DNA of 64,000 nucleotides, taken from Thalia democratica (Eukaryota). A model generated the notes under the pieces. That model was not told the origin of the DNA. It worked only from the letters and a program-made list of their open reading frames with translations, and did no database searches. Each line of letters opens with the position of its first letter. Position 1 is the first letter of the stretch. Location: assembly GCA_965202585.1 (NCBI GenBank), contig OZ241828.1, positions 61,566,001 through 61,630,000 on the forward strand. The letters run 5' to 3'. The position numbers and the translations under genes were made by a program. Positions 1-64,000 of the stretch are shown here, piece by piece.

Positions 1-533
1 ATGCAGCTTTGCACCGGAGAACCAGTCTCATCAAGAGATCGTTTTAGTTTTTCAACAAAGTTCTGATTATTTTTAGCTTCCTTTTCCGCCTAATCATCTT
101 TTGTTTCATCACAAACATCAACTTCATTGCATGTAGGTTTACTTTGGACCCATTCGTGATCTAAATGCTTGTTTCTGTTTATGATTTGATTAGTAACAGA
201 ACTGTTTGAAATAGTTCCTTTATGTTTACTCACATTTTCGTCGGGCTCACTAGCATGTTTTCCAATCGCCTTGACGATGTGGCATTCAGTTTTTGTGTTG
301 AGTGGTTTTGGAGTGGAAACCTTTCCATGATCAAAAGTAGATTTTTCACTGATATTATTATCAGGATTAGAATGAAGTCTTTTATCAGTATATTTGTTCG
401 TCTTCTTAAAAAAATGACAAACAACACCAACTGTTGCCGACAAACCAATAAATAAAAGTAAATACAGTGGACAAAAAATATCAACGGTCAAATTACAAAA
501 ACTGACATCAAGTTTAATTAAAACTTTTATCAT
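1..533 (-). pseudogene. Orphan protein with N-terminal hydrophobic (TM/signal-like) segment, copy 1; in-frame TAG at 90-92, frame stays open to the window edge
   Basis: ORF 90..533 (MIKVLIKLDVSFC...LFIGLSATVGVVCHFFKK). After TAG the frame continues AEKEAKNNQNFVEKLKRSLDETGSPV, matching the paralogue near 12300-12400 (ggagaaccagtctcatcaagagatc vs ggagtaccagtctcatcaggagatc). Confidence 0.6.
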
Positions 534-2499
534 TTTACTTTACTGTAATTAATGTAAAATAAATATTAATTAGCTTTAAAATTTAGTTACATAATTTTCA
601 AAAACATAAAATTTTTACTTCTTTATTTTACAAAACAAAGATTAACGCGTTTAACAACGCATGAAATCGAAACAATCTTAATAATTAGAAGAAAATGTTT
701 TGAAAATTTACTGTTTATGTTATTTTTTAGTTTATTTACATTTAAACATAAAAAGTAATAAAATCAGAAGAAAATTTTATCAACTCTAACATTGCAATTT
801 GAAAATACTATAATATTCTCAATGTATTATAATACCTTAGTTTATACAACTTATAATACATGATTTTATTACTTTACATTTTAATCATTATAAATCTTTT
901 TTATTTTTAACTAAATGATGTAGAATATAATTCAAAAATTGATAAAAACTATCTTTTTTTTTAATTCTTACTTGCTAATTCAACTTTTTTAGACAGTGAC
1001 TATCTAACATTTCATTTTTGTACCTATTATTATTTTTCATTTTGAACTTAGAAGTTATTTTTTCTACCATGGTTTTTAAGTTAAAAAATCTTTGTTGTTA
1101 TAAAAAAAATTTAAAGTTTTATATTTTTAGTCTAATAATAGGATTATATACTCTAATTTTTATAGCTTTAATTGTTAGTTCAGCTTTAACAAATAACAAT
1201 ATAAAAACAACATCATATAGTTTAACTTAACTTATACAGATATTTAAATTAATAATATGCTTGAAAAGCTTCCATAAATCTCAAAATGTCGTTTATTTAT
1301 TTTTTGTTTTAGTGATTGGTAAATTTTTTGATTTATATTGTGTATTAATTTTTTTTGAATGTTTTACCAAGGCATCAAAGCTAAAGTCTTGTTTATCTAA
1401 TTAGCTTATTTAAAAGTAGGCAAGTTATTTGTTATAAATCAAACTAGGTACAAAAAGTCTTAGACTTTTTTGCTACCTCTAAAAGTAAAATCATTAATTA
1501 ATACTGTAATCTAACTGTTAATACAGCTTTAACTATAGACTTATAAATATAAGTTGTATGTTGTTTTTGTTCAAACCTAAAGGTTTAATTACTTTAGTTT
1601 ACATACAAACTACTTGTTCTTTTCAAATGTTTCAAATCGTTGATTAGTTTTGTCAAGCAAAAATGATAGAAAACATTTAAAAACATTTTTTTTAGTATTT
1701 TAAAAGGAGTGTTTCGAGACACTTTTACAATGATTTTAATGCTTACATAGCATGAAAATGTAAATTAAATAATAATCAAGGGCGTTATCTCAAAAAATAA
1801 TATGTATTAAAAAAAAATATTTATATAGATCTAATTATTAAGATTAATACAATTAAAAAACAATTAATTTAAAATAAGTTTTAAAAATAATAAATAATCA
1901 CTATATTTAAAAAAATAATTTTAACTATTCTTCAAAAAAAATTTACACAATTTAAAATTTAACAAAAACTGTTTTAAACAAAGTATTCTTCATATTACGG
2001 ATAGGCAACTTTTGTAGCCGACAAATTTAGTAAAAAAGTATTTCGCAAGGCTGACTTGTCAAAAACAAACTTACGGAGGCTGCAAAACTTTAAAAGTCGT
2101 AGATTATAAATTAAAATTAAAATTGATATAAATATTCTAACCAAACATATTTCAATTATCACTACTGTATATTACTAAAAATCCGATTAACACCACTTTT
2201 TCACTTGCTCGTTACAAATAGTTTTTTGTTTGTTTTGCAAGAGAAGTTAAAACTACGTCAAGGTCAAAAACATATAGTTTGCAGGCTGGATCCAGACTAG
2301 ATTAGAATGTTTCTTTTTACTTTATGTTATATCTAATTAGTTTTATATATATAAAGCTTGTTGTTTTATTACTGTAGTAGCATTTTAAAATGCCTTAAGT
2401 TTTTAGCTAATAAATTTAAAAGTTAATATTTTTTTTTCTTCGAAAACATATATACATAGAGAACCTGTAGAACTTAGTATAAGAACAAAATAAACGAAT

Positions 2500-2900
2500 T
2501 GTACATAAAGATATAAAAATTATTTAAAAAAACTCATCTTAGTAATGCCTACCAGTATCGTTTTGAAAAGGTTTTTAGCTTTTAATACTAAAGTTTTAAA
2601 ATACTGTTTCAAGTTTAAGTTTGTTTTTTATATAATTTAAAATGTTCATCAACTTTTATTAAGACATTTTTGACATTTTGCATTTTTTTTTTCTGTTTAT
2701 GTTTAATTGTTTGTCATTTTGTGCAAAGAGTCTTATTTCGAAAACACACAAGTTGTTGAGAGTTAAAGAGTTTGCCTTAGCATCGAACCATCATTTTTAC
2801 TTAAAATTTTTGCTTAAAGTTATTTTATAATTTTTAAACTAATTATACTTGAGTAGATTGATGCAAACTTAAATATCAACTACCTCGAAACTATGTTTAA
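2500..2900 (+). repeat. Diverged dispersed repeat, copy 1 (copy 2 at ~10490-10900)
   Basis: Three colinear anchors are shared with the 10.5-kb copy: taccagtatcgttt; tttgtcatttt...acaca..agttg.tgaga; attgatgcaaa...aaatat..acta.ctc. Confidence 0.5.
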
Positions 2901-3692
2901 TATACAAAACAATAAACTTTTATTGATTTTAAAATACGCCGTTAATCGCAGCGCTTTCCTTCATAAAATAAAGTTTAATAAAGTTCTAACGAAAACTGTA
3001 TAGTTATAATCTCATGTACTTCAGCAAATGTATTTACGCTGACTGTAACTTTGTTAAGCTACTACGTTTTTCTGTAAGTCTTAAAGTTTAACATTCATTT
3101 TCAAACACTGACCAAATAAATACTTTTTTACAATTCTTAATTTTCTTAATTTTAATGTAAATACACTGTTAAACTATTTTAACGTCAAAATTTTAAACGA
3201 TTAGTAGTACATCTAAAAACTAATTAAAAGGTTTCAAAGCAATTATAAAGCGATGTTTGCTTCTTTCAACTACTTAAAATAAACAAACTATCTACTAGGT
3301 TCTCCGTTCACCAGGTCCTTGGACCAAATATTTTCATCGTCTTTATTTTTCGTTCAGGAAACAATACTATTTCAGTAGGGTGTATTTTGGTCTTATTAAG
3401 TTGCTTGTAATCAAAAAATTGCGCTATCTTTGAAAATGGTACATAGAGATTAAAAAAAGTAACACTACTGAACTTTAAAAACTTTAAGGACTATAAAATC
3501 ATAATGGTTAAGTATGATAAAGCTTTTAATCGCAGTTTATGTCTTTTTCTTTCAAAAATATTAGTTTTTTTGTTTCATAATGGTATTGTTCATAAATCAT
3601 TTTGTATCACTTGAGTCTAAATAAAAAAAATCTTGATTTTTAATTTGTTTAAGTATAAAGAACTTGAAAACTTTCAATTAAAAACAATAGTT

Positions 3693-3905
3693 TGATCATG
3701 CCAATTTGATCATCAGACTATAAGCTTTCGGTAGACTGAGACTGCTTTTGTCTTAATTAGGACTCATCAGTCTACCGATAGCTTGTGGTATGATGATCGA
3801 ATTTGCATGATCAACCCTTTGTAAAACTTGACCTTGTCTCACGGCAAACGAAAGTCCAGATTTCTGCTCTGCAGAATTTCCGCGATGTTTTTGTTGATTT
3901 TATTT
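3693..3905. mobile_element. Rearranged hammerhead-ribozyme retroelement (retrozyme/Penelope pLTR-like): inverted HHR-containing half 3693-3772 (-) fused to a forward half 3767-3905 (+)
   Basis: The reverse complement of 3693-3772 matches 50850-50926, and 3767-3905 matches 50882-51015. The minus-strand core reads CTGATGA GTCC TAATTA AGAC AAAA GCA GTC. The GAAA box is mutated, so it is probably inactive. Confidence 0.8.
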
Positions 3906-5404
3906 TTTTGTTTATTTTGTTCTTTGATATACTTCTTTATACTAACTTTTATGTTCTTAAATTGATAAAAGACATATTTGTAAGATAATTATTAAAAAGT
4001 AAACTAACTTTCTGTGTTGCAAAAATTATAGTTTAGAGTTAGCAGTTTGAAATTATATTTTGATATATTGTGTTATATTAATACTTTCAATTGTTATTTT
4101 GTAAAATGTATGTATATTATAATAGATTAGTTTAGTTTATATGCATATTTTATTTCTTTAATTGGTTATAATAATTTATACAAAATTTTTACAAGACTAT
4201 CATTTTTTTTAATATATATAACAACTCTTTCTATATAGCTGTGATGCAATTTTTCCATTTGAAAGTTAGTTATTTGTTTCTATTTAGTTTTTGTATACAA
4301 CTATATTAGTTAATTTACTACACTATATGATTTTACACTAAGGAATGTAAAAATTCGTTTGATATATTATAGTTATGGGCCTTTCTGAAAACATTCAATA
4401 AAGCAGCCAAAATAAAAGTATTAAGAATAATTGTTTGGTTTTTTTAAGAATTAAAAATTATATATATGCATAAGTTTTCACTTGTACAATGAATAGCAAA
4501 CTAAGTTTTCTCATGGTTAGTTTTTTATAAGGTTGCTCTATTTAAATTTTTATGATAGATAGTTCCTGTCCCAAAATAAAATATTTTTCAGTACAAAATG
4601 AAGGCTTTAAAATTTCTTCTCAACTAATAAATACAGTTTGGCAAACTGCAGCTCGCTATGCAAAACTGTTTTGTTTATGGCGTATTTCGTAAATTAAAAA
4701 CAGTTAATAAAGTAAAAAAAAGTTCAAGCTTGTAATAATACAAAGTAATAAAATTATGCTAAAAACTTATGGTTATTTCATTAAAATGCTCTTATACTTT
4801 GATATTAATATTTAAAGTAAAATGAAACACTATACAATGGGAATTACTTTTTGTTGTGGGCTGCAAGTAAATAACTTTTGTAACAGGGTTGCAAAAAACC
4901 TGGAATCCTTGAAAAAGCTGAAGTTTTACAATTTATACTAAAAAACCTGGTAAAACTAAGAATTTGAAAATTTAGAAACAACCGTGAAACTTTAAACAAA
5001 AATAACTAAAAACTCAAAAAAAAACATGGAAAGTTTACTAATTTTTACTTGTTAATTAAAAGCTTTAATTTGACACGAAAAATCTACCATACAGATAAAA
5101 GTTATGCCTCTTCAAAAATTTATTCTATAAAAAACGCGTTAAAAGTAGCTTTACAGTATCTTTTTAATGTTGTTGTACTACTCAGCACAGTTGTTAACCT
5201 TAAACTTAGCTTTAAACTAAAAACAGACCCAAAAACATGTACTTTATAAAATCTGGAATATATTCAGAATTTCCTCGTGCAATTAAGTAACCTCGTGCAA
5301 TTTAAACCCGTTCTTAATTTTTTTACCTTAATTTTCAATTTGAACATCACATCAAAAATTTCTACCACATTTTACAGTTTAAAACTAAAAAGTACCGCTA
5401 CATA

Positions 5405-7679
5405 ATGGAGTATAAATGCTGTTTATGCCTTGGTAGATTATTCACAGCAGACACAGAAGTTTATCTCACACCGTGTGGTCATGCCTTTCACAAAAAGTGC
5501 ATATCGAAGGCAATAGAAAATAAACAAGAATGTCCCAATTGCAAAGCCGATTGTACAGAGGATGAGCTAAAAAAAATTCACTTTGATGTTTTTGATGAGC
5601 TTGAATACAGTGACTGTTCTAGTGAAACTGTGGAGTTTTTTGAAAATGTAGTTCAACAAGAAACAGAAAAGAAGATAAAAATCTTAAAAATCATTAAAAA
5701 GCTAGATAAAGAAAATAATAGTCTCAAAGAAACTTACAAAAACAACCATAAAAGATACATGGTGTGTAAGGTATTTTTAAAAGGTTTCTATAAAGAAATT
5801 ACTAACTTGAATGAAAAAAACAGCAAGCTAAAACTGACAAACGACGGTTTGTTTGCTGATATAAGAAGACTGTTCAATGAAAAAGAAGAAGTTAATGAAG
5901 ACGAAAAACCACAGGATAGTGAATATGAAGTCGATTTTGAAACTTGTCAAGATGCTGTCAACAAAATTGAAGAAATAAGTGAAGGTTGGTTGTTTATATT
6001 TTTACTGTTTCAAAACGTAAATCTTTCCTTGTAACACTTTGGTTATATTAAAACTAGATTATTTATTGGCATCTCAAGAGAAATGAAACAAAATAAAATA
6101 GATATTTTAAATAATTTTTGTTTTTAATATAATTATTATTGTTTTTTTTTTATGAAAATTAAATAAAAAAAATTTAAGGAGATAGCAAAGAAAAGGAAAA
6201 TGAAAACTTCAGTGAAAATAATGAAGCTATAGACTTCAACGTGAACATATGCAAAAATAAGAGTTTACTTAATGAGGAATTTTTTGAAACAGTTGAAATA
6301 TTTATGAAAGAACTACTTCTCTACGATAAAAGCTTACACAATTTAATATTTAGAAAAGTTGTCCAACTTGAAATTGCAAACAAGAAATTAAAAGAAAATA
6401 ACGAGAATTTAATGATTTACGTAAAGGTTTTAGAAAACTCGCTAATAAAGGCACAAAATAATGTAAATTGTTTGGAAGATAAATACAAAAAGCTGAAGTC
6501 AGAAAATAAAGATATATTGACTAAACTGAAAAGTACAATCAAACTAAAAAGTGAAATTAAAATTTTAGATACGAAAAGAAGGAAAATATCAGTAGATAAC
6601 ACTCACAATATTCAGAACACAAATTGCTGTGCAACTGAAGGTATGTTGATGAATTTATTTTAATTAGTAAAACTTTTACAAATTTTTTATTACTTAAATA
6701 AAGTGTTATAGGTTAGCAATAATGTTTAATAAAGGTATGTGTGACTACTATATACATTTGTTTTTATTTTTCAGCTGCAGGAAACAATGAAGACAAGAAT
6801 TATATATATATAAGCGGAGGGATTACAGTTGATTCTATTTCGAATGATGTTTTCAAAATTGACACAAAACTGTCTAAATGGGATCATTTTAAATCTGTAA
6901 ATAAAAGTAGGTTTGACCATCAATCCATTATAAAAGGAGATTTTTTGTATTTGATAGGCGGATGTAATGGATCAAAGTTTGTTGATTTAGCAGACACTGA
7001 GATTGTTCCTATTGGCGAGGAACAAACCACGCAACCAATTCCTTCCATGCATAGCAAAAGACGAGGTTTTGGAATGTGCTCTTTTGCAGAATGTGTTTTT
7101 GTCGGCGGAGGGTATCAAAAAGACTGGGAAGCTTTAGACAAATGCGAAGTCTATAGTTTTGAAATTTGTGAATGGTCTGAAGTTTCTAGTATGAATACAA
7201 AAAGATGCGAATTTACTCTGACTTATTTTCAAGGAAAAATCTGGGCTGTTGGCGGTTATAATAAGTCAAATGATACTGATACTTATCTGGAAACTATCGA
7301 AACATTTGACTTGACACAAAACAATTGGACCAAAAGCGGTTTGAAGCTCTCATCTGAACGGTGTCGGCATAACACTGTTGCTTACGACAAAAAACTATTT
7401 GTTGTTGGTGGCGAAAATAAAGACTTCTCTTCAGCTTCGGTTGAAGTTTATTCAAGCGAAACTAATCAGTTTAGTTTTGTTGCTTCAATGAATATTCCAC
7501 GATGTAATTTCAGATGCTACATTGTAAATTCAAGTTTGTATGTGATAGGGGGATGTAGTACAAATTACGACACTCCTACAGATGAAGTTGAGATTTACGA
7601 TATTGAAGAAAATGAATGGAGAAGAGGTCTGAGAATGCCCTTAAAATTGGCTATGTTTGCTTGCTCAAACACTCAATGA
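5405..7679 (+). CDS. RING finger + coiled-coil + Kelch-repeat protein (putative E3 ubiquitin ligase), 3 exons, ~648 aa
   Basis: Exons 5405-5984, 6179-6640 and 6775-7679 with GT-AG introns, both phase 1, join in frame (1947 nt). RING is C..C...CGHAFH..C...CPNC. The middle is heptad-rich. The C-terminus has about six Kelch repeats with GG...Y/W motifs (YLIGG, FVGGG, WAVGG, FVVGG, YVIGG). Confidence 0.88.
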
Positions 7680-8681
7680 CTAGTACTCATTGTACAATTT
7701 CATAATATTACATTTTAAACTAGTGTTATAGTTTTTAATAATTTGCAAACATTTTATAAAATATCGTTTTTTGGCTTTTTTTGAATTATAAGTTTGTTGT
7801 TAAAAAATGGTTAAACTTTTTTTAGACATATATAAAAATAGTTTCAATTTGACTTAATTTTTATATAATTATCTTGTTTTCTGTTTATTTTTTAAATCTT
7901 TTTGGTTTTATTAAAAAAAGTATTCAAATATTTTGTTATTGTGACGATTAAAAGTTATACTGAGTTTTAGTAAGACTGTTGTTTTTATATTAACAAAAAA
8001 TGAAGCTTTTTTAGAATTTATTTATTAAACTAGTTGTTATCTAATCTATATAATATTAACATGTTAGTTTTTAAATATCAAGCAAAAATATTAAGTTTCA
8101 TATTAACAAACATTGAGTCTTTAAATAAATATCTTATAATTTTGACATTTACACATATTTTAAAAATCTACATATGTTAGGAAATTTTTATATTGTTGTG
8201 TTTTATTTTAAACTTTAACCTTGATTTTTATAAATCTGCCTACAGCTTCATTATTGTATTTTTAAATTAAAAACACTGAAGTTTTTAAACAAACAAAAAA
8301 CTTTTTTTAAATAATATATTTCGACAAGTGTTGTGAAGCATTCTTATCTCCTAATAAACTATTTTTAGTTTTAAAATAATATGTCATGCTTGGTTATTTT
8401 TTAAATAAATGCACATGGCCACAATAGCAACCATTCTTGGTACTTGAAAACTCTATAAGTTGCATTAAACTATACTTAAATTATTTAATTGTTGTTCTAT
8501 ATTTAAAACACATATATACATTACAAATAAAAATGTAAGAAAAAATTAACTCGTAAATTATAATAAGTTTCTTGAATTAAAGCTCTGATTCTGCAGAGTG
8601 CAGACACTTAATTTCGTTATGTTGTAAGTTGTTATAGCATGATAAAAAGACTTGGGTCTGTGTTAAATTTATTAAGTTTAT

Positions 8682-9030
8682 CAGAGTTTCCGAAACTTTT
8701 TTGCAAATGGCCCCTTTTAAAGAAGATAAAAAAGCCATGGCGCCCTTCAACAGATTACTCATAAACTAACTTTTTTTTGTTTTTCTTTAATCTGCAACTC
8801 GAGAATATCTAGTGTAAGTTTCTAAAATACCATAAAATACCCCTAAAACCTTATATTTATTTTTTGCTTTTCATCTGAAACTCAAGAATGTCTAGTTTTA
8901 AGTTTCAAATTGTGACCTCATAACCCCCTGTGGCTCCTTTACTGCTCATGGTTTCCTCTTACCCTTTTGCTGCTCGTGGCCCCCTCAGTATCTGTCATGG
9001 CCCCCAAGGGGGCCACTTTGGGAAACCCTG
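8682..9030. mobile_element. hAT-type MITE (degenerate)
   Basis: Imperfect TIRs CAGAGTTTCCGAAA (8682) and TTTGGGAAACCCTG (to 9030). GGCCCC-rich subterminal motifs. The flanks AAGTTTAT and ATGTATAT match at 6/8, as expected for an old 8-bp TSD. Confidence 0.7.
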
Positions 9031-10489
9031 ATGTATATTGTATACTATACTTGTCATACAATTACTAATCACTTTGTTCTGGACTTTTTCTAACTCTTTC
9101 CCAAAACAGATTCACTATAATTAAAGATTTATTAAATCTATCTATAAAAAACTAAAACTACTTTTTTGCCTTAACTTTTGTAGGTCCGGTGCTTGACGTT
9201 TAGAAACAATATTTACAACTGCTAGATTTAGGTCATACTTACGTTATGTTAAAAACATTTTCTAAAAGTTTACGCCAAGAAGTTAATTATCTGATATTAC
9301 ATATAATATTGTGCTATTTCATAGTATTTAGAGTATTTAAGCATTTAAATATTTTTTTTAGTTAGAGTTGCATAGATATAATAAAAACTTTTATTAATAA
9401 ACTGTAGTGTAAAAGATAAGCGTAGAAAACTAATAACAGTTGTACATAGATATGTTTTGTTTGAAAGAATATTTAGCGTTTATTATAAATTTGATCAATA
9501 AAGGAAAATAATTATAAACTTATTCACATGAGAGGTCGGAAGTAAACAGGTCATCAAGTGCTAAACTTCAAGTATTAAAACTATCGCAGGCTGTAGTTTT
9601 AGTATTATTCAATTATAAATTTTAATTTGTTTTAGTCACATAGAAAGTGTTTTTTATGTGTACGCCATTTTTATAGTCTGAAATTAGTGCCGACTAAAAC
9701 ACTTATGTTCTAACAAAATACCTATCATTATCTGATTTTATACTCGATACTGATTTTAATAAATCAAATGACATAAATTATTTGTTTAACTACCTACTTT
9801 GTGCTGAAATAGGCTATGCGTTTTGTATTTAAAAAGATGTTTAGAAAAATCAATAGAACGACTACAAATACAGTGGTTTAACAAAACAATTTATAAAATA
9901 AATAAAATTTACGTTTCTTCTCTTTTTCTACTTCAGTCTTATAAGGTACGGTGTTCCCTTTTCATCAGTCTTTTAAATGTTGTAGATTGAAATTATTTCT
10001 CACATACCTTATTTAATTTAATGCATTAACGATAAAAGTAAGAACTAGAAAATAAAAATGCTAAAAAGAACATTATTATATACTTTCTATAAGAAAAAAA
10101 AATACAAATAAAAAAGTACTAAAGTAACAGTATATTTGGTTGTATTATTGATTTTTTTTTGATTTTATCATTGTTTTACCTAACCGCTACACTTTGTCAG
10201 TTTATTTTGTTTATATTCTTAATTTTTTGTTTTTACTATCACTGTAACCCTTAACGCTTTCCTGTGAGCGTTAATTTAATATTCATTACTGTTATATAAT
10301 TTTTCTTCTCGTGGGAAATTGTCACTCATGCAAAATTAATCTTTCTTGCAGTAGTGTATTTGTGAAAAAGTTAATCTTCAAGCAAACGCATCTCTTCGTC
10401 CACTAGTGTTAGGTTTTTCCTGTGAAATTCAATAGAATATATACACTGTGCCCCTAGTATTAAATATCAAAAGTTTATATTTTAGCTAA

Positions 10490-10900
10490 AGATATAAGAA
10501 ATAATGCAAAAACAGACTTATTTTCATAGTATTTACCAGTATCGTTTAAAGTTACTTTTTATGTTTTGAAAGTTGAGTTCCAATTTACTTTTTTTTTTAA
10601 CTTTTCCACACCAAATCTAAGTTTGAAGTTAAGTAACTTTAAACAAATTGGAATTTGTATTCAAAACATTTAATTGGTTTAAAAATCTGTTTAGTTTTTT
10701 TTTAAGTATTTGTCATTTTATGGACAGAAATTGTTTTTCTTAACACAAATGAGTTGGTGAGAATTTATTAGTTTTTTTAAGTGTTTAACAACAGTTTTTA
10801 CTTTAATACTTGCTTTTTAAATATTTTTTTTTCTTTTGTAAACTATGTTACACCAAGTGTATTGATGCAAATACAAATATAACTAACTCCAAAATCATTT
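10490..10900 (+). repeat. Diverged dispersed repeat, copy 2 (copy 1 at ~2500-2900)
   Basis: Same three colinear anchors as the 2.5-kb copy, at similar spacing. Confidence 0.5.
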
Positions 10901-11467
10901 ACAAAAAAAAACCAAAAATTTTCAAAAGTTGTTTACAAGCTAAAATGTACGACGCGACTATTTTTTCTCTTTAATTTATAAGATTTTATCTTTGTATACT
11001 TGTGATTTTTTACTCATTTAATTAGAACGTAAAATAATTTAGCTAAATCTAATTTCACGTATTACCGTTTTAATTGTTTTTATTACTTTTAGTTTATATT
11101 AATATAATTAAAAATAAATTTATAGTATTTTAAGATTATCGAACTCTTTTTCAGTTGTAAGAAATGATGAAGGTTTAAAGAATTAAGCCAAAATTACTAA
11201 AGGTTGTCTCTAAATTTATCGCATTTAGTATTAAAAGCTAGCGCGTAGACTATAAATATCTGTATTATCTACAATTGTTTAGCACAGATAGCAGTCTTAC
11301 AAATAGATATTTATTGTTTATTTATAATTTTAAAACACAATCAAAACTAAAAGACAAAACAAAGCTAAATAAAGAACTAAGTAATTAGTTTTGAGTAATT
11401 ATGTCCATCAAACAGAAAACATTTAATTTTCAACTTAGTTAGGTGACTTAAACTAAAATTTTTATTC

Positions 11468-12809
11468 TTAGTAGGTCATGATCCTAAATTTCTCTAATAC
11501 CAAGAAACTCAAAATTTCAATGAATAATAAATCTGAAGCTGTAACTCTTTCAATCTTGACCTCGCTAAATGTCTCCGAAGATAAAGCTTCAATATTTTTT
11601 ATCACTCCATTAACTATTTTGTTCAAACATTTCCTTTCTGACTCGAAATTAAGTGTGCTGTTGTTGACTTTTTCAAGAATAGACTTTAGGATATTTGTAG
11701 CAGTTCTTATTTGGCCAGAATATTTTGTTAAGAACTTCTCGACTTTAATACAATCTGACTCAATTGTGTCAATACTATTTCCCTCTTTCTAAAACCTAAC
11801 TTAAAAGCTGAATCCATCTTTGTCACAAACTCTTTTCTTATTTCGAGTTACAACAAATGTAAACTTTTTAATTTTGCTTGTAACAAATTACCTTCTTCGG
11901 TGTTGACAAAATAATCTTCAATAAGTTTAATCTTTTTACTTAACTGTTGTATAGTATCTATAATATGTTGCTTAATTTTTTTTGATCTTAAACTATTAAA
12001 CAGAGGAAGAATACGCTCTTTAATAAATTTTTGTGTGCTGATAAATCTTGTGTCAATCATAAATAAGAGTTTGTTAACTTCACGAAAAACTACTTGTTTA
12101 CGACTCAAGTTATCCGCATTGTCGTTTGAAGCTACGTCATCAGCTAAATTTACTTCGCCATCAGGTTGCTTAAAATTTACTCTGGAACTTTGCACTGTTG
12201 AACTAGTCTCGTCAGGAGTAATTTCATCTACTTTTTTATGACTCTTATTCTTTTAATTAGCAACAGTTTCCTGTAAATCAGTGTTTTTTATGGATCTTTT
12301 CACTGGAGTACCAGTCTCATCAGGAGATCTTTCATGGCTACCATCTACTTTTTCAAAAAGTTTGAGTTATTTTCAACTTCTTTTGTTGCCTCAACATTTT
12401 TTACATTACCACATACATCAACTTTATTACATGTAAGTTTAGTTTGAGCAGAGTCATGATTTAACTGCTTAACACTGTTTATGAATTGATTATTATCAGA
12501 ACTTTTTGAAATATTCTCTTTTGATTCACCGTCGTTTTAGTGAGGCTCAATTGCATGGTTATCAAGAACAGTAGTTTTTTGATGAAATTCATTTTTCCTG
12601 CTGTGTGGTTTAGGAACAGAAAACTTTTCATGATCAGAAGTAAATTTTTCTCTGGTTTCATTAGCAGGATTAGCATGAAGTTTTTGATAAGAAGTTTCAT
12701 AATTATTTGCAGAAAAATAACGAACAGTACCAATTGTTGCCGACAAACCAATAACTCCAACCATTAACTTACAAAAACTGATATCAAGTTTAAATGATAT
12801 TTTTATCAT
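11468..12809 (-). pseudogene. Orphan intronless gene, copy 2 (~445 codons), disabled by stops and frameshifts
   Basis: Starts MIKISFKLDISFC...IGLSATIGTVRYF, paralogous to 1-533. A long reading can be rebuilt across TAA 12537, a frameshift near 12357, TAA near 12254, TAA 11848 and a frameshift near 11785. It ends ...EILSFLVLEKFRIMTY* at 11468. Confidence 0.65.
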
Positions 12810-14034
12810 TTTCTTGACTGAAAAGGTTGACTAGTCAAATTCATGTACACTACCTGAGTATAGGATTTAAAACAGAGATAAGCAACTTTCTAGTCATCAC
12901 AACAGATCTTAAATATTTTGTAAACATTAGGAGGTTTTATAAAACATAGACTTTCTTAGGACTACACAACACACTATAGACACATAACATTTTTTTTACT
13001 ATTTAACACCAAGTTACAATAAATGGTCTTAAAACTAGCTTTACAGCTTGTTCACAACTTAAGTTTTATTATACTTTACAACTTATTTGCAATCTGTGTT
13101 TTTAGTTAGTAAAACTTTTTACGGCTAAAAATTATGTCGAGTGTTTTAACCTAAACAAAAGATGCACTACACAAAACTTCAGAAAGTTGTAACACTGTTC
13201 ATTTCAATCTCTTTATTAACAGGAAAAGGCTTTTTTGTTTGAATAACTTTTTTATGCAGTTTGTTATGCAATATTTTTAATTGTTTTTTTTTTAATGCTT
13301 AATAAAATCCTTAATAAGAATTTTTACTCACAAAGAGTACAGAGAAAAATGTTTAATGTTAGAATTATAAAGATGGAAAGTTGCTACAGACTGAGAAAGA
13401 TTTATCTGGTATAAAGTAACTTTTTTTAAGTATTTTTCAATTTTTTTAATGTACTACTTTTTTCGAAGTGTTTTAGTTTTAATTCTTACTTTCTATAAAA
13501 ACAAGTATTGGCCATACAAATCTAAATTTTAACAAAGCTCTTCAACCTGACAATTGAATTAGTTTGCAATAAATAAACGATATTATATTACCTGCACAAC
13601 AGTACTCACAGATTTAGAGACTTGATTCATAGTTTTCTTAAACATAAAAATAAATTTTTAAACAGTTATCATCAAGTTAAAAGCTATATCGCACCTTCGA
13701 CAAAATCTAAGCAGCTAAGTTAGCTGCTATCTATAAATAACAGGTCGGAGTATTTTAATCTTTGAAAATTTGTTAAAAAACACTGTTAAATGTTAAACGT
13801 CAACTAAGAAACAATAAACAATGACTCTGATGTTTGTTTTAAATAATATTAAGAGCAAACTTGTAACTGCTATTATAGAAAGGCTTACTTTTTTTGTTTT
13901 TATAAATATGTGTTTTTATACTTATGATTTTATATAAGTAATTATTAGAGTTCTCAACTTCAGTTTAAGAAAAAGTTTATAGAAATAAAAAGTATACAAT
14001 AGCTACAATATTATTTTATAAGCTTTGTTTAGCT

Positions 14035-14530
14035 CAGTGGTCGCCAAGGTGTACACTGGTGCACACGAAACTTTTTTTGGGGTGCACGAAATGTTTAGGG
14101 TACACGAAACTCATTTAGGAGTGCACGAAATTTTGAGATTAAACAAAAGATACATAGAGTTTGAATGAGTATGTATTTGATATTTAATAAAATATTTAAA
14201 GAATACTGAACTGGGCATCTTGTAGTGATTCAATGAAATGTTCAATTAATAAGTATGTAGCACAAAGCCATATAACTAAAATATTATTGTGAAAATAAGG
14301 TAAAACAAATAAAAAGATCAATTAAAAAGAGAAAAAAATAATTAAATTCAGCTTCAGTTGTTAAATGGTAAATTCAAACTGAGTTATGACTTTTAAGGAG
14401 AAATGCACTAATAAAAGTGTTTACGTAGTCCCACCACTAGCGGCGCTTATTTAAATTAGACCTTGGGGTGCACCGTTTTTATTATTTGCAGCTTGGTGTG
14501 CACAGTATTTGATTAACTTGACGACCACTC
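14035..14530. mobile_element. hAT-type MITE with perfect 8-bp TSD
   Basis: TIRs CAGTGGTCGCCAAG (14035) and CTTGACGACCACTC (14517-14530). The identical flank GTTTAGCT lies at 14027-14034 and 14531-14538. Subterminal GGGTGCAC(GAAA) motifs are repeated at both ends. Confidence 0.9.
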
Positions 14531-17500
14531 GTTTAGCTTAATAGCACGTTCCGGTAACTTTTACCGGGCCTTGAACAGCACTTAAAAACTGTTACGTGGT
14601 ATATGTTAGAAAATAATTTATTTTTGTCATTTTTAAAACAGTTGTTTCTTCTGCTGATATGTCTTGTAGGCGTAAAATACCTTACTAAGAATATTTTTAA
14701 TCCTAAGATATTTTATGCTGATAAAAAAAACATTAATTAATGATTTATTATAAACATTACAACGCAAAGGATAAAAACAGTGAAGTTTTAGTTCTATATA
14801 AAATAGTATATGTATAGACTATAAGTAGATAAACTTAATTTTGTTAAACTGTTTATCTAACTTTTACAGAAGTTCCTACAGTAACTTCTTAGCATTGGTT
14901 AAATAGATTTTTTCTAATTAAATAAGTTTGCGCTCTAAAACAGAATACGTACTAAGTTCTTATATCGAATAAATGATATTATATCGTATTATTTTTTATA
15001 AATTAAAATGTAGTTGTACCACACTAGCTTTTACAATACTTTGAAAGCTTTCGACATATCTACTTAAAAGTGATTTTGCTTTTAAATCATAAAGAAGTTC
15101 TTAAAACATTTATTCAAAAATTTTTAACTCTTCTAATTATAAAAATACAACAGTTGTATACAAAACTTATCAAAGGTAAAATTAAAACTGAACTTTAGAA
15201 GAATTTTTTCAACGCATTTTTGTAACCAAACTGTAGTTGTGTATATAAACCAAGTAAATCTCTAAACCATATAAAAGTGATAAACTATAAAAAAACAAGT
15301 AATAAAGTCTTATACTTTCTTAAAGCTTTTAGCTTTACAATTTTTATGAATAGTTAACTAATTGTTTTTTATTCTTAATCTAAAACCACTACGGTTTTAT
15401 AAACTGCTGCAACAAATTAAAAAAGCCTTAACATTTAGTTTTTTTTTTGAGTTAACAAAAGTGCACGATTTGTTTGCAAAAAAGGTAACTTAGATAAACA
15501 AGCACACAAATGTTAGTCCGTCAAAATAACTAGTTTTACTGAGGCCAGCTGACTTTTTTTTAAACTAAACAAAACGATTACAATAATTTACAATGTAACT
15601 TCTCAGTAGAAATCACTTTATTCTAAAAGTTTATTATACTTTTAATAGATGTTTAGGTTTTCAAACGACTACCTAGTATTAAATATACTTGTTAAAACAT
15701 TTCACTTTTAAACTTACTTAATTTGTTACCAAATACTTGTAGGTTTAAAATAAACCTTTTTTTTTTGGTGTAAAAGACAGTTTATATAAAGTAATTTAAG
15801 ATTTTTAGAAACCATAGAGTATTTTAGTTTAGAACAATCATTTTAAGTAGTTTTCCTTACAATTTACAAAAAAAGACATTAAAAGCTTTTAGAAAATAAT
15901 AGTTTAGACTTTTAAAGTAGCTTAAATTATTTAGAAATATATTTTGGAAACTTATAGTATTTATATTTATAGTACTTTTTTTAACAACTACTCGTTTTAA
16001 TTTAACAACTACATTCATTCTGAATAACTTAAGAAGTTTATGTACCAAAAAAGAACTAAAACTTTTTATTTTAGTTTAAAAAAATATTAAATACATTATT
16101 TATGCTTATACACATGTGATACAAAAATTACTTTAGAAAATTTAAAATACAAAAGCTTATAAAAATTGACAATTATCATCACATTTATATTTATTTAAAC
16201 TAGTTGCTTTTAACGTTAAAAAATATTTGTTAAAGAAATCTTTATTAAACACTTAAGCTTTGTTTAATAGTGCTTAATAAATAATCATTTGTCAATCAAC
16301 TATCTGCAAACAACAACATTTTTGGAGTTCTTATAAAAAACAAATTTAATAGCATCTTTTAACTTGAATTTAACATTTTAGTTTTCCAAGAAAATAAAAG
16401 TGGTATTAACGAAAATATTTATTTAAATTTATAATAGATTCAATAATTTAATTTTTACTTTAAGGTTCTGAATAGATACAGCAAATAAAAGCAATTTTCA
16501 AATACAAGATTTTCAAATTTTGTTAAGAACATAAAGTATGAAGTACCTAACTCAAAAAAAGTGTTTTTTGTAAAAAAACGTGAATATCTAGTCTTTGTTT
16601 TTACTTGCTTAAAGTTTTACTTATTAGAAACTTTTGTATAATGTTCTTGAAAAAGATGTTTGCAAAAAATGCAATGTGAATACTAAGTATATTAAAGTAA
16701 TAAACTATAAAGGAAGGTTTTGATAAACCTTAAAAAATTTACTAGCTATTAGAATGGAATACTATAGCCCTTTTTATTTTATAGCTTTTAAAAGTATACT
16801 AGAGTAAAATACTCGAACTGCTTCTTTATTGTTACGTCACATTAACTTTTACAAGCACAAAGTCATTCTATTTAATTTAACAACGATTGTTTCAGATTTT
16901 AAACATGTTTAAAAAAATCCAACAATAATAATTTTTTCTTTTTTTTTTTAGGGTTTATTAACAAAATTGTTATGAAAAACATTGATAATTAAACTAATAT
17001 AATACTAACAATTAATATTGACCTAACAAAATATGTGGTCAATTTTTTTGTTGCAAATACCTAGTTTTTATTTACTGAATAAGTTTTTTTTAATGTAACA
17101 CTAAACTAGAATATTAAACTACAAGGAAAAAAATATAAGGCAAACAACCATCTTAGATATGTTTTTTAACCGAAGTAACTTTATATTTTAATTAAAATTT
17201 CGACTTAAAGCTGTTATCAAGTGGAGCTTATGTTTATACTGTAAACTTATTATTGTTAGCTTAATATAACTAAGTTTATAGTCCCTTTTATTCATTAAGT
17301 TTTTAAATGTAAAAACACATAAAAGTACTTAAAGCTGTAAAATAAAGTCGAAATAGTTTATGATAAAAAAAGAAAATAATTTTATTAAAGTTTATTTTAT
17401 CGACATTTACTGTCATTCAATAAATGGTTTTTAATTTGTACATATATTTATTTTAGTATATATATAAAGACTTTCAACTATGAACAAAACAAGTTCTGTT

Positions 17501-20500
17501 TTTTTAAACACTTAGCATTTTAAATTAAAAAAAAATCAAAAGTTTTAGGAAATGTTTCGATACAATTTGTTAACAATCAGAACAATACAAAAAACTAAAA
17601 AGTTTACTAAACTTATAGATCTAGGAGATTAAATATGCATAACGTTAAATGGTCAATTTAAATCTTTGAACAGTTTAAAAAAAATTAAATGGTCAATAAT
17701 AATCGTCAACGTTAGTACAATGGGTGTCAGATGTAGATAAACGATTTTAAGTATATTTTCTGATCTACTTTCTTCAAAAATTAAATAACTTAAAAGCTGT
17801 TTAACCTCATAATTATTTTATAAACATGTTTTTATTTAAAATTTTTTGTTGATTAAGAATAAGTAGCCTATCCAGGCATCCAAATAGTTAAAGTATAAAT
17901 CATAATGACATAGAACCGTAAAATTAGTCTTTTAACAAAATTTAATAAAACTTGAACAACGTTTTATTAACAAATACTAATTTCAAACGTTACAAACTCT
18001 TTTAGATACCTAGTATTTGATTTAAATTAAACATCAAATACTTGTTGACCTATTATGTTTTTGAAACTCTAATTTTTTTTTATATTGTAAACAATAACAA
18101 GTGTTTTAAACCATATTAGTTTATAACTTAATTTTTTTTTGTGAATTAAAAAGTAGGGTTTTTTTTTGAAATTAAAAAAAAAACTTTAAACTTTTTCGTT
18201 ATTTTATGTTATGTTTAAAGTTTTAGATTAAAGGTACTATACAAAAGTACAACCAATAGTTAAAAAAATTAGACAGTTTAAAAACTTTTTTCATGTGAGT
18301 AATTCTCCTGCAGCCTTCTTTACAAGGCGTTAATTATTTAAAAAGAAAAGTTCAAGTACTTTTCATTAAATAAATAATTGCAGCTGAATAAAATAAAAAC
18401 AAGTAAGTATCTATACTTCATTAATCACATTGTTATGCCATTAAAGCATTTATACGCTGTTATAATAATGATAAAAGTTAGTCGATTGTTTGTTTTATTT
18501 TTTTTGGTATATAAGTTCTATTTTATAAAACATCGGAAATACTTTAATGCCTCATATAAAACAGAGTATAAGATTTAAAAACTTTTGTCTTAATCTCTAA
18601 AACAATATTGCTTTTTTTAAGGGCTTTTATAGGTTAAAAAGACTAAAAACATTAAGTTTTGTTTTTAAAGTAGTTTTAGTTATTACATACTTTTAAAAAT
18701 TGTAAGTAAAGTATAATGTAATATTGATTTATAAATAAACACTAGGCATCATATACACTCTATCATTAGAACAGAAAAAACAGGTTGTTTTTAAAGTAAA
18801 CAAACTAATTACAATTATTTTCTTTATTAATGATATTAAAATATTGTCGTAATAAAACAAAGTTAAAACCATAAAACTACATCAATAAGTTATTATAGTC
18901 AGTCTATATGTGTTATCTATGTACGCTTAAAACAACGACATCTTATAACTGTTTTAATATTTCTTGCAATTTTACAATACTGTGATTAGTTTATAGTACT
19001 TTAGTTTATGGTTTATTCTTTCGATGTATAAATTTAACTATCTTTCAGGAAGTACAACTTAAATGATACAAAAAGTGTTTATCTTTTCTAAAACAAATAC
19101 TTTTGCTGTGGTTGAACCGTAAAATAAGCAAATAAAATTTAAAAGCTTTGTGACAACAACAGCAACCCTAAGCTTTACATAAACATTGAAAACTGTTTAC
19201 TGTTTTTGTTTGTTTTTGTGGTTTAACGACCTTTTTACTATTTGCTTGTTTAATTTGCAGTAATTTAATTATTTGTTGAAAATTGTGTTGCGTTTAAAAC
19301 ATCCTTGAGTTGCAAAATATCTCATGCAAAATGTTATTCAAGCTTTTAAACTTCAATTTATTCTAGTTTTGTAGACTTAATCATATGTTTAACTTTTTCC
19401 ATTAAAGTTCATACTATAAATGAGGATTAAGCAACTTATTGCCCCCTTATAAAAATCTCTGGTTCGCAAAATAACTTCAGCTTAAAAATATACTTTGCAA
19501 ATCAAACAAAATTAAGCTTCTTCATAACAAATGTCTTTAAATTAATTTGATTTATATTACACAGTAGTGCTTTTTATATGACAATCTTATTAAAATTACT
19601 CTTGAATATACTTGTTTTATACTTTTCAAGTACAAAAAACTTTTATAACATGTCCACCAGCAAATATTTTGTGACAAATTTGCTGAAACGGCTAGAGAAC
19701 TTGTCCGACTACAAAATAACTCAAAACTTTCTTCAGTAATTATATACAGTTAAAAAATCTTTTTTAGGTGTGAAACTATTAAGGTTGACAAAGTTTCATA
19801 ATTAACTTATTAATATTTACTTCTTATGATCAAACTAAACAACAAACTTTTTTTTCTTGACTTAAAGCAAATATTTTTGATAACTTAATTAAGAACTATT
19901 TTAAGTATTTCTATTAAAGTATGTTCATTTGATGCTATAATGTTAAAGAACGTTTGTTAGTAAATATTTAATTTTTATGTAACGGTTTTTGTATGTTTGT
20001 CAGTAAACTTAAAGTAATTAACAATTTAATTTTAGTTTTGTCAAAGAATTTACAAACAAATTAATTCTATGTAAAAAAATTTTTTTTTTCAATTTTTTTA
20101 TTAGTAACTTGTTGTTACAATGTTATACGTATTTACGTTGTTAAACTATTCCAACTTAAATCATTACTTAAAATATGACTACAAACATGTTTTAACAGTT
20201 TTTATTCTTCATATAAAGTTCAGTAATGAAAGTTTTCAAATATCATTGTCAGGTAAACTTTTATTTTAATTTTGAACTTAAAACAACAACAATCATTGTC
20301 ATATGATAGTTTTTTCCTATAACATGTTTGTAATTTGCAAAAAGTTAATGAACTTGCATTTTGTTTGTTTACTTTTTTAAGCAGTTGCTACAAACATTGT
20401 TTACTTATTTATTTGTTTAATTGATTGCATTCGTGCCAAAACAAAAGGGTTTGAGTGAATTATTAATAAATTTAAAGGTATAAAACACGAGAAAAGACAA

Positions 20501-21112
20501 AAATAGTCATTATAACTAGCTATCGAAGCAAAAGTTAGAAATTTTTTAAAGTCAAACAAAGTATAAATTTTTAACAAATGATAAGAAATCAGATCAATTT
20601 TAGGTTTAAAACGAAGTATAAATAAAACTCTTTAGTCCATTTTATTACTGTAAGTCTAAACACTTTTTTAGTCTTCGAATTTTACAATAAATTTTAAAGG
20701 AATAAAAAAAAAAGTCATGTAAAAATTAATTGTTCAATTCAAGTAGGATGTATTTTAAGTGAATCTTGATTATAACTACAGATGAGCATACAAGTTTTAT
20801 GTCAAAGCTATCAAATTCTATTTTGTTTAGTATTGGTAATTTTTAACTTTAAAAGTCTTTACATTCTAAATTTCACCGAAATAATCAAGTTTACAAACTA
20901 TTATAAAATACGAAATTTGAAATTTAAATGAAAAATGAAACTGTGAAATAATGCAATAGAGTAAGTAAATAAGTTATGACTTTGAATGCTTTTGTACATA
21001 AAAATATTTAATCATAAATAATGTTCTAATAAAAACTAACAGATGAGATTATTACTAGTAAAGTTATTGGTTTTAGTATCTAATAAAACAATTTTTTAAT
21101 AATATTTTACAG

Positions 21113-26009
<4,897 letters not shown>

Positions 26010-26450
26010 TCATGTAAGTTTTCTTACGTCACAATAGTAATTAATATGTTTTCAAAAATTTTTATCATATTAGTTTAACTACTTGAAAACAAGTATATAC
26101 TTCTAGTTTAGAATTAAGTTTGGTAGGTTTTACATCAAATCTAAGAATTCTTATTTCATAGACACAGCAATGTCAGTTAATATCGATCGAGTTAATATAA
26201 AAAAAAAATGTTAATAAGCGAAATAGTAGATAAACTATAACTTTTCAACAACTTTTAATGAAAAGTTTGAGCCTAAATTACACTAAATATAAGTTTACGA
26301 TTAAACTTCTATTTATTGAATTTATTAAAAGTTAGTCTTTTTTTACAGATTAAAGAGAACAACGACAGCTAAATTCTTTCCATGACATTTATATTTAATA
26401 ATTTTTGTATTTACGTTTTTCTTTTTTTATCGTAACTTAAAAATAAATAA
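26010..26450 (+). other. Cathepsin L 3' UTR with a probable UTR intron (26014-26348) and polyadenylation signal
   Basis: GTAAGT lies 4 nt after the stop codon, a ttttttacag acceptor ends at 26348, and AATAAA is near 26443. Confidence 0.55.
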
Positions 26451-26784
26451 TGTTCCAATTTAGACTTTTAGTGACATTATGTTTTTTCGTATAAAATATA
26501 GAAATAAAAACTTAAAAGAAAACTTAATATTTGATAAGTTAAACTAGTTTTTCAAACTTTTTTTTTCCTAAAAGCACACTTTGCAGAAACTTTAGTAATG
26601 ATTGTCCGTTTACTAGTTAATTTCACATTTATTTTTACGTCAAAGTACTAACTATTGCCTTCGGATAAAAAATTTCGCCCGTTTTTTGAATTTTTGAGCT
26701 GAATTAATTTAGTGTTGTTACAACATGATTTAATATTTTCACTTTTATCTCCTAATATAATGTTTAAAACCTTTGTCGAATGAA

Positions 26785-29700
26785 TTATACCTACATTATA
26801 ATGACTAAAACAACATTTGTTTATTTTCAAATGCTGCTCTAGTCATTAAAATATAAGTCAACATAAATACAATATGTATTAGTATCACAAGTAGTTGCTT
26901 AAAATGGCTTTAATAGTTTTACTTTCCTGAATCTTGCAGAAATAAATTATCGTTTTTTTTTCTTTTAAAATGATGTTCTTACACTTTTTTATCTATATTA
27001 AGATAAACTTAATTATGATAAGATATGAGTGACAGAGTTTTATCAAAATATAAAGAAAAATCATGAAAGAACTTTAATAAAGAAAGAATAAATAAAGAAA
27101 ATATGAAGAACTCATAATAAACCCTTTATATAAGTTATAGTTTTTGTATTAACAAAATGAAAATAAAATTAATATTAGTTTATTAGTCATACTCGAACAC
27201 AGCTTAATGTCATTTACTTTCAGCTTTACAGTAAATTATAACAAAGTTCTGTTGAATACTTAATCACAAAATATAGTATAAAAACCAAAACTTTTGTAAG
27301 CGTTTACCTATATCATAACGACTAAAACAACATTTATTTAATTATCTAACAAATGCTGCTCTAGTCATTAAAATACAACTAAACTTAAATAAGTTTTTAT
27401 AATATAGGTTTAAAGTTTAAAATGTCATATTAGCTATACCGCAAAATTAATAAATAAATGTTTAGCAAAAATATGGTTTTCCAAACTCATTTCAATAATT
27501 GCCTAATTACAAATATTAGAAAAACTATTATATATTACCGAATTACCAGTTAATTACCAATTTACTTTATCACATTAGTTATCTCCCCAAAGATTGATAT
27601 CGCTCGCTATAGAAAACCCCGTTTTAAAATAAAGAACAAACCATAAGTTCGGAAAGCTAAGCTTCTTTATATTTGATTTTTTTTACTAACAATGTGTTGA
27701 TGACGTAGTTATCAAATACATGACATCATTCTTTGTCTGTTAAATTTATTCAAACAAAATCTAAAACCCTTTATACTTGTCGAACACGAAATAATAACTG
27801 TTGGACTCTAAAATTAATGCCTTAATAAAAAGTTGCAAAAAAATGTGTAATTGTATCTACCTGTATGTAGATTACTTAAACAACATTTGTATAAACATCT
27901 AACAAATGCTGCTCAAATCATTAAGTTACAAATTGTAAGCATCAAAACAAACTTATGAAATTTAGTTGAAAACTTATCTATGAACGAGCTTATATATGGA
28001 AAGTTTATCGTTACAAAATTTAACTAAAAATAAAGAAAACTTAAGCTAGAACGGGATTAAAACTTTTATTTATTATTTTTGCTAAAAAATTATATTAAAT
28101 AAGAAAAACAACAAGATTTTATAATGATTAATGAAAAAATATGCATTTACAGTTTATTTTTTTTTATTTAGAAAATTAGTTAAAGTATATTTTATTTTTG
28201 TTTCATATAAGGAACTTTTTCACCTTTTTAAGGTTAAAGAGAACAAAACTATTCTTAAAGCTGTAAGGTACGCTTTTTTGCTTGGTATCAAAGTGCGTAC
28301 CTCATCGGGTACTCTATCGTAGTTAAACTGTTGAATATGTATAACAAAAACAAAACGACTTTATTCTTTGTTTATTAAAATTACTCAAACAAAGCTTAAA
28401 GTCATTTACTTTCGGTTAAACACTATTTGTAAAAAACGTTTTTTGAAAACTCTTTACTCAATGTTCTAAGTTTAATGCCTGAAAAAAACAATAAAGTTTG
28501 TTCTATGTGTTTATCTGGATCATAATAACTAAAACAACATTTGCATAAATATCTAACAAATGTTGCTTAGTCATTAAAATACAAATAAACATGAATAAGC
28601 TTTGTTTCAAACATTTAACATGCGATCCAGATATATATATAACAAACTTAATTTACTATAAATTCAGAGAATTTATTGAGACAATTTTGACTTTTTACAA
28701 ATCGCAATAGATTGTATATTAACTGAAAAAATGGCTTTAAACTTTGATTAATACCTTTTTATAAACAATGGCTAAAGCCATTGTATTTTCAATTAAAAGT
28801 TTTAGTAGACTTATCATTCTTAAACCTTAATTGACTGTTAACAATAGTATGTCGAGCATGTTTTTCTATATCATAATGACTAAAACAACATTTGTATAAA
28901 TCTAACAAATGCTGCCCTAGTCCTTAAAATACAAACAAACTTAACTTAATAATAACAAATATTATTTTATTCAACTTTAAGTTTAATTTTAAGTTTCAAA
29001 CTGGACTTCCTTTTATTTTCGTTATTTACTCGTATTCCAACTTATACAACGACAGATTTGTGCATTAAAAAAATTTAATATTAAGTAAGTAATACTAGAA
29101 GAAGACTAGCTTCATTTAATATATGTTAGCAGTTAGTAGCGTATTAACTAAAAGAAAAGGACCTTAGAATTTGTTTCTTCCTATTATTAAACAAAGCCTA
29201 AAGTCATTTACTTTCAGATAAACAATAAACTGTAGTATACATTATTTATTTCATATTCAACTACAAAACAAAATACAAACACAATGTTTATGAATGTGTC
29301 TACCTATATTGTAATAACTAAAACAACATTTGTGTAAATATCTAACAAATGCTGCTCTAGTCATTAATATACAAGTAAACTTATAAGTTTTCTAATTAAT
29401 TGTTTGTATTCTTTTATAATTTAGACATTTTGTCATACTTTACCTAAATTCTAAGAAAAATACAGTAAAATAGTTATTCGTAACCACCAAGTTTCATGCC
29501 TGAATTTGTTTAACTTGTATCATAATGACTATAACAACATTTGCATAAATATCTAACAAATGCTGCTCTAGTCATTAAAATACAAATAAAAATAAATAAA
29601 CAACAATTTACATGTAGTCCAATGCAGCTGTAGACTGTGTATAAACTAAATAGAAATGACTTTAGTCACTGTTTACAATTTATCAAAACAAGTGCCATAA

Positions 29701-31224
29701 AGTCATTTATACTCGATTAAACAGTTTTTATTAAGCGGCAAATTTGAAACTTTACACGGAAGCGTATTTCAGATACGATGTAATTCAATTTTCTAAAAAT
29801 TATGATACGTATCAACTATTTTGATAAACTAAAATCCTGTAAAAGTAACAAATTTATTCAAATTTTATTAAATTACGCATCAAAACTTAGAAAACTAAAT
29901 AAAGAAATTAGCATGGCATAAATCTATTCCTATCAAAAAAAACTTAGCAACTTCAGATAATTAAAATAACAATAATGATAATCACGAAAAGCTTCACCTT
30001 TATCAATAACTCATTTATAAGTAAAACTTAACTTTTTAAGCAGTTAAAAATACTTCAATATCTAATTTTTTCCTATGTGTTTATCTATATAATAACGACT
30101 AAAACAAAATTTGTAAACATTTTAACAATGCTGCTCTAGTTATTAAAGTACAAGTAAACATAAATGAACAAGAATAATCTCTTTTTTTCATCTTTAAACT
30201 TAATTCTAAGTTTTTTCTTAATTTTACAACTTTTTTTTTTCAATTTTCTAACACACTAATGATTTTCCGATAAAAAATTGATGCACTTACAAGTTTTGGT
30301 ACAAAATAAAATAACTTTGGATATGTATTTGGGTATGTAAAATATTTTTACAAATATTTTGTGGATTGTGTATTAACTAAAAGCAAATGACTTTAACCTC
30401 TGTTTATTAATTTTATTTAAACAAAGCTTAGAGTCATTTACTTTTATTTAAACAGTAAATTCTGGTAGAAGGTCTTGCTTTCAATTTTAATCTAAAAATC
30501 AATTTAATTAAAATGTTTATTGAATGTGTTTACCTGTATCATAACGACTAAAACAACATTTGTATAAATAAACAACAAGTGCTGCTCTAGTCATTAAAAC
30601 ACAAGTAAACTGAAAAAACAAAGTTTGCACAGACTTGCTTAATTTTACGTAAACAAAACTTTTGTTACAGTTTTACAAATTCTTACCTGCATTTTAATGA
30701 CTTACAATATTTGGTCATAAAGTAAGACACTTTTGGAGTATATATTAGATTTATTTAAACAGTTTTTTGATCGTGTATTAACTAAAAGAAAATGACTTTA
30801 TTCTCTGTTTATTGATATATTAAAACAAAGCCTAAAGTCATTTACTTTTAGATAAACCGTAAACTGTATTACAAATAATTTTTTCCAATTATTCACATAA
30901 ATTTAAACTTTTAAGCTTTTCTTGAATTTGTTTAACTGTATCATAATAAATAAAACAGCATTTGCATAGATATCTAACAAATGCTGCTCGAGTCATTAAA
31001 ATACAAATAAACTGAATTGTAAAACATCATAAAATATCATTTTATAACTTCTTAATAGCATAATAAGACGCCACAAAAAAAGCTCACACGGAAACTAAAT
31101 ATTAAAGTATTTTAAATACTAAAAAGTAGTTATACGCTTATATTTACCGGTATTGTAATGGCTCTAACAATATTTGTACATTTATTTAACAAATATTGCT
31201 GGAGTCATTATGATACAAGCAAAC
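26785..31224 (-). ncRNA. Hairpin subfamily A, 11 copies; predicted 5p arm ~UUAAUGACUAGAGCAGCAUUUG
   Basis: Approximate copies: 26785-26862, 27302-27384, 27855-27935, 28509-28590, 28860-28940, 29298-29380, 29508-29590, 30079-30159, 30528-30610, 30930-31012, 31142-31224. The 27302 copy on the minus strand has 35 positions with 8 G.U pairs and only 2 mismatches. Confidence 0.8.
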
Positions 31225-34062
31225 TAAAATATACTTCCATTTAATATCAAAACTTCAATTTTTTTGGTATAATGTTGTTATTTCAAATAAATGTAAACAA
31301 ATTCATACGACTTCAAGAGCTTTAATTTTTAATATAAAAAATTTCAGTAAACTTTAAAAAAAAAATCTAATAGTGAAATGACTAAGAAAAATTCTAAAAA
31401 CAGCTTGCAGAAGTGACAGTATTTAAACTCAGTTGTTCAAGAAACTTTCCAAACGTATTAATTTTTGTGTTGCAATTAAAACGAAATGACTTTACTCACT
31501 GTTGTAAAGATTAATTCAACAGTGCCACAAAGTCATTTAATTTCAATTAAACATGAATGTAAATTGCTTTTATGAGCTTAATATTTCTAGCACACACAAT
31601 TTTCAGTTGGTTTTACTAACAGTTTGAAACAATTAAGTTGCTTCTTACTATTACTTTCAGTTAATAAGCTTCGCTCTTAAAATTTTCCAGATAAGTAACT
31701 TTTTGTGTTTTAACTGAAACGAAATGACTTTATTCACTGTTGATGATAATATTCCAACAGTGCCATAAAGTCATTTTATTTCAGTTAAACATGAGTGTAA
31801 ATTACTTTTAAAGGTTTATGTTTCCAGTTTGTTTTTTCAGTAGCTCGATTTATTTTTCATTTGTTTCCAGTACAAGGGCTTTCCTTAAAAAAATTCCAAG
31901 TTAAGTAATTTTTGTTTTTCAACTAAAATGGCTTTAAATACTGGTGAAAAAAAATCACTACAACAATGCCATAAAGTCATTTTATTTCAACCAAATATGA
32001 ATAAAAACTACTTTTATGAATAATATGTGTCCTGTTCATTTTATAAGTGCTTAAAAATATATTTTAAATTTCCGTTTATACATTTGTCCCCAAAACTAAG
32101 TTTTTTTTCTTAAAATTTTCCAAATAAGTAATTTTTGTGTATTAACTAAAACGAAATGACTTTATTCACTGTTGCTAATAATATTCCAACAGTGCCATAA
32201 AGTCATTTTATTTCAGTTAAACATGAGTGAAAATTACTTTGATGAGCTATATGATTCCTTTATTTTCAAGTAGTTTCATTTATTTCTTTCAAATACTTTA
32301 GTAATTAAACTTTCAAATGAAACTTTCCAAGTTAAATAATTTTTGTGTTACAATAAAAACGAAATGACTTTATTCACTGTTGTTGACAAGTTAACTCAAC
32401 AGTGCCACAAAGTCATTTTATTTCTATTAAACAGGATTAACAAGACATATTTAAATTTATACAATTCCTATATTCTAACACATTTAAAAATTTAAGTCAA
32501 AAGACCAAAAACTGATGGCGAAGTTAAAAATAAAGTTTACCTTAAGTATCATTTCATACCAGAAATTTTGACTTACCGAAGAAACTATTATACATACTTG
32601 AGTTTAAGTTACATATATTTACATCTAATAACATCGCTGTTTTGCCAAACGCATAATAAGTTTTAAAAGCTTTAATTTTTTATATTACTAAGCATTTGAT
32701 AATACTTTAAAATAATTAGTACTAATCTTGCTTACTTTTAAAACACCAAACCAACTGAAACTAGCTTTCAAAGCCTCAATACTAGCAGCCTGAAGGTAAT
32801 TTTGTTTTTAGCTTAAACTCGAACCAAAAAAAAACGCTATCTGTCTAAAACTGTTGTTGTGTGTTCTGAATTACTTAATTTTAATACTCGTGAAACTAAT
32901 ACCTTACAACTGATTATACTGTTTTTTTTAACTTATCAAATTCTACAAAATTCCTAGCAACATTACCTTTAAACTTTTAAATTCTTACATTATTACTACA
33001 TAACTACTTGTAAAGGTTCACTTTCTATTTAAAACCAGGTAGTAATGTTCAATTTTATAAGTTTTAAATAACAGTTGTGATTAGGAATAGATTAGAACTA
33101 TATAAAAATTAGCTTCACTTAAATTTGTTAAACAGCCAGTAATTACTGTTTAGCTAATAATTAAGATATAATAAAGCAGATTCACTACTTAAGCAAATTA
33201 TTTCTAATTTTACCACTACTTATAATCTAAAACACTGTATGTTACTTAGATAATAGTTATTATAAATTAGAAGTAATATCATAATGATGATAAAAATTAG
33301 TAAGTATTAGAAATGATTTAAAGTTCTCAACGTGAATAATCTGAAATTTTAAGTACATACATATAAAAATCATTAATTTTAAACAGCTAAAATTAGATAC
33401 GAGAAAAATCTAGAAAAAATGTAAAATTTTCCGTTAGATGGTGACGCGTCAAGTAAAAAGATTTAATTTTGATAAAAAAAGTAATTTATAACTGAATTTA
33501 TAAAGTTTTTTAGTTGATTAAACATTTAATTCTGTAATTTGAACACGAAAATTTTAATCAAAACATTAGCTGTTTAATAAACAACAACAACTTACATTTT
33601 GTACTTTTTCGATTGAAATAACTAAGCTTGAAGTACTCAATGGCTAGCTTTGACTTTATATTTACAAAACTTAGTTTGTATTTTTTTTTACTAACTACTA
33701 TATACGAAAATTCTTAACCTTTCTAGGCTATGATTAAACAACATTACGGCTTTTAATATTTGTAGCTGAGATTTACTTGCTTTTGTAAATGAAACTTTAA
33801 ACCTACTGCCCATTTAAAAATCATTTTCAAAATTGGTTTTACTGAATTTATACAACTAAAGTAGCGTACTTTTCAATAATTAACTAAGTCTTCAAACACT
33901 TACATATAAAAATACTGCAAAAGTATAAAAAATGCAACTAGTACTTTTACTACAAAATATTTCAAAGTAATTTTGGTGTACTAACTAAAGTCAAATGACT
34001 TTATTCACTGTTGTTAGTATTTATTTCAACAGTGCCACAAAGTCATTTAATTTTAATCAAAC
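27145..34062 (-). ncRNA. Hairpin subfamily B, ~14 copies; predicted 5p arm ~WAAAUGACUUUAUGGCACUGUU or UAAAUGACUUUAGGCUUUGUUU
   Basis: Approximate copies: 27145-27230 and 27710-27787 (both degenerate), 28343-28421, 28721-28796, 29146-29223, 29643-29722, 30375-30453, 30780-30857, 31474-31552, 31711-31790, 31921-31995, 32143-32222, 32352-32432, 33982-34062. The AAATGACTTTA...TAAAGTCATTT arms flank variable loops. Confidence 0.78.
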
Positions 34063-35350
34063 ATGGTTAAAAACTACTTTATGATCTAAATCTTTTTAGA
34101 TAATAGTACTTTAAAACTATGTCTGCTTGTTTTATTCTATTCAATTATTTCCAGATAAATGTTTTACACAAGAATTTTGCTTAGTTAAATGTCGGGCTTT
34201 TAAATTTATTTAAAAATTCAATGAATTGAAGTTTTAAAAACTTATAATATAAGAATTTGTTTTACATTTTGCGATAAATTCTTATGTTCCTACAAGGTTG
34301 AGCATCTACACAAAATCAAAAGCTTATAGCATAGTTTGACAAAAACTCTAACATTTCGTAACTTTTTACTCAACTCTTTTAAGAGTTATGCAAAAAAGCT
34401 TTATAAGATTAACCAACCACTGTAACTTTACTTAATTGAACTTAATATGTATACTTTTCACTTAAAATTGCAACATAGATAAAACATTTGAAAAGATAAA
34501 AATTTGAATAAATAGCAGTAGCAGCATTAGCTTTAAAAACGGCCTATTTTATCTAGAAATTCCAAATTAACCTGAGTTAGCTTTCATAGCCTGAATATAG
34601 TCGCTTAACTAACTAATATTAGCTTTACTGAACCTCGTACCAAAATAAAGCATTCATATTTGTCTAAAACTGCTGTCATTTATTTCCCTTACAGCTAAAC
34701 TACAGCTTTTGTATAACAATACCATAAAATATAACTTAATTACTAACTTTTATCAAACCCAACAAAATTTATAGCAACACTACCTTTCAAACTTTTAACG
34801 TTTCATTAGTATTAGCATTCTAACTACTTCTCAAGCTTTCACTTTTGGTATAAAATCCAGTTGGCAAGGAATTCTTTTATACACATTGATAACAGTTAAT
34901 AATTAGATACTTTATTACTGCAAAAATTAGCTTCACTTATAAGTTATAAGCTAACTTTGTTAAACAGACAATAATTAAGCCTTTAACAATAGTGATAGAG
35001 CACTTTAGCAAATTATTTCCAATTTCTTTGTTTAAATCAGTGAAAAGTAGGTAGATAATAAAGTAAGGATTAAAACTGATTAGTTATGAGGATGACAGAA
35101 ATTATCAAATAGTAAATAAAACAGATTAAAACTAATTAACAAAGATTATATAACATTATAAAGGTTTATAATCGAACACTAATTTGAAACAATGAAAGTG
35201 CAAAAAGATAGTAAACTAGAGAAAAATTTTGTAAAATTTTCCATTAATCAACAACGTGTCTGTAAAAGTTTTAGTTTTAATGAAGTAAATATTTTATGAT
35301 TACTGAAAACTTATGTAATGAAATCAACATTTAATTTTATAATTTCAAAG
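32750..35350 (+). repeat. Diverged direct duplication (~32750-33560 vs ~34570-35350) following the last two B hairpins
   Basis: Colinear shared blocks: tagctttca.agcct.aata; tgtctaaaactg.tgt; tagcaaca.tacctt; aaaaattagcttcactta...tttgttaaacag; tgtaaaattttcc.tta. Confidence 0.65.
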
Positions 35351-35489
35351 CGTTAACAAATGTGGGATTTTTAGAAGGCATATGACATTTATTGTTTTTA
35401 GAAACAATTTATTGTAAAACGAAATCAATAAACAATAGTAGGCTTTTTCAAAACAATATTCCCTATTTTTTCAAAACAACACTGTTTAT

Positions 35490-35720
35490 TCGAAGGAGTT
35501 AACTTCTTTCTGATGCGTATACATCGGCGTTTCAAATACGCGTTAGTTAGCACTCGTTTTCCCGCTTGCAGATTTCAAGTTAAGATGATCAAGTGAAGTC
35601 GACTTTTCAAAAAGTTAGATTAGTTCTAGTTTCGAAAATCAAGAATATCAAATATCGAGCTTTAAACTTCGACATCGGTAATGTTTTATAGAACTTTACG
35701 ATTGTTATATTTTTTATAGA
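35490..35720. promoter_or_regulatory. CpG-enriched promoter-like patch upstream (minus-strand sense) of the hairpin cluster
   Basis: Local CpG enrichment (tgcgtatacatcggcg, tacgcgtt) and an E2F-type TTTCCCGC in otherwise very AT-rich DNA. The function is inferred. Confidence 0.3.
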
Positions 35721-38700
35721 TTCTGGTTGTGTCGTGATTTGATAGTTTCTTTCTCGGAAATTAATAATTGTTATTTTCGATCAAGTAACTTGCATTGGTT
35801 CAAAGTGCGTTTTATCCACAACTTAGGATTGAGTGACTTTAAGTAAGACCAATATTTCTAAGTTTAGTACTGTATGCTACTATTAAGTAAAGCAGTCAGT
35901 TTAGTGAGTACTTGGTGACCTTATAATTCAGACCATAAACATACCAGTATTATAAGTACATATATGTGGTTATACTTAGGATATTGTTTTTTTTTTTTAG
36001 GTTTTTCAAATAAAACGTTACTATTAAAAATGAACTAAAACAAAGACAGTTTATTTTTAGTTAACGAGCTAGTTATTGCCGATTTTATTTTGAAGTGTCT
36101 CGTTGTAGTAAATAAAACTCTTACTTAAATCAAAACATTAAAAATATATTCTACTTGAGTATATAACTAAATAAACTTTAATTTAAACTATTAATAGTGA
36201 AGTACGAAATATTCTAACTGCATATCAACAAGTCGTAACTTGTAAAAATAAAGTAATTTAAAAACTGGAAAAATATTTTTGACTAGTCTTAACCTACTAG
36301 ACTCGAAAATTAAAAAAAACGCTAAAAGATGATTTTACTCCCTAAAACGTACTAAAAATAATTCCTAAAAGGCTTCATACGTTAAGCAAAACTAGAAAAT
36401 TAATTATGTTAATAATAAGAATTATATAATACATTATTAGCTCACATATATGGCTAATAAGAAAATCATAATTTAAGCTAAAACAGTTTTTTATTTTATT
36501 ATTGCGAGGTTTATTATAAAAATTACTCAAAAGTGTACGGTACTGGTTTTATGAATAAGAAAAACGTTGAAACAGTGCATTACATATCTTGTAATGTAAA
36601 AATTAATGACTTTGATGATTGTAAAGTACAGAACTGAAAGCAAATATTTATTACATTACATAAAAACTACAATAATTTTAAAAGTTATTACCGAATGTTT
36701 TTTTCACATTAGTTCCCTTGAAAATTATGTATACGTTCATGCGTTTTTTACCACATTATTAAAAAAAATAATTTTTAATAGAAAATCTAACAAAACGAAA
36801 GATTCTTCTGTGAAAAGTATTCTACTTTCTAAAAAGAGTATTGGTAAATAAGTTTGTACAATTCTAAGCTGGAACTATTTTTCAAGCACTTTTTCGTAAA
36901 CATAACGTAAGAAAACTTTACAATAGCTTATTCTGTTTTAATTTTTCCCAACATTTTAACTGTTAGGTGTCGCTCTTTCGAGTTTTATTTGAACATTTTT
37001 CGAATCATAATACTTTCAATACTTGTCGCTTGGCGCCAATTCAATCTACTTCGACAAAACTAATGTCAGCAATTTCTCAAGAAAATCTTGATGTGTATGG
37101 TAAATTTTCTTTAACTTTTTGTCAAACTATAAAAGTATAACTTTATTTATGGGTATTTGAAAAATAAAGATTGACAATAAAATTGGTTTAATTTAATTTA
37201 GAATAATATACAACAAACTGTTTTTCATAAAATGCATTTTGATTAAATCCATAAGTAGTTTAGTTTTAAGTAATGTAAGTAGTTTTAAAAACTCTAAACT
37301 AAACTTAAAATATTTATACTTTTTGAATTGATTTTCTTTAGATTCTTCATGGAAAGCTTAAACACTGATCTAAATCTTAATACTGACTTTTTTTAATCGA
37401 TTTGCTGTATTAAATTTTTAAAGTTTGTTTGACAGACAAAATTCAACAGTCCATTTGTAAACTTTAGCAGCAATACGTTAATTTTACTTACATTATGTTT
37501 GAGTAAAAAGTACCAGCAATCTAGTTACTAAAATAAGCTTGATTGATATATACTACCAATTCTTGTTAATAGTTTCAAACTACATTAACGTTTACTTTCG
37601 ACTGAATTGAAAATATAAATTTTGTTCAAGCTAAAACACATTTTAGCTTATCTCTACATTTTGAAGAGTATAATTCGTTTAGTAGATTACTATTCAGAAG
37701 ATTTCTATACGGTTTTTATTATGTTGTCTGCTTTCGGAGCTACTCAATCTATACGTATACATTCATTTTGTTCTGATTTTTTAATTGTTATATCTTTTAT
37801 TTTTACTCTAAAAAGTTCAATTAGCGTTTTATGATACCATGAAACAACTTTAAAGTTTAATTTCCTTTCTAAACATATTTTTCAATTGTTCTTCATAAAC
37901 TACCTAATTTTGCACTTTTAATAGTTATAGTATGTCACGATAAAAACTTAGTAAAACCCAAAAACGTATAGCATATCTGAATACCGACAATCTTTTTTTT
38001 TTATTTCCATGAAATATATGTCAGTTAAACTTTTTTAAATATCTTACAATCACATAAATAAAGATCTTTTGCTAATAATTATTAATAATTTGTCACGATA
38101 TTTTTTCAAATACAACCCTAAACACGTGTATAAAATTTAAGTAGTGACAACCTGCGTACTGAGACAATTTGTAAATGTAATTTAATATTTAACCACGTAG
38201 AAGACACCTGGTTTTTTGCGTGCTTCGCAAAATGACTCAGTCAAACCGGCTCATGTAATCGAAGTTCGTGACTTTTTAGAACAATTTCAGATTACCGCGC
38301 AAGTTGATAAGTTCAATTGAATATTTACCCTTGCGCTATCTTATCTTAATATTTCGTAAGAATAGTTAAATTATATTTTAATATACTATTTCGCAATCGT
38401 AATCATAAAATTATTTAAATTTTTTACCGATTATATTTTTATGGAGCTAATAACAAACTACTTAGCTGATTACTAATATTTTTAACGACCTTGTTTAGCT
38501 ATATGATTGTTATTTTTTAGTTTCAAGTTATTTTATTAAATAGCTTTTATAACTAGTTTTAATGTTTTTGTAATTTTATTGTATATTTTAGAGTACATTT
38601 TTTATATTGGTTGTATAAACTCGGATATCAGCTAAATGTTTTATCTACAAATAATAAAGGTTTTTTAAGCGAAAGTTTAAATACTGATTAAATTATTCAA

Positions 38701-41700
38701 AACTGAAAAATAAAGACTTTTGTTTCCAAAGACTTAACTCATCAGTGATCAAAATAATTTAGTAAATCATTTAAAACAGTCTAAACTAAATCTAGGTTAA
38801 ACTGATTTTGTACAAAATACGTGACCAAGTCCAAAACATTTTATTTTTAAATACTTAATAGTATGTAATGTACTTATGAAGTAAGATTTTAAGTTTGTAT
38901 ACGTTAAGAAATGAACAACAAACGGGATTAATTTCAAAAACTAATTTTTAAAAGTTCACGAAACAGTGATGTGGAAAAGTTATCTAATAAATGTTTCTCA
39001 AAACTCTACTTAAACTCATGTGCAAAACTTTTTTAGTTTATCCAAAAAAAATTTCACCACTGGATTCTTCAAAACTAAAACTGATAAAAACTTTAAGCTT
39101 GTTTTATTTTTGTAGTTTCGAATAAGTCTCAAAATTAAATATATTAAAAATTAAAACGAACCATCTTAAATAAAGTTTGTTTTAAAACCGATGTGAAATT
39201 AGCACTTTATATTGTACAAGCTTGTTCTCAGCATTAAAATGTTCTATAAAACCTAATAACTACTAGCACATTTGCCATAACTTTCGGACTTTTTTGCCCT
39301 TTTATTTGTTTTATTATAACATTTAGGACATTTTGGTCTTTTTGGCTACTTATTGAAAAGCATGAAACTAGTTTAATTTTACAAACGACATTTTTATTTT
39401 TGCAACTAATATTTGTATTTCCCAGGCTAATCTCAAAAAACCATCTCAGTACAAAAGTCGTGACGCAAATGCGGTCAATTTTGAAAGATAATTGCAGTTT
39501 AGTCACTTTTCAAACATTTCAGAAAGCATTGTTACGTCACATTGTTCAAATGCTCCGCATACTTGACTCGTGATCATGAAGCAATAAGAACTGTTTTTTC
39601 GCGGTGACTCATTATTTTCGCAATAATATCACTATATGAGGTGTCAATATTTAAGGTTAATTAGACACATTCATTTTACTTTTAGATATTTGTTAAAGTC
39701 TTTTATAAGTTTAATGTTCTAAGTTTATAGCTTTTATTTTACGATGCTTTAGTCTTAAATAAGTTATGAAAAATGACATACTTTTGATTATTTTAAGATT
39801 TAAAAATATTTTCTGAAGTTTTAATGTAAAAAGAAAATAAGTAAAACACCACTTCAACCTTCACAATACTTTTTGTTAATATTTGTTTATTAATTGTTAA
39901 CTCTAGTTATAAAACTAATTGTCCTTACTATTATTTTTAATTTGAATTCTTTCGGAATATTTTGTTTTACTTTTTATTTTGTATAACAGATAAATAAAAA
40001 AGCAACAGTTTTATTTGTTTTTACAAGTCTTTAATCTGCTGCTTAAAAATGTTTTTTTTTTGTTAGATTAATTTTGAACTTTATAACAGCTTAGTACTTA
40101 GGTGTTTCAGATGAAAACTAAAACATTATTTGCAAAGTTTAAATAAATTAATGTATTTATATAAATGCTTAAACTAACTATTTGAACATTTTTGTAGTAC
40201 AATAAAAGAAAATGTATCAAAAAAACATTACTAAAGTGTACTTTTGTAGTTCTTAGATCAACTTCATATAATATGCTCGTATTCTGAAAAATCTTTAGGT
40301 TTTAGTTTTAACTATTCAAAATTTAAAGTTAATGGTTTGCTAATAAATATCCTAGCGAAACAAGTTCACAGGAAATATACAAATAAAAATTAAACAGTAC
40401 TCTTTCTTTATTAAACTAATACATGTTTCTGTGTGTTTACACACATAAACATGTGTTGGTTTTAGTTTTAGTAACTTTTTTAGGAAGCACAAAACTCAAA
40501 AGTCTAACTCCAGTAACTAAATTTCAATTATTGTATTTCTATTTTTACAGTTAAAGTTTTCTTTAATTTTTAAAGCATTAAATTAAGCATATAGCTTACT
40601 ACATCAAACAATGCTATATTTTTTACTAACAATTTAATTCATATTGTATGAAAAAATGTGTTTTTACCGAAGTATAAGGTATTTAACTGAAAATCAAAAC
40701 AAATTATGTTTGTCAATGGTGATAAATATGTCTCAAAATATTTTTTTTTACTGTATAATAAAGAGTGTTATTACTTTTATGGTTACTATTCTTTAATTAA
40801 CTTCTTATATAGTAAGTACTACAACTCGTTTATTCAATTTAATACATAAATGAAAACAACTTCTAGCCACTGTGTTATTATAGTTTAGTCACAAGATAAC
40901 AAAAATAATAAAAACAAGTTTACATACACGAACATGGACTGCTGTACAAACTTGAAGGTTTTATTGATTTATGTTTTGAGTGCCAAGTCACACAGTAACA
41001 AAACAATAACAAAATAATATTTTAACATAAGAACAGGCTGTAACAACTTCCAGCGTCAAGTGTAAACAATAACAACGTCATTTGGACGTGAGACTTTTGA
41101 ATTCATTGCAAGTAAACAAAAGAACCACTCAAAACTCCGTGGGGGTGGAAAAACAACTTTTTCATGGCATCTGTTTTCGCGCTCTGTATGAAACCGATCA
41201 ATCAAAACGTCCTCGAAAAATCACTTTCCGTTGTTCGCACAACAGCTGTTTTTTCGGTGGAACGTTCGAAATGTTTTGGATTAACTCTGTTTGCACACGT
41301 GTGGAGGGATTTGTGTGGAAAACAAAATTTGTGTTTTTTGCCGAATTGCAAAAAAAAAGAAGATATTCTGCAGCTTTGCAGAGATGTTTGATTTAACAGT
41401 ATGAATAAGTAAAAACAGTTTTAAATTCTTTAAAATCGGCAACACTAATGAGACTCATATTATTTGCTTAAGGTATGTCTTGGAAAAAATACAGATATTG
41501 TTTTTTTTGCTACTAACATATTCAAATAGCTTATAAGATGCTTTTTTTCTGGTAAATTTTTAACTTGTTTAAAAAGCATTTTTGTTAATAATTTTTTTTA
41601 AACTCCAATGCTTGTTTCTATTTAAAATAACTGTATAATAATGATATTTCTTGTGAAACTAAGAGTTTGTTTACATTTATATGTCTGAGTTTCTTAATAA

Positions 41701-43816
41701 AAACAAAAACAGTTATATTTGTAGATTAAAACATAATTTTAGTTGTATATATCGAACCAACTACTTATTAATTATCTAATAAAAAAAATAATAAAAACAG
41801 CAAGTTATACAAAGGAACATTTTTCAATTAACTTGATCTTGATTTTTTAAAATCCAGAGCATGTCATAGTAACTTTTATAACATAGATACTTGACTTTTT
41901 TGTAATGTTTATCTCATTAATACCAAGTTGATCCCATGTATAAACTTTACTGTAAGTAATCATAGCAAAAATTCCTATATTTGTAATAAGACAAAGTGTA
42001 CGGGCAACTTAATTTAAATAGATTTAAAAAAAACTGTGATTTTAGTTTAATTCTTATAAAAACTTCTTTTAAGCCACTAAATCTTTAAGAAAATCTAAAA
42101 ACACGTTTATTTAACGGCTTTGTTTTAAAAACGACGGGTAATTTACTTTGAATGAGTTGTAAAAATCCAAACTTAAATCCTAAAAAGGTTATAAAAACAC
42201 GTTTAATAGAATACACACTTATGTAAATATAGCTTCGGGAAAAATACTCCACGGCCAATTTAATCTAGCAGGAAAGTCATAAACTTTTATGATTTTAATT
42301 CATTGCTAGAAACGCATTCAGATTTCCAAAACGGATTTAAATAAACTTTAGAATGGGTTAAACAAATAAAACTATTGTTGGAAGTCTATTGACAAAGGAT
42401 TTTAAGTACACAATAAATTTCCTCAGTTAAACCTACGAGATTTGCAAACAGGATATGTTGTGTAATTTGTTTTTGAAAAGTACTGTTGATTGTTTAACTA
42501 AAAATTGAATTCAGTTTATAGATCTTATACTTTCTCCAGCCTGTAGTCTTCTTAATTTATTTTAAATCTGGATATCATTTTAAACTCGCATGTAATAATT
42601 AAATCTTATTTAAGCTGAAATACACTTAAGCAGGTTTACTATCTCAGTTTACTTGTACATAGTAGCTAATAAGCTTTTATACTAATTAAAGTTGTAAAGC
42701 ATATTTAACAGAAGTAAATGTGTCCAGTAAGCATGCAAGTCACTGAAAGAAAAATTTAAAACTTACACTAGATATTACAGGGTCTGTTATGAATAGTAAA
42801 AACTAAAACTTTGACCAGCATTTTTTTTTAAATTGGTCCGCGACCATACAAATCATTAAATAGTCCCTACCAAAATGATTTGTATAGACATACGTTTAAC
42901 TATGTAAAACTTTTTTATAAAACTATGAAATCTAAAAAAATAACACAAAACAAATTTTTAAAACTTTTATTTATTTGTATATAAATATACAAACAAATTT
43001 CCTATTTTATATATATATATACATCACCTCTTTATTTATGAATACGTTAAACTATTTTTTTTAAACATTTATACAAACTATTACATTATCTATTTTATTC
43101 AGTAACCATATAACGATAAAATGGAAAGAAATTCGAACATAATTGAAAGAAAATAAAAACAAAACATTTTTGTCACTTTGGGCAGATATTGATAATCTTA
43201 GGTCTCTTAATTATTACATCACAAACAAACAAACATTGATAAATGACGACTACATTCAAACATATATTCTACAGCTAACTTTTTTAAATGTGAAAGCAAA
43301 AATTTAACTTGCAAAACAGAACTCTTTTGAATTGATTTACTCAAACATTTAAAGTTACAACTAAATGCCCCTAAAACGACTAAATTTCAAAAAAGATTAA
43401 AAGAGAATTGACAAAAAGATTACAGATAGTTTTAAACACTTAAAGATGTACCGTTTATTTTTTGATGGATTAAAATTTTAAGGCATCATTAAAATATAGA
43501 TTGATTTGATATAAAATCTTAAAACTTGCTTAGGACTCAGAAAAAAATAAATCCAGGAATGAAAATTTCCAATGAAACAAAGAAATAACAAAGCTATTTA
43601 ACATATTAAACTTAATGAAACTTTATGTAAGTTCAGAATTATCACGTCATAACTTAAATGGCAAGGGGACAAAACTTAGCCGGACTGAAAAACAAAATTA
43701 AAACAAAATAAAAAGAAAAATGAAAAAAAATCTTCCTATAATCACCCTGTCTTATGCCATCTTGCTCGTCTTTCTATGACGTAATAATCCCTTACAATGT
43801 CGGTGTGACGTCATAA

Positions 43817-46800
43817 TTACATCCCGTCTTGCTGTAGCAGGTTGGCTGTTTCGTCCAAGCTTGCCGACATGTTTCCATCTGAAAAGAAAAAGTTCGGTCA
43901 GATTTGTACAAACGATCATTATTTAAAGGAGAAGTTTATTATAAGAAAAGAAAAGTTGATCAAGAGATGACACTTTTGAAATATCAGTTCATTGCATAAA
44001 AATTGCAAAACACAGCAGAAGTGTCACCTAATAATTTTTTTTAGAATTTTAAAATATACCCATTGATTTCTTACACGTCCTTTTATTCAAACAAAACAAC
44101 TTTACTTATGTTCAATTTTCAAAACAATAGAACATATAGGTCTCTTAGTCTTTATCTATTGGGGTAGAGAGACCAAAAAATAAAATGAAACAGTTCAACT
44201 TTTTTTTTGTTGCAGTTATAACTTATGCTCCTAAATGAAACACCATTTAAAGCTTTCCCTAAACATCGATACCCTAATAAATAAACAAAAAACTCCAATA
44301 AACTTCAAGAAGTTTTAGTAACAAAACAAACTTTCTTGCTGCTGTCTCGTGTTGAAATCCCTCGAATCACGTTCGAACACGGAATCGCTGTCGTGCATGA
44401 CGTCATTGACCACGTCACAATCGTAATCGTCATCCGTATCGTCTTGCTCGTCACTCGATGTCGCAACGGAGTAGGAGACGTCGCATGGAACGTTCAGGTC
44501 GATGTAGTCCTGAAAATATAAATATATCTTAATATATCAATTTATGAATGTAAAAATAAAGTAGCTTTTTTGGTAAGGCTGAATTAAATGCTAGTACTAA
44601 AGAAAACAAACAAAAGAAACAAAGTTTGATGAACATTTAAATAACCAACTTGCAAACGATTAACCTGAAAAGAATTGTTAATAATGCAGTGTAACAACTT
44701 TTGGTTACTTTTCGATTACAGAAAAAGTAATTATTAATGTAAATGTGAATAAATGAGTGTGATACACCATGCTTGATTATACCAAGTATTGGGCAAGTTA
44801 TAAAAAAAAACTATTACTATTTTATCATATTTACTTAAAACTTAAAATATCAAATAATTAATATCATGGCATAATAATTAACAGTTAGGCATGAGTTTCA
44901 TTTTAATGATTCCATAACTTTGTAAGAAACATTATTTTCTCTACTAAACAGTAAAAAATAAAAACAAACATGTGTATATACTTTTTTCTAAATGTACTAA
45001 AATTTAATGTTAAACAAGTTCACTAAGTTTAATGACCTTCATAACTACAGAACATAATCATATTTAAAACTGATTTATTATGGTATTATTAATTCAATTA
45101 ATCAAAATATAATACTCGTATGGCAGTTTATGTAGCAATTAATTAAATAAAAACAATAAATTCCACAAATATCCACACGTTTCTATGTCTTATCAATTTA
45201 AAACTTAAGTAAAAAATTATTATAAAACTTCATTAATTAACATTTACTGTTGTAAAAAATGTAAGATAAATAGGTTAAAATTGCTGAGCGCACGATAATT
45301 CAAATTCTAAAAAACTTAAAGGGCAACAACTTAAAAACTAATACACATTTTAAAAGGAAAAAAAAAGTATGTTGATCTTATTAATATCTACAAACCATTT
45401 TTTTCTTTTTGTAAAATATTATATTTATTTTTAGATATGGCTAAAATTAGTTTTAAAGTACACTTATTTTTAATAAATTTTAATATTTTAAAAAATATTT
45501 AAAATTTTACAAAAAATATATAACGATTTATAGATATTGATATGACATAAAAACGTAATTTAATTTTTATTTCAAATATATGTTACTTTCTGAGTCATAG
45601 TCTATTAAATATTTTTTTATGAATTTGAATTGTCATGTAATCAAAATTGCTATACAACTTCGAAAATTGTATGACAATTACTTTAAAAAACAAATACATA
45701 ACATACATACAAACATAAAATTATTTTCAAAATCTTATAGCTTCTATACTTTTGTAAACTTCCACAAGTCATACATTGGTGCAAATAAGTTTAACTGTTT
45801 TTTTAAACTAAAACTATAAATCTTAATGCAATAAAGAATATTTGGAACATTCGTTATACTTTATTATTGTTAAAAGGTCTTATTAGTTCATAAATACTAA
45901 ACAAAACCCATTAAAATAATATAAAACTTAAGTACTAATAAAAGCAGCTTTGTTTACTGTTATATTTTTCTCAGATTTAACAAGGTTCATCACAGTTTAT
46001 TTTAACCGTAACTGTAATTAAAAGGTTTATAAAAGTGGTAAGTTGCTTAAATTAGATTGATGGACAACATAAATTACTGTTGATAAAATATTGTTACATT
46101 TACTTGTAGCAATAAAACTTTATTAGGGTTTTTTTTAAATGTTTTAACAGTAATTTTATAATTTTAGAGACTGTATGATGAAATAAAATAGCTTTAAGAT
46201 AATGTAAATTGTTTTTAAGAACATGAGATTTTACATGATTTTTATAAGAGTGTTTCAGTTCAAAAATAAAAATAATTTCATTATGTTTAAATTGTTTATG
46301 TTTTACTAGGAGGTAAACACTATAAAAAAAATTTTTACTCTTGCATGTTTTTTGTAGAAAAATACAACTGAGAATACTATTTTACTATTTGTATATTTCT
46401 GAATATATAGATAAATTGATTTAGAGTAGTAAACACTTTTATAAAACATTTATTTTAAATCTAAAAAGACTAGTCAAATTAATAAATTAAATAAATAAAT
46501 CTGTGTGGCAATACATGAAGTAATTAATTAAACTGTTTTTTGATCACAATAGTAAAACTCCATGGATAATTACAACATTTAACCTTTATGTAAAAATTAA
46601 AATAAATTTTACCTTCACAGAACTTAATACATGATCATTAGTTTTATATAAGTAAAGTGTCTACTTAAATTTATGTTCGGATTGTAAAGACACTTTTATA
46701 AGATTTAAAACACGAATAAACTTTACAAGTTATTTTGAAACTTATATAAGTTTAAATTTCAACCAGATAAAAATTTTTTAATGTAATCATTGATTTTATC

Positions 46801-49800
46801 TCTTGCAGAACTTAGATTTTTATCACATTATCTTGTTATATAATAAACCTTCTATCTTACCCAAGAATTAAATTTTAACTGTTTTAACTCAATTCTTATG
46901 TAGTATATTGGTTGTATTTTACTTGATTTCAGAAAAATCCTAACCACTTAAGAACTCTTTTAGTTTTATAAACAACTAGTTTGGTTTTATATATTAAATA
47001 ACGAAGACCCGATTCGGTGAGTTTTTTTAATTACTTTCATGGAATTGAAACCTTTAAATGTTAAATAACTGAAATGCTTTTGACTAAACCTTTAAACTAT
47101 ATTTCCAAGGAATTGTATAAATGTTTTATAAGATTAAACACACGTTGTTCTATTGGCGTTTTTGTTTGCTTGGTAGTAAATTAAACAAATATTAAAAATA
47201 GTTAAACTATTTATTATAGTATCTTGAACTTGTAAATATTTATGCAGCTGTAACTTCTGTTTTTTTTAAATTTATTATATTAAATAAACTTCTAGAACAT
47301 TATTGAACACTTAACATTGAGTGATAGCCGAACTGTTAAATATTATACAGCTGTTCAAACGACTGTATTTACTTATGTCCAACAAGTGTTAGAAATTGTT
47401 AAATACTGGTTAACCAATAAACAAACTGACACATTATGCCAGGACTTACTTTAGTGAAATATTCTAAACTGTAACTTTTTATTATTCTTGCTTAAATTAC
47501 CTGAAATGAAGAACACCTTTACTAGTACTAAGCTTATATAACTCAACGGGTATACTACTATGTGTACAATATAGAAATATTTATAATTTTAAACTAACAC
47601 CTAAGCAGTGGCATTTAGGTTTTACACTTATAGTAGAATTTTAAGTTTTTTAAATTCCCTCACACCAGTAGTAGAGTGAGGCTTGTGTTATAAATTCTTG
47701 TGACAAATATTCATTGTTTTACTACTAACATCAGATGTAGTGGCGTTGAGCATCCTTTCCAAATCTTCCAAAAGATCCCTGAATTTGGGGCGATCTTGAG
47801 GGATGACCTCCCAACAATCTTTCATCAACCTGAAGAAAAAAATGTTAAGAAATATATAAGTGAGTTTTTGTATGCAATGGTTGAGCAAAACTTGCATAGT
47901 GTTTTCAAATATAACTTTGAAAAATATAAAATATATATATTCTTACGTGTCTATTGAAATTATCAAATCAAATTTAATTTTTTATACAAAAACAACATTT
48001 GTATTGATTTTCAGAGTTGAAAAGGAAACGAGTTGAAAAGGAAACAGAAACAATTAGTTTTGGAGATTAATTTTATTTATCAAATAAATAAATATATCAA
48101 CCTGTACAACAATGGACTGGCGAACTGTGGGTGCTCCAACCTCATACCTGATCTCAAAAGTTCCACCAAATTAACAGTTTTTATTCCCGGATAAGGGGAT
48201 CCACCCAATGTGAATACTTCCCACAACAGTACTCCGAACGACCAGCTGTTTGTATTATTAGATCGTTATTGCACACTTGGTATTTTTTCAATTTAAACTC
48301 TGTCATTTGTATTTAGGGTCTGTATATTAGTTTTTAAAAAAGAGTTTTAAAAAAGTTTTTAAAGAAAGCTGAGCTGGTGTTAGCTTTTTTTTAATATAAA
48401 AGTCTATTGATTTGTTAATAGATTTAGACTTTAATATTTCAATAAACTAACCAGTAGAATTCATAAAACTATTCGAAAATAAGTATATCAAATAAACAAC
48501 TAGTTTATTATTTTTCCAATATTTCTAACAACTAACACATCAGTGGCGTGTGTGAAAACATTTTCAACCATCGATTCAATTGCCATCCATTTGTAGGGAA
48601 GGTGACCCTGAAGGATATTGTAAAACAAATATTATTTTTATTATATATTATGAACTAATCTCATACACTATGAATTTTCAAATAAATAATACTTTAGTGT
48701 AAACTCAATATAATCTAATCGAAAGTATTTAAAAAGCTTTAGAAACTGATATTTTTTTTTGTTATTTAACCGCTATATTTACTATATTTATAAACATATT
48801 GTTTCCTAAAGCAAATATAAACCAACCCTGGAAACTTTTCTGTAATACTCGTGTGATCTGACATCCCTGGCAAGTCCGAAATCAGCAATTTTCATTTCGA
48901 AGTTGTTCGTTACTAATACGTTCCTTGCAGCTAAATCTCGGTGCACACACTAGAATAATACTTAATTATAAAGTATAAATTTTAATCTTCAAATTCCTAG
49001 TACTTATTATTTTTGTAAGTTACTGTAAAGCATACTAAAATCTAACAATGAAAACAAAATATACATGCTTAAGTTTAAGTGGATTTAAAAAAACGCTAAT
49101 GTTGTTATTTCTAAACCCGTTTTTATTATTTAATTACTGTTATAATATTTAAAGAAAACAGATTAAATTCGATTTTATTTTTATAACATCATAATATAAG
49201 AAGCTTAGGGAGCTGTGTAACTGCATTCTAATAACATTAGAGTTATAAAAACACAACAATTATTGGAAACGTTTTGTTTAAACTCACTAAAGCTTTAATA
49301 AAAACAAAATTAAAGTCACCAAGGGTCGCCTAACCATGCGAATTACTGTAAACTTAGCCAAGTTTTTATAGTAAAAAGATTATAGAAAAAGAAAACTTTG
49401 AAACACAACGGAGCAATTACGAAAATTTAATTCAAACAACAAAAAATAATCGGATTGGAAAATTTCCGATATTTTCACTCGAGTGCTTTTTATTATCCGC
49501 TTCCGACACTTGAGCTGTTATTACGTCATAATAACAAAATACGTCGCTTCCGAGTAATCAAACGCATACAAGTGATTACATTTGCCTGTTACGAGCGGAA
49601 ATTTCGGTCGGGAAATGTCGGGAAAGCATCCGTTGAATGGCTTTTTGTTTTAACTTTATATTTTTTGAATTTGTTAAAGTTTAAATTTAGATTTCAAACT
49701 ACTTAATTATAAGTATTAAACGAAATTGGTTAAACTCTTAACATTTAAACTTAAACATCGACTACACAAATTTTGTTTATTTAAAAGGCATTTTTAATAA

Positions 49801-52800
49801 TTTTATAGTATGTTTGTATGATTCTAGTAATACGAAATGCTTAAAAACAAAAAGCTTACATATACTGCATTATCAAAAAGCAAATATAATATTATTTTAC
49901 AAAATACGACAAAACATACATTAAACTTGTTTAAATCAAGAATTTTATGAACAAACCTTATTAATGGCGAGGAACTCCATACCCCTGGCCACCTGGTAAC
50001 TGGCGCTTATGAGGTCCTGATACGTGACGTTCCTGGGTTCGAATCCCGCCTCCGACTGATTTGTGGTGGGAATTTCTGGCAAGTCGATGTTGGATGGTCT
50101 GTTTCTGCGTAGAAAGTCCCTGAAAAATATTTGGTTGTTATGTTGATGATTTATATGATGTTACAAACAGAATTGCGCTAAAGTTTGTTATAAAATAATG
50201 TAATAAGTTCTCGTAGTAGAGATAATTGGTTGTTTTATACAGCATACTAAATTATTTTAAAAAAATATTTAAAAAAATTATTTAATGTAAGTAGTTTTAA
50301 TCTAATAGTTTACAAAAAAAGTGTGTGCTTAAAAACTAATTTTAAACAAAACTTACAATCTGAGCTAATGTAATTTAGTTACTTTGATCATCTTAATTAA
50401 ATCAAAGAGACTTTTAAAAACTTTAACATCTGCTATACTTAATTTTCTCAAAAAGCACTTGGAATTGAGTGGGCACTTAATAAAAAGTAAAGTATCGCGA
50501 CTATATATAGAAACTGATTCATATCGATTTATTTTTATCGACTTTTCGAAGCTGTTTTCTTTTTGTAAAGCGATTAAAAATAAAATATTCTTACGCAATT
50601 TCAAAGTTGTTTTTATTGATTTTATTGTTGGCAAACGAAAGTCCGGACTTGTTCTGCAGACTTTCGCCGATTTTGTTGATTGTACTAAAACGAGCGTACC
50701 AGATGTCTTGCCTAGTGGACAATGTTTTAAACGTTGCACGGCAAAGACAATGCTGACGTCACTAATCATTGCCAGCAAATGGTTGCTTCATGCGAAAGCA
50801 TGATAAACCGTTTGTAGATTGACGACTACAAGTTTTTCGGTTGTGACTGACTGATGAGTCCTAATAAGGACGAAACCGGTCTCAGTCTACCGAAACTTGT
50901 GGTCTGATGATCGAATTGGCATGATCAACCCTTTTGTTAAATTTGAGCTTGTCTCACGGCAAACGAAAGTCCGGACTTGTTCTGCAGACTTTCGCCGATT
51001 TTGTTTATTGATTTTAGTTTAGTTTTTACCACATATGCGCTTTCTATAAATGCTGTTTCTGTTATTGTTGTTGTTGTTGTTGTTGTTATAATACTAAGAT
51101 ATATTTTACTAGCCATCACCTACAACATTTAAACTTTAAAATTCAAATAACTTCAGTTAATACTCAGTATTTCAGTTTTTTAGTTGTATGTTTAGTTGTA
51201 CACTATTCCAGTATAATGCATATGATTGGCACACATTAATATACCATGTAGATTTTTTGTAGATGTACTGAAAAATATAACAAATCATTAAAATTTATAA
51301 CCTCAAACTACCCTGACTAGCGTACTCTGTTAGCAAGCATATAATAAAAATAATTGATAAACAAAATACAATATTCGCCTCAAATTGCCCAGACTGACAT
51401 ATTCAGCGATCAAATATAAAAATTAAACATAATTGATAATAAACAAACATATCCCACCTCAAATTTCCCTGACTGGCGTACTCAGTGATGAGGTACAAGG
51501 CGCCCTCCTGGGTCGACATGCCGATCAGGCTGATTATGTTTATGTGGGGCCCGATGCGCTTCAGTTGCTCCATCTCCGTCACCAGGTCGTTCACGTCCTT
51601 CTCACTGTTGTTATCTGCACAAGAAATTGTACTGATTTATTTATAACTATTTTATGAAGTTAAGAACAGTAGCATGTATAGTGGCTGTAAAGGGTTATAA
51701 AATAATTATTTTTTAAATTTATTATATTTGTAGAAAAAATTAACTTTATCTGTTGTTATCTGCAGAAGAAATTGTATTTAAGAAAAAAGTACTAATTGGT
51801 TTATTTATAACTGTTTTATCAAGACATAAACAGTAGTATATTAAGTGTAAAAGGGTTATGTTAGTGTTTTTAGGAACTTGGTATATTTGTAAAAAAATAA
51901 CTTTATGGTGGTTGTAGAATAGAATTCAAGTATGTATTTTTTTTCGATCAGTAATTAAGTTGAGTTACATGAGAATTTTTGTTGAAATAACAAGGATTAA
52001 TAGATATTATCTAATCTTTTAAAGTTTTTGCAAATAATTTGATCGTTTATCTCCACTTATTTTACAGATTTAATCCTTGGAAAAACAAACTAAAACGTGT
52101 GAATCTAAATTTAGAATGTTAATTATTTTTATTTTATTACATAAAATGCTAATATATCTGTATAAAATTTTATAACTACAATTTTTAACAGAACGGTCAA
52201 TTTAGTTTTATTAATATGTAAAAATAGAACTAACAATGGACAATAAAAACTGAATCCCAACATTTAAAATTTACATATAGGAAATAATAAATTATTTTAT
52301 GGAGGAAAACAAATAAAACTTAGACAGTTTCCTTTACAAGAACGGAAACGTGAATTTTCCACGGGAAGTATTAAAAAACCAATAAAAATTACACATCCCA
52401 TCTCAATTAAATCGAGCGACTTGAGAAAGTCACTGTATGAAGTATAAGTGGGTTTCATTTGTGACGACTTTTTATAATATTGTAGTTAAAACGAGTACTA
52501 AACCTTTAATGTTTAGATAATATTTTTACAAACTCACTTATCCAAACCATATTGTACTAAAATAATAATCTAATGTTGTTTCTAAACAGAAGTTAAAATA
52601 ATCTATATTATTTAAGTAAATACACTAATGCATTATAAAAATGAAAAGAAAATAAACTAGAATACTTGTAAAAACATGTAAATGTTAACATTAAAGTACA
52701 TCAATCAGTTTGGGTTTATTTTGATAATGATTAGTCAAAATACCTCATTACATATTTTAAAATAAAAAAAAACGTATTTATCATGAAACCAAATGTTTTG

Positions 52801-55800
52801 TAAACTTAATAGAATGATGTATTAACATGTTTTGAAAAATAAAGTTTTCAAACTTGTATGTAAATTGCACAACAAACTGAAAGGAACTAACAAATACCTT
52901 CAAAAAAACCACAGACAATATTGTTGCAAATATTTTATAAGCTTAAGTGTTGTAAATTTTAAATCGTGGTTTATAATACAGGTAAATTTACATTTTAAAA
53001 AGGAAAAATGAAAGGAAATTAAATTAACGTTATTGTTATTTCCAGGAAAATTTAAAGTTTTAATATAATGTTTAATTTAATCTACAACTGTACTAAATAC
53101 TAAACCTTACCCCAAACTGTATTTAAGCTATTATAAAGACATTGCAATTTTCAGACACAATTTAGTATTAGCATTTATATTCCGACATTAAAGTTATTTC
53201 GCTGTTATTTCATAATCATTAAGCGAAATATATTAAAGTAATATCAAAGTTCAGTAACAGTTATGCGATACAAACAATTAATTTACAACTTAGTATTTCA
53301 GAATTACCAATTAGAAAGGTATTAATATTTACCAGACAGGTAAACTCTTAATCTATTTAGAAAAGTATCGATTAATGTGGATAGGCGATTGCATTTGCAC
53401 AGTAAGCCTTTTAAAAGTTAACAAACAATCCTACAATAATACACATCCAGGTTAAAACTATAAATAACTGCAATTATATGTGAAGGAAACGATTAATTAG
53501 ATCAACTTTCAAGTCTTGATACAATTAGAGATGGTGCGAGCTGGGTAACACTTACTTATCTGTAAAACTAATCATACATGCGTTAAATGCTTAACTTGAA
53601 AATTACGAGATAATTTCTTACACATGAGGGAAACGTTTAATTAATTTTGGAAGCCCGTATTCAAATACAAAGTCAAGTAAAGGTACCACAAACTTATACA
53701 TACAAGCAGGAATTAACTAATTAAATGTGCGACAGAAGCTTTAAAACTCATGTCGGGTTGGTGTGTGACTCAGGTAGCAGCTAACATACATGCAGCTTAA
53801 TCAGCATACATACAGGAAATAAGATCAATTATCAAGCCGCAGTCGAAAATACTAGCGAATGTACAATGTAACTACCAAAGCACCACTTCTTATTTACGAG
53901 AATCTTTAATATTTCAACACTCGATTATCAAAACTGCAATCGAGCAAACACCGCAACAACTTCAACTGGAAACCTTTCAGTTTTCAACCACAAGCTTCCT
54001 ACTTTACGTTTTTGACGTCATAAAGAAGTAGAGATTGCTTCAACTTTTGACTTTGTAACGCTTTTTAAATTGGCAAAGTTGAAAAATGGTTGTTTTTCAA
54101 TTTAGTTTTTGACCCTTTAAAATGATGAATATTTTTATTGTGAAATTTTTTAAAAGTTTGATTAAAATAAGTAGTTTAGAGTATACAGTTTTTTTTTTCT
54201 TAAAAAAAATGTTATTTTAAGTTACAAAATATTTCGATTTTTTGCTAATATCTAACTTTAATTTTAAGTTTAAAACACTATAACTTAAAATTTATTAAGT
54301 CTTTAGGTTTTTTAAAATTAAAATTGTTTTTTTGTGACCTAAAAATGCGGCACATACAAAAATTTAAAAGTATAAAGTTCTATATTTAAATTAGATACTT
54401 ATAAAACAAAAAATTACAAAGTTATTTCTTTTGTAAAAAGATTTTTATCTAATCTGACATTTTTCACGAGATTTTATTTTAAATTAAAAGATAAAGCGAT
54501 AACACGCAAAAATAAAAGTGTTTTTCAGCTTTTTTAATTAAAAAGTTTGATAAAAGATAAAGATCTACGTAATTCAAATTCCACAGACAAATGTTTCAAC
54601 ATTTGAAGTTATATTAGTGCAAAAAGTTTATTGTGTATAAATGTTAAACTTTTTTTAATGAGTTTAAAAAATATATTTTCAAATACCTTGATTTCACATC
54701 TGTTTTTAATTAAAGAAATTTAAGACCGAGATAATAAGATATACCTAAAGAAATTTTAAAGTTTAAATTTTCTGCAATCTGCAATTTAAAATAATTTAAC
54801 TAGATGAGTATAATTTCATTGCACTCTTTGTATTAGATTAAAATAGAGAAAATTGTTACAACTATTTTAATAAATAATACAAAAGTTTTAATTATTTGTG
54901 TAAGAACTATTTTTTTTAGCCTAAAGTTTTCAAAAAGTTGTTGGTTTTATTTTATTGTTTCGAATGTCAAGAAAAGTAAATAAATAAAACTTAAAAAACA
55001 CTAATTTTTAAACGATATCTGCTAATCTAAACTGTTAAAAACTGATTAAATATCTGCAGGAAATTCTTTTCAAGTTTATCAAGTTCAGAAACTTAAAAGT
55101 TCTTGGAACTAAAAGTGTTAGCATTAAAATTAAATTACAAAGTTAATCAAAATCTCACATAAAAGTTCTACTGAGCCCACAAAAAATTCAGAAACCATAT
55201 CTGTACGTTTAGCCGAGTTCAGAACTTTTAAGTCCACCAAAAACCATATTAAGAAAAAAAGATTAAGGCATTGATAAAAAAAAATATAATATAAAACCAA
55301 CATTTTTAATTATAAATCTGTTCGAAGAATCCACAAAAATACTTATATAACCTAACAATCTTTAAAAAAAAACTTTAATTTCAAGCCTAGGTAACAAACC
55401 CATTAATTATGTTTTATCCAGTTCAAAGATAAAGGGATAACAGACCGAATAAAAACTGATAAATTTATTAAAAACTTCACTTGTTGCTTACATAACCTAC
55501 TTTCACATAAAGCTCTGCATCATTAAATATCTGCAATCAACATGAAAAGTTAGCTGAGTTCGAGTTGATTGTGTAACCGTTTTGTTATTTGTTTTCACGT
55601 ACTAACAGTCTGATAAAACAAAACAAACAATTGAAGGCAAATGTTGACCGCAGGACACTCTTAAAAGAAGGGCAGTTTTTTGTTGAAAACAAGAAAAAAA
55701 ATGGCCTTCCTGTTTGAAGGGTGGTGGAAAAAGGTCAAGGGTTTTCGTCAAGTTTGTTGTATGCAAATTCGCAGATATACTTATATATGTGTTATGACGT

Positions 55801-58800
55801 CATAAAACATGCACATCTGGAAGTGACCCTAGAAGTTCTAAACCTTAATTTAATAGGTTCGTACTTTATACTCTTTTGCAAAAATAAATGACAAAACGTA
55901 AATATGTGCTTTCAAAATTGCAACACTGATAAACTAATTTTGAATTAGGTGTATTGTAAACTAATTTGATATGAGTTGATGTCAAAACAAATATGTTGAC
56001 CTTTCCCTGACACCTTTCAAAAAAGGTCAAGCACGTTTGCGTGTGTGTTTGTATGCAAATTTCAAGTGTATAGTATTATGACGTAACTGTATATAATAAT
56101 CATCCAAAAAGAATTGTAAAATGACTTTGAAAAATACCTGTTTGGTTTTAATGAAACTAGGTGTATTTGGAAATTAAAAACTTATATCCAATTTTAAGAA
56201 ATTTCAACTTGGTTTCCGAGAAAAAAAATATATTTTTGCTGTAACTGCTGAAAGAAAAATTCTTGCGTTCAAACAACAATTTTAGCACGATGGTTTACGT
56301 ACATGATAGCTACAAAGACAACATGCATATCTATATAAACTGAATTATGCGGATTAGCTTTTTGTTTACACTACCAAGCCCGAAAGTTTGAAACTTGTTG
56401 GGTTAAATTAACTTCCGCTTCACAAGTGGGCGATGGTTAAAAACACAAAAAAATAGTGATTTTTATTTGGGTGAAGGTTTATGCGCTGACAACAGTTTTC
56501 TTCACTTCCTTTGTGTGACTTTTCGTGTCTGGGAATTTTTAAATTGCGATGACCTTAGTGTTAAAAAATTAAAGGATTTTTTATGGGTTTTTAGACCTCC
56601 AAACTGGTGCGTTCTTCGAAAAAAATCTAATAACAGAACTTTTATGGTAAGTAGATACACCTAAATGCCATATCTACATATCAATACTAGTTTAATGACA
56701 TTTATTTTTTCTAAGTATTATTTTAAACTTTTTTATTGTAATCAGATTTGTAGCATTTTATTCAAAAGAACTCAATTGAAATTTCAACACACCAATTAAT
56801 CCTCATGACAATGTTTTATTTTACTAAGTATACTTTTTATGGCAAAAATACAGCAACACAACTGTTGAACATTTATTTTTTTAAAACTTATTATTCACTC
56901 CAAATATTGGTAAAATATTGTGTTAAGCAAACAAAATAAATGATTTAAGCTCATTCATCCTAATTTACTATAATCTATTGTGCACACTCGTACTCACAAA
57001 CAAAACATAAACCAACAAAATCCAAACCCCATTATCAAGCTTTTCGACAAACGCCGAAACTTTATTCAAACGTAGCGGAAACGGCTAATTCAACCGACAA
57101 TTGCACAATGAAAGTAGGGCACAACTCAGTAGGAGGTCACCGAGCACAATGCCGCGTAGGAGGTGATTTCTGTAGTAGATTTCCAAATTTGCATTGTAGT
57201 ATTCGACACAATGGTTGCCCATTGCAGCGAAGATTAAAGTTTTGTTTGTTGAGAACGTCGCGTAAGCTTCGGTTTAATACACAATGCAAAGTTTAATGGT
57301 GCGACAATGAAAGTTTGTAGTTGTGATAAAAATTTCTGTTTGCTTGGAAGAGTTCGTTGCGAACTCGGAAAAAGTTACATTTTGAACTGTAATCTATGTG
57401 ATTTGATACTTTCTTTATTTATTGTGGGTGAAATCAAATACAATGTGTTGTTGTTGTTTGGTCTAAGTACATGCTTAAATTGACAAAAAACATGTAAGTT
57501 TTATGGATTTACAGAATTTATTGTATGTTATCTTTAATGGATAAAACTATAAAGATATACCATGTAAGTTTATTTATGTTTTTAATTTTAAGTTTATTTA
57601 TGTTTTTAATTTTGTTTTGAACAACTTTCAAACATTTTATTTTTTAATTCATAAAACAACTTAAAAATCAAAAACGAACAAAACTTCAATCTAGAAAATG
57701 ATATTTTGTAAGAAACTACCCAATAATACTCAAGACAGGCGAAATTCCACCGTGTTTACACGAAAAACAAATATTTAAACTTTACACTTTAATACTGAGC
57801 GCGCGTGAAGTTGTTAGAAAACCTCAAAAATTTATCATCAATTATATCAGTGGAAACAAACTGTTAAGCGAAATCAGTAGTTAGCAAATTACGAGGTCTG
57901 TAATCACGTTAAAATAAAACAAATCTTACATAACGCCTCCATAATGTTAAAATGAGTTCCTAGAAAGTTATGTAGTTTAAAAATTCAACTTTTTTACGTA
58001 GAAACAGTTAGTGGCGTCAATGACGGGGAGTAATTTTAAAAATTTACTGTTTTTTATTTATTGCTTTCATTTGAGTGCTATTAAAATCGCTGAGCTATAA
58101 CGACGTTGATTAATTGAAAACAGTTTTTTTTTATGTTTTTTTTTTGAATTTTTAAACTTTGACCAGCTTTCTTAAATTTTTTCAAACCAAAATTATTTAT
58201 TGACATCCAATTACGACACTTAAAACAGTTTACCTATCATTTCTGTGATATTTCGCATATTTAAACTTTGACCAATTCATCCTCGAATTTATTTATCAAC
58301 ATCGAATTACTTTAACTATGACGTCATAATAGCCGGTAAATTGAGCGTGAAAAGCGGAAACGAATATTTTTGTGGTTTGCAAAAAATAAAGTGGCCTTTT
58401 ATTTATTGTTTTATTGAAGGTTTTTGAAAAGGGCGAGTTTTTTTTTTGCACGGGTTGTTTAGAAACAATGGGGTTAGTTTGTTTGTACTTGAATTAAATT
58501 ATTTGTCTGAAAGTTTTTTGGGTAGTAAAACTTTTACGAATGATATCAAGTTTATTTGTTTTCAGATCAGATAACTCCTGTAAAAAAGCTTTATTTATTA
58601 AAAGATTTTTTACAACTTTACAAACCCTTATCTAAATATTGTTAATAAAAAATATATGTGCGTAAATACAAAAATGATTAAAATGTGTCTAACACTTTCC
58701 TCACATAGCATATATATATGAACTTAGAACAAATAAAGTAAAAAACAAAATATTTTATCACAAATCTTTTTACATACTTCCCAACTATAATCAGATTATG

Positions 58801-61800
58801 AGTTTTAAACGGTCTAATTTGAGATTTTAGGATTTTTAAAGGTAGCAAAACACTTTATAATAACGTCTACAGAATTTATATTAAAGTCTGGAAACATAAA
58901 AACAAATACATCAGCTTCACATTACAACAACTTTTATGGTTTAAATTTTTTAAATGACAATCGAAACATTTATTACATGGAAAGTTTAAACAGTCCATAG
59001 GTAAAAATACAATCTTCTAAATCAATTTAACATTTGGCATAACCTACTAAACTTTATTTTTTTACAATTTATTTCGTTCTTAACAAACTTTTAAATAAAA
59101 ATTTTTGTTTAAACTAAAAAACGCTTCCTAATTTGCATGACGTAATCTTAACTAACGCCTGAATAATGACACTTTACCTTTTCTTATACTTTCTTTGTTA
59201 CTTTAAAACATTCCAAGTTTGACCAATTAGTGTCATAAAGGACCCAATTGTCTACTTCAATGTTAACTGTGTCATTATTTCCGTTTGATTGAACAGACAC
59301 CTAATTATATTTTACAAAAAACAAAGCACTTGAAATAAATACAAGCGTATCAGTAGGAAAAATATAATTGTTGCTTCGCTGCGAAGAACTACATTTTAAC
59401 TTATTTTACTTACTCAACCATGTTTTTACAATAAAAAGCATAAATTTAATTTGTATTTTCTTTGAAACAATGTATATTTAATAATATATAAGACTTAATA
59501 AGTTCTAATTAACGCAGTTCTATACTGTTTTGAAAGCTTGTGTAAACTTCTTCATTGTTAAGTGTCAAGAAAAACACTTAACAGATTCTTTATTGTCTAG
59601 TCTTTTCTTTCTTTATAACTTGAAACAAAAACAATCTAAACAATTGGCGGTAGGAAGACCTAATTGTGTTGTCGCAGAGTTTTTTAAACTCATTATTCTG
59701 TTAAATAGATTTTAAAAAAGCCTATTGAGTGTGTATAAACACTACTTACTAATTTATCATTGTCAAAAGTAAGTACCTTTTGAAAAATACTTGGAGTAAA
59801 CATATCTATGTGTTCCATAAAAATTTTACTACATATGGAATTTACTAACAAATTATTTTAAAACAAAATTTACTTTTATAATTTCAGTTTTAAAGTTAAG
59901 TAGGTTTTTACAACAAAAAAAACTTCCTAATTGTATAAAACTTTTACTACACAAACTTTCAAATACAAATTATTTTTATATGAAACAACAAACTTTTAAG
60001 CATCTTAACGGCGCCGGTAACTTTTTCGTTTTTACCATCCCTGTTCAGACAAATAGCAGCTCTGTACACTTGACCGAAGAACCCCTCATCTATTCGTTCG
60101 TGCAAGAAGATACTGTTGTGGAGAGCGTTTATATCAAATTCTTTATAATATAACAAAGTATTAATGAATTAAAATTGCATTTTTCACTTTAAAATATATT
60201 ATATTTGATAAATTTGGTTACAATAATAACATAACCTAGTAGCAAAACAAAATATAAACTACTTTACTTTCTTTATGATTTTTCAAATAATAAAGTGTAA
60301 TAATATAAAGTTAAATAACATTTAAATTAGAATTGGCTCTCAAAAAGCCATCAGTAGTAAGTTCAAAATTAGATAGTTTTTATTAACTTCAGAGCAAATT
60401 CATTTATTTAACTCAATTTGGAGACACTTTAAAAACACTTTGAAAGTTATTTGCGATTTTTTATATAAAAAGAAACTTTCAAGTACAGCTACTTGAGCAA
60501 AAATTTCAAAGTAACTTTGAATTTTATAACTTTTAAGTTAAAGAACTTTATTTATGAATAAGTTAGCTTTTTTTTAGTTATGTAGAATTTTCTTAAGTTT
60601 GTTAAAAACTAACTATTTTGTTACTGAATAACTTTAATAATGATAGTTAAAATCAGTATTAATACTTTTTAACTATTCGTGGGCATTAATTGTTAATTTT
60701 TTGCATTTTCTTTTCAAAACCTATACTAACGACATTTTGAACAGTTATTGCACTAAAAAACAACGAAGATATTTTAATAGGTAAATTGCAATGAGTAGTT
60801 TTTACTAATAGAGTTAAACAATTTTTATCTATTTTAATGAACTGGAAAACTACTTTTAAGTATCTCAATACTTGTATTTGGATATCAGATACTTATATGC
60901 CACTCAAATTATCATTAATGAACAAGTGCTGACAAAACTATATTCAAATTTTATTATATTGCTGAGTTTATCAGTTTAAACTGATTACACAGAGTATTAT
61001 CAACTAATAAGCTATACTAATAAAATTGCTGTACAGTTTGAAATTGTAACTCAACTTTAAAGTAGGCTAAGAACCAAAATATAATTTACTAGGTTACTTA
61101 GCTCACTTATTCGCATATATTCATTTATTTATGTAACATAACATTATGAATAATAATTGATGAGTAAAATGCCAAGAAAATAAAACTAATAGTCAAACTT
61201 AAAAAGTTTTTTTATTTATGTTTAGGATATGTACATAACTCCTTTTGAAAAAACAATTTATATATCTACAATGTAGACAAGAGATTTTTTAAAGATTTTT
61301 AACAACTAATTTGTAAACTTTTTATGATTTTATTATATAAATTTAGCATACCATCAAATAACTTTTATGAGCTAGTTTTTTACGACAAAATCAGGCTGTT
61401 ATTAACTTAGATATAACAAAAGGATAATACTTTATAATAAACCCGGTTTTTCAACGTGAACTCAACAGTTTTTGTTTTAACATTGAACAGGGGTTGTTTT
61501 GATAGCTGTTATACCAACAACTTTTACCAAGCACTCTTAATCATTTCCACATCTAATAAGTTAAAACATCAATATTTTATAATACTTCCTATACATTTAT
61601 TACCATGCAAAAAATCACACTGAGTTTTGTTTCTTACATAACTTTTAATTTAACTCAAACTTAATTACTCTTATAACGTTTGACTTGAATTAAAACAGTG
61701 CAAACTTACTTTTTTTTTTATTGTAAACGATTCAAATTATTAGAAAGTTTACCAGACTTTTTCTATTTTGGTAAAATTAGGGATATCACAATAAATTTGT

Positions 61801-64000
61801 TAACAAATTAGAATAATAACTTTCCGCCTCCTTATCTAATAAGTACGTTTATTTCTATTTGTTATTACTAACTAATATATAATCCTTTAAGCTTTCTAGC
61901 AAAAAATTTTAAATAATTTGTTTAACAGCCATCTATAGAACTTACAGTGTTTACCAAATTTTCAATTCGGATTTTCTAGTTATAAGACTTAGTTGATATA
62001 ATTATACCCAACTAAACAAATTTAAAAAATTTAAAATTTTGAGTTTTCCAAAAATATTTTTAACCTCAATAGATTAATCCCCTACCAACTACAACGGTTG
62101 TTTTCATAACCTACTTAATACTTCCAACTACATGTGGGGTTATGCAAACTATAACTCATCACAATTACCCAGCAAAAATCACTTCACAGTGACGTCACAA
62201 TTGATCGGGTTCGCGCACGCGCTTGTAATTAATAGTTAGCAGAGCATACACTTATTATTTCCGCTCTGCCCTGCAGATTAACTGATTAGCTGATTGTTTG
62301 AACAGCACACTCGCGCTTACTCGAGGTCGTTGACCCCTGACGCCATGTTGTTTTAATTAGAGTTTGTTGACCTTTTGATTTGTGTGAGTTTGTTGGGGTC
62401 TAGTTTATTGATTTGCATTTTTTTTTGTAACAAAAAGTGTTGCATCATACTCTAATTTTCAATGTCCAAGCTTGATATCATTAAATAACTTCCTTAAAAA
62501 CTCATCGAAAAAACTTTTTTTTTAGATTTAGGTTAAACTACTCACTCTTCTTAAAGACTTCTTAGTATTTTAATCTTAAGGACCTATTAAACACCTATAT
62601 TTAAAAATACCAACATAAATAAAAACTCCTTTTCTTTTCATAAGTACTGAGCTTTATTTATCACTCTATTAAAAGGAATAAAAGAAAAATGTTTGACATT
62701 TGAAATTACTTTAGTAGGGCGTCACTTACATTATAAATAGAAAAAGCTCGTAAATATTTTCATGTTTTAGATTTGTAAAACGTTTTTCAGAAATATTCAT
62801 GACTCTCGATAATTGTTGTATTAATTAAATTCAAAATACAAACTTTTACTGGCGAAAAATTCTTAGTATACTTATAATTTAATAAAATACTCCTTAGAAA
62901 GGACACAAAATATGTCATTGAAATTTTAATTTGAATTCAAGGCGTCATTTCAACTATTAATAGTAAATTCTTGCATGCTTCTTTTAAGTGCTTTTATTTT
63001 GACGTATCTTACAGGCGCCAACGGTATTTATTACGAATTTAAATATTATACCCGTGTCAGCGTTTTAATACGATATCCAATTTCTAAACAGTAAGACTTT
63101 TTATGTCAGCAAAAAAATTATGCTATAGTTAATAGTATAAACCGATATTGTACTACTAATGAAAAATTTTCTGTGAGCAAATATAGAAGCTTGACCTTTT
63201 CGAACAAAGTTTAAGTTATGAAAGGAATTTTCTAATTTGTAATAAGCAAGATTTAACACGTCATTGTAAATTAAATAATTCTAACTTTATGTTCTTTAAA
63301 TTTTTATTATTAAAAAAGTACATACTTGTCAAAGAGACCGACTAGTTTTGAAACGACACTAAACAGAAGCAAGGTATTTCTTTTTAGGTCTACTAACAAC
63401 TAAGATATCATACTTCAATGACTGCTGCTTTATTTATCAATTTAAACAGGTATTAATAAGTTAATTAAAATATTTCAAATTATGATCTAACTTCAACCGT
63501 ATGTTTTAACTTTTAACAAGCTCATAATAAACTTTGTCTTATCTATTGTCACTTATTAAAGTGCAGCTACTTTTATTATGAATGCCTCCTCTATCATTTT
63601 CTATAAAATCAACTTGACATATATAATTTTAAAAAACGAACTTTTTCCTAATTTTCCCAAATTTCCTGATTTGTAATTAACGTATTTAACTCAATACTGT
63701 AAATTACAAAATTCTAACTTTATGCTGTTTTACATTCATAAATACTAATAAGGTACTTATCTAACAGTTATATCAACAAATTTTTAAATGTTTCTTAGAA
63801 AAACGAACGTAGAAATATGTATTGTATTGTTTACTAACAATTAAGGTACTACTTGAACTATATAATTTCAAAAACTACTGAAAACGAACTTTTTCTTGGA
63901 AATCTCCCACTTTTCGTCGAAGGGGACGTTGCAGATGGGCAGGTGTATGTTGGGGGTGCCGCTGAACAGCAGCTTCTGCCACAATTCGTCCCCAAACATC
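43817..64000 (-). CDS. fgfr: FGFR-like receptor tyrosine kinase: juxtamembrane, kinase and C-tail exons (5' part lies beyond the window)
   Basis: Exons in transcription order: >64000-63890, 60112-59994, 51614-51458, 50119-49957, 48949-48827, 48607-48537, 48245-48102, 47829-47730, 44509-44332, 43878-43817 (TAA). All are GT-AG and phase-compatible. Motifs: DEKWEI, EGFFGQV, AVKMLK, EME...[40 protein letters not shown]...[41 protein letters not shown] (FGFR PLC-gamma-site-like). Confidence 0.92.
49480..49640. promoter_or_regulatory. CpG-rich intronic patch with clustered ETS-type sites
   Basis: CGCTTCCGA x2, GCGGAAAT, CGGGAAA x2 and TTACGTCA within ~160 bp of AT-rich intron. Confidence 0.35.
50606..51022 (+). 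mobile_element. Non-autonomous hammerhead-ribozyme retroelement (retrozyme/Penelope pLTR-like), ~328-bp unit with terminal direct repeat
   Basis: The direct repeat ggcaaacgaaagtccggacttgttctgcagactttcgccgattttgtt lies at 50630 and 50958 (period 328). It encloses an intact HHR, and a homologous copy is at 3693-3905. Confidence 0.8.
50825..50903 (+). ncRNA. Type I hammerhead ribozyme (minimal, palindromic helix III)
   Basis: Stem I GACTGA (50845-50)/TCAGTC (50882-87) extends through a bulge to 50825/50903. Core CTGATGA 50851-57; stem II GTCC-TAATAA-GGAC; GAAA 50872-75; helix III ACCGGT; GTC cleavage triplet ending at 50881. Confidence 0.92.
51064..51087. repeat. (TTG)n microsatellite
   Basis: About 8 TTG/GTT units. 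Confidence 0.8.
55640..56100. promoter_or_regulatory. Duplicated composite regulatory module in an FGFR intron
   Basis: Two copies of the ordered motifs tgttgacc ... aaaaaggtcaag ... ttgtatgcaaatt ... ttatgacgt (55641-55805 and 55993-56085). Confidence 0.45.
57040..57450. promoter_or_regulatory. Sox-site-rich candidate enhancer in an FGFR intron
   Basis: At least seven ACAAT(G)/CATTGT motifs in ~400 bp, one overlapping an octamer (ATTTGCATTGT near 57188). Confidence 0.4.
62180..62400. promoter_or_regulatory. CpG-rich promoter/enhancer-like patch in an FGFR intron
   Basis: TGACGTCA, CGCGCACGCGC, CTCGCGC and a YY1-type CGCCATGTT in a local GC island. Confidence 0.35.

Follow-up and report, generated by a model that had tools for sequence, protein, structure and literature searches.

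Layout of the locus

The window analyzed here, a 64,000-nt stretch of the Thalia democratica genome, contains a cathepsin-L-type gene with papain-family protease exons on the plus strand and the 3' end of an FGFR-like kinase gene with tyrosine-kinase exons on the minus strand. The intergenic DNA between them holds a 7.3-kb cluster in which motif scans, alignments, and a covariance model (CM) identified 24 copies of one hairpin, all in the same orientation, at positions 26783-34067. There are 11 hairpins of family A, 12 of family B, and 1 further degenerate copy (28715-28803). A preliminary description of this DNA had counted about 11 A and about 14 B hairpins, or about 25 in all; the number of A hairpins stands, but family B comes to 12 and the total to 23 or 24. 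Twenty-one copies are intact, each forming one long hairpin. The three decayed copies are B01, B09, and the extra one; A03 and A08 form weakened hairpins. Neighboring hairpins are spaced 45 to 470 nt apart, with one gap of 1.5 kb, and TRF found no tandem array at the cluster. The features are as follows, in minus-strand order for the hairpins (MFE in kcal/mol, on the minus strand unless both strands are given).

33979..34067, minus: B12 hairpin, first in minus-strand order; MFE -30.5, z -7.6; CM 73.7 bits
32349..32437, minus: B11 hairpin; MFE -29.5; CM 74.8 bits
32139..32227, minus: B10 hairpin; MFE -34.5, z -8.8; CM 84.4 bits
31913..32001, minus: B09, decayed, 3' arm deleted or mutated; MFE -13.8, z -0.5; CM 41 bits
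31707..31795, minus: B08 hairpin, plus strand also folds well; MFE -36.9 minus, -36.2 plus
31469..31557, minus: B07 hairpin; MFE -27.8; CM 80.6 bits
31140..31226, minus: A11 hairpin, most divergent A copy; MFE -28.8 minus, -30.7 plus
30928..31014, minus: A10 hairpin; MFE -32.5 minus versus -18.9 plus
30774..30862, minus: B06 hairpin, 65 nt downstream of A10; MFE -30.5
30526..30612, minus: A09 hairpin, best CM match (92.5 bits); MFE -41.0 minus versus -18.5 plus
30370..30458, minus: B05 hairpin, 67 nt downstream of A09; MFE -29.6
30077..30163, minus: A08 hairpin, weakened, seed variant AAUAACU; MFE -18.0
29639..29727, minus: B04 hairpin; MFE -18.9; CM 71 bits
29507..29593, minus: A07 hairpin; MFE -33.3 minus versus -18.8 plus
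29296..29382, minus: A06 hairpin; MFE -38.6, z -12.3 minus versus -12.7 plus
29140..29228, minus: B03 hairpin, 67 nt downstream of A06; MFE -22.8
28858..28944, minus: A05 hairpin, seed variant AAGGACU; MFE -32.1 minus versus -12.0 plus
28715..28803, minus: extra degenerate copy, absent from the preliminary description; inverted repeat; CM 35 bits, E 2e-4
28507..28593, minus: A04 hairpin; MFE -32.7 minus versus -19.6 plus
28338..28426, minus: B02 hairpin, 80 nt downstream of A04; MFE -25.2
27853..27939, minus: A03 hairpin, lower stem lost, seed variant AAUGAUU; MFE -24.1
27300..27386, minus: A02 hairpin, the example of the preliminary description; 35 bp, 8 G.U; MFE -36.7 minus versus -7.5 plus
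27146..27234, minus: B01, decayed copy; MFE -8.7, z +0.8; CM 39.6 bits
26783..26869, minus: A01 hairpin, last in minus-strand order; MFE -36.2 minus versus -15.3 plus
21113..26517, plus: cathepsin-L-type gene; Peptidase_C1 exons; poly(A) after 26462 and 26517 in RNA contigs
44318..51636, minus: FGFR-like receptor kinase gene, 3' part; PK_Tyr_Ser-Thr exons; DCW..RPKF exon; QDYIDL tail exon

The cathepsin-L-type gene is convergent with the cluster, and about 270 nt separate the end of its mRNA from A01. The last exon of the kinase gene (44318-44536, with the QDYIDL tail) lies on the same strand as the hairpins, 10 kb upstream of them. When the whole cluster was used to search sequencing runs, only two runs matched; their kind is unrecorded, and they are apparently DNA, probably from the assembly's own sample. 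Cathepsin exons as the query led to six marine (meta)transcriptome RNA runs, four of which (two metatranscriptomic and two oligo-dT) were compared over positions 26400-32390. In these four, whose contigs give low coverage of the animal, the cathepsin 3' end is present with poly(A), and the cluster is represented only by spurious pieces of 20 to 40 nt.

Within the 802-Mb genome, the cluster sequences occur only at C4:61592795-61600072, as judged by BLAST and pattern searches. Three pattern matches elsewhere (on C1, C7, and C8) were rejected, as they do not match the covariance model. A scan of metagenomes with a 20-nt family-A arm returned eight contigs containing the exact 20-mer; these were rejected as chance matches, having only 20 to 26 nt in common with the cluster, inside apparent bacterial coding sequence and without a hairpin. 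The preliminary description had named dispersed copies as the sign of a MITE family, and none was found outside the locus. Like MITEs and foldback transposons, the salp hairpins are multicopy short inverted repeats; however, such elements are scattered through genomes in tens to thousands of copies, with no difference in folding between the strands, whereas the salp hairpins occupy one locus and are strand biased. Because the sequence is unique to one locus in a genome of this size, it is not a MITE, and under MirGeneDB-type criteria it does not count as derived from a repeat or transposon.

Folding, strand bias, and conservation

The hairpins fold far better when read from the minus strand. 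Mean MFE is -28.9 kcal/mol on the minus strand (z -6.7) and -18.2 kcal/mol on the plus strand, an average difference of 10.7 kcal/mol (Wilcoxon p = 4e-5). Pieces of 90 to 100 nt from the window have a median MFE of about -10 kcal/mol, compared with -25 to -41 kcal/mol for the cluster hairpins, whose shuffle z scores reach -12. Plus-strand folds of family A are poor (-9 to -20), while some B hairpins fold equally well on the plus strand. Furthermore, the consensus stems on the minus strand contain 77 G.U cells (26 columns) and 11 A.C cells (11 columns), where a DNA palindrome is expected to contain the two at 1:1. The strand asymmetry in pairing that had been reported for this DNA is therefore upheld by both measures, and the energies of the two strands, whose comparison had been proposed as a check, are unequal. 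The example originally given (27302-27384) was reproduced exactly: its minus-strand stem comprises 35 base pairs, including 8 G.U pairs, and 2 mismatched positions (-36.7 versus -7.5). Spacer DNA has more G than C on the minus strand (677 versus 545, p = 2e-4), a skew consistent with minus-strand transcription.

Conservation among the copies is selective. Hairpins are 72 to 77% identical to one another, whereas flanks and spacers are 53% identical, equal to random pieces of the window (52%). Alignment columns hold 1.1 to 2.1 minority bases in the arms versus 2.5 to 5.1 in loops and flanks, so that the arms are better conserved than their surroundings, as expected under MirGeneDB-type criteria, although here the comparison is among paralogues only. 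B07, B11, and B12 illustrate this pattern, with an identical 22-nt 5' arm and unrelated loops. The earlier claim of conserved arms with freely varying loops and spacers thus agrees with these values.

Covariation, also suggested earlier as a check, is present in both families. In family A, 92.9% of cells are paired, a share that falls to 36 to 51% with slid partners; 5 pairs have changed on both sides. In family B, 94.3% of cells are paired, and 8 pairs (25 cells) have changed on both sides, a value reached by 0 of 500 shuffles. Because paralogues of one genome share ancestry, the cell counts overstate the number of independent events.

Hairpin geometry and a candidate seed

The hairpins share one layout, namely, a lower stem of 11 to 12 bp (11 to 14 positions), a conserved mismatch, an upper stem of 22 nt, and a loop of 9 to 15 nt. 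In families A and B alike, exactly 22 nt of upper stem separate the conserved mismatch from the loop. The 21 copies each form 28 to 35 pairs, where MirGeneDB-type criteria ask for at least 16 paired positions between the arms; the stem of about 35 bp (about 11 lower plus about 22 upper) and a loop of at least 8 nt likewise agree with such criteria. This geometry fits that of a Drosha/Dicer substrate. Genes for miRNAs are defined by their small RNAs (20 to 26 nt from both arms, with homogeneous 5' ends and 2-nt 3' overhangs), and the hairpins are candidate sources of such RNAs. The two families can be aligned as homologues, and in the 21 copies AATGACT hardly varies. In both families the upper stem begins with (U/A)AAUGACU, a candidate seed common to A and B. 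In the first 8 upper-stem positions the 5' arm has 3 changes and the complementary 3' arm has 14; taken over its full length, the upper stem is conserved to the same degree on both arms.

Processing motifs were scored as defined in vertebrates (UG at about -14, apical UGU, and CNNC), and tunicates may not need them. By approximate tallies made by eye from the alignments, most copies carry UGU apically on the 5' arm, as had been claimed for family A, and a basal UG is found in about 10 of 12 B copies and about 5 of 11 A copies; the basal UG reported earlier is accordingly consistent in family B but holds for only about half of family A. No conserved CNNC was seen by eye 16 to 18 nt after the 3' cut in the copy alignments.

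At gathering thresholds, no family of Rfam 15 matched the hairpins. At E values up to 10, only generic subthreshold matches appeared (the best at 38 bits against a cutoff of 111); of these 21 matches, 17 lay on the minus strand and 20 involved models of miRNA precursors. AAUGAC is absent from the Ciona savignyi table of mature miRNAs, and a full-text literature search connected the candidate mature sequences with no known miRNA. Two likenesses, that of the A arm to miR-7 and that of the B2 arm to miR-183 (UAUGGCACUG), were dropped for misfit of seed or register, and Rfam mir-7 and mir-183 gave no score. The cluster is probably a new, undescribed miRNA family within a known kind of cluster.

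All tests that can be made on sequence favor a cluster of miRNA precursors read from the minus strand, and in our view the stretch is likely a polycistronic cluster of microRNA genes that is restricted to the lineage of this salp. As first proposed, such a cluster agrees with the shape, strand bias, conservation, and uniqueness of the hairpins, while the primary-sequence motifs are only partly present. We infer transcription, processing, guide arm, and targets as follows. All hairpins would have arisen from a single ancestral hairpin that later split into families A and B, the duplicated module being an A hairpin followed by a B hairpin about 65 nt downstream. A single RNA polymerase II transcript from the minus strand, starting above 34.07 kb and ending below 26.78 kb, would carry the 21 intact and 3 decayed hairpins. 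Drosha/DGCR8 would cut at the conserved mismatch, and Dicer would then cut at the loop. The guides would most likely be the 5' arms (UAAUGACUAGAGCAGCAUUUGU in family A and AAAUGACUUU.. in family B). With AAUGACU at positions 2 to 8 of both, the output of about 18 hairpins would add up to a high dose of a single seed, repressing mRNAs with AGUCAUU sites. The seed match AGTCATT is absent from the neighboring cathepsin 3' UTR, and outside the cluster it occurs in the window at or below chance frequency. A role in clearing germline or early-embryo transcripts, as the preliminary description had suggested, gains no support from the present analysis.

It is also conceivable, though unlikely, that the main products of such an miRNA cluster come from both strands or from the 3' arms, in which case the seeds and target sets of A and B would differ. 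The equal conservation of the arms over the whole upper stem and the equally good plus-strand folding of B08 and A11 are in keeping with this, and in Ciona antisense products arise from 44 of 380 miRNA loci (PMC2884542). However, the plus strand of family A gives poor folds, the heptamer common to A and B lies at the seed position on the 5' arm only, and the seed region of that arm has far fewer changes than its complement.

We regard it as very unlikely that the hairpins are functional stem-loops of a minus-strand transcript other than Drosha/Dicer precursors, such as protein-binding hairpins of a long noncoding RNA or the source of another class of small RNA. From strand bias, covariation, and selective conservation one can conclude that selection acts on an RNA structure, but not which enzyme processes it, and the partial basal UG and missing CNNC would suit such a transcript. 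Nevertheless, the 11-plus-22-bp geometry, the mismatch at the predicted Drosha site, and the loop lengths are those expected of miRNA precursors; the common heptamer coincides exactly with the seed position in the 22-nt upper stem; conservation extends to the sequence of both arms and not just to their pairing; and all but one of the 21 weak Rfam matches are to models of miRNA precursors.

A neutral or DNA-level feature (a local palindromic tandem array, a foldback/MITE relic, or cruciform DNA, homogenized by gene conversion) is highly improbable and largely refuted: the copies are tandem and in a single orientation, three are decayed and two weakened, and a very AT-rich genome favors hairpins generally, but no other copies exist in 802 Mb, G.U exceeds A.C on one strand only, loops vary freely in what TRF does not recognize as a tandem array, and gene conversion of whole units would not yield conserved arms between spacers of random identity.

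Relation to known microRNA clusters

Salps are ecologically important tunicates whose miRNA repertoire is barely described. Two surveys of Salpa thompsoni report unnamed novel miRNAs, some of them embryo enriched, in supplements without searchable miRNA sequences. The candidate arms can be sought by sequence in small-RNA libraries that already exist, targets can be predicted from a defined seed, and the G.U/A.C asymmetry between paralogues can flag RNA genes from sequence alone.

A cluster of 21 hairpins with one candidate seed would rank among the largest miRNA clusters known in tunicates. Many tandem hairpins would supply one seed at high dose from one locus, as in zebrafish miR-430 and primate C19MC, but the salp cluster is smaller, with more strongly diverged copies; the seed of miR-430 (AAGUGCU) differs from AAUGACU. 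A more far-reaching scenario, which we think quite unlikely, is that the cluster is expressed and yields one abundant seed family (AAUGACU, about 18 hairpins), thaliaceans having independently built several high-dose arrays, possibly as bulk transcript-clearing switches in their fast sexual/asexual alternation and as a separately arisen analogue of miR-430.

The closest known parallel is the lineage-specific cluster of Ciona intestinalis, which packs 25 linked miRNAs into about 4 kb (Ci-mir-2200/2201/2203, later the mir-4000 series; Hendrix et al. 2010, PMC2884542). Both belong to tunicates and comprise about two dozen paralogous hairpins in a few kilobases, grouped into a few related families with seeds identical or one base apart; both point to an origin by tandem duplication, and the Ciona cluster, and apparently the salp cluster as well, is missing from the nearest species compared. 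However, the salp hairpins have no sequence relationship to mir-4000, mir-4001, or mir-4018 and share no mature sequence or seed with them (the C. savignyi miR-4000, miR-4001, and miR-4018 guides begin UGAAACUU, CGGAACUU, and CGGAACAU). They are also more loosely spaced (45 to 470 nt, plus the 1.5-kb gap), and the Ciona clusters are backed by small-RNA reads, whereas the salp cluster is known from its genomic sequence. Together with that of Ciona, the salp cluster would make two independent cases of explosive local miRNA duplication in the fast-evolving tunicates.

Canonical miRNA genes are present in the salp genome as let-7-seed hairpins (C1, loci L023-L025). They resemble the cluster hairpins in stem length, energies (-35 to -37), and G.U pairs and are themselves clustered, three within 600 nt, but they show a weaker strand bias, are richer in GC, and carry a seed conserved across animals.

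Organization of the hairpin cluster and its neighborhood

Our analysis shows 11 family-A hairpins (A01 to A11), 12 family-B hairpins (B01 to B12), and one degenerate additional copy at 26783-34067 in the very AT-rich window (about 25% GC; G000:C4:61566001-61630000, assembly size 802 Mb). All of them share one orientation, read from the minus strand, according to motif scans, MAFFT alignments, and a covariance model, and the cluster of about 25 hairpins proposed in the preliminary description is confirmed. B01, B09, and the additional copy are decayed, and A03 and A08 are weakened. Neither the rest of the window nor the adjoining 10 kb at either end gave any further match to the covariance model. 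Tandem Repeats Finder reports no array at the cluster, because only the hairpins are alike and the spacers are not.

Features of the cluster and of the flanking genes
21.1-26.0 kb, plus strand: papain-family (cathepsin-L-type) exons, from exon matches
26783-34067, minus strand: families A and B
28715-28803, minus strand: degenerate additional copy
44318-44536, minus strand: last exon of the kinase gene, with a QDYIDL tail, read from the encoded peptide
about 47.8 kb, minus strand: further exon of the kinase gene, read from the encoded peptide
48.1-51.6 kb, minus strand: tyrosine-kinase exons, from exon matches

A QDYIDL tail is typical of FGFR C-termini. From the positions of the flanking genes, the cluster is intergenic; it shares its strand with the kinase gene and begins 10 kb downstream of it. 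On the other side, marine metatranscriptome contigs (run X4) run into poly(A) after 26462 and after 26517, which mark alternative 3' ends of the cathepsin-L-type transcript; the distance between the end of the protease mRNA, which converges on the cluster, and the last hairpin is therefore about 270 nt. Beside a cathepsin exon, the segment 21682-22111 contains several overlapping open reading frame (ORF) pieces with near-repeated peptides.

Strand-biased folding and conservation

Over the 64 kb, the median minimum free energy (MFE) of 90- to 100-nt windows is near -10 kcal/mol, compared with -25 to -41 for the cluster hairpins, and the 7.3-kb cluster holds about half of the whole window's strongest minus-strand hairpins. 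Averaged over 23 units, MFE is -28.9 for the minus strand (z of -6.7 against dinucleotide shuffles) and -18.2 for the plus strand (Wilcoxon p = 4e-5). The pairing is strand asymmetric, as the preliminary description had claimed, and the equal folding energies that it had named as contrary evidence are not what the two strands show. Its example, 27302-27384, is exact: the minus strand forms 35 bp with 8 G.U pairs and two mismatched positions (-36.7 kcal/mol), whereas the value for the plus strand is only -7.5.

When the consensus structure, and not the MFE folds, is the basis of the count, the stems comprise 567 Watson-Crick cells, 77 G.U cells (in 26 columns), and 11 A.C cells (in 11 columns). 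A DNA palindrome that decays by transitions is expected to show equal numbers of G.U and A.C on any one strand. The excess of G.U over A.C therefore indicates that pairing has been under selection in RNA copied from the minus strand. In the spacers between hairpins, G exceeds C on the minus strand (677 versus 545; plus-strand GC skew, -0.108; p = 2e-4), and this skew is stronger than that of the neighboring genes, including the kinase gene body; it is a weak, indirect sign of minus-strand transcription. The hairpin-free 1.5-kb gap at 32438-33978 has a like skew (-0.14).

All conservation comparisons are among paralogues of one genome, whose cells cannot be counted as independent events. Hairpins of family A share 77% pairwise identity and those of family B 72% (maximum, 96%), while the 87-nt flanks on either side of the hairpins show 53%, against 52% for random pieces of the window. 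Minority bases per column number 1.1 to 2.1 in the arms and 2.5 to 5.1 in loops and flanks, and B07, B11, and B12 share an identical 22-nt 5' arm while their loops are unrelated. In family A, 92.9% of cells are paired (36 to 51% with a slid partner), and five pairs have changed on both sides; in family B, 94.3% are paired, and eight pairs (25 cells) have changed on both sides, a level reached by 0 of 500 shuffles. Whole-unit gene conversion would also make hairpins alike, but it would have homogenized the spacers too, and these have diverged. Without purifying selection, it would be hard to account for such a difference between arms, loops, and spacers.

The two families can be aligned with each other and thus descend from one hairpin. 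Five times, an A hairpin is followed on the minus strand by a B hairpin 65 to 80 nt later (A02-B01, A04-B02, A06-B03, A09-B05, and A10-B06), and A05 may form a sixth such pair with the degenerate copy at 28715-28803; within pairs, spacer length is kept and spacer sequence is not. In the 5' part of the cluster (B07 to B12), members of a B subtype follow one another every 120 to 150 nt, apart from a single gap of 1.5 kb before B12. The pairs and this series make it likely that an A-B module and single units were duplicated repeatedly and that everything but the hairpins then diverged for a long time.

Outside the cluster, the strongest hairpins lie at about 3709-3800 (-46 kcal/mol) and 50815-50910 (-37); they fold on both strands and have peptide-like ORF fragments in common.

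Precursor-like geometry and candidate guide arm

In Microprocessor and Dicer substrates, the Drosha cut lies about 11 bp above the basal junction, and the apical junction lies about 22 bp beyond the cut. The consensus of either family comprises a lower stem of 11 to 14 positions (starting with GUUUA and ending with UAAAC or ACAC), topped by a mismatch or small internal loop that is conserved, an upper stem whose length is exactly 22 nt, and a terminal loop of 9 to 15 nt; as a consensus fold, this is the geometry established for such substrates. The sequence motifs defined in vertebrates are only partly present: most 5' arms carry a UGU apically, the basal UG is regular in family B only, and no conserved CNNC was found in the alignments of either family.

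AATGACT, the candidate seed, is nearly invariant over the 21 intact copies and occupies positions 2 to 8 of the upper stem (22 nt) in A and B alike. The seed is changed in three A copies (A03, A05, and A08), two of which are the weakened hairpins. Over the whole upper stem, the 5' and 3' arms are equally conserved. In its first eight positions, the 5' arm has 3 changes and the 3'-arm stretch complementary to them has 14, many of them transitions that preserve G.U pairs; this difference favors the 5' arm, with moderate confidence, as the candidate guide. A Drosha cut at the conserved mismatch would yield the 5' product UAAUGACUAGAGCAGCAUUUGU from family A and AAAUGACUUUAUGGCACUGUUG or AAAUGACUUUAGGCUUUGUUU from family B. 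With a cut one base upstream, as a UG at -14 would predict, the seeds would differ by one base. Predicted small-RNA starts for the cluster would be UAAUGACU or AAAUGACU.

Structure and selection pattern together give good support to the reading of the preliminary description, and the locus is probably a cluster of microRNA (miRNA) precursors. The proposal that it clears transcripts in the germline or embryo is speculative.

Relation to known sequences and miRNAs

When one unit of each family was compared by BLAST with the whole assembly (E up to 10), this single locus alone gave matches, which argues against a transposon origin; the dispersed copies that, according to the preliminary description, would indicate a MITE family are not found in the assembly. 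The hairpin patterns matched the cluster and three places outside it, near the control rate, and the covariance model recognizes none of the latter, which were discarded as family members.

No match was found in Rfam at family thresholds; a permissive search gave weak matches only, 20 of 21 to miRNA precursor models and 17 of 21 on the minus strand. A full-text literature search with the candidate guides found no known miRNA. The seeds of the Ciona savignyi mir-4000/4001/4018 cluster are unrelated to those of the salp hairpins, and AAUGAC is absent from the list of mature miRNAs of that species (PMC5831862). A metagenome scan for relatives in other species gave chance matches only, within coding sequence of AT-rich microbes: in eight marine contigs (L001 to L008), 20 to 26 nt of the family-A 5' arm match exactly inside an apparent protein-coding frame (..ERMTRAAFEN..). 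We rejected them as homologues; they advise caution in short-word searches.

The closest known system is a lineage-specific cluster of 25 hairpins in Ciona intestinalis, which is alike in architecture and mode of origin but has no sequence relationship to the salp hairpins (PMC2884542). The salp cluster is probably a new miRNA family in an already known kind of arrangement and not categorically new; it is of interest for tunicate small-RNA biology.

The cluster stretch is contained in no RNA run in a run search. Four marine transcriptome or metatranscriptome runs that contain the neighboring cathepsin mRNA have no real contig on the cluster; as contigs with thin coverage of the animal, they are uninformative. 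The small RNAs of Salpa thompsoni have their length peak at 22 nt, and unnamed novel miRNAs are among them; three of four show higher levels in embryos (PMC5174732).

Searching the assembly for let-7 yielded matches below the threshold (41.8 bits or less; Rfam threshold, 53.5), which on reading are hairpins with an intact let-7 seed on the 5' arm and an intact fold.

Hairpins with a let-7 seed in the same assembly
G000:C1:15559858-15562934 (L023), offsets 928, 1078, and 1507, minus strand: three hairpins in about 600 nt
C1 near 82.84 and 83.60 Mb (L024 and L025): two identical copies of a hairpin, 0.76 Mb apart

The animal thus has ordinary miRNA genes, and it clusters them. The let-7 hairpins fold at -35 to -37 in the sense direction versus -27 to -31 in antisense, with about four G.U pairs each, and these energies and G.U counts bracket those of the cluster hairpins.

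Follow-up and report, generated by a model that had tools for sequence, protein, structure and literature searches.

About 7 kb (7.3 kb) of very AT-rich Thalia democratica DNA is packed with hairpins shaped like microRNA precursors. Judged from its sequence, the region is most likely an undescribed yet ordinary kind of multi-copy microRNA gene cluster. We regard the hairpins with good confidence as putative microRNA precursors and, a shade less firmly, the whole as a lineage-specific polycistronic microRNA gene cluster of the minus strand. Tunicate microRNA sets are heavily remodelled, and pelagic species have barely been surveyed. If expressed, this cluster would rank among the largest clusters of same-seed microRNAs known from tunicates, although it opens no new kind of mechanism. 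Positions refer to the window, the whole 64 kb stretch of DNA that was analysed.

Extent and content of the cluster

The cluster spans positions 26784-34062 on the minus strand and holds 11 family A hairpins, 12 family B hairpins and two B relics (Table 1). All 25 point the same way, inside nested tandem duplications. Covariance models of A and B recovered every copy and found none outside the cluster when the whole 64 kb was searched; a fold scan turned up no further stable hairpin family inside it. The interval that holds the cluster is bounded by a cathepsin-L-like gene and, upstream, a receptor tyrosine kinase gene; a primary transcript might begin at 34.1-36 kb or continue from the kinase gene. 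The initial annotation had given the extent as 27302-32222, which lies within the cluster but falls short of its true span. It had also described two subfamilies; A and B hairpins are both present, but B itself splits in two, and the roughly 18 intact hairpins belong to three related types, A, B-i and B-ii.

Table 1. Hairpin copies by position in the window; the two relics, A3, A8 and B9 are the decayed copies
Copy	Type	Positions	Strand	Condition	Remarks
A1	A	26784..26862	-		core AAUGACU; short loop; basal 5 bp altered; covariance score 71.8 bits
relic	B	27146..27229	-	decayed	partner of A2; fold lost, z +0.5; 33 bits
A2	A	27302..27384	-	intact	3p GUCGUU gives U.G wobble opposite core; dG -36.7, z -10.7
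relic	B	27705..27787	-	decayed	partner of A3; 25.9 bits
A3	A	27855..27937	-	decaying	core AAUGAUU; lower stem lost; z -4.1; 8/35 pairs broken
B1	B-i	28339..28421	-		partner of A4, downstream of A4
A4	A	28509..28590	-	intact	G.U wobble from 3p GUUAUU
B2	B-i	28718..28797	-		partner of A5; core AAUGGCU with compensating AGCCAUU; upper stem weakened; 5/31 pairs broken; most diverged B-i copy
A5	A	28860..28940	-		core AAGGACU; hairpin otherwise normal; dG -30.6, z -8.0; 2 broken pairs
B3	B-i	29141..29223	-		partner of A6
A6	A	29298..29380	-	intact	98.9 bits (covariance model)
A7	A	29509..29591	-	intact	
B4	B-ii-like	29639..29722	-	intact	most diverged among intact B-ii
A8	A	30079..30159	-	decaying	core AAUAACU; 1-nt deletion in 5p arm; poor fold, dG -15.8, z -2.4; 7 broken pairs
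B5	B-i	30370..30453	-		partner of A9
A9	A	30528..30610	-	intact	most stable copy, dG -39.5
B6	B-i	30775..30857	-		partner of A10
A10	A	30930..31012	-	intact	
A11	A	31142..31224	-		most diverged of the A copies whose core is intact; 2 compensatory and 4 disruptive changes
B7	B-ii	31469..31552	-		206-238-nt tandem array begins here
B8	B-ii	31708..31790	-		dG -36.9; zero broken pairs
B9	B-ii	31914..31996	-	decayed	3p arm decayed, core intact; z -0.9; 10 broken pairs
B10	B-ii	32139..32222	-		zero broken pairs
B11	B-ii	32347..32432	-		
B12	B-ii	33978..34062	-		5'-most hairpin; 1.5 kb from B11; 92.7 bits

Hairpin shape and common register

The hairpins are 80-86 nt long with a stem of ~36 bp; 18-20 copies have 35-36 stem positions and a loop of 9-14 nt, the shape of a canonical animal microRNA precursor. 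Copies fold at dG -22 to -40 kcal/mol (z -4 to -11), while 90-nt pieces of the window give a background of -10.1 +/- 4.7 kcal/mol, and RNAalifold independently recovered the same hairpin. The Microprocessor reportedly cuts ~11 bp from the basal junction and ~22 bp from the apical one and works best on stems of 35 +/- 1 bp, rules with which the present hairpins agree in stem length and in their lower stem of 13-15 nt. Almost all intact copies leave position 14 unpaired, with varying letters (U.U, U.C or A.C).

Of the flanking and apical signals, a basal UG (positions 0-1) is found in 10 of the 12 B copies versus about 3 of the 11 A copies, and a UGU lies close to the apex in A, B-i and B-ii alike, a motif common anyway in AT-rich sequence. 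Downstream of the hairpins CNNC shows no conservation, and it was set aside as a Microprocessor flank signal. The sparse basal UG in A and the lack of a conserved CNNC, together with the Rfam result given below, are points against the microRNA reading. Near-perfect stems like these are also seen in young or siRNA-like hairpins.

The heptamer AAUGACU fills positions 16-22 of the 5' arm and is shared by A, B-i and B-ii. Its start lies 15 nt beyond the G at the base of the stem in every A copy and in 11 of the 12 B copies; in B2 it lies one position further from the base because of a 1-nt insertion before the core. With that exception, the common register that the initial annotation had proposed for A and B, with the core at a fixed distance from the stem base, is what we find. 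The register motif GUUUA-N8-WW-AAUGACU, allowing at most one mismatch, has 26 matches in the window versus 0.95 expected, a number reached in none of 100 shuffles; only two fall outside the cluster, and of those inside it 19 read on the minus strand.

A and B further have in common their length, pairing geometry (i+j=84), GUUUA base and unpaired position 14. The A model finds B and vice versa with scores of 28-45 bits; no unrelated hairpin scores above 23 bits. Likely, then, both descend from one hairpin, as had been suggested earlier; the shared geometry, the cross-scores and their place in one duplication unit speak for such an ancestor without proving it.

Conservation and duplication history

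A and B-i are neighbours within a single duplication unit, and nested tandem duplication made the ~18 intact hairpins of three types. Across the A to B-i units, identity is 0.83-0.85 for the hairpins, 0.45 for the co-duplicated spacer and 0.31-0.36, which is chance level, for the flanks; similarity ends where the hairpin ends, even though the spacers were copied along. Among paralogues, identity is 0.96-1.00 in the core, 0.76-0.93 in the arms and 0.49-0.72 in the loop, making the core the most conserved part of the hairpin and the loop the least. The whole profile descends from arms to loop to flanks, with its peak over the 7-nt block, and both arms are well conserved inside each family. As these comparisons show, purifying selection has kept the predicted RNA hairpins while the surrounding DNA randomised.

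Pairing, compensatory change and strand

Family A is 91.8% paired (90.0 +/- 0.5 in shuffles) and family B 93.6% (87.2 in shuffles). Pairs changed on both sides number 6 in A against 2.5 expected, matched by 6 of 500 shuffles, and 8 in B against 4.5 expected, matched by 1 of 500. In both families, then, substitutions preserve pairing beyond shuffled controls, a comparison that had been set beforehand as a refutation test.

Individual changes picked out in the initial annotation were also recovered. Changes of the 3p arm do keep pairing as G.U: at pair 18-66, 7 copies have U-A and 3 have U.G, and at pair 19-65, 6 have G-C and 3 have G.U. Covariation in A11 is two-sided at pair 30-54 (C-G to U-A) and pair 23-61 (A-U to C-G), and the change of ACT/AGT to GCT/AGC in B2 turns a core pair from A-U to G-C. 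A11 also carries disruptive changes at pairs 8-76, 13-71, 20-64 and 24-60, and is the sole copy with a better fold on the plus strand than on the minus strand. Between A and B, the pairs at positions 10, 12, 15, 23 and 24 have changed on both arms, and 16-22 are constant.

On the minus strand there are 103 G.U pairs versus 14 A.C mismatches. Family A copies, A11 excepted, fold at dG -28 to -40 on the minus strand versus -7 to -19 on the plus strand; the plus strand folds too, nearly as well in some B-ii copies. Derived events that make G.U outnumber those that make A.C by 25 to 11 (p = 0.014), and by 12 to 2 when intact A copies only are counted. This excess indicates selection on the minus-strand RNA, and we hold it highly probable that the hairpins are selected minus-strand RNA structures.

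Guide arm, 5' end and core variants

By parsimony the 7-nt core changed 4 times and its 3p complement 12 times. The invariant block is exactly 16-22, and on either side of it, at 15 and 23, the families differ; guide nucleotides 2-8 of a strand starting at 15 would be expected to look like this. Both observations are suggestive of the 5p arm as guide, as the initial annotation had it; the other part of the case is less firm, as structure-neutral G.U-making changes (5p 4 versus 3p 8) show no significant asymmetry (p = 0.31) and the geometry would allow a 5' end at either 14 or 15. In the former case, the A and B seeds would differ in their first letter. We lean slightly towards a 5p guide with exactly the seed AAUGACU.

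A microRNA cluster read in another register, or from the other arm, is possible but rather unlikely. Were Drosha to cut after position 13, the 5p seed would be UAAUGAC for family A and AAAUGAC for family B, a related yet distinct pair. The human rule places a basal UG at -14/-13, and the UG of the B copies at positions 0-1 predicts just this cut. Guides from the 3p arm would instead have three unrelated seeds (A, B-i and B-ii), with AAUGACU acting as a duplex end or processing determinant, a version in keeping with the non-significant wobble asymmetry and with the upper stem of family A, where the 3p arm shows 9 parsimony events versus 13 in the matching 5p part. The exact 7-nt block with its family-specific flanks argues against both versions. 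The 3p version has further against it the lower conservation of the core's complement, as well as the duplex end at the 5p start, which is all A-U beside a mismatch; in B it is the weaker of the two ends, and in A it is not the stronger. There may nevertheless be a 3p or dual-arm product, given how well each family conserves its two arms.

Family A contains UGACUAGA, which we take to be the start of protostome miR-279. A miR-279 reading was rejected, as it needs a 17-nt lower stem, excludes the AA of the conserved block from the guide and makes the A and B seeds different.

Altered cores do occur in the four copies where they had been reported (A3, A5, A8 and B2; Table 1), and had been interpreted there as paralogues shifting target specificity. 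In three of these, A3 (8 broken pairs), A8 (7) and B2 (5), the hairpin ranks with the most damaged or diverged of its family, which points to decay rather than to new specificity. A5, alone in being otherwise normal, is the one credible seed variant, and a change of target specificity among the paralogues is weakly suggested at most.

Under the preferred reading, with a 5p guide, Drosha/DGCR8 would cut 13-14 nt above the stem base, Dicer would remove the loop, and the 5p strand from position 15 (U in A, A in B) would be loaded into Argonaute. With that start, all three types would present the seed AAUGACU. The predicted targets are mRNAs with AGUCAUU sites, which would be repressed, and the many copies would serve dosage.

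Repeat DNA and other structured RNA

Non-functional repeat DNA, that is a foldback or MITE-like palindrome or a satellite, amplified locally and held alike by gene conversion with no RNA role, would suit a region made of nested tandem duplications, and the plus strand folds too, each copy being a short near-palindrome; our view of the genome is of 64 kb. We nevertheless consider this explanation very improbable. All 25 copies share one orientation, none lies beyond the 7.3-kb cluster within the 64-kb window, similarity stops at the hairpin edges despite the co-duplicated spacers, mismatches are strand-asymmetric with G.U far above A.C, and two-sided compensatory changes exceed shuffled controls. 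Neither the orientation, nor the edges, nor the strand asymmetry, nor the compensation is expected of neutral palindromes or conversion tracts.

The human mir-548 family derives from Made1, a palindromic MITE, and resembles our hairpins as near-perfect short inverted repeats in many copies. The present copies differ in being tandem, on one strand and at one locus of the 64-kb window, with flanks that are co-duplicated rather than independent; neither terminal-repeat or target-site-duplication structure nor dispersal in both orientations was seen in that window.

Other structured RNA, either Dicer-only precursors of endo-siRNAs from short hairpins or protein-binding hairpins in a long non-coding RNA, would account for the nearly perfect stems and the unconserved CNNC, but is just as improbable given the microRNA signature of ~36-bp stem, loop size, 13-14-nt lower stem and seed-like 7-nt peak, and given that known hairpin-RNA siRNA loci have stems far longer than ~36 bp.

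Searches for known relatives

Rfam 15 at gathering thresholds gave no match anywhere in the 64 kb. The best sub-threshold score was 38.2 bits against a cut-off of 111, and the sub-threshold hits, taken at E-value thresholds, were weak, generic microRNA-hairpin matches (cut-offs 45-118). Nothing relevant to the predicted mature sequences or the heptamer was found in the searchable literature. The B-ii 5p sequence had zero matches among metagenome contigs; the A 5p pattern matched 43 contigs, none of which forms the hairpin, and with the best-folding ones examined looking unrelated, these were taken as chance. The Salpa thompsoni genome paper reports novel microRNAs enriched in embryos (PMC5174732).

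Comparison with other multi-copy clusters

The putative microRNA cluster resembles nematode mir-35-42, the Drosophila miR-310s, mammalian miR-290/302 and C19MC in that paralogous hairpins lie a few hundred bases apart on one strand, with conserved arms, free loops and spacers, and a shared seed. Unlike those, it matches no Rfam family at gathering score.

Zebrafish miR-430 and Xenopus miR-427 are multi-copy clusters of early-embryo microRNAs that clear maternal mRNA; their products come from the 3p arm, with seed AAGUGCU, in 50 to several hundred copies. As in those clusters, tandem hairpins of a few subtypes are interleaved in repeat units with apparently one seed, growth has been by nested tandem duplication, and the high copy number suggests a dosage role. 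The differences are that the seed here is AAUGACU, the sequences are unrelated, the shared block is on the 5p arm and there are ~25 copies. The suggested parallel to maternal clearance is a tentative analogy. It would be a long shot that a miR-430-like device had evolved independently in this pelagic tunicate, clearing maternal AGUCAUU mRNAs in the early embryo, with the A5-B2 unit (AAGGACU, AAUGGCU) as a seed-shifted offshoot gaining new targets.

In the paralogue series, constraint on the precursor is seen to fall on the seed, the base of the stem and the constant mismatch where the cut is predicted. The series also has intact copies next to weakened and dead ones, and so forms a record of cluster growth and decay.

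Hairpin cluster and genomic setting

The window (26% G+C, no gaps) carries 25 related hairpins on the minus strand: 11 of type A, 12 of type B and two B relics. Type B divides into two subfamilies, B-i (B1, B2, B3, B5 and B6) and B-ii (B4 and B7-B12). Covariance models made from A and from B recovered all copies, with no further match above 23 bits elsewhere in the 64 kb. A scan of predicted folding along the entire window put the background at -10.1 ± 4.7 kcal/mol per 90 nt, compared with -27 to -41 kcal/mol for intact hairpins, and revealed no second family of stable hairpins within the cluster. Outside it lie two palindromes of very high predicted stability (dG -44 and -37 per 90 nt); neither is related to type A or type B, and both covariance models scored them at 23 bits at most.

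The positions of a papain-family protease gene and a receptor-type tyrosine kinase gene make the cluster intergenic; it has the kinase gene's orientation and lies ~10 kb downstream of that gene. The kinase identification was checked at the kinase domain and for strand, and its probable last coding exon was called by eye. Directly upstream of the protease exons is a tandem array (11.4 copies of a 58-nt unit, TRF score 918). An old segmental duplication (~67% identity, offset ~1.81 kb) flanks B12 on both sides, placing the upstream cluster edge within duplicated DNA; the other copy of the duplication yielded no hairpin.

Coordinates of the features in the window
Feature	Position	Strand
Palindromic structure	3705-3801	
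Tandem array	21812-22473	
Papain-family protease gene, exons	from 22875; last ends near 26009	+
Hairpin cluster	26784-34062	-
B relic paired with A2	27146-27229	-
B relic paired with A3	27705-27787	-
A3	27855-27937	-
B2	28718-28797	-
A5	28860-28940	-
A8	30079-30159	-
A11	31142-31224	-
Flank complementarity, B8, B9, B10, B12	31440-32260 and 33950-34100	
Segmental duplication around B12	32762-33543 / 34578-35348	
Kinase gene, probable last coding exon	44318-44536	-
Kinase gene, kinase exons	47.7-60.2 kb	-
Palindromic structure	50816-50905	

Selection on RNA structure

The initial annotation had described one register and one core, AAUGACU, shared by both hairpin types, with pair-preserving changes around it, and every sequence point that it listed is present. 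The pattern GUUUA-N8-WW-AAUGACU, with at most one mismatch, has 26 matches where 0.95 are expected, and this heptamer (5′ arm positions 16-22) starts 15 nt past the stem-base G in every A copy and in 11 of the 12 B copies, the exception being B2, which has a 1-nt insertion. Pairing geometry is identical in A and B, position i with position 84-i, and position 14 is unpaired in nearly all intact copies (U.U in A, U.C or A.C in B). The wobble-making changes in the 3p arm, both compensatory pairs of A11 and the replacement of A-U by G-C in B2 were also recovered.

Substitutions preserve pairing beyond shuffled controls, as had been proposed. Paired cells amount to 91.8% in family A (shuffled mean 90.0%, reached by 1 of 500 shuffles), 93.6% in family B (87.2%, 0 of 500) and 91.0% in the in-register part of A plus B (78.4%, 0 of 500), and two-sided pair changes number 6, 8 and 9 against shuffled means of 2.5, 4.5 and 7.1, although all these counts overstate independent events because the copies are related. 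In each of these alignments, pairing falls to 33-51% when the partner is shifted by 1-3 columns. Among distinct derived states, G.U-making transitions outnumber A.C-making ones 25 to 11 (p = 0.014), and 12 to 2 in intact A copies. Strand-symmetric mutation predicts equality; the hairpin structure is therefore under selection as RNA of the minus strand. Folding of family A agrees (minus strand -28 to -40, plus strand -7 to -19), A11 excepted. That copy is the sole hairpin to fold better on the plus strand (-30.7 versus -27.8); read on the minus strand it contains four A.C mismatches, and the asymmetry of its relatives is thus lost.

The flanks of B8, B9, B10 and B12 contain two further segments complementary to each other, AAGUARUUU on the upstream side and AAAUUACUU on the downstream side, forming an outer 8-10-bp helix beneath the hairpin, across an internal loop. 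This helix is absent from B7 and B11.

MicroRNA-precursor reading

By shape, the hairpins are most likely animal microRNA precursors, having a stem of ~36 positions, a loop of 9-14 nt and a lower stem of 13-14 nt under the conserved block. Such precursors follow an 11-bp basal and a 22-bp apical rule, with an optimum of 35 ± 1 bp. Here the basal rule would put the 5p end at position 14, and the apical rule at position 15. Of the two, position 15 is the better predicted end by conservation: position 14 is variable, position 15 is fixed as U in A and as A in B, the heptamer at 16-22 is invariant across A, B-i and B-ii, and position 23 and most positions beyond differ between families. At positions 15 and 23 both arms flip between A and B. 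The profile of positions 15, 16-22 and 23 matches what guide nucleotides 1, 2-8 and 9 would show.

The proposal that the 5p arm is the guide fared less decisively. The core has 4 parsimony changes and its 3p complement 12, in favour of a 5p guide, but the opportunity-normalised asymmetry in wobble-making changes (4 in 5p, 8 in 3p) is not significant (p = 0.31) and both arms are well conserved inside each family. A predicted 5p guide with seed AAUGACU is thus only the best reading, one that we hold with modest confidence.

No Rfam family was found at threshold, the searchable literature held no relevant match to the predicted mature sequences or the heptamer, and metagenome scans with the 5p sequences gave no true match. 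The multi-copy, same-seed architecture resembles that of the miR-430 and miR-427 clusters, whereas seed and arm differ; a maternal-clearance role would follow by analogy only.

Duplication history

Hairpins occur in two-hairpin units, A upstream, then a 62-87-nt spacer, then B-i, and these were duplicated as blocks, including one four-hairpin super-unit. Among the four intact units pairwise identity is 0.83-0.85 in the hairpins, 0.45 in the inter-hairpin spacer and 0.31-0.36, about random at this composition, in the outer flanks. The duplications are therefore old, and preservation is limited to the hairpins, in which the loop changes fastest (2.3-3.2 parsimony events per column) and the core slowest (0.14-0.43).

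Descent of A and B from one ancestral hairpin, duplicated in place, is probable. The two types are alike in length, geometry, base and mismatch position, score 28-45 bits against one another's covariance models, and, for B-i, adjoin within one duplication unit. The 5′ arms add little: excluding core and base, ~13 of 29 positions match between A and B-i (hand count on consensus sequences), weakly above the 31% expected.

Core variants and decaying copies

All four variant cores that had been noted are present, but the suggestion that such paralogues are shifting target specificity is weak. Three of the variants belong to the worst-damaged copies of their family: A3, in which the lower stem is gone and 8 of 35 pairs are broken; A8, with a deletion, seven broken pairs and a dG of -15.8; and B2, the most diverged B-i copy, which carries an insertion and in which 5 of 31 pairs are broken. 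A5 alone combines a variant core with a normal hairpin (two broken pairs, dG -30.6). A5 and B2 form one two-hairpin unit, and relaxed constraint on this unit would account for their cores no less well than new specificity. Decay with the core intact is seen in B9 and the two B relics. The cluster thus combines ~18 copies that look functional with several that are decaying.
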